30,372 nucleotides of DNA, taken from IMG/VR virus record IMGVR_UViG_3300027365_000045, positions 1 through 30,372 of that record. One strand, 5' to 3'. Positions 1 to 30,372 of this stretch are shown here, in pieces. A model generated the notes under the pieces. It did no database searches, was not told the origin of the DNA, and saw only the letters and a program-made list of their open reading frames with translations. Numbering within the stretch: the stretch's first letter is position 1; the number at the start of each line of letters is the position of its first letter. The DNA comes from a virus. Lineage: Duplodnaviria; Caudoviricetes. The position numbers and the translations under genes were made by a program.

Positions 1-138
1 ATAAGAGGCATCAGCAATAATGCTTTTTATGCGGAACGGGCTCAGCTCTGCTTTGCCGTAAATGGCTGATACTTTGATGCCTAAACCGGCCGCCTTGCGC
101 AGGCGCTCAATCGTTGCTTGTGCCTTATCTTTGTTCAT
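1..138 (-). CDS. 5' part of a small basic protein, possibly a DNA-binding regulator; runs off the window edge
   Basis: SD GAGGA, ATG at 138, open to position 1: MNKDKAQATIERLRKAAGLGIKVSAIYGKAELSPFRIKSIIADASY. Divergent from the SSB-like gene. Not in the ORF track. Confidence 0.65.
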   Translation of the reverse strand, partial: MNKDKAQATIERLRKAAGLGIKVSAIYGKAELSPFRIKSIIADASY

Positions 139-185
139 TCACGAATCCTCTGTTGTTGATGGAAATAAAAATAACAACAAAAAGG

Positions 186-214
186 TTGCGCGTCAATTCG
201 TTTTAGTGTTTACT
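186..214 (+). promoter_or_regulatory. putative sigma70 promoter for the replication operon
   Basis: TTGCGC-17 nt-TTTACT with an A-rich upstream tract. Confidence 0.45.
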
Positions 215-267
215 TCATCTCACCAGCAGCAACGAGCTGCACAACTCAACCACAAAGAGAGAACGAT

Positions 268-828
268 ATGAGCGAATTTTTCTTAGGCCTGGCTTCTGAA
301 GATGACATCCAGTTTGATGGTTTCTATGACGGTCAGCAAAAAGTAATTCCTGAAGGCACTGAGCTGGAAGGTGTTGTCATCGACGGCTTCAACGGCATTG
401 AAGAAGGCAAGGCTGTGCAGACCTGCTTCGTCCAAGTTGCAGTGACAACGCCTGGCGAATTCCTGGGTCAGAAATACCGCTACCAGGCGAAGATTTATGA
501 CATGGACGCAGCAAAACGCGACCGCGCCATGAAAAACCTCACCCTGCTGGACACCCAGGCCGGGTCACCGCTTGGCAAGGGACGCCTCCCGCTGACCACG
601 GAAAACATCCAGGAGCACTGGGTTGGCGCATCAAATATGCGCATCAAATTCGGACTGATGGTTGCAGAGGACGACGGCCGCGAAATCAACTTTATCCGTG
701 GCTTCGGCTTCCTGCGCGAAAAGCTTCCGCAGGCTAACACTCAACCAACTGGTGTTGCTGGCGGTGATGGCGCTGGTGCTGGTGCTGGTGCGGCAAAACC
801 AGCAGCTGATGAAGATGTTGACTTCTAA
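268..828 (+). CDS. putative single-stranded DNA-binding protein
   Basis: 186 aa, beta-rich body, Gly/Ala linker and acidic tail ending DEDVDF as in SSBs; first gene of the replication cluster. Confidence 0.6.
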   Translation: MSEFFLGLASEDDIQFDGFYDGQQKVIPEGTELEGVVIDGFNGIEEGKAVQTCFVQVAVTTPGEFLGQKYRYQAKIYDMDAAKRDRAMKNLTLLDTQAGSPLGKGRLPLTTENIQEHWVGASNMRIKFGLMVAEDDGREINFIRGFGFLREKLPQANTQPTGVAGGDGAGAGAGAAKPAADEDVDF

Positions 829-837
829 TAAATAACC

Positions 838-857
838 GCCGCCTTCGGGCGGCCTTT
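838..857 (+). terminator. UUCG hairpin, weak terminator
   Basis: GCCGCC-TTCG-GGCGGC followed by CTTT. Confidence 0.55.
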
Positions 858-875
858 AAAGCACTGGAGACTTAA

Positions 876-1649
876 ATGGCCTCATTAGCTCAGCACTATA
901 AACAAAAAGAGAAGAACGGCACCGGAACTGCAGTAAATAAAACCTATATCGTGCCGGTAAAAGAGCTTTACGTTGAGCCTGGTTATAACGTCCGTGATAT
1001 CGACCAGGAGCATGTTAACGAATTCCGTGATGCGTTTATCGCCGGTGAATTCATCCCTCCGCTCGTGGTGAAAGTCACCGAACTTGGCATCAAGGTAATG
1101 GATGGTCACCACCGCTACTACGGTGCGCTTGCAGCAACCGAAGCAGGTCATGAAGTCCTGCGCCTTGAGTGTAAAGATTTCGTTGGCTCTGAAGCTGACC
1201 AGATTGCCTTCATGGTCACCAGCAGCCAAGGTAAGCAGCTAAGCGCAATTGAGCGCGGCATGGCTTACCGCCGCCTTGTTAATCAGGGATGGACAAATTC
1301 AGAGATTGCAAAGAAGGTAAAGCGCTCACCGGCAGACGTAGACCTCCACCTGCAACTCACAGAATGCGATGAGAAAATCATTGGCATGGTGAAATCAGGC
1401 CAGCTTGCTGCGACGACAGCAGTTGCAATGACGAAAGAGCATGGCGCAGATGCCGGTCGGTTCGCTGAAGATAAGCTGGAAAAGGTAAAGTCAGAGGGCC
1501 GGGCGAAAATAACCAAAGCAGATGCCATTCCTCAATTCAGCGCGAAAAAGGCTCGCCGCTTCCTTGAGCTTTATGCTTCAGGCGGTGGGGAGCTAAACGC
1601 AGAAATGGCAGGCATCATCAGCGAATTTGAAGAGTGGAGCAAATCATGA
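876..1649 (+). CDS. ParB/Srx-like N-terminal domain protein with HTH
   Basis: YNVR, PPLVV, DGHHRY (ParB box II-like), then an HTH-like segment GWTNSEIAKKVKRS. Confidence 0.85.
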   Translation: MASLAQHYKQKEKNGTGTAVNKTYIVPVKELYVEPGYNVRDIDQEHVNEFRDAFIAGEFIPPLVVKVTELGIKVMDGHHRYYGALAATEAGHEVLRLECKDFVGSEADQIAFMVTSSQGKQLSAIERGMAYRRLVNQGWTNSEIAKKVKRSPADVDLHLQLTECDEKIIGMVKSGQLAATTAVAMTKEHGADAGRFAEDKLEKVKSEGRAKITKADAIPQFSAKKARRFLELYASGGGELNAEMAGIISEFEEWSKS

Positions 1650-2185
1650 AAATAAAAGTATCAAAAATACTCCTGGAGTCAGCATTAATCTTCCAGGCAA
1701 AGAAAGATGTTCGTTACTACCTCAATGGAATCTGCTTTAAAGTTGATGGGCGGGTTTGCTCGACTGATGGACATCGAGCCTTTGTTGGTGGAAAACATGA
1801 AGGAGAACTGGCTGAAGATATTATTTTATCTGTCACGAAGTCTCCCACCAAGTCATTCAATTACGTAATTATCGACACTGATGCAGGTATTGTCAGCTAC
1901 CATGACGCATTTGATATTCGTGTAGGCGTTGGTCTGTGCGAAGTTATTGATGGTAGATTCCCAGATATCGACCGCGTAATTCCGAAAGAGACATCCCCAA
2001 CAGACCGTATCGGTTTTAATGCCTCATATCTCGCTGATGTTGAAAAGGTTGCAAAGCTTTTCAATCCAAAATGGGAGTCTGTTGTATTTGAGTTGAACGG
2101 ACATACAAATGCCACCGTTGCAAAATTAAAGTCATACAACGGTGAAGATGCGAAAATTATTGTCATGCCAATGCGCATCGACTGA
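1646..2185 (+). CDS. DNA polymerase III beta-clamp-like protein (truncated, 179 aa)
   Basis: DnaN motifs DVRYYLNGI, STDGHR, GRFPD, IGFNASYL and C-terminal VMPMRI. Start at 1646 gives an ATGA overlap with the ParB stop. Confidence 0.85.
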   Translation: MKIKVSKILLESALIFQAKKDVRYYLNGICFKVDGRVCSTDGHRAFVGGKHEGELAEDIILSVTKSPTKSFNYVIIDTDAGIVSYHDAFDIRVGVGLCEVIDGRFPDIDRVIPKETSPTDRIGFNASYLADVEKVAKLFNPKWESVVFELNGHTNATVAKLKSYNGEDAKIIVMPMRID

Positions 2186-2193
2186 TTAAACAC

Positions 2194-2213
2194 AGCCGCT
2201 TCGGCGGCTTTTT
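2194..2213 (+). terminator. intrinsic terminator
   Basis: AGCCGC-TTCG-GCGGCT followed by a T run. Confidence 0.8.
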
Positions 2214-2228
2214 GCACTGGAGAATGGA

Positions 2229-4199
2229 ATGGCATTCGAACTCCGCCCCTATCAGGTAGAGGCTGTTGACGCCGTCACTGAACACATAAAGAAACGACTG
2301 AGCCCATGCCTGCTTGAGCTTGCTACCGGCGCAGGTAAAAGCCTTATTGTTTCTGCTATCGCTCGCTACCTTGCTGGCGTCGCACCAAATAAGCGCGTGC
2401 TGTGTATAGCCCCAAGCAAAGAGCTGGTTGTGCAGAACCACGAAAAATATGTCGCCGGGTACAAAGAGCCAGCCAGTATTTATTGCTCAAGCGCCGGAAG
2501 CAAAGACCTGCGCCACCAGGTTATCTTCGCAAGCCCGTTAACTGCGGTGAAAAATATTCGCCTGATTGCGCACCTTGGCGTGTCCGGCATCATCATTGAT
2601 GAAGCCCACGGCGTAACGCCGACCATGCTCGACCTCATTAAGCAGGTTCAGGAGTATGAAATTAACGGCACCAGGCCAAACGAAAACGTGCGCGTCATCG
2701 GGATGACGGCAACACCTTACCGTACTGGCACAGGGTACATTTACGCCAAAGACTGCACCGGGCCAGATGAAATCCTTCACGATGACGATAAGGCTCGCGA
2801 CCCGTACTATTCACGCCTGCTTTACCGCGTGTCAGCCGGTGAGCTCGTGTCTCAGAATTATCTCACTCGCCCGGTAATTGGTGAGACTGATGAGCACTAT
2901 GACACCAGCAAGCTTGAGACAGACAGCAGCGGAAAATTCACGCTTGCTTCGGTGGCAAAGGCCTTTAACGGAAACACCAAAACCGAGCGCATCGTTAACA
3001 AGGTGATGTCGTTTGCTGGCGATCGCAAAGGCGTGATGTTCTTTGCCGCAACCATCAGCCATGCAGAAGAAATCGCAAGCTATCTGCCCGCCAATGATGT
3101 TCACGTCATCACCGGAAAGCTGAAGAAGTCAGAGCGCGAGAAGTTCATCAATGACTTTAAGGCTCAGCGCGTCAAGTATCTGGTTAACGTCGACGTCCTG
3201 ACCACCGGTTTCGATGCTCCTCATGTCGACCTGATCGCAATCCTGCGCGCCACAGAATCGCCTGGTTTGCTTCAGCAGATTATCGGTCGTGGCCTTCGCC
3301 TTTCCCCAGGAAAGGAAGACGTCCTGGTGCTGGACTACGCGGAGAACATTGAGCGCCATGGCCTTGAGGATGACATTTTCACGCCAGAAATTAAGACCAG
3401 CCGCCGCGCCGATGAAAGCACGGAGATTCAGGTTGAATGCCCGGCCTGCCACGCGATAAGCATGAAGAAGCGCCGCAACGACCCTATATACGATGGCGTG
3501 GCACATGATAAGTTTGGCAATTTCCTGATTCCTGGCACCGAACGCGCAACGCTGTTTGTTGATGGCGAAGCCGTAGAGTGGGATGGCGAAGTCATGACGA
3601 TGAAGGTTGTTGACCCGAGCCAGAAGGATGAGTTTGGCGACTTAATGACGAAAGACCTGCCAATGCCTGCGCATTACTCGCGCCGGTGCAACAACCCGGA
3701 GGCTTTCGTTATCAAGGGTCAGCCAGTTCGCTGTGAGCATCGCTTCTCGCTTAAGATTTGTCCGAAGTGCTTTGCAGAGAATGACATTGCCGCCCGGCAC
3801 TGCACCGAATGCAAAGAGCGGCTGGTTGACCCAAACAGCAAGCTCACCGACGCAGCTGGATTCGCAAACGTCATGATGGACGGTGAAATTCGCCGCGTTA
3901 AGTGCTACAGCGCCACATACACACCGTGGGTTGCGAAGGCGACCGGCAACCACTCTCTTAAAGCTGAATACCGGACCGAGATTGGCGAGGTAACGGCGTG
4001 GCATACAATCCGCCAGAAGTGGATATTCTCCAAGCTGGCGCAGATTAACGGAGCCGACAGCGAGGCGATCACCGGTTACGACCAGTGCGCAGAATGGAAG
4101 AATGCGCCGCGAGAAATAACCATCAGGAAGACGGAGCATAACGGCTACGTTAAATTTGAAATTAAACAAGTGCATTACACAGAGAAGGTTGGAGCATGA
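2229..4199 (+). CDS. SF2 DEAH helicase, RadD/YejH-like, with C-terminal zinc ribbons
   Basis: LRPYQ, ATGAGKS, DEAH, TATP, TTGFDAP, QIIGRGLR; CPAC, CPKC and CTEC motifs. Confidence 0.93.
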   Translation: MAFELRPYQVEAVDAVTEHIKKRLSPCLLELATGAGKSLIVSAIARYLAGVAPNKRVLCIAPSKELVVQNHEKYVAGYKEPASIYCSSAGSKDLRHQVIFASPLTAVKNIRLIAHLGVSGIIIDEAHGVTPTMLDLIKQVQEYEINGTRPNENVRVIGMTATPYRTGTGYIYAKDCTGPDEILHDDDKARDPYYSRLLYRVSAGELVSQNYLTRPVIGETDEHYDTSKLETDSSGKFTLASVAKAFNGNTKTERIVNKVMSFAGDRKGVMFFAATISHAEEIASYLPANDVHVITGKLKKSEREKFINDFKAQRVKYLVNVDVLTTGFDAPHVDLIAILRATESPGLLQQIIGRGLRLSPGKEDVLVLDYAENIERHGLEDDIFTPEIKTSRRADESTEIQVECPACHAISMKKRRNDPIYDGVAHDKFGNFLIPGTERATLFVDGEAVEWDGEVMTMKVVDPSQKDEFGDLMTKDLPMPAHYSRRCNNPEAFVIKGQPVRCEHRFSLKICPKCFAENDIAARHCTECKERLVDPNSKLTDAAGFANVMMDGEIRRVKCYSATYTPWVAKATGNHSLKAEYRTEIGEVTAWHTIRQKWIFSKLAQINGADSEAITGYDQCAEWKNAPREITIRKTEHNGYVKFEIKQVHYTEKVGA

Positions 4200-4654
4200 T
4201 TATCATCGGTATTGACCCGGATTCAAGCAAGCATGGAGTTGCTGTATATCGTGACGGTAAGCTTGACCATCTTGGTTCTCGCCAGCTATTCGAATTATTC
4301 GACATGATTAATATGCTGAAAGGTGAGGGCCGAATGCAAATCCACATGGAGGACGTGTGCGCAATAAATGCAACCTTTAGCAAACAGTTCGTTAAAAACA
4401 GGAGGGCAGAGACAACCATATCTCGCTCTGTTGGCATGTGCCAGCAGGCTCAGGTGGAAGTCGAAAGAATGGCAGCTTACCTTGGCGTTGAGGTGGTAAA
4501 GCACCCAATAAGCAGCAAGTGGAAGGATGCAACCACCGGGAACCCAATCCTGAAGAAACTTGGCTGGCCTGGCAAGAGCAATGAAGATACTCGCTCAGCT
4601 GCTTACTTTGGCTATCTCGGGGTAAAAGCATGGCATACGGCCAACAAAAAATAA
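4196..4654 (+). CDS. RuvC-like Holliday junction resolvase
   Basis: N-terminal IIIGIDP, central E (MEDV) and C-terminal EDTRSAA acidic residues; follows the helicase with an ATGA overlap. Confidence 0.7.
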   Translation: MIIIGIDPDSSKHGVAVYRDGKLDHLGSRQLFELFDMINMLKGEGRMQIHMEDVCAINATFSKQFVKNRRAETTISRSVGMCQQAQVEVERMAAYLGVEVVKHPISSKWKDATTGNPILKKLGWPGKSNEDTRSAAYFGYLGVKAWHTANKK

Positions 4655-4884
4655 CCGGAGCAATGCCGTTCCGTTACCACAAAGACGATGCCGCATGGAT
4701 TGACTCCCAGCTCTCATTGCTGGGAGTTTCCGAGCGAGCTCAGGTTGCAGCTGCATACGGCAGGGCATACCAGGCCAGCGAGGATTGCCACGACATTGAT
4801 TATCAAAAGGCAGGGTCCGCGAGGTATGAAGCTAACAGCAGACTGCGCAAATATATAAACAAAAAAGTTGCAAAGCAGGTATAA
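4630..4884 (+). CDS. conserved phage hypothetical protein
   Basis: 84-aa ORF in operon position, ending ...ARYEANSRLRKY. Confidence 0.7.
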   Translation: MAYGQQKITGAMPFRYHKDDAAWIDSQLSLLGVSERAQVAAAYGRAYQASEDCHDIDYQKAGSARYEANSRLRKYINKKVAKQV

Positions 4885-4895
4885 TGATGTATAGT
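4868..4895 (+). promoter_or_regulatory. putative sigma70 early promoter for the kil/nin-like cluster
   Basis: TTGCAA-16 nt-TATAGT preceded by an A tract. Confidence 0.6.
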
Positions 4896-5083
4896 TAATC
4901 ACATGAGGCGGCGGCAGGATGCAGCCGGAGAGGAGCAACGCAGGGGCTTGATCGTAGTGTCAGGATTCCCAACCGTGAGGCCGAACATTGGACACTCGCC
5001 GCAAGGCAGAACGCTTACCAATGACATCGAACCGAGGCTACCGACGAAGCACGACGCCTTAAATAATTATTGGAGAGATGACC

Positions 5084-5227
5084 ATGATTAACCACCTCGC
5101 ACTGCGCGCAGCGCAAAACAAGGCCGTCATTGCCAGATTTATTGGTGATGGCGAAATGTGGCAGCAGGCCAATGAAGCGATGAAGGCTGCCTGCGGATAT
5201 CCACTTTATCGGAGGAATAGCAAATGA
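5084..5227 (+). CDS. kil: lambda Kil-family cell-division inhibitor
   Basis: MINHLALRAAQNKAVIARFIGDGEMWQQANEAMKAACGYPLYRRNSK shares the Q.K..IA.FIGD..M...A..A.K pattern of lambda Kil. SD GGAGAG; ATGA overlap with the next gene. Missed by the ORF track. Confidence 0.85.
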   Translation: MINHLALRAAQNKAVIARFIGDGEMWQQANEAMKAACGYPLYRRNSK

Positions 5228-5430
5228 AATGTCCAAATTGCGGAGGTGAATTAAAATTTCCTCAGCACGCATATTCAAAAATGTATGACTACCTTGAACC
5301 ATGCACAGTTGCAACTATCTGCTGCGGGGTGGCGGTAAGACTAATCCCAAGAATGGAGTATGAGGCTGTTGCTACTGTAGGAATATATCGCGATGACTGG
5401 GGGAATCCATGCAATACATCCTCCTCATAA
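5224..5430 (+). CDS. small zinc-ribbon protein
   Basis: MKCPNCGG and a later CCG; SD GGAGG. Confidence 0.75.
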   Translation: MKCPNCGGELKFPQHAYSKMYDYLEPCTVATICCGVAVRLIPRMEYEAVATVGIYRDDWGNPCNTSSS

Positions 5431-5600
5431 TGCTCGCCTACCCGTCAGGCGACGTGAAAATCAACGATGAAAACCCGCCGGTGTTCTATGCCAAAAAAGC
5501 ATGCACTGACGCGCAGGACTTCATCCGTATTTCAACACCATCAAACGCCACGGTGACCATCAGCACCATGTGCGCAAAGCGTGGGAGTAACAGAGAATGA
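5409..5600 (+). CDS. small protein with hydrophobic N-terminus and two Cys
   Basis: 63 aa, starts MQYILLIMLA, overlaps both neighbours. Confidence 0.65.
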   Translation: MQYILLIMLAYPSGDVKINDENPPVFYAKKACTDAQDFIRISTPSNATVTISTMCAKRGSNRE

Positions 5601-5974
5601 CTGATTATTCACAGTTATCAGATTTTGAAATTAACAAGCGCGTTGCGGAAATTGTTTATTCAATTGAAGTTGTAGCAGACGACTTTTACGTGAAAGATAT
5701 CCCATTTGCGTACCACAGAGACGAGCAGGTTTTCATTTTTATTGATGAGCCGCTTTCTGGTGCTTGGCGGTCATATAACCCATGCAACAACCCAGCAGAC
5801 GCATGGCCGATTATTGTTGAAAATATGATTAGTGTTGACCAGCATGCTAATGGCTCATATGCGAGGGTGTGGGGATATTCAGAATCAGGCATTGTGGAGA
5901 CTGAATCACTTCGTAGCAATATTCTCCGCGCCGCAATGATTGTCTTCCTCATGATGCAGGAGAAATCTAAATGA
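5597..5974 (+). CDS. ninX: NinX-family protein
   Basis: MTDYSQLSDFEINKRVA, YNPCNNPADAWPII and LRAAMIVFLMMQE motifs. Confidence 0.88.
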   Translation: MTDYSQLSDFEINKRVAEIVYSIEVVADDFYVKDIPFAYHRDEQVFIFIDEPLSGAWRSYNPCNNPADAWPIIVENMISVDQHANGSYARVWGYSESGIVETESLRSNILRAAMIVFLMMQEKSK

Positions 5975-6252
5975 GCTTCGAAGACATCAAAGGCCGCGAC
6001 GATGCCATTGCATTCTGGAATGACATCCAGCAGAAGGAAATTGACGACCTGGCATCGGAATTATCTGATGCCATCGGTGAGTTTGGCATGGAGCTGTTTG
6101 TCACGACTCGACTTCGTGGAAAGCTAAGCAGCATGGGTACGATAGCCAAGCTGTTCGGAGATGACAAGTTCCAGGACTGGATTGGTGAGGTTCGCGAAGA
6201 ACTTTGCCGCCGCGTTGCCGAGGCTGACATTGCGGAGAAATACAAGCCATGA
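5971..6252 (+). CDS. hypothetical protein
   Basis: 93 aa, SD AGGAG, ATGA overlaps at both ends. Confidence 0.75.
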   Translation: MSFEDIKGRDDAIAFWNDIQQKEIDDLASELSDAIGEFGMELFVTTRLRGKLSSMGTIAKLFGDDKFQDWIGEVREELCRRVAEADIAEKYKP

Positions 6253-6449
6253 GCCAATGGATAAGCGTTGACGAATCTTTGCCAGAAAACAAACCTGGTC
6301 TTTGGTCATCCGATGTGATTGCGATGAGTGACGAATTTGAAGTCTTTCGCCTCTCATGCATGGACGGTTATTGGCAAAGAACAAGAGCCTTCATTGAATC
6401 TGGATCGACGAGAATACTTTATTGGATGCCAATGCCGGAGCTGCCATGA
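6249..6449 (+). CDS. DUF551-like protein
   Basis: WISVDESLPE at the start and YWMPMPELP at the end. Confidence 0.85.
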   Translation: MSQWISVDESLPENKPGLWSSDVIAMSDEFEVFRLSCMDGYWQRTRAFIESGSTRILYWMPMPELP

Positions 6450-6715
6450 CCACCATCGAAATTCAGTTCGACGAATACGTTGATTGCCTGATAACCATTG
6501 AGTTGGCCGTAAAGCTGGCTCAAATCGACCACAGACCGGTTAACAAGACAATCCGCGATAGCTGGTCAGTGATTCGTAAGCGCATGACCAACGCGGCTAA
6601 TATCGCTATTTTCGACGGACTTTGCCGCCAGGCATTTCCTGACGGTGCGCTCAAGATGATTCGCCGCCAGCTTAATCAGGTTGGCGGTGGAGAGGTTGGT
6701 TTCTATGGCTCGTAA
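6446..6715 (+). CDS. hypothetical protein
   Basis: Start moved to ATG 6446 (SD GGAG, ATGA overlap); 89 aa. Confidence 0.7.
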   Translation: MTTIEIQFDEYVDCLITIELAVKLAQIDHRPVNKTIRDSWSVIRKRMTNAANIAIFDGLCRQAFPDGALKMIRRQLNQVGGGEVGFYGS

Positions 6716-6941
6716 GCAAATCATGAGAGGATGCGCCACAAATGAAGAGCGTCAGGCATGCTCGGCGGCGCTTAAAGCGCACGTTGAGCATTACGGTGAC
6801 CACAGTCCGGAAAGCGTGCGAACGGTTTACAGCGTTGCTGTGGATGGTAAGAAAATCAGCGTTGAGGTGGTGAATCGCGCAAAGAGCTACGTGGCAACCT
6901 GCATGAATAAGCCGCGCCGGTTGCGCAGCGTGATGCACTGA
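6705..6941 (+). CDS. DUF4060-like phage protein
   Basis: Start ATG 6705 after GGAGAGG; motif V.VDGKKISVEVVNR..SYVAT.M..PRRL. Confidence 0.7.
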   Translation: MARKQIMRGCATNEERQACSAALKAHVEHYGDHSPESVRTVYSVAVDGKKISVEVVNRAKSYVATCMNKPRRLRSVMH

Positions 6942-6965
6942 GTGCAAACAGAATAGAGGTGTGTT

Positions 6966-7130
6966 ATGTCTAATTTATTTGATAAAGCAGTTGCTTTGCA
7001 GAAGCGCGCTAACCGTGCAGAAGAAAGAATCGAGGAACTCGAAGCCGAGAACGCCAGACTACGGCAGCAGCGAGACGCGGCGAACGCGCAACTGGATTTC
7101 TTAATAGAGGAAATGAAAAAGGCCCCGTGA
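6966..7130 (+). CDS. small coiled-coil protein (54 aa)
   Basis: SD AGAGGTG; MSNLFDKAVALQKRANRAEERIEELEAENARLRQQRDAANAQLDFLIEEMKKAP. Missed by the ORF track. Confidence 0.75.
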   Translation: MSNLFDKAVALQKRANRAEERIEELEAENARLRQQRDAANAQLDFLIEEMKKAP

Positions 7131-7144
7131 GGGGCCTTGGTTTT
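7116..7144. terminator. bidirectional terminator between the early and late arms
   Basis: AAAAAGGCCCC-GTGA-GGGGCCTTGGTTTT between convergent genes. Confidence 0.85.
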
Positions 7145-9164
7145 ACGATTTACGCACAGAATACGTACCAGAGGTAGATACAAAACTTGTACTCAACGGC
7201 GTAGAAGCTGCTGTGGTTGTTACACTAAGGGCGCCTAATTGAACAGTAATAGTTCTGTCATTATTAAGCGTAACTGTAAGGGTGTAAAAACCCGTCTGGA
7301 CTCCAGTGCCTAATGTTGCCGTGGTGCCATTAGCCATACCGACAGTTATTGTGCCTGCAGAGTTTGATACTGTTACAGTCTGCTGCGCTTGTGTTCGAGT
7401 ATCCCTTAAAGTGAGCAATACGGCACTCGCACCCACAGAACCATTTACATAAACATCTTTTACAACAACATCGTTTGCATGAATAAGGCGGGCTGCGTCA
7501 AAACCGGAGTTTGCTGGGTACCCAGCACCGGTATCCTGGCGTTTTATTAATTTAATACCAGAGAAGCTGCTGGTTGTGCCGCCTGATGCCGTATGGTTCA
7601 GTAAATTAATTACATGCAACCCTGGCAACAATTTACAAATTTGTGGTACAAAATATGCAGATTCATCTGTTGCATCAGTCCGATATTGGTCGATCGTTCC
7701 CGACAAACGAACATCAGAAAGTGAATCTTTATATCCAATAATCGTTTTACCACCATTGCCCCACTGAAAACCACATATTGAGATGACGGTATCGTCTGTG
7801 GGGTTATCCAAAACAAACGGGAACCATACGCCACTCTGACCTGCGATAGCGTTCCACGATAACTGTTTTGAGAAAAGGTTATCAGCGTTGCTGAAGTTTC
7901 GCCCAGAGCTAATATTATCCCGGTAACGAACGTTACTAAGGCCCGTAGCGTCTCCTGGCTTGTAGAGAACCCTATGTGCCACTAAAGGGATGGCAAGGTT
8001 AGAACCACACATGTAATAAACATCAGTGCCGGGATGGACGCCATCCGGGACCATGTCATACCAACGAACATATCTTGAAGCTTTAACGGTGTAATAATGG
8101 TTATCTACCAGGTCAACGCCCATTTCCTTAGCCACTTCTCGCATGGCATCGACAAATGCCGGAAGTCTTTTTGTTGTCTGCTCAGTTATTCCGTCAAGAA
8201 CTACCGTTAGGTTAGGTGTAACAAGTACGGGAACTTTTCCGTATTTTCGGCAAATATTAACGAATGTTACAAGGTCTGCTTTGTATTGCAGCACCGTCCT
8301 CAATAGTGAATTACAGTCATTCTGCGCATGGTTGCAGTATACGAGGCTTGCCGTTGACGTCTGCATTTTAGCCTCAAAAGTACTACCGCTGCCGTCTGTG
8401 CCTGCCAGCATGGAAAATAAAGCAGTACCACGGATTGCGTTATTGGTTACGGTTGCCTTTCCTGCGCCAAACAATAAATCAAGTGTGCGTTGCAGTATTG
8501 CAGGAGGATTCACAGCGTTCTGTACCGTAGAGTTTAACGAAGTACTACCCCACATTGTGCTGTCACCGAAACAAGCGATATTAACTGTACCGCCATCTTC
8601 AAGTGAGTTTTTATATCGAGACGCGTCTGAGAAGTTTGCGTATGTGATATCAACAACAGATTGTTTTACGTTCACAATCTCTTGCTCTACTGTAATGTTG
8701 TTTGTTGTTTTTACAAGCGATGCACCCTTCCCGACCGCAGAAGAGGCTAGTTCTGTGCGCAGAGTAATGTCGCCCAACGGAAGCCATCCGGAGTTAGAAA
8801 CGCCGCCTGTTGACGCCGGTGTTGATGCTGCCGGTATGGTTTTAGGGTAAGCACCTTTCCAGATATAATATTGGCCGTCGCCACCGCCTGAGATAGGCCA
8901 CAAAACCGCCATATCACTGTCGCCAACGTTGAGCGTGCCGCCTGTTACGAAAGTGAAAGACGCAGGTCTGAATCCTGCGTCACGCAGCACGGCCGGAAGG
9001 GTTTTTTGCGTCTGACCTGTTACCTGATTAGTTGCGTAATCAATTGGGGTGCCGCCGGTTACTCCACCTTGCAAGCCCGTAATTACCTCAGCCTCAAAAA
9101 GCTGGTGTTTCTTTGCTGTCTGTAAATCCTGAAGGCTTAATACGTCGCCGCATTCGCTAGACAT
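7143..9164 (-). CDS. tailspike/receptor-binding protein with SGNH (GDSL-like) esterase domain
   Basis: Jersey-type N-terminal anchor (GDVLSLQDLQTAKKHQ), tailspike neck (TFVTGGTL...YYIWKG.YPK), then FGDST, NNAIRG, AQND and DGVHP blocks. Confidence 0.88.
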   Translation of the reverse strand: MSSECGDVLSLQDLQTAKKHQLFEAEVITGLQGGVTGGTPIDYATNQVTGQTQKTLPAVLRDAGFRPASFTFVTGGTLNVGDSDMAVLWPISGGGDGQYYIWKGAYPKTIPAASTPASTGGVSNSGWLPLGDITLRTELASSAVGKGASLVKTTNNITVEQEIVNVKQSVVDITYANFSDASRYKNSLEDGGTVNIACFGDSTMWGSTSLNSTVQNAVNPPAILQRTLDLLFGAGKATVTNNAIRGTALFSMLAGTDGSGSTFEAKMQTSTASLVYCNHAQNDCNSLLRTVLQYKADLVTFVNICRKYGKVPVLVTPNLTVVLDGITEQTTKRLPAFVDAMREVAKEMGVDLVDNHYYTVKASRYVRWYDMVPDGVHPGTDVYYMCGSNLAIPLVAHRVLYKPGDATGLSNVRYRDNISSGRNFSNADNLFSKQLSWNAIAGQSGVWFPFVLDNPTDDTVISICGFQWGNGGKTIIGYKDSLSDVRLSGTIDQYRTDATDESAYFVPQICKLLPGLHVINLLNHTASGGTTSSFSGIKLIKRQDTGAGYPANSGFDAARLIHANDVVVKDVYVNGSVGASAVLLTLRDTRTQAQQTVTVSNSAGTITVGMANGTTATLGTGVQTGFYTLTVTLNNDRTITVQLGALSVTTTAASTPLSTSFVSTSGTYSVRKS

Positions 9165-9175
9165 AGTGTGTCCTC

Positions 9176-11752
9176 TTATAAATAACCGTTACTGAATCCT
9201 GCACTGAATGCGCGACCGAATGGCGATACGCCGTCGTACAGATAATAATCTGGATGGTAGTTGTACGCTGTTATTTTGGTCGTCCTGTCGCTTCCGGGGT
9301 CGACAGTACTAACTAACATCATCTGAGCATTATGCCTTTGTTCGCTGCCGAATGAAAACTCTGTTTTAAGCGCGCTGTTTCCGGTGTAGATAGCCTCTTG
9401 CGGTGCTGACTGCATGACCACTTTACGCTCAGAGGTTCCTGGCGTAACTGCCACACTCTGTACGGACCCATCGCGCTTCTTCAGTATGATAGAGTGGTCA
9501 TCGCCGTCATCGAAAGACACAGGTTGAGATAGTGTCAGCTCCAGACCATTAACGGCAATCACATAGCCGTCATAGGGCGCGACACGCGAGCCTTTAACAA
9601 CTGATATCGGTCGCCCTGGGATCGCAAAAATACCTTCCTCAGTCGCCGTGAACTCTACAGAGACTTTATTCAGGGTGTTCTTCTGATACCTGCGCCAAGC
9701 GTGCCAGTAAGCTTGCTGGTAGTTACGGACGCCTTTTGAGTCATAGGTGTCTGTTTTAACCCCGCCATCAGCAGGGATAGTGATTGTCTCTTTGATGTTA
9801 GTATCAGGGTCAATGTAGCTGTACTTAACCGAATCGAAGGCGTCCTTATCGCTAAACTGCCGCGTCCATTTTTCGGCATCAGGTGTTTTGCTGCGGTGAG
9901 TAAATACCATCTCCGGACCAATGCGTGGGCGCTCAAAGTCCAGCATGATATTCTTTCCGTTGCGGTATGACGTGCAGAAAATAGCCTCGGATATAGTCGT
10001 GATAATGTCCTGCGCAGTGGTCTGGTAGTTATCGAACGTGTAGCAGAATTGCCCAGCCTTAACCGACTGGAAATAAGACTCAACTTCATTCTGTACCGAC
10101 AATAACTGGTCCATGTTGGAGGCGGTAAGGTCAAGACCGCCGACAGCAGGGTCACGCATCAGTCTGATGAGAGACTGCACTGCCTGGGTGTTATTTGTCC
10201 ATGCAGTGTCGAAAACGCCACCACCTAGGTACTTCTGCACCTTTTCCGTAACAATGAGCTTAATCTGCGGTTGCTTAACAGCCGAGGCTCGAGGCGTCTG
10301 TCTGCGCGCGGTATGTATGGTCGTCCGGTTGCCGTAGTTAGGTGTATTATCGAGTACCTGGCCGTAAAGGTTGACGTACTTAATCTCATCTACCACCTGC
10401 CCGCTAAAGTCCAGGTCAAGGTCAGTCACCCTACGCGCTCGAACACGAACAGCAGACGGGGACGGCAGCGTTGCTATAATCGACACACCAGTAAAGTCTG
10501 CGGAACGGCCAGTAACAGTTCCTTGCTGGGTGTAAACAGGACCATACGGCACTCCATCATCGCCAATAAGCTGGTATTGCAGTTCAGCGGTCACAGACGT
10601 ACTTTGCTTACTACGCTTGCCGCTGTCCTTGTACATGCCGTTGTCGGCGCTGATATTCGCCACAAGGCGCTCAGACTTGATACGGTCAATTGTCACCCAG
10701 TCAGTCAGGCTTTTGGTGTAAGTATCAGCAGGCCCTATTGTAGCATCATCGAAGGCTTCCAGAGGCCAGGTAGCGCCTCCAAGCAGGAGCCATTGCGAAT
10801 TATTTCCAGAGATATTTACGCGGATTTCAACACTGCTAACCGATGTGACAACATAATCGCCACTCAGAAATGCGTTGGTATTATCGCCAGGCAGGTCAAC
10901 CTGAATGTGGTTAAACCTGGCAGTGTCGCCAACAGAAATGAATTCATCGAACTGAGAATCTCCGGTAGGGTCGAAGATGATACCCAATGTGCCGCCTGTT
11001 TGCTGCACAGTGCTGGATGAGCCGATATTAGTAGCCAGGTCGTTTTGCGCCTTCAGTACCTGACCGTCAATTTCGTTAGACGCTACGGTAATGAACAGGT
11101 TTTCAGTTGGTGCGCTACCGACGACAGTTTGCGGGCCGCCGCTGTTCGGAGAAGTGAATGGACCATACACGGCAGCAGAAGAACCGGTAATCTCAGATAG
11201 CAAAGTGTCGCCGTCAGTGATTCCTGAAGCTGGAGTGTCAAGATAGCCGCGACCAACATCGTAATAGCCGTACTCGATTACTTCACCTGCTGCGTCGAAC
11301 AGGCGATACGTAGTCATCAGGTCGTTAGGAATGCTCTGAACTGTGCCGCAAATGTCATAAGTTCGCTCGTATGGCCTTGGCTTGTTGTTGCGGTCTGTCA
11401 GGCTGTTGTTTGGGCTTTCGCTCTGACCGTTAGCCAGATTGGAGCTTGGTGTTTTTGACGATGGAAAGATAATTTTATTGATGCGGTTGATGACACCTAA
11501 CGGGTCCAGTACCTTCATGATGCCGCCAAGACCGCCACCGCCAGCGCCCTCGATAATGTGGAAGGCGGCCTGTTCTTTAAGCGCTTCGAAGTCTTCGGTT
11601 ACTTTGTTATCTTCGCCGATTTCATCAATGTAGATTTCAAACGGCACGCCGTCTGGGATGTTCGCGATGACGAACTCCATTGGGTTTCCGTAGAGGCGCT
11701 TATGGTCGAATCCGCCGTTTGCGTTTCGTGCGTAGTGGTTGATTAGCGCCAA
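9176..11752 (-). CDS. central tail tip / baseplate hub protein (J-like)
   Basis: 858 aa, SPNNSLTDRNNKPRP..R..DICG motif, position after the NlpC-like gene. Confidence 0.85.
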   Translation of the reverse strand: MALINHYARNANGGFDHKRLYGNPMEFVIANIPDGVPFEIYIDEIGEDNKVTEDFEALKEQAAFHIIEGAGGGGLGGIMKVLDPLGVINRINKIIFPSSKTPSSNLANGQSESPNNSLTDRNNKPRPYERTYDICGTVQSIPNDLMTTYRLFDAAGEVIEYGYYDVGRGYLDTPASGITDGDTLLSEITGSSAAVYGPFTSPNSGGPQTVVGSAPTENLFITVASNEIDGQVLKAQNDLATNIGSSSTVQQTGGTLGIIFDPTGDSQFDEFISVGDTARFNHIQVDLPGDNTNAFLSGDYVVTSVSSVEIRVNISGNNSQWLLLGGATWPLEAFDDATIGPADTYTKSLTDWVTIDRIKSERLVANISADNGMYKDSGKRSKQSTSVTAELQYQLIGDDGVPYGPVYTQQGTVTGRSADFTGVSIIATLPSPSAVRVRARRVTDLDLDFSGQVVDEIKYVNLYGQVLDNTPNYGNRTTIHTARRQTPRASAVKQPQIKLIVTEKVQKYLGGGVFDTAWTNNTQAVQSLIRLMRDPAVGGLDLTASNMDQLLSVQNEVESYFQSVKAGQFCYTFDNYQTTAQDIITTISEAIFCTSYRNGKNIMLDFERPRIGPEMVFTHRSKTPDAEKWTRQFSDKDAFDSVKYSYIDPDTNIKETITIPADGGVKTDTYDSKGVRNYQQAYWHAWRRYQKNTLNKVSVEFTATEEGIFAIPGRPISVVKGSRVAPYDGYVIAVNGLELTLSQPVSFDDGDDHSIILKKRDGSVQSVAVTPGTSERKVVMQSAPQEAIYTGNSALKTEFSFGSEQRHNAQMMLVSTVDPGSDRTTKITAYNYHPDYYLYDGVSPFGRAFSAGFSNGYL

Positions 11753-12108
11753 AATTCTATCTCCTGGTAAACCTGTTTTAAGTCGGATAATGCATCAAGT
11801 TTAACCTGCCTGGCGTACATCGCACAATGACTGACCATTCCGTCATAATATACACCAGCATGCCATACTATACGTCCACCGGTTTTGGCCCCGAGCAATA
11901 CAGCGTCGAAATTTCTCGGCTCAAAAACCTGGGTCAATCCTTTGGTTGCAGCATGGCCTTCGTCGAAGGCCTGGTTAATCTCCCTGGGAGACATGACGTT
12001 AAATTCCGGAGTCTCAAGTCCAGCATCTTTGCGAACGGCGCGCACATGGTGCCAGCAATTGTAAGCTCTGAAATTGTAAGGTTTGCCTGTGTACGCGTTG
12101 ATATTCAC
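11743..12108 (-). CDS. NlpC/P60-like tail tip assembly protein
   Basis: YTGKPY...YNCWH and WHAGVY...VSHC. Confidence 0.8.
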   Translation of the reverse strand: MNINAYTGKPYNFRAYNCWHHVRAVRKDAGLETPEFNVMSPREINQAFDEGHAATKGLTQVFEPRNFDAVLLGAKTGGRIVWHAGVYYDGMVSHCAMYARQVKLDALSDLKQVYQEIEFWR

Positions 12109-12617
12109 GACAATACTCCACGCAGGATAGGAATCTCTGTCGGCGTCATGAGAATTCCTGTAGGACGCTCGTTAAGGCGCGGGACGCCAACGTCGGCCGT
12201 GAATACGCCCTTGGCCTGCGAAAGCGACTGGAGGTCATATGACACCGGCCCTTTGCACGGATAAGACAGGTCTGTGCTGACATAAGCGCGAAACGTGAAT
12301 ACAGGCCATTCCTGGTTGTTCAGCGGAATACGCGACATCTCATCATCGAGCTGGTTGCCAACATCCGGAAGCGTGAAAGCCGCTTGCTGGTCCATATCGT
12401 TATTGTTGGCCGCATTCTTCGAGTCCATAGGCGATGGCTCGAATGTAACGACTTCACCGGTTTCCAGTGTTGCCGTTAGCTCGGACGTGCCGCGTACAAT
12501 CAGATACCGTCTGGACAGCAGCGAGTGGGTGATTTCAACCGTCGTATAATCAATCTGGCCTTCTGGGTTAGAGGCCAATTTAAGGCGGTACGCCGCCAGG
12601 ACTGATTCTTCACTCAT
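12105..12617 (-). CDS. minor tail protein (DUF1833-like)
   Basis: 170 aa from ATG 12617; TVEITH..L, ATLETGEVVTF and PRLN motifs; synteny. Confidence 0.8.
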   Translation of the reverse strand: MSEESVLAAYRLKLASNPEGQIDYTTVEITHSLLSRRYLIVRGTSELTATLETGEVVTFEPSPMDSKNAANNNDMDQQAAFTLPDVGNQLDDEMSRIPLNNQEWPVFTFRAYVSTDLSYPCKGPVSYDLQSLSQAKGVFTADVGVPRLNERPTGILMTPTEIPILRGVLS

Positions 12618-12805
12618 AAGCACTCCTGCACTTGCTTGCGCAATATAATGCGCTCATGTAACCGTAGAATCTTGTAAGCATCTTCAAAGTCATTGATGCA
12701 GTATCTGAAGCAATGCCATGAAGACCTTCTATCAAAAAGCCTCCACCCGTAAGGCTTGATTGCATCAGGAATATAATCCGATATAAGACAGATTAAGCCT
12801 TTCAT
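12614..12805 (-). CDS. small AT-rich inserted gene (63 aa)
   Basis: MKGLICLISDYIPDAIKPYGWRLFD...; ATGA overlaps with both flanking tail genes. Confidence 0.6.
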   Translation of the reverse strand: MKGLICLISDYIPDAIKPYGWRLFDRRSSWHCFRYCINDFEDAYKILRLHERIILRKQVQECL

Positions 12806-13296
12806 TGCATCGGGTCCCAGATACGAGGAAATGTTGATTGTGCGGTGCCGTAGGCTTTCAGGAAGCCCGCAAGGCAATCACCGTAACAACCATACAGGTC
12901 AGGCAGGTTAGCCGTTAGACAGGTATCTTCCTGAATCGCTGTACGCTCGGCAGTTGCCGTGAATGTCAACACCCAATTCAGGCCGTCGTCTGTGCTGTCG
13001 CTAATGGTGCTGGTGATGAGGATTTGATGGTCCTCAATACCAAGACCGGTATCATGCGGCATGACGAAAGAGTCCGCGCCGCCGTGGATATTGTTCAGGA
13101 AGCTATAAAACGCCTGCCGGCCGAGAGAAGACACTACAAGCGTGACGCTAATCGGCACCGGTTCGAAGTAGTTATCTCGGCCCTGACGCGGTACACCACC
13201 CTGCACATCGACGCGCCAGATGTTACTCCCACGCGTCTGTGAGTAGCCTTTAGATACGATAGGCTTCAGTGAAGCCGGAAAACGTAAATCGCCCAT
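12802..13296 (-). CDS. distal tail protein
   Basis: 164 aa directly after the tape measure gene; FPASLKPIVSKGYS motif. Confidence 0.8.
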   Translation of the reverse strand: MGDLRFPASLKPIVSKGYSQTRGSNIWRVDVQGGVPRQGRDNYFEPVPISVTLVVSSLGRQAFYSFLNNIHGGADSFVMPHDTGLGIEDHQILITSTISDSTDDGLNWVLTFTATAERTAIQEDTCLTANLPDLYGCYGDCLAGFLKAYGTAQSTFPRIWDPMQ

Positions 13297-15596
13297 TAGC
13301 TGAATCCTGGCTGGCCGCGAGTGCTGCGGCGTGATTTGGATATGTCGCTGTTACTGTCCTGCAAGGCGCGCGACACCGTTTCACTAATAATAACACGCAA
13401 ACGGCCTTCGTTATCTGTTTCAGTGGTAGCCGAGTCGATGCGTCCTGATGTCTGGTTGACGATGACAACTCCACCATTGCCAGTGTTGTTTTGCTTGCCA
13501 CCCATCATCTGCTGCACCTGCTCCATGGTGCGGACGCGCGACGCTCCGGCGGGCATGATAAGCTCCGCTTTGTTGCGCTCACCTACCATGGCGATATTAC
13601 TGGCAGCCAGAGAACCGCCCTGCTCACGAGCTGAGCGAATCTTCGCAACGTTAGCCAGGCCAGCAGCAACTGCAGCCGCAGCCGCTACAGGGGCCGCAAT
13701 CCAACCTACCAGCGGGATAGCAGCCGCCGACTGGAACGCGGCCACAGCGCCCTGGTAGGTGTTCATGATGGCGTTGGCGATGGCGAATGCTTTATAGGCC
13801 TTGTTACCTTCACCCAGCGCAGTTTTCAGGTCGTCCGTGGTCTGGCCTAGCATAGACGCATATTCGTTACGGCGCTTCTTATTGTAGTTGCCTGCAATAT
13901 CCAGAAGCGCCTGTTGATATTCGTCTTCGTCGATAAGCCCCTGGTCACGGTATTGTTTAGCGACTTCTTCCTTTTGCTTCTGCTGGATATCGTATAGCTC
14001 AAGCTCAACAGAATTCTGACCCAGAATCTGGGCCATGAATTCGTCACCTTTCTGGTCTTTCTTCTTCTGCTCCTCTTTGCGCTTGTCCAGCTCTTCCTGC
14101 CGCGCGATATCCGCCTCAAGCATGATTTTAGTTTTGGCGTCTTCAAACTGCTGTGTAGAGATAGCGCCGCTCTGCTGGAACTCCTGAAGCTTAGCTAGTT
14201 TCTGCTGTTCCTGTGCCTCGATGGCTTTTAGTTCATCAGAGTTCTGGCGGGCCAGTGCATCAAGGAAGTTTTGCGCCTGTTGTTTCTGCCGCTGTGCCGC
14301 ATTTTCTTCGCGCTTAGCCTGAGCTAAAGCCTTATTGTCTGCGATAGTCGACTTGCGGTTCTGGGCGTCCTGATACGCTTTTACGTCCTGCTGATATGCT
14401 TCGTCTCGCGCTTTATTGAAACGCTGGATTAGCTCAGGGTTGTCGGCGTTCTTCTCAGCAAACTGGCGCTTATCCAGCGCGGCCTGATATTGCAGCTCAG
14501 CCAGGGTTCCTTTATTTCTCGCTTCAAGACCCTCTACAATAGCCGTGGATTGCGCTTTAAGCGCGGAAGTCGCCGAGTTTGTTGCGTTGCCCTGTCGCTG
14601 CTGCGCGGCGGCAACCACATCGCTCTGTTTGGATAAGGTCTCCAGATTTACGCTGAGCTGCTGCGCGGTCTTGGCTTCTTCTAGTGCTGCGTCTTTATTT
14701 TTAGTGGCTGCGTTCGCCACTGCACCTTTGGCATCTGCTACTTTCTGATAAGCTGCTGGCGTATTAGAGTCCGCGTAATCTCGCTCGGCAGCTAGAACAT
14801 CAATGATTAATTGCTTATTGACGCCATACTTGGAAGCCTGGTCATCTAAGAATTGATTCAGATTGCCGAGCTTAGCTTGGTATTCTGGTGTCAAGCTGCT
14901 AATGTCGGAAATAGCTTTACCGACATCCATACCTGATGCACTTAATTCTCTGAATGTGCTAATACTGGTCTGAGCAGCTACGCTATTACCTTCCCAGGCC
15001 TTGCGCTGGTCTTCGATGGCTTGCGTTGTCTGGCTTAAGTTTTGGTCTACTTGCAGGCTTAACAGTTTGACCATGTTCTGGCTTAAGCCGTCGGCGCTGT
15101 TAGCGGCCTGCACAAATGAGTCAGAAAGTTCAAGCGTGCCATCTTTGGTAATCTGGAATGATTTACTTAAGTCGCCAGCGCGTTTGTTAAGGTCATCCAT
15201 ATTCGCCCCGGCGATGCCGAGGGATTTATACAGTACGCCTCCAACGGCTGCCGCAAGCGCGATTACAGCACCGAGAACAGCACCTCCAGGCCCGAATGCA
15301 CCGGCCAGCTGCGAGCCCTGCTGACCGATGGCGACAAAGGCTGATGTACCAGACTGGAGCTGGACAACCATGTCTTGCACCTGGAAGCCAACCTGACCGG
15401 CTGCATTGCGGAAGCTTGATAGCCCGCCACGAGCTGCATCTGACATGGCCTTGTTTGTTTTTCCGACATCGCCTGTCATTCTGGCTATTGCGATATCTAC
15501 CTGCTCACTGGTTCGCCCCAGCGCCGTTAGCTGGCGAGAGGCTTCTTCAACACCTTCTGTCTTTACCCTTGCAACAAGCGAAGCTGTATCAGCCAT
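13296..15596 (-). CDS. tape measure protein
   Basis: 766 aa from MADTASL; Ala/Gln-rich and helical; GFQVQDMVVQLQSG...QQGSQL motif; hydrophobic segments. Confidence 0.93.
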   Translation of the reverse strand: MADTASLVARVKTEGVEEASRQLTALGRTSEQVDIAIARMTGDVGKTNKAMSDAARGGLSSFRNAAGQVGFQVQDMVVQLQSGTSAFVAIGQQGSQLAGAFGPGGAVLGAVIALAAAVGGVLYKSLGIAGANMDDLNKRAGDLSKSFQITKDGTLELSDSFVQAANSADGLSQNMVKLLSLQVDQNLSQTTQAIEDQRKAWEGNSVAAQTSISTFRELSASGMDVGKAISDISSLTPEYQAKLGNLNQFLDDQASKYGVNKQLIIDVLAAERDYADSNTPAAYQKVADAKGAVANAATKNKDAALEEAKTAQQLSVNLETLSKQSDVVAAAQQRQGNATNSATSALKAQSTAIVEGLEARNKGTLAELQYQAALDKRQFAEKNADNPELIQRFNKARDEAYQQDVKAYQDAQNRKSTIADNKALAQAKREENAAQRQKQQAQNFLDALARQNSDELKAIEAQEQQKLAKLQEFQQSGAISTQQFEDAKTKIMLEADIARQEELDKRKEEQKKKDQKGDEFMAQILGQNSVELELYDIQQKQKEEVAKQYRDQGLIDEDEYQQALLDIAGNYNKKRRNEYASMLGQTTDDLKTALGEGNKAYKAFAIANAIMNTYQGAVAAFQSAAAIPLVGWIAAPVAAAAAVAAGLANVAKIRSAREQGGSLAASNIAMVGERNKAELIMPAGASRVRTMEQVQQMMGGKQNNTGNGGVVIVNQTSGRIDSATTETDNEGRLRVIISETVSRALQDSNSDISKSRRSTRGQPGFS

Positions 15597-16379
15597 CGTC
15601 TCTGCCCTCAAATATGCCTTCGATACCCATGATTAGCTCTGATTCTAACATGGACAGTTTGTGGCCGCTAACACGCTGGAAAGATTCAAGGTCATGCCAT
15701 GTAAGCATGTCCCTTGGGTAAATATTAACTACATCATCTTTTATGCGCCGTATGAACTTTAAGCTGCGGTACTTATCCATCAGACCGGTAAAAATCAAGG
15801 GGCACTCTGGCCCCTTATTTTCCTTCTTTGCGGGCTGACTTATAACACCCATCGCCAGTAACGCCTCCTCATGACTCGCCGCTATGCTGTCAAACTTTTG
15901 CTTCTTTTGACTATCGACATAGAGCCATTTGGCGAATTCATACAGCGCTTCTACTTTGCGTTTAGCTTTTCCCGGCTCTCAACATGATAAGCGGAAACCT
16001 GCTCGGCAAGGCCACGGAACTGGTTCATTAACTCCATAAATGAATCTTCACTAAACGGGTCGTCCATTGACCATCCGGTGACGATTGCGAGTGCAAACTC
16101 TTTGTTGAGCGGCTCAACACTCCACGCTCGCTTGGTGTTCCACTCGGTAAAGTCGTCCTTCTCTTTGCATTTAGCTTCAATATCAGCCATGTCGTCATTA
16201 AGCTTCTGGATAGCCAGCGTGTAGGCTCTCCCAGCCTGGATGGCGGCATCACAGTCCGGGCCCCTTACCTGCAACCATTCCCCTGAGTCCGTCCCGTCAG
16301 GTAGCTTGATTGGCATTCTTGTTCCGGTCTCGTGTTTATCTGCAAAGTAAAAATCTTTGAGTTTCATCTTTGTTCCCAT
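15589..16379 (-). CDS. tail assembly chaperone, -1 frameshift-extended (GT-like) product, about 263 aa
   Basis: The -1 frame is open from 15978 across the stop at 15951 into ORF 15589..15852 (KVEALYEFAKWLYVD...MGVISQ). Confidence 0.75.
15951..16379 (-). CDS. tail assembly chaperone (G-like)
   Basis: 142 aa upstream of the tape measure; WLQVRGPDCD and IVTGWS motifs. The start may be the second ATG (MKLKDFYF). Confidence 0.85.
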   Translation of the reverse strand: MGTKMKLKDFYFADKHETGTRMPIKLPDGTDSGEWLQVRGPDCDAAIQAGRAYTLAIQKLNDDMADIEAKCKEKDDFTEWNTKRAWSVEPLNKEFALAIVTGWSMDDPFSEDSFMELMNQFRGLAEQVSAYHVESREKLNAK

Positions 16380-16457
16380 TGGTTAAGTGTTTGGCGGTTT
16401 GATGAATCCTCGGCAGGCGGTAACCAGTCGCTTTTCGGGAATGACCCTATCCGAGGA
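16380..16457 (-). promoter_or_regulatory. structured RNA element (three-way junction plus pseudoknot) upstream of the tail chaperone
   Basis: P1 UCCUCGG/CCGAGGA, P2 GGG/CCC, P3 GCG/CGC; loop UGGUUA is complementary to UAACCA directly before the ATG. Confidence 0.6.
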
Positions 16458-16475
16458 ATATTCTAAACAAATTAG

Positions 16476-16503
16476 TTGCAATAACCTTCATTAGTGCTAT
16501 CAT
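16476..16503 (+). promoter_or_regulatory. sigma70 promoter of the moron cluster
   Basis: TTGCAA-16 nt-TATCAT with extended -10 TGc. Confidence 0.75.
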
Positions 16504-16529
16504 CTTCTCATAAACGGGAGGGTATTTAA

Positions 16530-16718
16530 ATGACAGAACTTTTCGCAGTTGCATCAATGATTATAAACTCAGTGCTGCTTTTCTTCATAGTGAGAAAGGC
16601 GTCAAGGGCGTCAGATGTTATCGCCGCACTTAACGCAATAGAGCGTTGCGTAAAAAAAGATGAGCCAAGCGCCATCAAACAGCTAACAGATGAAAGAAAT
16701 AAAAGAGGCGTAAAATGA
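16530..16718 (+). CDS. small membrane protein
   Basis: SD GGAGG; N-terminal hydrophobic helix followed by a basic tail. Confidence 0.75.
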   Translation: MTELFAVASMIINSVLLFFIVRKASRASDVIAALNAIERCVKKDEPSAIKQLTDERNKRGVK

Positions 16719-16912
16719 AATTAATCGAATCAATGGAGACGCATACGTGGCTTCCTGAGTGCGATATACCAAATAGCATCAAGGAACTTGATGTTATTGC
16801 ATACCTGCTAACAAGGCACGGATATTCAACAAGTGAAGATGCGAAAGATGATGGCATTAATGCCAAGAAAGTAACGTTTTCAGTGACAATTAGCATAAAA
16901 AGCGTGGAGTGA
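16715..16912 (+). CDS. hypothetical protein
   Basis: 65 aa, SD GAGG, ATGA overlap. Confidence 0.7.
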   Translation: MKLIESMETHTWLPECDIPNSIKELDVIAYLLTRHGYSTSEDAKDDGINAKKVTFSVTISIKSVE

Positions 16913-16917
16913 ACAAA

Positions 16918-17277
16918 ATGAAAAGAATCACCGCAATTGCCATCGTAGTTTCTACCGTTATTGGATGCTCATACGTCGGCGACGCCGGCGCAGCAACTCC
17001 GGTGTGCGAACAGATTTTTAATGACTCTGCGCTGGTTTCTTCTGGCCTGTACGATAGCCTAGCAAAAGGCACGCCAGCGGAAGCCGAAGATTACAAGCAG
17101 GCCACCATAGAAGCCTGCAATTCGGCGATCAAGGTTGCTCGCCAGGGCGTTGGCCCGGCACCTGTTGCATATATGCTGGCTAAGAGCGTCACACACAAAG
17201 ACTCACTGGATAGCCTGCTGTCGCTTACCCGCGTTGATGTGGTGATGAAGGGCTGGGCTTATGGGGCGGAGAAGTGA
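16918..17277 (+). CDS. exported protein, possible lipoprotein
   Basis: MKRITAIAIVVSTVIGC (VIGC fits a lipobox) or SPase I cleavage at AGA|A; two further Cys; SD GGAG 8 nt before ATG 16918. Confidence 0.7.
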   Translation: MKRITAIAIVVSTVIGCSYVGDAGAATPVCEQIFNDSALVSSGLYDSLAKGTPAEAEDYKQATIEACNSAIKVARQGVGPAPVAYMLAKSVTHKDSLDSLLSLTRVDVVMKGWAYGAEK

Positions 17278-17477
17278 TTATGTTTAAGAAAGGGCAGTTG
17301 GTTAAATCATTGAAGTATGGAGTCGAATATATTGTTTGTTCTGACGAGATATTTGGGCGGTATGTTCGCGTGAAAACGCCTGGCGGCATCCATGGCACTG
17401 TAAGAGCTCACGAAGTTAAATTAATCGGCAATAACTACCAGCCTAAACCACAACATGGCGATGGAGGTGAATGGTGA
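17274..17477 (+). CDS. small SH3-like phage protein
   Basis: FKKGQLVKS...VKLIGNNY; operon overlaps. Confidence 0.7.
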   Translation: MIMFKKGQLVKSLKYGVEYIVCSDEIFGRYVRVKTPGGIHGTVRAHEVKLIGNNYQPKPQHGDGGEW

Positions 17478-17707
17478 TAACTCTGGAAGAATTAAAGCGT
17501 AAAGGCTATTGCGTCACCTCCAGAAAGCATCGCTGCGTATCAAGAATCGACCGCAAAGACTGGAAGGAAGTTCTGGCCGAAAAGAATTTACCGGCTGACG
17601 CTGACCTGTATCGCAGATGCTATTCGAAAGACAACCTTGTCGTATCAAACGCCATGCTTGCGAAGCTGAAAAACTCTGCGCATGGATATCAGGAATATCG
17701 AGCCTAA
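17471..17707 (+). CDS. hypothetical basic protein
   Basis: 78 aa, SD GGAGGT. Confidence 0.7.
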   Translation: MVITLEELKRKGYCVTSRKHRCVSRIDRKDWKEVLAEKNLPADADLYRRCYSKDNLVVSNAMLAKLKNSAHGYQEYRA

Positions 17708-17732
17708 CACCTCAGCACGCTGATGGAGAGGA

Positions 17733-17969
17733 ATGATGAACGAGCAAAAACCAGTAGCATGGCGCGTAGGCGGATATGTGACAGCTGATTTTAAGTGGGC
17801 AGAGCGACGCAGCAATGAAGATAACCTCCTTCTTGAGCCATTGTATCTGCATCCTGTGATTACAGGGATTGACGAAAATCACTACGACCCGGAGCTTGAG
17901 CCTGGCCTTTATGTGGCGGAAATAATCACAAAGGGCGGGGCCGCGGTAATCAACGGTAAATTTAAATAA
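17733..17969 (+). CDS. hypothetical protein (Ea/Ead-like motifs)
   Basis: KPVAWR and EPLYLHP motifs; SD GGAGAGG. Confidence 0.7.
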   Translation: MMNEQKPVAWRVGGYVTADFKWAERRSNEDNLLLEPLYLHPVITGIDENHYDPELEPGLYVAEIITKGGAAVINGKFK

Positions 17970-17993
17970 GGCCCCTTTCGGGGCCTTTCTTTT
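17968..17993. terminator. terminator between the moron cluster and the tail tube gene
   Basis: AAGGCCCC-TTTC-GGGGCCTT followed by TCTTTT. Confidence 0.85.
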
Positions 17994-19158
17994 ATGCGTA
18001 AGCAATACGCTGAATTACGATGGAAGACAGCAGCTTATTACCAGTCGCTTGCCCTTCGATTGTCAGCGTGACCGACTCAGGGCCGCCAACTTCCGGCGTT
18101 GCAGCCGTCAGCTCGGCGCGCCTCAGAGTGAAAGACATTGCGCCGGTAACGCCAGACAGAATCGACGTCATCTCAACCTGAGTTTCATTCAGGAACAGAT
18201 TAAGAAGAGTCATGTCATACAGCTTACCTGCCAGAGAGAAGGTGTTAGCTGCACGCCCACGCTCAACGAATGCCACGCTGTCATTGCCCAGCTCGAACTG
18301 CGCAGACGTTGCGTTGTCGTTGGTAATGGTAAAGGTGTCGATAAGCTTCAGCGGCGCGGTGCCATTAAAGGCTGATACGTCAACGCTAGCGAACGGCTCG
18401 GCGTCAAAGCTGTACGGGAATGTTGAGCCAGCAGGCAGAGCGCTCAGCACCTGCTGAGACAGGCCGATGAACGGGAAGCTGCCAGTTACCATGGCATTAA
18501 CAGCCTGCTCAATGGAGAAGCCGGAGAACTCAACACCCTTCGTCAGCAGGTACGCATCGACCGTTCCGCATTTGCCGGTGAACACGGTAAGCACTGAGTA
18601 GGTCTTACACAGGTTGCCGGTTTCCAGCTTGTCAGCGACGATCAGGTCTGTTGCCGTGTCCGTTTCGTCGGTAAGCGCATGAGGAATCCCTGCGCCAGTT
18701 ACCACCAGAGCAGAGACTGCGGTGACGATGAAGGGCTTCGCGTTATCACCAGCCAAATCAGGGAAGGCAATCAGGTCGCCAACTTCCACGGCGGTAGTGA
18801 AGTCGCCAGCGGAACGGGTGAAGGTTTTTCCTGAAGCAGAAACGTCGATGGTCAGGCCAGCAACAGTCGAGCCAGCAACCCATGAGCTCGTCATCGCACC
18901 AGCCAGCAATTCATCCTGGCTCTGCGCGCTCAGTTCGATCGCGAATTCGCCGGTAATCTGTTTGTTACCGGTGCGGATAGATGACGTTTCACGGCTGCCG
19001 TCCAGTTCGTTGGAAACCAGCGCGTCGCGGGTAAGCGCAGGGACGCCGCCGGTGTTGCGCAGCGGATACCATGCAGGGTTTGTAGGGGTGACACCAGCAG
19101 TCACCTCTGGGATATAAAAGTGTGCCGTGTTCGCACCCTTAAACGGTTGGATAGACAT
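17992..19158 (-). CDS. major tail tube protein
   Basis: 388 aa, E.TAGVTP..P.W..LR.TG motif; synteny. Confidence 0.9.
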   Translation of the reverse strand: MSIQPFKGANTAHFYIPEVTAGVTPTNPAWYPLRNTGGVPALTRDALVSNELDGSRETSSIRTGNKQITGEFAIELSAQSQDELLAGAMTSSWVAGSTVAGLTIDVSASGKTFTRSAGDFTTAVEVGDLIAFPDLAGDNAKPFIVTAVSALVVTGAGIPHALTDETDTATDLIVADKLETGNLCKTYSVLTVFTGKCGTVDAYLLTKGVEFSGFSIEQAVNAMVTGSFPFIGLSQQVLSALPAGSTFPYSFDAEPFASVDVSAFNGTAPLKLIDTFTITNDNATSAQFELGNDSVAFVERGRAANTFSLAGKLYDMTLLNLFLNETQVEMTSILSGVTGAMSFTLRRAELTAATPEVGGPESVTLTIEGQATGNKLLSSIVIQRIAYA

Positions 19159-19160
19159 TG

Positions 19161-19580
19161 CTATATCCTCGCAGTGAAGGCAATGAAGTTAATGGTTAGT
19201 GGGCGTTTGGCCCATCCGTTTTCCACAATAAGCGGCCCCAGGCTAACCGACTGCACTTCTGCGCAGATAGCATTACGCTGGAACGATTTACCGGCCTTAA
19301 ACGCCGTATTAAGTAAGTCTGCCATTTTATTGATAGGCGCGCTACCTTTGGCGGAAGCATAGTTGATGTCAATCTGGTAAATACCGGCGCGCTGCTCAGT
19401 GAACCCTAAGTCCGCCTGTTCAGTGGGGGCTGGAAGCATGAACCCGGCAAGATAAGGCGTTGCAGTGCTGGTAGGAGCGTCAATATTCTCCAGCGCGATG
19501 GCAATGCTATTCGTGCTGCCAAATGACATCAGCGCCACGTCGAATACTTTTGTGAGGTCTTCAAAATAGGTTGCAGCCAT
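19161..19580 (-). CDS. tail terminator protein
   Basis: 139 aa, GIYQIDI motif; directly upstream of the tail tube gene. Confidence 0.8.
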   Translation of the reverse strand: MAATYFEDLTKVFDVALMSFGSTNSIAIALENIDAPTSTATPYLAGFMLPAPTEQADLGFTEQRAGIYQIDINYASAKGSAPINKMADLLNTAFKAGKSFQRNAICAEVQSVSLGPLIVENGWAKRPLTINFIAFTARI

Positions 19581-19975
19581 TATCTCACCTTCGCCGCCTC
19601 TTCGTTAAGTAACTGCTGGAACCGGGCAATATTAACACGAACCATCCCGACTGGTGCTTGTTTCGACCAGCCATACTCCAGGCGCTCCGAGTACGGAAGG
19701 TTATTTGTCAGGGTGAACACATCCCAACCAGGAGCATTTGTTATGAATGTAGCTGCGCTGTTTACAGCCTTTGCACCTGTAACATCAACCCCAGCAATTA
19801 ATCCAGTCGCCGGAGTGGCTCCAGTAGTCTGCCAGTTACCACGAAATCGCCCGGTATCAACAGGGCTTGCCTTTATGATCGCACTGAACAGCTTCAGCGA
19901 CACGGCGCGCATCACGGTTTCTGGATTCTTCTTTGCCTTCTCACAGAAGGCTTTGACATCCAATGAGAAACTCAT
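19580..19975 (-). CDS. tail completion / neck protein (HK97 gp10-like)
   Basis: SPVDTGRFRGNW, NNLPY..RLEYGWSKQAP.GMVR; start 19975. Confidence 0.85.
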   Translation of the reverse strand: MSFSLDVKAFCEKAKKNPETVMRAVSLKLFSAIIKASPVDTGRFRGNWQTTGATPATGLIAGVDVTGAKAVNSAATFITNAPGWDVFTLTNNLPYSERLEYGWSKQAPVGMVRVNIARFQQLLNEEAAKVR

Positions 19976-20331
19976 TTGCGCACCTGAATAAACCATGCCA
20001 CGATATCGTCGTTAACGATTTTCTTCTCGATACCTACGACAGACCATTGCTCTCCGCCGAACTCCACTTTGTCTTCTATCTTCGGCAACACACTATAGTC
20101 GGCTTTGACAACCATATCACCCGCCTGGATGGTTGTTCCGTTGACAAGGCCCGCGTTAACAGGCACCGGAACCGCAGTAAGAGGAATCTGAGTATCCGGC
20201 TGCTGCACGTATTCGCCAGCATCAGCATCCCATACTTTCGAGCCAGCGCGAATCAGCGTAACCGTGCTGCCGTATTTACCAAGCAGGCGCGTAGCAACGC
20301 CCTGCATTTTCTTGCTGAATGCCGTGCTCAT
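19972..20331 (-). CDS. head closure (stopper) protein
   Basis: 119 aa, GTTIQAGD motif, ends QVRK; synteny. Confidence 0.75.
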   Translation of the reverse strand: MSTAFSKKMQGVATRLLGKYGSTVTLIRAGSKVWDADAGEYVQQPDTQIPLTAVPVPVNAGLVNGTTIQAGDMVVKADYSVLPKIEDKVEFGGEQWSVVGIEKKIVNDDIVAWFIQVRK

Positions 20332-20945
20332 TATACTGGCTCCAGGCGTGAGATAACCAGCAACGCTGACGGCGCGGTACCCCAGGCGGTCACAGTTGCC
20401 ACCTGTGGATAAACACCACCGAAGTTTGATCCGGCGCTGTCGCGCATAATCTGGATAGCCAACGTTTGACCTGCGGTAGCATTAATGACGACACGTGAAT
20501 CTGTCGGAGTTGTAGCATCAGTCTGAGTCATCTTCACGCATGCAGCCGAGCCAAACTGAGCACCACCGAGCAAGATACGACTCAACAGGATGGATGTGCC
20601 AGTAGCTCCGGTACGACCACACTGCAATTTGATGCGCACCGCATAGTTACCGGCCACATTGAACGTCACCAGCCCGGCAGCATTAATCATAACCGGGTTG
20701 GATGCTGAGTTCTGCGCTGAGCCAAAGGTAAGCTGCAAAGCAGTGTCAACTGCAGTTGGCGCTTGCGCGACAGTGGAAGGTGCGCGCAGAACTTCGACCT
20801 CTTTCATACCAGATGCAGCATACAGCATTGAATCTGCAAGCTGGGTTGTTACTTCTCGCAGCTTTGCCGGAGTAATCGCACCAGTGTCGTTATCAGGAAG
20901 GTTATTCCCAATAAGGGTAAACATACCTGATTTATCGAGAGCCAT
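20331..20945 (-). CDS. virion neck/fibre-like structural protein
   Basis: 204 aa, LPDNDTGAITPAKLR N-terminus and a beta-rich C-terminal domain. Confidence 0.65.
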   Translation of the reverse strand: MALDKSGMFTLIGNNLPDNDTGAITPAKLREVTTQLADSMLYAASGMKEVEVLRAPSTVAQAPTAVDTALQLTFGSAQNSASNPVMINAAGLVTFNVAGNYAVRIKLQCGRTGATGTSILLSRILLGGAQFGSAACVKMTQTDATTPTDSRVVINATAGQTLAIQIMRDSAGSNFGGVYPQVATVTAWGTAPSALLVISRLEPV

Positions 20946-20947
20946 GA

Positions 20948-21460
20948 TTAACCCCTTGTCACTCTGAACTGGAAGCCGTTATTACCGCCACCACAAATTA
21001 ACGGCTTCAATGCATCCATGGCAGCAGTGATGGTAATGGTCGCGCCTGTTATCCCGTTGTCGGCGTATTGCACCGTAACTGCGCCCTCAACGCGCTCCAT
21101 GGTGGTAATGCGGCCATCGCTTGATGCTCGCACATCAGTTCCTTTGCCATACTCAACGGCGGCGGCTACCTGAGCCTTGATGACCTGCTTTGGAATGGAA
21201 TCATCTGCGACAGGGAAGCCATTAACAGTCACACCCTTGCGAGGGTATGCCAGGCTCTGCTCGGCGGAAACGCGAGCGCCGCACAGGGATGGCTCCTGCA
21301 GGTCGATGTAAGACGCGCCGTTGCGCAGCGCTGTTTCAGCCTCTGCATCATCAACCGGCAATGTCCAGCCAAACTTATCGGCCATTAGCCGCGCATCAGC
21401 GAGCGAGATGTATGAGTCAGCATCCGGCACGATGGCGCCTGTTTCCACGATAAGAGCCAT
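20948..21460 (-). CDS. head-tail adaptor
   Basis: MALIVETG...ADSYISLADA and QSLAYPR motifs. Confidence 0.82.
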   Translation of the reverse strand: MALIVETGAIVPDADSYISLADARLMADKFGWTLPVDDAEAETALRNGASYIDLQEPSLCGARVSAEQSLAYPRKGVTVNGFPVADDSIPKQVIKAQVAAAVEYGKGTDVRASSDGRITTMERVEGAVTVQYADNGITGATITITAAMDALKPLICGGGNNGFQFRVTRG

Positions 21461-21515
21461 ATGCTCCCCATTAAGTTATCCGTTATAACATTTCACATTA
21501 TGATTCACTGCGACA

Positions 21516-21541
21516 TAAAAATAAAGCGGCCAATGGCCGCT
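21516..21541 (-). terminator. intrinsic terminator after the capsid unit
   Basis: AGCGGCC-AUU-GGCCGCU followed by UUAUUUUU. Confidence 0.8.
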
Positions 21542-21544
21542 CTG

Positions 21545-21646
21545 TTAACTTGAAGCCTGCCGCTGCTTGCGTCGCTTCATGTTGTTGAGGATGGCGATCT
21601 GCATCGCACGCTCCTCTTTACTCAGCTTTGGTTTTGGCGCTTTCAT
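21545..21646 (-). CDS. small basic peptide (33 aa, or 19 aa from ATG 21604)
   Basis: MKAPKPKLSKEERAMQIAILNNMKRRKQRQASS; GAGGAG lies 6 nt before the internal ATG; ends just before the terminator. Confidence 0.5.
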   Translation of the reverse strand: MKAPKPKLSKEERAMQIAILNNMKRRKQRQASS

Positions 21647-21887
21647 TCTTCACCGCCTTTTTGGGCTTTTCATCTGCGCCAGCCAGCACAGCCGCAACAG
21701 CCTGCTTCATGCGCTCCTGCTCTGCATACTTCGCAAAGTGGGCTTCACGCGCACCGGCGTTGCATTGCTCCAGGGAGACTTCCTGCACGGCGTCTGCTGG
21801 CTTAATGGTGGCCTTGAGCTCTTCGATGGCCTCAAGATGCTTGCTGATTTCTGCCAGCACCTTCTCGTTGTGTTCGTTGTTTGTCAT
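21618..21887 (-). CDS. hypothetical protein after the capsid gene
   Basis: 89 aa, SD AAGGA. Confidence 0.75.
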   Translation of the reverse strand: MTNNEHNEKVLAEISKHLEAIEELKATIKPADAVQEVSLEQCNAGAREAHFAKYAEQERMKQAVAAVLAGADEKPKKAVKNESAKTKAE

Positions 21888-21904
21888 CGCACAATCCTTA
21901 ATTA

Positions 21905-21922
21905 ATGGGGCTTTCGCCCCAT
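21905..21922 (-). terminator. GAAA hairpin after the capsid gene (stabiliser or weak terminator)
   Basis: AUGGGGC-GAAA-GCCCCAU with no real U tract. Confidence 0.5.
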
Positions 21923-21953
21923 CATTTAGTTACACCGCAACACTCGCATTACA

Positions 21954-22967
21954 TTAATTCGATTTTAAAACCGCAAGTGCGACGTTCTTACGGTTGTACA
22001 CGCGGTTCCAGTTAGCTGCGGTCGCCAGCTCCGCCTGAGTTGCGGACTGACCGGCAACGGAAGCGGAAGTAAACTGGAAGCCCAGCGGATGGATGATATC
22101 TGAGCGACGGCTGTAGATGATGTCCTGACCGCCACCGTTACCGGCTGCTTCTTCACGGTCAATCGCAGACGGATTCTGCGGCATGCCTTCGCCCAGGCGG
22201 AACTCACCAGCACCAAACAGGATTGTGTAGTAGTACACGTTTGCCGGGGTGGTGCCGTAGGTCACGCCAGCCAGGGAGTCGTCAACGATGACTGTTTTGC
22301 CCTGATAAACCGGGATGTTAACTTCACCGCGAGCGTCAGGGATGAAGTCAATCAGGTTTAGCTTCTGCAACTTACGATACACAACGGAGTGCATTGCAAT
22401 AGCTGACAGCAGTTCGCCGTGGTCACCCATGGTCTGAACGGTGTCGATGATCGCATCTGCGCTTACGCGGTTAGCATCGGTAACAGTTCCGTCGGTAGCA
22501 ACAGAGATGTCGTGAACCATGTCACCGCCATCGTTCGCAACGTTGTCAGCAACCAGGCCGCGAACGGACTGAATGATGCGCTTCTCGTTGTTAGTCGCCC
22601 AGTATTGGCCGATACGACCGGTGATCGCCCCCATTGGGTCTTCCAGCGCCAGTTCACGCGCCAGGTCCATGGTAGACCATGACTTGTTTTGTGCAGCCAG
22701 GCGGTAAATCATCTTCGCAGAGGTGATTTTCGCCGGGGTAGACAGAGTCGCCGGGTTGTCGGTTGAGTAGTTTGGCTCTTCAGTGCCAAGCGGTTTGTAG
22801 AACGGCAGTTCGCCAATGTTACCGCCAACGGAAGCCATTGCGGTAAGCTGAGGGTCGACAACAGCAACGCCTGACTGAATGAAGCGGTTGAGCTCAATCT
22901 GCTTTTCCTGAACCGCAGCCTGGAAGACTAACGGGTTATAGATGTCTGCTAACTGTACTGTAGCCAT
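21954..22967 (-). CDS. major capsid protein
   Basis: 337 aa, FIQSGV, MHSVVY..L and HPLGFQF...NW.RV motifs; follows the scaffold gene. Confidence 0.92.
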   Translation of the reverse strand: MATVQLADIYNPLVFQAAVQEKQIELNRFIQSGVAVVDPQLTAMASVGGNIGELPFYKPLGTEEPNYSTDNPATLSTPAKITSAKMIYRLAAQNKSWSTMDLARELALEDPMGAITGRIGQYWATNNEKRIIQSVRGLVADNVANDGGDMVHDISVATDGTVTDANRVSADAIIDTVQTMGDHGELLSAIAMHSVVYRKLQKLNLIDFIPDARGEVNIPVYQGKTVIVDDSLAGVTYGTTPANVYYYTILFGAGEFRLGEGMPQNPSAIDREEAAGNGGGQDIIYSRRSDIIHPLGFQFTSASVAGQSATQAELATAANWNRVYNRKNVALAVLKSN

Positions 22968-22976
22968 GATGGTTCC

Positions 22977-23669
22977 TTATTTTTTACCTGAGAGTTGCGC
23001 ATATAGCGCCGGATTTTCATTGGCGAGCTTAGCCTTTTCGGTCAGCGTCATACTCGCAAAGTTTGTGGCCCCACCACGGAATTTGCCGCCATTGGCCCCG
23101 CCGCCGGTAGCTGCATCTGCTTTAATCAGATGCGAGAAAGCTTTGTGCTCACACAGATACTTCTTGAACTGCTCGATGTCAGTTGTGATGACTGCGCCAT
23201 CAGAACCAACGAACTTGGTAACTACGTCGTCGCCGTCGAATTCTGTGCGTACCAGCATGCCAAGCAGCTCAGTTGCACTTTCATCAATCAGCATACCAGA
23301 GAGAGAGCTTACGATAGCCTTCTTCTCGCTGGTAAGGATTCGCTCACTGCGCGCTTGCAGTGCTTTGTCTTTTGCCGCCAGCTCAGTATCGTACTGGCTG
23401 CGCAGGGTCTTCTCGAATGCTTCAAGTTCACCGGACTTCTTCGCCGCGTCCTGGTCAGCCAGGAGTTTTGCCGCAGCAGCTTCATCAGCAAGGCGCTTTG
23501 CTTCTTTCTTCTCAGCCAGCAGTTTTTCACTGTTTGCCTTCAGGCCAGCGGTGCGCTCGGCCACAATAGCCTCAAGCTCTTCCTCTGTGTAAACTTTTCC
23601 ACCGCCGCCAGATTTATCCGGGTCGGCCTCTTCGCACAGCACATTGAAATAATCCGATAACTTAAACAT
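22977..23669 (-). CDS. capsid scaffolding protein
   Basis: Coiled coil GLKANSEKLLAEKK, GGGA.GG linker, MTLTEKA...NP C-terminus. Confidence 0.88.
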   Translation of the reverse strand: MFKLSDYFNVLCEEADPDKSGGGGKVYTEEELEAIVAERTAGLKANSEKLLAEKKEAKRLADEAAAAKLLADQDAAKKSGELEAFEKTLRSQYDTELAAKDKALQARSERILTSEKKAIVSSLSGMLIDESATELLGMLVRTEFDGDDVVTKFVGSDGAVITTDIEQFKKYLCEHKAFSHLIKADAATGGGANGGKFRGGATNFASMTLTEKAKLANENPALYAQLSGKK

Positions 23670-23712
23670 TCTGCCCCCAAGGCAATTTGTGCGGCCCTGC
23701 CGCGTTGTTGAT

Positions 23713-23741
23713 ATGTTATAACAGGTTTAGTTGTGGTGCAA
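23713..23741 (-). promoter_or_regulatory. putative promoter for scaffold-capsid
   Basis: TTGCAC-17 nt-TAACAT. Confidence 0.55.
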
Positions 23742-23840
23742 TATTGTCGCAATCTTCGCCACGGCTCGCGCAGTTGCTAAATCACTTCCGTCTTTCCGGC
23801 TGCCAAGATGGTGATCACCTCCATCATTTGCCATTGCTGG

Positions 23841-24128
23841 CTAATACTCTTGCTCGGTAGACACGCCAATATCATCAAGAAGGCGATTGACTGTGTGCGT
23901 GGCAACGCTTAACGCACCGAGAATTGCGTAATAGTCTCGCGTAACGTGGCGGGCGCTGACAATGTCACCGCTATCAGCAATCCCAACCAGCACAAAAGAA
24001 CGGATATCTTCGGTATCAACTTTCTCAATAAGGTCGTTGAGGATTTCCTTAATGATATCTTTATCAGCCTCAACCGCTGGGTCAGGTTCGCCGTCTTTTA
24101 GTAGGGTGAATGGCTTAATGTTGCTCAT
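23841..24128 (-). CDS. hypothetical protein
   Basis: 95 aa, SD GAGGA, overlaps the end of Rz. Confidence 0.75.
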   Translation of the reverse strand: MSNIKPFTLLKDGEPDPAVEADKDIIKEILNDLIEKVDTEDIRSFVLVGIADSGDIVSARHVTRDYYAILGALSVATHTVNRLLDDIGVSTEQEY

Positions 24129-24558
24129 TGAATTTCCTCTCCCGCTCCTGGAAATACCGAATCTGCTTATCGGCCAGATTCATTTGCTCTCTGAGGCGGT
24201 AATAATCTTGTCGAGCTGATTCGTCAAGTTCGGCGGTTCCTGCATCGCCCACGCTGCCGCCGGTGGTGGTTTGGGGCACACACTTGGCTTTGACTGACAG
24301 CCGCTTAGTGCCAGCAGTGACATCATCACGCAGGCGGTCAATAGTGTTTTGCGCATCTGCTAAATCCTTCGTGTATTTGGCATCAAGCTCTGCTGCGGTC
24401 TTCTGCTGTGACTGCATGGTTGAGATGGTGGCGGAGGCCTTATCCAGCTCTTGCTGCGCGGCGCGGTACTTCTGCGCGTAATAGTGCGCAGAGTATGCAA
24501 TGGAACAGACAATCAGCAGGAAGAATGCCGCGATGAACGGCTTGTATTTGTCTAGCAT
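24115..24558 (-). CDS. Rz: i-spanin (Rz)
   Basis: N-terminal TM segment, then LDAKYTKDLADA...LRDDV.AG.KRL.V.A.C and A.L...ARQDYYRLR. Confidence 0.92.
   Translation of the reverse strand: MLDKYKPFIAAFFLLIVCSIAYSAHYYAQKYRAAQQELDKASATISTMQSQQKTAAELDAKYTKDLADAQNTIDRLRDDVTAGTKRLSVKAKCVPQTTTGGSVGDAGTAELDESARQDYYRLREQMNLADKQIRYFQERERKFNEQH
24180..24356 (-). CDS. Rz1: o-spanin lipoprotein (Rz1) embedded in Rz
   Basis: +1 frame: MRKTLLTACVMMSLLALSGCQSKPSVCPKPPPAAAWAMQEPPNLTNQLDKIITASESK; LSGC lipobox, Pro-rich, SD AAGGA. Missed by the ORF track. Confidence 0.92.
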   Translation of the reverse strand: MRKTLLTACVMMSLLALSGCQSKPSVCPKPPPAAAWAMQEPPNLTNQLDKIITASESK

Positions 24559-25004
24559 GACAAGAACAGGTCACGCTCTGCCGTGCGACGGCGACGCAGA
24601 CCAGCCTCAACAGATGAGCCAGGAGATACCCAGCGAAGGAATTCGTCGGCTGCGCCTTTGTAGTCTTTGGCGTTCAGCTTCTTCAGGAGGGTTGAGGTGC
24701 GGAAGTTGGTCGCACCCAGGTTGTATACGAATGACACCAGCGCGTCATACTGGCACTGCTTCAATGGCGCAGTGACAAGCGAGTCAACGGAGTTTGCAAA
24801 CTTCTTCACATCCTCGCGCAGATAGAGCTCTGCCTGACCTGGCGTTACTTTATCGCCCTGCTTAACTGGTCGGCCTGATGGAAACTTTGTCGTTCCGTAG
24901 CCAACAGTCCATGGGTTTCCGCCTGTTTTCGGGTCCGGGTACGCGTTAGCGCGGAAACCCTCAAATGACTTGATTAATTCGATACCTGCATCACTGACCT
25001 GCAT
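24552..25004 (-). CDS. endolysin, GH24 lysozyme
   Basis: IKSFEG...YPD...WTVGYG, QYDALVSFVYNLG and GLRRRR.AE..LF. Confidence 0.95.
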   Translation of the reverse strand: MQVSDAGIELIKSFEGFRANAYPDPKTGGNPWTVGYGTTKFPSGRPVKQGDKVTPGQAELYLREDVKKFANSVDSLVTAPLKQCQYDALVSFVYNLGATNFRTSTLLKKLNAKDYKGAADEFLRWVSPGSSVEAGLRRRRTAERDLFLSC

Positions 25005-25308
25005 TTGTCTTCACCCCTGTAATGCGCTCCCAGAAGTACGTGAGAGCTACTGAGCCCATTGTTCCGCTTACGCCTGCAATGACGAGCATCATATACAGAC
25101 CAGAACCGGAGTTTGCGCCGATAAGGCCGCCGATAAGACCGGTAAAACCAGACACGACAACCTGAGCGAGAGCATTGAAGAAGCTCCATGTGGCTTTGCT
25201 CTGTTTGATGTCGATGAGATACCGAACCAGGCCGCCCCAGCAAGCAATCACCAGTACGATTAACCAGGTAATCCCGGTAATGCTCTCTTTGTCTTGCATA
25301 CGTTTCAT
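24991..25308 (-). CDS. holin (LydA-like) with dual-start motif
   Basis: 105 aa with three hydrophobic segments, WGGLVRY and VVSGFTG; begins Met-Lys-Arg-Met; SD GGGGGTGG. Confidence 0.88.
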   Translation of the reverse strand: MKRMQDKESITGITWLIVLVIACWGGLVRYLIDIKQSKATWSFFNALAQVVVSGFTGLIGGLIGANSGSGLYMMLVIAGVSGTMGSVALTYFWERITGVKTNAGQ

Positions 25309-25468
25309 TTCCACCCCCATGCAGGGGACCTGTTCACTTAAGATTAATCTTAGATTATTACTGAACAAGTCCGATTAGACTCTGAATGCCGATTCATAGT
25401 CAACCTTCCTTGCAACAATAACCATAGCTCATTCTCATTATGCCGCAAATTGTTACTGTGTAACACAT

Positions 25469-25494
25469 AAAAAAAGACCCTCACGAGGAGGGTC
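25469..25494 (-). terminator. intrinsic terminator closing the ncRNA unit
   Basis: GACCCUC-CUCGU-GAGGGUC followed by U7. Confidence 0.88.
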
Positions 25495-25546
25495 AAAGAT
25501 ACGCACTGGCTCTGGAAGATGAAGAGACTACGGTTGTGGGTACTTG

Positions 25547-25649
25547 TGAGTGCTTTGCTGGGATGGATTTGAACCACCGACCCAAACCCGATAAGCAATG
25601 GCAATATCGAGTCATACTCTAACCATCTGAGCTACCAACAAAACACTCA
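25547..25649 (-). ncRNA. tRNA-like RNA (core 25555-25641) with enlarged anticodon arm, inside a 15-bp stem
   Basis: U8A9, D arm GCUC-AGAUGGUUA-GAGU, T arm GGUGG-UUCAAAU-CCAUC; 9-bp arm with 11-nt loop in the anticodon position; no CCA. Confidence 0.75.
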
Positions 25650-25868
25650 AAACTACCGGCTGTCTGCTTCCAGCCCGTCAAACCGAATCGCCACGATGGT
25701 TAATCGCCATTCCGGGGAAAGTTGTCAAACCCTGGCTATCTCATTCACCTCTCTCTCAAGCGGTAAAAGGTAGGCAAACCCGCTTGTTCAATTACCTGAA
25801 GTGCTCCGCATGGGAGTCATGCATCACAGCTACTTCAGAGGCCCGCATGAGGTACGCGGTGCTAAAAC

Positions 25869-25943
25869 TGGAGCATCTGGTGGGAATCGAACCCACATTT
25901 TCTGGGTGGAAGCCAGACGTAATTTCCAAACTACGACAGATGC
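25869..25943 (-). tRNA. tRNA-Gly (anticodon UCC)
   Basis: 75 nt: GCAUCUG/CAGAUGC acceptor, UCUGG-CUUCCAC-CCAGA anticodon arm, GUGGG-UUCGAUU-CCCAC T arm, discriminator U, encoded CCA. Confidence 0.95.
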
Positions 25944-25951
25944 AAATCAAC

Positions 25952-26040
25952 CACAACGGAAAGAGCACTGGTCTACCTCTATCGATTAACGGGCTTGTGG
26001 GGCAGTATCGCCGATTCACCCAATGCTCTTACCTGTTGTG
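25952..26040 (-). promoter_or_regulatory. lambda late-leader-type RNase III processing hairpin
   Basis: Arms CACAACAGGUAAGAGCAUUG and CAGUGCUCUUUCCGUUGUG, recalled as the same arms found after tR' in lambda. Confidence 0.75.
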
Positions 26041-26079
26041 TGCCCTGACTTATTAATCACATCTCAGGGCCGCAATGCG

Positions 26080-26218
26080 CCAGATTCGGTTACATGGAAC
26101 TGGAATACCATGAAAGCGCGTTGGCCGTTAGGCTGCTGCTTTAAACTCTGTATCGTTTGCATTTATCTTTGTGGTTCGTTCCTTAATCACCGCAAAGTCG
26201 CTCGCGAAAACTATCTGG
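26080..26218 (-). ncRNA. tmRNA mRNA-like-domain mimic encoding tag ANDTEFKAAA
   Basis: AUAAAU GCA AAC GAU ACA GAG UUU AAA GCA GCA GCC UAA (26160-26128) inside a domain closed by CCAGAU/AUCUGG. Confidence 0.7.
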
Positions 26219-26222
26219 TTTC

Positions 26223-26251
26223 AATATAGCCGCATCCTTGCGACTGTGCAA
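26223..26251 (-). promoter_or_regulatory. sigma70 promoter of the ncRNA unit
   Basis: TTGCAC-17 nt-TATATT with an A-rich upstream region. Confidence 0.75.
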
Positions 26252-26256
26252 CTTAT

Positions 26257-26397
26257 TTATTTACCTTTCTTCTTTTTCTTCTTCCCAGCCTTGCTCATGG
26301 CTATCGCAATGGCCTGCTCCTGAGACTTGCCATGATGCATTTCCATGGCGATATTCTCAGAGATAACCTTGTCCGACTTTCCGCGTTTGAGTGGCAT
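26257..26397 (-). CDS. small basic conserved phage protein (46 aa)
   Basis: MPLKRGKSDKVISENIAMEMHHGKSQEQAIAIAMSKAGKKKKKKGK; TAATG overlap with the upstream gene, SD GGAGG. Missed by the ORF track. Confidence 0.85.
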   Translation of the reverse strand: MPLKRGKSDKVISENIAMEMHHGKSQEQAIAIAMSKAGKKKKKKGK

Positions 26398-26846
26398 TAT
26401 TTGACCTCCACAGCCTGCGAAACCGCATATCCGCCAGCGGCGTCAGTCACGACAACCCAGTATTTACCAGGCTCAGATGCATTCAGTGATGCGCCGCCAT
26501 CAGGCACGTTGACAACCTGCTTGTCGTCTTTGTACCACTGATACGCGTAAGGGCCTGCGCCAGCCTTGGCCTCTGCCGATAGTGTCGACCCTACAGCGGA
26601 GTCAACTGGCTGCGTTGCAAAATACACATCACCAGCGTCTTCCAGGTACGGAACTTCATAGACCATGCCGAAATAGCCAGAAGTCACAGCCAGACCAGTC
26701 TTGTCAGCATATGGCATCTCATTAATCGGGTCGCCAAGGATGCCCTCATCAGATACGTAAATCACATCATCTCCCGAATGGGCTACACGCTTATACTGCA
26801 CGACGCGGCGCGCCGGAACATCAACCACAGTGAAAAATCCGCTCAT
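26397..26846 (-). CDS. Ig-domain virion decoration protein
   Basis: C-terminal Ig-like motif F.TQP...YAYQWYKD...G.YWVVVTD. Confidence 0.8.
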   Translation of the reverse strand: MSGFFTVVDVPARRVVQYKRVAHSGDDVIYVSDEGILGDPINEMPYADKTGLAVTSGYFGMVYEVPYLEDAGDVYFATQPVDSAVGSTLSAEAKAGAGPYAYQWYKDDKQVVNVPDGGASLNASEPGKYWVVVTDAAGGYAVSQAVEVK

Positions 26847-26849
26847 TGG

Positions 26850-26906
26850 TTAGCCCTCTCCGAAGCCAGTTGAAATAAAGTCCGGATGTTCATCGTTATA
26901 ATTCAT
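26850..26906 (-). CDS. possible 18-aa peptide
   Basis: SD GAGGA, then MNYNDEHPDFISTGFGEG filling the intergenic gap. Confidence 0.4.
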   Translation of the reverse strand: MNYNDEHPDFISTGFGEG

Positions 26907-26915
26907 AATACTTCC

Positions 26916-27968
26916 TCATCGCTCATTAAGGTATTGCGCCACACGACTGTCCAGCGCACTCATTTCTTTCAGTGTCATCGGCCGACCGAAGCCATCAATG
27001 GATATCGACCTGAACTCTTCAGGTGTCACACCGCTGTTGCGGAATATCTTACCACGCACCGGGCCGAGTGCCTCATCCTGGAACCAGGCTGGCTGTTGCT
27101 TCAGGAATTCGTAGTAACTGGTATCGGCATCAATCTGCGTTCCGCCTTCCGCACCTTTAGCCGCTCTCTTGGATCCTTTATCAAGGAAGTCGAATTCTGA
27201 GCTGATGACAGGGGCGGTGGTGGTTCGGCACGCAAAGTGAAATGGCGGCTTTGGTTGATACCTGTCGGTTAGTTTGTACACCTTTCCAGGCGGCCAGTTA
27301 CGGCATATTGCTGAGGTTCTCGAGTCAAGCGTGATGATAAGCTCATAACCCTCGACAATATCTTTATTCTTTTCGTATGTCGCATCCTTTGCCACTGTAG
27401 ACACGTGATTCATGGCGGTCTTTACGATTGTCATGGCATTGCGCTGAGACACATCTGCCAGGCCGCCAGCGCCGACGACGCTTTTCACAATCTGCCTGGT
27501 GGTAAGGCCCTGCACGAATCCAGAGCGAACACCGGTAGTAAGGCGCTGAACCTCTGACTCAGCCCAGTTATTTAGCAGGCTGTTGAAGTCAACAGGCTTA
27601 TCGCTCAGGGCCAGCGGCTCAAACTTAACCGCAGACCAGACTTGCTCTGGTGATGGCGTCGTGAAGTTCGCATCCACATTATCGGCAAGCGTTTTGACAT
27701 TCCAGTCAGCCTCATACTTTGCCAGCTCCTGCAAGTCTTCCAGCAGAACGTCATTCCAGTCACCAGCAATTCCGCGCAGGGCGGCGTCAAGGTCGCGAAG
27801 CATCTTGTTCAGACGAGCGGCTGTCCGGCTGTCATCGCCGAACTTCAGTACTTCATCCCTGACCTCATCGCGCATCTGCTGGATGAATGGAACAACAAGG
27901 CCAGCCTCATGCGAGGCCGTGCGCTGTAGCCAGATTTGATGGCTGATGTAGGATTCAAGGAGGCTCAT
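26916..27968 (-). CDS. head morphogenesis protein (SPP1 gp7 / Mu gpF family)
   Basis: TLDSRTSAICR and PPFHFACRT motifs; start MSLLES at 27968. Confidence 0.9.
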   Translation of the reverse strand: MSLLESYISHQIWLQRTASHEAGLVVPFIQQMRDEVRDEVLKFGDDSRTAARLNKMLRDLDAALRGIAGDWNDVLLEDLQELAKYEADWNVKTLADNVDANFTTPSPEQVWSAVKFEPLALSDKPVDFNSLLNNWAESEVQRLTTGVRSGFVQGLTTRQIVKSVVGAGGLADVSQRNAMTIVKTAMNHVSTVAKDATYEKNKDIVEGYELIITLDSRTSAICRNWPPGKVYKLTDRYQPKPPFHFACRTTTAPVISSEFDFLDKGSKRAAKGAEGGTQIDADTSYYEFLKQQPAWFQDEALGPVRGKIFRNSGVTPEEFRSISIDGFGRPMTLKEMSALDSRVAQYLNER

Positions 27969-28066
27969 TTTGTCACCGCGATATAGATTATCAACACTAC
28001 CATCATCATTAGCGGGTAGCATGGCATGGCGAGCCCACTAAACCACCTCCATATAGCGCGAATCAT
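27965..28066 (-). CDS. small single-TM membrane peptide (33 aa)
   Basis: MIRAIWRWFSGLAMPCYPLMMMVVLIIYIAVTK starts 2 nt after the portal stop and ends in an ATGA overlap. Confidence 0.55.
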   Translation of the reverse strand: MIRAIWRWFSGLAMPCYPLMMMVVLIIYIAVTK

Positions 28067-28068
28067 GC

Positions 28069-29574
28069 TCATTGCTGAGCCTGCTGGTCATTCGCATTAC
28101 CGCCATTCTGCTGGTCTGGCTGGTTAGCATTGGCCGGAATCTCACCAGTCACCTGAGCCGGGCCGGCAGGAAGAGGGAGAGGATTATTCTCAATCTTCTC
28201 CTTCATTTCAGCGTTGGTCCAGTTTGTCCATCCGCCACGACGCATGGCTTCCCACATCGCTTCAGTTGGCACATAACCGGCCTGAACCATAGCCATCCAC
28301 TGCTGCGCTTCCTGCGGCGTCATCTGCTGGAGGAAGAATTCCATATTCAGCTTGAACTCAATGCCGGTAGTCGGCAGACCTTTCATCTGTGCCACCCACT
28401 TAAGGCAGTCTTCGTAGGCCTTGCTGACGTTGCGAGCAATGGTCGCCATCACTGACGTATCAGCTCCGCGCTGTAGGCGTGCTGACTCTGCCGTGACCTG
28501 TTGCGTTGGCGTAATGAGCTGCGCGCCAATCTGGACGGCCTGCTGCTCTTTCTTGGACAGCGCCAGGTCAAGCGCGTTGGTAGCCTGTGCCTGAATGAGC
28601 TTAGCATCACCACCCGAGCCAACATTGAGACCGCGACGAGCTCCGAACTTAACGCCATTCGGGTTCAGTGCAATCCACTGCTCTGGACCGATTTTCTCAC
28701 TAGGGGCAATGACCAGCATCGCCTGCGACACCACAAAGAGATTCTCTTCGTTGTCGGCACTGTTTCGGAAGTGGCCGATTTGCAGGTCTGTCAGTGGCAG
28801 CAGTGGTGCATCATCCACGGTCGAGTCGTTATTGCTTGCTCCGACGAACGTGAACGGGATTTCTCCCTTTGGCACGCCGTTCAGTTGAGGGAAGAATTCC
28901 TGCACGCCATCCTGCAATGTGCCGCCATTGTCGAACTTGTACACGCGCTGGCGGTAGTTGCCATTGTCGTCAACATCCAGGACACGATACTGCTCGCCCT
29001 GTAGCGTGCTGAACTCGTCAGGCGAGTCGTTGTATTCATACGGCTCACGCAGCACTACCATCTGGAATTTATTCACTGAGCCAACGCGCTTCAGCTTCCA
29101 GTTGACGACGTTCTCCGCCGTGTAGAAGGCGATAATCGGATTAAGTTGCCCGGCATTCTGCTGTGCCATGGTTGCGATATCAACCGCCGGGGCGTCAACC
29201 AGCAGGCCGCCACGGCCGACGGAGTCAATCTCCATCAGCGTATCCTGCACATGCTGCCACAAACCAACGCCTGAGCCGTCTGCATCCTCAAGCAGATACT
29301 TTAGTGCATCCGGGATTTCCTGCTCAGGGTCTTTACGCATGACACTGCCGACCATGCCAGACAGTGTTCGCTTAGTGAAGTTGTAGACGATAGCCCCGTC
29401 GGCATACTCCTTCTGGCGAAGCGCGCCATATACAGGGTCATCTTCATTCGCGCCGACGTTGCGCAGGTATTTGGTCATATCGCCAGCGACGGCATGACGC
29501 ACCTTTTCCCACTTGCCATAGTTCGCAATGTAGTCGCGGTGCTGCGTTTTTACTGTGTCGAATCCGGTGGTCAT
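28069..29574 (-). CDS. portal protein (DUF4055-like)
   Basis: 501 aa after terminase; YNFTKRTLSGMVG, GRGGLLVDAP, IPFTFVGA and HFRNSAD motifs. Confidence 0.92.
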   Translation of the reverse strand: MTTGFDTVKTQHRDYIANYGKWEKVRHAVAGDMTKYLRNVGANEDDPVYGALRQKEYADGAIVYNFTKRTLSGMVGSVMRKDPEQEIPDALKYLLEDADGSGVGLWQHVQDTLMEIDSVGRGGLLVDAPAVDIATMAQQNAGQLNPIIAFYTAENVVNWKLKRVGSVNKFQMVVLREPYEYNDSPDEFSTLQGEQYRVLDVDDNGNYRQRVYKFDNGGTLQDGVQEFFPQLNGVPKGEIPFTFVGASNNDSTVDDAPLLPLTDLQIGHFRNSADNEENLFVVSQAMLVIAPSEKIGPEQWIALNPNGVKFGARRGLNVGSGGDAKLIQAQATNALDLALSKKEQQAVQIGAQLITPTQQVTAESARLQRGADTSVMATIARNVSKAYEDCLKWVAQMKGLPTTGIEFKLNMEFFLQQMTPQEAQQWMAMVQAGYVPTEAMWEAMRRGGWTNWTNAEMKEKIENNPLPLPAGPAQVTGEIPANANQPDQQNGGNANDQQAQQ

Positions 29575-29584
29575 CTTGCCCTCG

Positions 29585-30372
29585 CTATAATGCGAATGAG
29601 ATAGGAATATTGAGAACTGGCTTCATTATAGGCATTTCGTAGGCGATAGGGTAGCCTGTGGCATCGCATGGATGGTCGATAATGCCATTCTTCTCCGGCT
29701 CTCCATTATCATCATACGCCTGCTGCTCCATTGCGCGAGCCGTCGCCGGGCAGGCGTGGTCGTTGATGAACAGCAATCCCTTCTCAAATGCCGTGTTTAC
29801 GGAAAGAATCCTGTCTTTCACCGCTGGGTTGCTGGCGTTGACTCGCACCTCGAATCCTGCCTGCTGAAGCATAGCGATGTCAGACGTTGACGCCTGATTG
29901 CTCTTGCGGTTCTTCCCGCTGGCGTCCGGGTAGACAATAATGCGGTGACCTTCATTCTTCCATCGCTCCGTGATAACCCGGATTACATCTGGCGTGTCGA
30001 ACAAATCAACCAACTCAGCTACCGCGTGCCACTCCTTCCCGCGCTGCACGTACACCGTTGATGCCATCTTGCCGACGTTGAAGTCCTGCCCGATATAGAG
30101 CGGCTCGTTAGGCTGTATTTTTTCATGGCTTCTGCACTGCTGGCGTTTATATGCGTAGTACACGGTGCCGGATGTCAGGTTAACAAACTCACCATCAACA
30201 TATGCATCGACGAGCTGCGCTGGATACGTGTTATAGAGTGACGGAATGTAGTCGCTTGGCAGGTTCTTTGCGTTCTGCCTGGTGCTGGCCTTCGTCAGCG
30301 AATAAAACTCAGCTATCTCCGGACGTTCTTGCAGGTCAACCACAAACAGCTTGTGAACGAAATTGAAACCTT
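29585..30372 (-). CDS. terL: terminase large subunit, C-terminal part (starts beyond the window)
   Basis: Frame open to the window edge (GFNFVH...); nuclease motifs IGQDFNV, YPDASG and DHPCDATGY. Confidence 0.93.
   Translation of the reverse strand, partial: GFNFVHKLFVVDLQERPEIAEFYSLTKASTRQNAKNLPSDYIPSLYNTYPAQLVDAYVDGEFVNLTSGTVYYAYKRQQCRSHEKIQPNEPLYIGQDFNVGKMASTVYVQRGKEWHAVAELVDLFDTPDVIRVITERWKNEGHRIIVYPDASGKNRKSNQASTSDIAMLQQAGFEVRVNASNPAVKDRILSVNTAFEKGLLFINDHACPATARAMEQQAYDDNGEPEKNGIIDHPCDATGYPIAYEMPIMKPVLNIPISFAL

What the first reader, a model, noticed from the sequence alone, without database searches (positions are those of the whole stretch)
25547..25649. tRNA-like RNA with a 31-nt anticodon arm locked in a 15-bp acceptor helix
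Seen: canonical D and T arms, but the anticodon arm is GACUCGAUA/UAUCGGGUU (9 bp) with loop UUGCCAUUGCU. The acceptor stem extends without a break to 15 bp (UGAGUGUUUUGUUGG/CCAGCAAAGCACUCA, two G-U pairs) and the 3' end reads A-GCA, not N-CCA. The G-U pairs only work on the - strand, which argues for selection on RNA structure rather than decay. Inference: it cannot decode normally, so it may be an elbow mimic (RNase P processing signal or decoy for anticodon nucleases) or an anticodon-less partner of the tag module. It lacks the G3-U70 alanine determinant and keeps a D stem, unlike a real tmRNA TLD.
Basis: partly seen in the sequence, partly recalled or inferred. Interest (0 to 1): 0.78.

Follow-up and report, generated by a model that had tools for sequence, protein, structure and literature searches.

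The report
Phage tRNA scaffold displaying conserved loop
This phage carries a tRNA-shaped sequence whose anticodon arm is too long to read codons, and related phage RNAs keep the same 11-base loop on top of differently spelled stems, so the tRNA shape likely serves as a stable scaffold that would present this loop to a host partner not yet identified.

Summary
The long 'acceptor' helix and the non-CCA end belong mostly to a carrier stem that holds unrelated cargo in 7 of 7 sister-phage loci. The tRNA-specific cargo is 25638-25559, with an intact D/T core.

The conserved feature is the 11-nt loop UUGCCAUUGCU. In IMG/VR, 13 of 25 loop-plus-T-loop hits are tRNA-shaped RNAs with this loop closed by covarying stems (7 of 10 arm pairs change on both sides). 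A model built without the window ranks it first of 122 matches. Relatives occur in 11 of 5,426 E. coli genomes; RefSeq calls the three I opened pseudo-tRNA-Gly. The scan noted this family before on other DNA (e1-1903102, e1-1938988); the window is a divergent member.

Decay, an intron and a tmRNA-partner role are not supported. The family was collected by its loop, so loop invariance is partly by construction. Best reading: a non-decoding scaffold that displays the loop, likely as bait for a tRNA-binding host protein. Antisense pairing (23S rRNA 2325-2333, or a phage site) is the rival. I have no expression data.

The parts
25547..25649 (-). tRNA-shaped RNA as reported (carrier helix plus tRNA core)
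   Evidence: model R1 hit 25642-25551, 54.7 bits
25559..25638 (-). swappable cargo, equal to tRNA positions 4-68 (D arm, long arm, variable loop, T arm)
   Evidence: Logan contigs X2 and X3 join 25558 to 25639 with 41 other letters between; L085 shares the flanks
25594..25604 (-). 11-nt loop UUGCCAUUGCU, the family's conserved display element
   Evidence: 11 of 11 identical in 12 of 13 IMG/VR family loci and 10 of 11 in L314; upper six pairs of the arm share only 1-5 of 12 letters with five compared relatives
25584..25614 (-). 31-nt arm in the anticodon position, with a 9-bp stem
   Evidence: covariation in relatives, 7 of 10 pairs
25616..25632 (-). D arm (GCUC / AGAUGGUUA / GAGU) with G15, G18, G19
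   Evidence: sequence, Rfam alignment
25562..25578 (-). T arm; a 22-nt stretch over it is identical to a plasmid-borne tRNA-Asn
25639..25657 (-). 5' strand of the conserved carrier stem; supplies acceptor pairs 1-3
25540..25558 (-). 3' strand of the carrier stem; supplies the A-GCA 'tail'
26223..26250 (-). sigma-70-like promoter consensus at the head of the non-coding island
   Evidence: 9 of 12 match; 3 found against 1.8 expected, so weak alone; the stretch recurs in L001, L003, L005, L047
25476..25494 (-). intrinsic terminator-like hairpin closing the island before the holin
26128..26160 (-). neighbour, separate cargo: tmRNA-like tag frame ANDTEFKAAA*
   Evidence: permuted tmRNA 26.7 bits, below gathering 47
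25869..25943 (-). neighbour: tRNA-Gly(TCC) with encoded CCA
23828..23838 (-). exact 11-nt complement of the loop in a downstream intergenic element (candidate target, not established)

Best explanation
The element is a tRNA-shaped cassette in a swappable slot of a phage non-coding island, with an intact elbow and an arm too long to decode, and it likely works as a stable scaffold that would hold its conserved 11-nt loop out as bait for a host tRNA-binding protein, most plausibly a tRNA-attacking defence enzyme. Shown: the structure, the slot architecture, the family, and covarying stems under a constant loop. Inferred: transcription from the island promoter; release from the carrier by host processing enzymes (RNase III and/or RNase P); protection by the tRNA fold; and a protein partner. 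The loop's first six bases repeat U32-A37 of host tRNA-Gly(GCC) in anticodon register, which is the reason for preferring a protein partner.
For: Slot: 7 of 7 sister loci keep the carrier with non-tRNA cargo. Carrier pairs 5-10 are 96% paired within loci and 64% when strands are cross-mixed. Three of three further runs laid show replaced cargo. Family: 13 of 25 scan hits, in late-leader and terminase-portal positions of different phages. Pair counts on 9 distinct rows give 95.8% paired, 10 pairs changed on both sides (7 in the arm), and 0 of 500 shuffles as high. Model R1, built without the window, scores it 54.7 bits, first of 122 matches in 100 sources, with the next at 44.8. Core contacts U8/A14, G15/C48, G18G19 with U55C56, U54/A58, G53-C61 are all present (sequence). 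The first 7 loop bases match the E. coli Gly(GCC) loop at 6 of 7. An engineered tRNA scaffold with an insert in the anticodon stem-loop is recognised by E. coli factors (PMC3753655, passages). Phage tRNAs counter tRNA-cleaving defences (PMC11464382, PMC11555353; titles and abstract starts only).
Against: Members were collected with the loop as pattern, so loop constancy is partly built in. A loop-independent model search of 50 related records found no further member (best 36.8 bits), so it neither tests nor contradicts invariance. The Gly resemblance is marginal: 154 of 3000 shuffled loops do as well, Val(GAC) ties it, and the whole arm is no closer to any of 54 canonical arms than controls (491 of 600). 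The tool warns that related sequences can beat the shuffle control, and most double changes come from L312 and L314. The window copy has no variant homolog of its own: L220 is identical. Its 5' leader is fully paired and it lacks encoded CCA, which may hinder RNase P maturation (my knowledge). No partner protein is identified.
Confidence: 0.45

Rival explanations
1. The scaffold displays the loop as an antisense seed that base-pairs with an RNA: host 23S rRNA 2325-2333, or a GCAAUGGCAA site in a phage transcript.
For: Loop positions 2-10 pair perfectly (9 bp, -15.8 kcal/mol in isolation) with E. coli 23S nt 2325-2333; the variable position 11 lies outside the match. The window has an exact 11/11 complement at 23838-23828, spanning exactly the loop (0.05 expected; 332 of 20000 shuffled loops). 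That site is kept in Eta-like relatives.
Against: A 9-bp match to the rRNA operon arises for 1454 of 20000 shuffled loops, and several target sets were tried. Three of 5 near-complete proviruses with the RNA have no second GCAATGGCAA. The 10-mer occurs 31 times in K-12 against 41 for the control. No shared cis partner lies within 800 nt in 15 members. Relatives without the cargo keep the 23838 site. The 23S site sits in a hairpin.
Confidence: 0.25
2. The tRNA shape is only a processing or stability signal (RNase P punctuation) for the island transcript, and the loop is kept for folding or by recent shared descent.
For: tRNA-shaped or T-loop cargos of other kinds recur in the same carrier slots (L216, L340, L342, L344). 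Real tRNAs sit in these islands.
Against: All 7 sister loci fill the slot with non-tRNA cargo, so no elbow is needed there. Stems next to the loop differ at 7-11 of 12 letters from the window while the loop is kept.
Confidence: 0.15
3. The family is a charged, non-decoding tRNA mimic (His-like G-1:C73-CCA) that engages synthetases or EF-Tu, and the window copy is a degenerate or differently matured form.
For: 10 of 13 IMG/VR loci have G-1:C73 plus CCA. G-1:C73 suffices for HisRS charging of mini- and microhelices (PMC9976931, passages).
Against: The window has U-1:A73 and no CCA, L294 has A73-CCA, and L292 and L314 lack CCA. The end is carrier-derived and varies while the loop does not.
Confidence: 0.07
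4. It is a decaying tRNA pseudogene, as RefSeq labels the E. coli relatives.
For: RefSeq 'pseudogenic_tRNA tRNA-Gly' in 3 of 3 records opened; rare (11 of 5426 genomes); no encoded CCA in the window.
Against: Compensatory changes in the arm and T stem, an intact core, and the same loop in different phage contexts.
Confidence: 0.04
5. It is the tRNA-like (acceptor) partner of the neighbouring tmRNA tag module.
For: Same island, about 480 nt apart.
Against: It has G3-C70, not G3-U70, and keeps a D stem. Pairing with the tag module is not beyond shuffles, and the co-fold is -70.4 against -74.0 separate. The 951-nt island search hit 620 phage records, the listed top ones over the tag module, whereas no record covers the element. 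The 7 tag loci read show no such RNA next to the tag.
Confidence: 0.03

Closest known systems
Engineered tRNA scaffold for recombinant RNA (Ponchon/Dardel system; PMC3753655, passages read)
   Same: Acceptor, D and T arms kept; anticodon stem-loop turned into a hairpin carrying foreign sequence
   Different: Natural, with a fixed 11-nt loop; the acceptor is fused to a phage carrier helix; the window copy has no encoded CCA
RefSeq 'pseudogenic tRNA-Gly' of E. coli prophages, e.g. E2348C_RS28480
   Same: Same family: D arm, long arm, identical loop, T arm
   Different: Those have a variable-arm hairpin and G-1:C73-CCA. The window has a 5-nt variable loop, another carrier and another phage type. 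The 'pseudogene' label conflicts with the covariation.
Bacterial and phage Y RNAs, YrlA (PMC4201824, passages read)
   Same: Non-coding RNA mimicking the D/T elbow, found in phages
   Different: YrlA has the stem-loop between its T and D arms in the acceptor position and is encoded next to Ro60. Here the order is that of a normal tRNA. I saw no Ro60-like ORF beside it, but ran no protein family scan.
Oversized phage tRNA genes: KVP40 pseudo-tRNAs 3-5 and Lak-phage tRNA 'introns' (PMC6784885, passages read)
   Same: tRNA core with conserved extra sequence in the anticodon region
   Different: Unrelated inserts. Here the extra length lies on both sides of the loop, so a single excision cannot restore a 17-nt arm.
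Phage C4/CI antisense RNAs and T4 RNA C/D (recalled from memory; search listings only)
   Same: Small phage RNAs cut from long stems or tRNA clusters by host enzymes
   Different: No Rfam C4 match here, and no demonstrated antisense target

Membership tests
canonical decoding tRNA | D and T arms with invariant elbow bases | tested here: met
canonical decoding tRNA | 17-nt anticodon arm (5 bp plus 7-nt loop) | tested here: not met
   31 nt, 9 bp plus 11-nt loop; ARAGORN negative
canonical decoding tRNA | single-stranded N-CCA end, encoded or added | tested here: inconclusive
   not encoded, and paired in the precursor; addition after trimming is not testable here
intron-containing tRNA | one excision restores a canonical anticodon arm | tested here: not met
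   10 nt lie on each side of the loop in the window and relatives; the arm is no closer to 54 canonical arms than controls (491/600)
tmRNA tRNA-like domain / acceptor piece | G3-U70 alanine determinant, no D stem | tested here: not met
   G3-C70 and a 4-bp D stem; Ala identity from PMC9976931; absence of a D stem in tmRNA is recalled
tmRNA tRNA-like domain / acceptor piece | pairing with the coding piece | tested here: not met
   19/300 and 44/300 shuffles as good; co-fold less stable
tRNA-Gly (GlyRS substrate) | U73, G1-C72, C2-G71, G3-C70, C35, C36 | tested here: not met
   window has A73, U1-A72, U2-A71; only G3-C70 and a GCC-like loop fit
HisRS substrate | G-1:C73 | tested here: not met
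   window has U-1:A73; met in sequence together with CCA by 10 of 13 relatives
YrlA-type Y RNA | T-before-D arrangement around an acceptor-like stem-loop | tested here: not met
   normal tRNA order; no Y RNA hit in Rfam; PMC4201824
UUGCCAUUGC-loop tRNA-shaped phage RNA (undescribed family, this report) | D arm GGUUAGAG, 9-10 bp arm closing the 11-nt loop, T arm, acceptor continuous with a carrier stem | tested here: met
UUGCCAUUGC-loop tRNA-shaped phage RNA (undescribed family, this report) | hairpin in the variable region | tested here: not met
   present in 13 of 13 relatives, absent in the window
any functional small RNA | a discrete transcript is made | not testable with these tools
   only contigs were served for the runs found

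The most novel reading that the evidence does not exclude
Enterobacterial phages carry a natural tRNA display platform: host enzymes mature a tRNA-shaped RNA that exposes a fixed 11-nt loop, and the loop acts on host translation, either by trapping a tRNA-cleaving defence enzyme or by pairing with 23S rRNA 2325-2333. It would be one of many interchangeable RNA effectors swapped through carrier stems, now hidden in RefSeq as pseudo-tRNAs.
Probability: 0.35. Interest if true: 0.85.

Novelty: new variant of a known kind. Interest (0 to 1): 0.6.

Why it matters
Phage 'pseudo-tRNAs' are usually dismissed as debris. Here one such family shows compensatory stems under a constant loop across different phage types, which makes the question directly testable: mutate 11 bases and keep the fold. 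A laboratory-studied strain (E2348/69) carries a member at known coordinates, so existing transcriptome data can be checked at once. If the loop baits a defence nuclease or pairs with rRNA, it adds an RNA-only counter-defence or translation-control route, and a natural counterpart of the engineered tRNA scaffold.

Tried and rejected
BLAST of the element against phages, E. coli genomes and plasmids gave only short matches of at most 43 nt; the family cannot be reached from the window by similarity. The metagenome scan returned one identical copy, L220, which is not independent. The GTDB scan of the carrier flank gave one unrelated match, so no host or prophage was found for this phage. A generic long-arm scan (119 loci, 98 distinct counting the window's own) held no arm like this one, and its 52-nt gap limit excluded the long-variable-arm relatives. 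Two of 7 hits of the carrier scan (L221, L223) were chance and were dropped. Twelve of 25 loop-scan hits lacked a D arm at the right spacing or a stem closing on the loop and were dropped. An origin of the arm from tRNA-Gly(GCC) or another canonical arm was not above controls. Kissing with the tRNA-Ala(GGC) loop (6 bp) was matched by 272 of 3000 shuffles. Expression: 4 of the 6 runs on record as RNA were laid, and no listed contig covers 25596-25632; this proves nothing. The model search used 50 of 81 intended records. BLAST with L266 or L314 found no full-length member among 50,697 phages or 72,556 plasmids.

Full report
Setting. The window is a tailed-phage fragment close to Serratia phage Eta (major capsid protein 93.5% identical). 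The finding lies on the - strand in a non-coding island of about 780 nt between the head genes and the holin. The island runs from a promoter-like site (26250-26223) to a terminator-like hairpin (25494-25476). It also holds a tmRNA-like tag frame (26160-26128) and a tRNA-Gly(TCC).

Observation. The region folds at z = -3.82. A basal run of 9 pairs occurs in 0.18% of arm shuffles. Rfam calls it a tRNA at 38.9 bits, and ARAGORN does not. The tertiary-contact bases of the elbow are all present (read).

The outer helix is a carrier. Seven sister loci (Eta, L003, L005, L014, L047, L084, L085) keep the same stem at the same place with non-tRNA cargo; stem plus cargo spans 43-73 nt. Carrier pairs 5-10 are 96% paired within a locus and 64% when strands are mixed between loci. 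L085 matches the first 11 pairs exactly. Contigs from three other runs join across the slot with 41, 41 and 34 other letters. So tRNA positions 4-68 (25638-25559) are the cargo, while acceptor pairs 1-3 and the 'A-GCA end' are carrier letters.

The loop defines a family. Looking for complements of the loop, I found the same 11 bases in locus L266, in a tRNA-shaped RNA with a different stem. A scan of IMG/VR for the loop followed by a T loop gave 25 stretches. Thirteen are tRNA-shaped with a stem closing exactly on the loop, and 12 were dropped. The upper six arm pairs share only 1-5 of 12 letters between the window and five relatives, while the loop shares 10-11 of 11. On 9 distinct relatives, 7 of 10 arm pairs change on both sides, and no shuffle of 500 reaches the observed values. 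Relatedness can inflate this control, and L312 and L314 supply most of the changes. A model built from ten relatives without the window scores the window at 54.7 bits, first of 122 matches in 100 sources rich in tRNAs and long-armed look-alikes. Eleven of 5,426 E. coli genomes carry a member. The three opened lie between terminase and portal on the opposite strand and are annotated pseudogenic tRNA-Gly. L294 lies before holin- and lysozyme-like ORFs, as the window does (ORF identity judged by eye). The relatives have a variable-arm hairpin and mostly an encoded CCA (11 of 13, ten of them with G-1:C73), whereas the window has neither. Many relatives are near-identical, and L306 is not independent of L334, so the number of independent lineages is about five or six. 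Earlier notes of this scan (e1-1903102, e1-1938988) describe this family in E. coli prophages; I found the family before seeing them. The main caveat is that members were collected by the loop. A loop-independent model search of 50 related records found no new member, so invariance has not been tested without bias.

What the loop does. Four leads were tested, and none is decisive. (a) Anticodon mimicry: the first seven bases match the E. coli Gly(GCC) loop at 6 of 7, which 154 of 3000 shuffles equal and Val(GAC) ties. (b) Host rRNA: positions 2-10 pair perfectly with 23S nt 2325-2333, which 7% of shuffles equal somewhere in the operon. (c) Own transcript: an exact complement lies at 23838-23828 (1.7% of shuffles) and is conserved in Eta-like phages. 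It is absent from 3 of 5 proviruses that carry the RNA and present in relatives that lack the RNA. (d) Kissing with tRNA-Ala(GGC): 9% of shuffles. No shared cis partner was found. Because no RNA target is common to all members except possibly rRNA, and the elbow is fully kept, I commit to a scaffold that presents the loop to a tRNA-binding protein (0.45), with antisense action as the main rival (0.25). Transcription, processing and the partner are inferred, not shown; the sequencing runs available gave contigs only.

Rejected. A partner role for the tag module fails on G3-C70, the D stem, the lack of significant pairing and separate distribution. An intron fails because the extra length lies on both sides of the loop. 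Simple decay fails on covariation.

Known context. No Rfam family other than tRNA matches the window element. Of 18 scan loci searched at gathering level, only L294 and L314 give a tRNA match over the element, and three more scanned by E-value give none. Ten full-text searches showed no description of this family in their listings. The library lacks most subscription journals, and I read no supplements; large tables of candidate phage RNAs could list it. I read passages of PMC3753655, PMC4201824, PMC9976931, PMC6784885 and bioRxiv 10.64898/2026.05.13.724894 (no mention of this element in the passages shown). I read the abstract of bioRxiv 10.64898/2026.09.02.748885. The PARIS and retron papers were seen as listings only. 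C4/CI RNAs, T4 RNA C/D and RNase P substrate rules are recalled. tRNA cores with enlarged anticodon regions are common in phages: many of the 98 distinct scan sequences, a gut-phage family with two pairs changed on both sides, and the KVP40 pseudo-tRNAs. The kind is therefore known, and this loop-bearing family appears undescribed.

Verdict. It is a real, selected, non-decoding tRNA-shaped RNA cassette and a divergent member of a small phage family now mislabelled as pseudogenes. I rate it a new variant of a known kind, interest 0.6.

Noticed in passing
window 26217-26021 (-): tmRNA-like tag module (ANDTEFKAAA*). The top listed BLAST matches of the island are to this part, unannotated in most phages, with tags such as ANDDVVLMAA* and ANEEMYLAVA*. 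Earlier scan notes cover it.
   Followed up: partly
window 23840-23735 (-): Conserved intergenic element before the scaffold gene, shared with Eta and Edwardsiella phages, with no Rfam match. It starts with the loop's exact complement, which overlaps a GCAA-capped hairpin and an ATG whose frame is not conserved.
   Followed up: partly
window 26032-25951 (-) and L237-L275: A second carrier stem (ACAGGTAAGAGCATT ... GTGCTCTTTCCGTTGTG) holds 37 distinct cargos in 54 loci; 8 of the 37 carry a T-loop motif.
   Followed up: partly
L098, L107, L108, L124, L126, L131, L139, L147, L166, L168, L198, L202: A separate family of tRNA-shaped RNAs with a long, length-variable anticodon arm and no encoded CCA, in contigs of mostly about 100 kb; two arm pairs change on both sides.
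   Followed up: partly
L234:88-338, L236:6302-8214, L276-L279: KVP40-type pseudo-tRNAs 4 and 5 with branched inserts are conserved across Vibrio phages, down to about 80% identity.
   Followed up: partly
L340:1501-1631, L342:1501-1633, L344:1580-1713, L216:1390-1480, L001:1972-2052: Further tRNA-shaped cargos with unrelated multi-hairpin middles in GTTGTGGTG...CACCACAAC-type carriers.
   Followed up: no
L292, L306 (downstream of the element): Another hairpin module carries GCCATTGC in sense orientation (GCCATTCC in L243, L266, L302), inside a helix.
   Followed up: no
window 26397-26257 (-): 46-codon ORF ending in a lysine run, just before the island promoter; present in L003 and L005, absent in Eta, L047 and L085 (read by eye).
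   Followed up: no
window 25943-25869 (-): The tRNA-Gly(TCC) has an unusual D arm (3 bp, GUAG/UAC) and anticodon loop CUUCCAC; none of three sister records searched has a tRNA, and a fourth has tRNA-Met.
   Followed up: no
window 16457-16395 (-): Sub-threshold match to Rfam int-alpA (30.3 bits, gathering 35.8) between tail genes.
   Followed up: no

Follow-up and report, generated by a model that had tools for sequence, protein, structure and literature searches.

The 30,372-nt stretch of viral DNA analyzed here (the window) was found to be part of a tailed phage, having genes for terminase, portal, head morphogenesis, a Hoc-like protein, holin, endolysin and a major capsid protein that is 93.5% identical to the capsid of Serratia phage Eta. 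The phage is a Serratia-phage-Eta-like siphophage, of whose genome the window covers about 71%. The Hoc-like gene is separated from the lysis genes by a non-coding minus-strand unit of ~740 nt, which runs from a sigma70-like promoter to an intrinsic terminator and contains a tag element, a long-stem hairpin, a tRNA-Gly and a tRNA-shaped RNA (Table 1). Judging from the promoter, the RNA is predicted to start at about 26216–26218, and the long-stem hairpin is probably co-transcribed with the tag element. In Serratia phage Eta the same promoter and the following hairpin are kept, with another, unannotated module filling the slot of the element (L334:810-890), and the tag element is thus an exchangeable cassette. 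Among the homologs described below, a promoter abutting the arm of the element was seen in 37 of 144 distinct upstream contexts.

Some further features of this region could be noted, all on the minus strand. A 46-codon ORF with a lysine-rich end (26257–26397) overlaps the stop codon of the Hoc-like gene and ends just before the promoter, the spacer of which holds an inverted repeat (26229–26245) that is kept in Eta and is a possible operator, or terminator for the upstream gene. Loci of HK620, P1, Eta and prophages show the stem of the long-stem hairpin again at one or two places around the element, where it sometimes encloses a T-arm-like loop. Between the tRNA-Gly and the tRNA-shaped RNA (25640–25868) are ~230 nt of ORF-poor hairpins without an Rfam match, including a 56-nt stretch that is 93% identical in Eta.

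Table 1. Features of the non-coding unit and the tag element, listed in the direction of the minus strand (positions are those of the window)
Feature	Position	Strand	Remarks
Sigma70-like promoter	26223..26251	-	-35 TTGCAC (26251-26246), 17 nt, -10 TATATT (26228-26223); 9/12 consensus match
Antisense box A	26205..26214	-	Antisense to nt 98-106 of E. coli tmRNA, at tag codons 3-6; duplex prediction
Antisense box B	26196..26201	-	Antisense to nt 86-91 of tmRNA, at the resume codon and its context
Antisense box C	26189..26195	-	Antisense to nt 74-80 of tmRNA, which form the 3' strand of pseudoknot 1
Replacement strand predicted to rebuild host pseudoknot 1 by pairing with tmRNA nt 55-62, and 10-nt linker with AUA context	26161..26178	-	
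10-codon tag frame ANDTEFKAAA-stop	26128..26160	-	No start codon
Helix-5-like hairpin with last codons, stop codon in loop	26113..26142	-	Covariation and fold
H-type pseudoknot (PK2-like)	26080..26112	-	Stems 99% and 100% paired
Second H-type pseudoknot (PK3-like)	26042..26079	-	Stem 1 99% paired; stem 2 seen by eye in the alignment, not counted
Long-stem hairpin module	25952..26040	-	Conserved stem, variable interior; fold z -2.7; stem common to Eta, HK620 and P1 loci
tRNA-Gly(UCC)	25869..25943	-	ARAGORN; Rfam 58 bits
tRNA-shaped RNA	25554..25641	-	Enlarged long arm replaces anticodon loop; 38.9 bits with the Rfam tRNA model but missed by ARAGORN; fold z -3.0
Intrinsic terminator	25476..25494	-	Consensus scan; marks the end of the ~740-nt unit before the lysis genes; putative function

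As read from its sequence, the tag element is an RNA gene of ~175 nt (26216–26042) with a tmRNA-type tag frame and without a tRNA-like domain. A preliminary description, made from this DNA alone, had placed it at 26080–26218, which proved too short as the RNA continues to about 26042 through a further pseudoknot, and had missed the complementarity of the 5′ end of the element to host tmRNA. Much of what it had read from the letters was nonetheless found as described, including the promoter ahead of the element, a hairpin before AUAAAU (present, although imperfect), the GCA..UAA frame reading ANDTEFKAAA, the stop codon in the GCC/GGC loop and an in-frame UGA 21 codons upstream of the GCA.

Homologs were found in hundreds of unrelated enterobacterial phage records, where they are unannotated. 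With BLAST, matches were obtained in 404 of 50,697 phage records (at E<=1), in 140 of 5,426 E. coli genomes and in 497 of 72,556 plasmid records. Named carriers were HK620, having its copy between pR′ and tQ, a P1 record, SJ46, Det7, EspM4VN, phiEa2809, Sf18, wV8, KP8, 7-11, ESP2949-1, Snitter, PYps23T, Fifi44, KLPPOU148, Mulvp2 and pIS4-A, and in those named carrier records that were examined no RNA was annotated at the element. Many carriers place it among tRNA genes. Since the element is unannotated also in model phages (P1, HK620, the Felix-O1-like wV8, the N4-like KP8 and Det7), it is directly testable in E. coli K-12. It was rare in bacterial species representatives, those found being enterobacteria, and among 57 genome matches the four true members were all in ANDENY hosts, with no members in hosts having other tags. 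The tag pattern matched 3 of 401 Gammaproteobacteria genomes, these being the seed and two resembling ordinary tmRNAs; at order level it matched 1 of 401 genomes, and at family level the RNA model matched 2 of 151.

For the counts given below, members were defined by the two downstream structure motifs, which gave 431 loci with 191 distinct copies; two further copies, both reading ten codons, fell outside the spacing rule and were left out of the 191. Chance pattern matches made up 24 of 81 distinct loci in one collection and 4 of 96 in another, with 2 more being incomplete. A pattern false positive (L498) was dropped from the resume-context counts, and a second weak tmRNA-like match in HK620 was rejected, having no tag frame.

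The tag frame comprised ten codons in 189 of the 191 distinct copies, with 11 codons in one (L574, a read-through) and 13 in another (L616, having a 3-codon in-frame insertion), and it was closed by TAA in 187 copies, TAG in 2 and TGA in 2. Single-base codon differences among the 191 copies were synonymous versus non-synonymous at 45/50 in the frame, compared with 19/102 and 21/78 in the two other frames. Because many loci had been collected using patterns that fix parts of the frame, this count was repeated on loci from ORF-blind patterns. In that subset, the frame had ten codons in 108 of 108 distinct copies, which together with the 404 matching phage records makes the element more than a chance occurrence, and the corresponding ratios were 25/28 in frame versus 10/59 and 12/48, with the locating rule still fixing the first two bases of codons 1–3. 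The UA at -5/-4 of the resume context was found in 133 of 137 copies. These counts indicate that the start-less 10-codon frame is under codon-level selection. The encoded peptides comprised 36 distinct ten-residue tags, variable in the middle. An aromatic residue at position 6, earlier taken as an SspB-type feature, was not conserved, with F or Y in 20 of the 36 distinct peptides; the proposed AA ending held for 100 of 191 tags, whereas 89 ended in VA.

When analyzed alone, the 144-nt region folded no better than shuffles (z -0.01), and its structure therefore had to come from homologs, using an alignment of 45 of these. The hairpin after the tag frame and its loop-to-downstream pairing were 99–100% paired with many double changes, seen in 5 of 9 pairs of this PK2-like pseudoknot, and stem 1 of the PK3-like pseudoknot was 99% paired with double changes in 2 of 6 pairs. 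The outer stem of helix 5 was 81% paired, all 5 of its 5 pairs having double changes, and its inner stem was 66% paired. The paired fraction and covariation score were reached by none of 500 shuffles, with slid controls falling to 35–43%. Of the helices that had been proposed to close the region, CCAGAU/AUCUGG was paired in only 61% of cells and CGCG/CGCG was 35–71% paired in the 45 homologs. AUCUGG instead pairs as a pseudoknot with the loop of the side hairpin CAUGG/CCAUG (100% paired, with 21 and 13 double changes) and not with CCAGAU. At the 5′ end, helices within the phage RNA were 72% paired without any double change, and a pseudoknot-1-like fold can be drawn there. The pairing results thus gave a layout along the RNA of an antisense arm, the resume context with its resume codon, the 10-codon tag, helix 5 and two pseudoknots, with the covarying pseudoknots implying ongoing selection. 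The parts kept in the phage RNA include helix 5, the PK2-like pseudoknot and the resume context. In tmRNA, according to PMC8012679, PK2 and helix 5 anchor the molecule at the mRNA entry channel while bases upstream of the resume codon contact SmpB, the latter being positions -6 to +1 as given in PMC3985003. Conservation of frame, codons and structure all support a phage tmRNA-like tag template that lacks a tRNA-like domain, as originally suggested.

With one-piece tmRNA (SsrA, RF00023), the phage RNA shares the start-less 10-codon frame from GCA AAC GA, the AUA context, the stop codon in the loop of helix 5, downstream pseudoknots and small hydrophobic residues at the C-terminus of the tag. 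It differs in that acceptor stem, T arm and CCA are absent, an antisense arm directed at host tmRNA stands in for pseudoknot 1, helix 5 is followed by two pseudoknots and a free 3′ end, and the Rfam score is sub-threshold. The likeness in helix 5 and pseudoknots is one of structural analogy, with a putative homology to E. coli PK2/PK3 at 13.5 bits. It was also clear, in agreement with the preliminary description, that a tRNA-like domain was absent, with ARAGORN giving the tRNA-Gly only and RF00023 giving no match in the window and none over cut-off in four complete phage records.

The coding piece of two-piece tmRNA (RF04321, RF01849, RF01850) is similar in being a separate tag-template RNA that joins a tRNA-like partner by pairing, and the permuted tmRNAs of environmental phages have the UAAAU context and the tag style in common with the phage RNA. 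The coding piece, however, has a 5′ acceptor strand and an acceptor piece of its own; both are missing from the phage RNA, for which docking on an intact host template is predicted. Directly upstream of the element are the promoter and the small ORF and not an acceptor piece, while the permuted genes that were compared do show the 5′ strand. The gathering threshold of the two-piece families was not reached, with a tmRNA_permuted match of 26.7 bits versus 47 as the only tmRNA signal from Rfam and ARAGORN in the window, and at most 34.7 bits in loci of the family. Two-piece tmRNA genes occur in many environmental viral contigs (L338–L457), ANDERFLMAA and ANDNSYRMVA being examples of their varied tags, and tmRNAs of this kind are a possible origin of the family.

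Another phage half-tmRNA proposed to interfere with host trans-translation is that of mycobacteriophage DS6A, but this is the opposite half, with the tRNA-like domain kept and the template absent, and the phage tmRNAs listed in the same two sources are complete or tRNA-like-domain only, none being template-only (PMC4131195, PMC11915505). Neither an Rfam family nor a published description of the element was found in the open literature, subscription journals being outside the scope, although the supplements of PMC11915505 or catalogues of candidate RNAs could hold it unnamed. The element is apparently a widespread and hitherto undescribed phage RNA.

Prophage anti-sRNA sponges, such as AgvB, are phage RNAs of late-leader or tRNA regions that pair with host non-coding RNA; they are not known to carry a substitute reading frame. 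No match to Rfam families of such sponges was found in the window. Conserved complementarity to a host non-coding RNA was predicted, as in sponges, among arms that are related and partly pattern-selected. Using E. coli K-12 ssrA as target, the 5′ arm is by duplex prediction complementary to tmRNA nt 74–106, thereby spanning pseudoknot 1, the resume codon and codons 1–6. The first 30 nt of the arm of the window paired with tmRNA nt 73–107 at a predicted -30.7 kcal/mol, compared with -11.3 for its own template, and that energy was reached by 8 of 1000 shuffled arms and by 16 of 1000 shuffled tmRNAs. When 64 of the 67 distinct arms were scored, the best tmRNA site covered nt 88–91 for 61 of them and host tmRNA was preferred over the own template in 62, with these arms being related and many having been collected or anchored by arm-like patterns; only 32 of the 64 individually beat 95% of their shuffles. 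Predicted net binding after opening costs was about -8 to -9 kcal/mol, as computed without pseudoknots.

Across 100 distinct upstream sequences that had been collected without regard to the arm, the core positions of box A were 97–100% invariant. Variants in box B were mostly A>G or C>U, keeping G-U pairs, but the anchoring was partly circular and transitions are also commoner mutations; a few pair-breaking variants were seen as well. Box C pairs imperfectly inside the free phage RNA, in an internal helix having an unpaired C-A column and no double changes. A nearly invariant arm, combined with variable own codons 4–6 and internal helices without double changes, is as expected for a fixed outside partner. 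The replacement strand paired with tmRNA nt 55–62 in cofold predictions at p 0.66–0.73, and in the 123 long-form copies the pairing to G62..G55 was kept in 123, 98, 122, 120, 123, 120, 0 and 111, with one position thus always mismatched. A conserved A of this strand has a variable partner inside the phage RNA, and the strand may resemble host pseudoknot 1 by descent. A cofold pairing of the 3′ part of the phage RNA with tmRNA nt 4–65 was rejected, not being conserved by eye and looking artefactual. Box A was absent in L249 and L265, the whole arm was missing in a damaged copy (L393), and box C together with the replacement strand was lacking in 68 of the 191 copies.

The Salmonella phages Det7, 7-11 and SJ46 keep the E. 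coli-type box A. With a Salmonella tag of ANDETYALAA, as given together with the H. influenzae tag ANDEQYALAA in Table 1 of PMC12493166, this costs a pair and argues against strict covariation. In a jumbo-phage variant (L451, L537, L541, L548), changes in box A allow 11 contiguous pairs with ANDEQY-type tmRNAs of two genomes, which may not be the tmRNA of its host. The L537 arm was predicted to bind at -22.8 and -26.0 on ANDEQY-type tmRNAs versus -17.9 on that of E. coli, a preference reciprocal to that of the arm of the window (-22.7 on ANDEQY-type versus -30.7 on E. coli). This divergent member (L537:3971-4173) is located between tRNA genes in an AT-rich jumbo phage (contigs of 254–262 kb), the host of which was given neither by protein searches nor by the accessible part of bioRxiv 2020.07.06.186817.

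Template exchange would most simply explain why an antisense arm is joined to a start-less frame under selection: the phage RNA would pair with host tmRNA, cover the host template and offer one of its own, to be read via the tRNA-like domain of the host together with SmpB. Based on the sequence comparisons and pairing models, we assign this reading a probability of about 0.6. The RNA would be transcribed from the adjacent promoter together with the tRNA cassette, with its free arm loosely folded back on its own linker. Boxes A and B would then bind the single-stranded host template and box C would open host pseudoknot 1, whereupon the freed phage strand could pair with tmRNA nt 55–62, so that the phage GCA would follow 10 nt downstream, compared with 11 in the host. 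After transfer of alanine and translocation, the ribosome would resume on the phage codon and end at the phage stop codon. One point against this scheme is that host helix 5 and PK2 would be intact in the hybrid and may compete for the ribosome site.

Of the four roles offered in the preliminary description (decoy, alternative resume template, partner for cleaved host tmRNA or piece of a split tmRNA), the antisense arm favors an alternative resume template or a partner for host tmRNA. That arm would also suit an inhibitor that binds host tmRNA and blocks tagging, with its own frame read rarely or never, and such a role is plausible given the in vitro block of trans-translation by antisense oligonucleotides to tmRNA (PMC7038980). 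Both the resume codon and codons 1–6 lie under the arm, and a phage tmRNA having the tRNA-like domain only was reported to inhibit tmRNA (PMC4131195). We nonetheless regard this as unlikely, since it leaves the frame unexplained; an inhibitor needs none, yet length, frame, synonymous bias, three stop codons, the in-frame insertion of L616 and the resume context are all kept. Considerably more doubtful is an untranslated RNA that either soaks up a nuclease or factor recognizing the tmRNA template, or protects host tmRNA from cleavage as a shield or splint. Such a decoy should copy the host sequence, whereas the bases of codons 4–8 have diverged within a conserved frame, and in the literature examined no defence system was shown to cut tmRNA at this site. 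The location of the element among phage tRNA genes in many hosts, the flanking of a 5-nt host loop by boxes A and B, and the predicted tmRNA-binding defence systems and RtcB repair of tmRNA described in PMC11090510 would agree with that role.

The coding piece of a split phage tmRNA, with the acceptor piece elsewhere in the phage, was suggested by tmRNA_permuted being the best Rfam match and by the two-piece tmRNAs of environmental phages, which share the UAAAU context and similar tags and reach 20–24 bits on the family model; the window, moreover, holds only ~71% of the genome. Considering that a two-piece coding piece carries the 5′ acceptor strand, while the phage RNA has none and starts at a promoter, that no smpB was found in the window, and that no tmRNA over cut-off was found in four of four complete phage records, for which the proposal is largely refuted, we find it very improbable. 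Least credible of all is an ordinary small ORF or a decaying tmRNA remnant. Although an in-frame GUG is found 10 codons upstream in the window and an AUG overlaps the resume codon in another frame in 148 of 191 copies, no in-frame ATG, GTG or TTG precedes the tag before an upstream stop codon in 166 of 191, which speaks against the peptide being the end of a conventionally initiated ORF, and the frame of the overlapping AUG, which 43 copies lack, has anything between 5 and 33 codons. For a remnant, the ongoing selection on the covarying pseudoknots would not be expected.

Returning to template exchange, the tags are still degron-like in ending with AA or VA, so that the likely gain for the phage is not protein stabilization but control of rescue. 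We conjecture that the RNA could maintain rescue where the host template has been disabled by a defence nuclease or by tRNA loss, or that the hand-off to proteases or RNase R could be changed. In this regard, tmRNA-binding defence proteins have been predicted and RtcB repair of tmRNA described (PMC11090510), and recruitment of RNase R depends on the last two codons according to PMC4176180. The full scenario, with many unrelated enterobacterial phages reprogramming the rescue RNA in trans by strand exchange, forming a host–phage hybrid pseudoknot 1 and having stalled proteins finished on a third RNA so as to counter defences or tRNA loss, we hold as tentative, at somewhat less than even odds. 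If true, translation would be redirected in a new manner, by a template-only RNA that attaches through antisense pairing, phage–host conflict at ribosome rescue would gain a new layer, and the tmRNA template would be deliverable in trans, as a compact tool for changing the tag on stalled proteins.

As for transcription, contigs of four RNA runs from one study covered the element at a flat depth of about 10, a depth that cannot show transcription, and in the homolog L007 none of the raw reads of four RNA runs, from strains probably without the prophage, fell on the element (0, 5 off-target, 0 and 0 reads). One further member (L230:630-1027) has the tag ANDNYALAAA, which is the closest to the host tag, and is located just upstream of two short genes that by eye are antitoxin-toxin-like.
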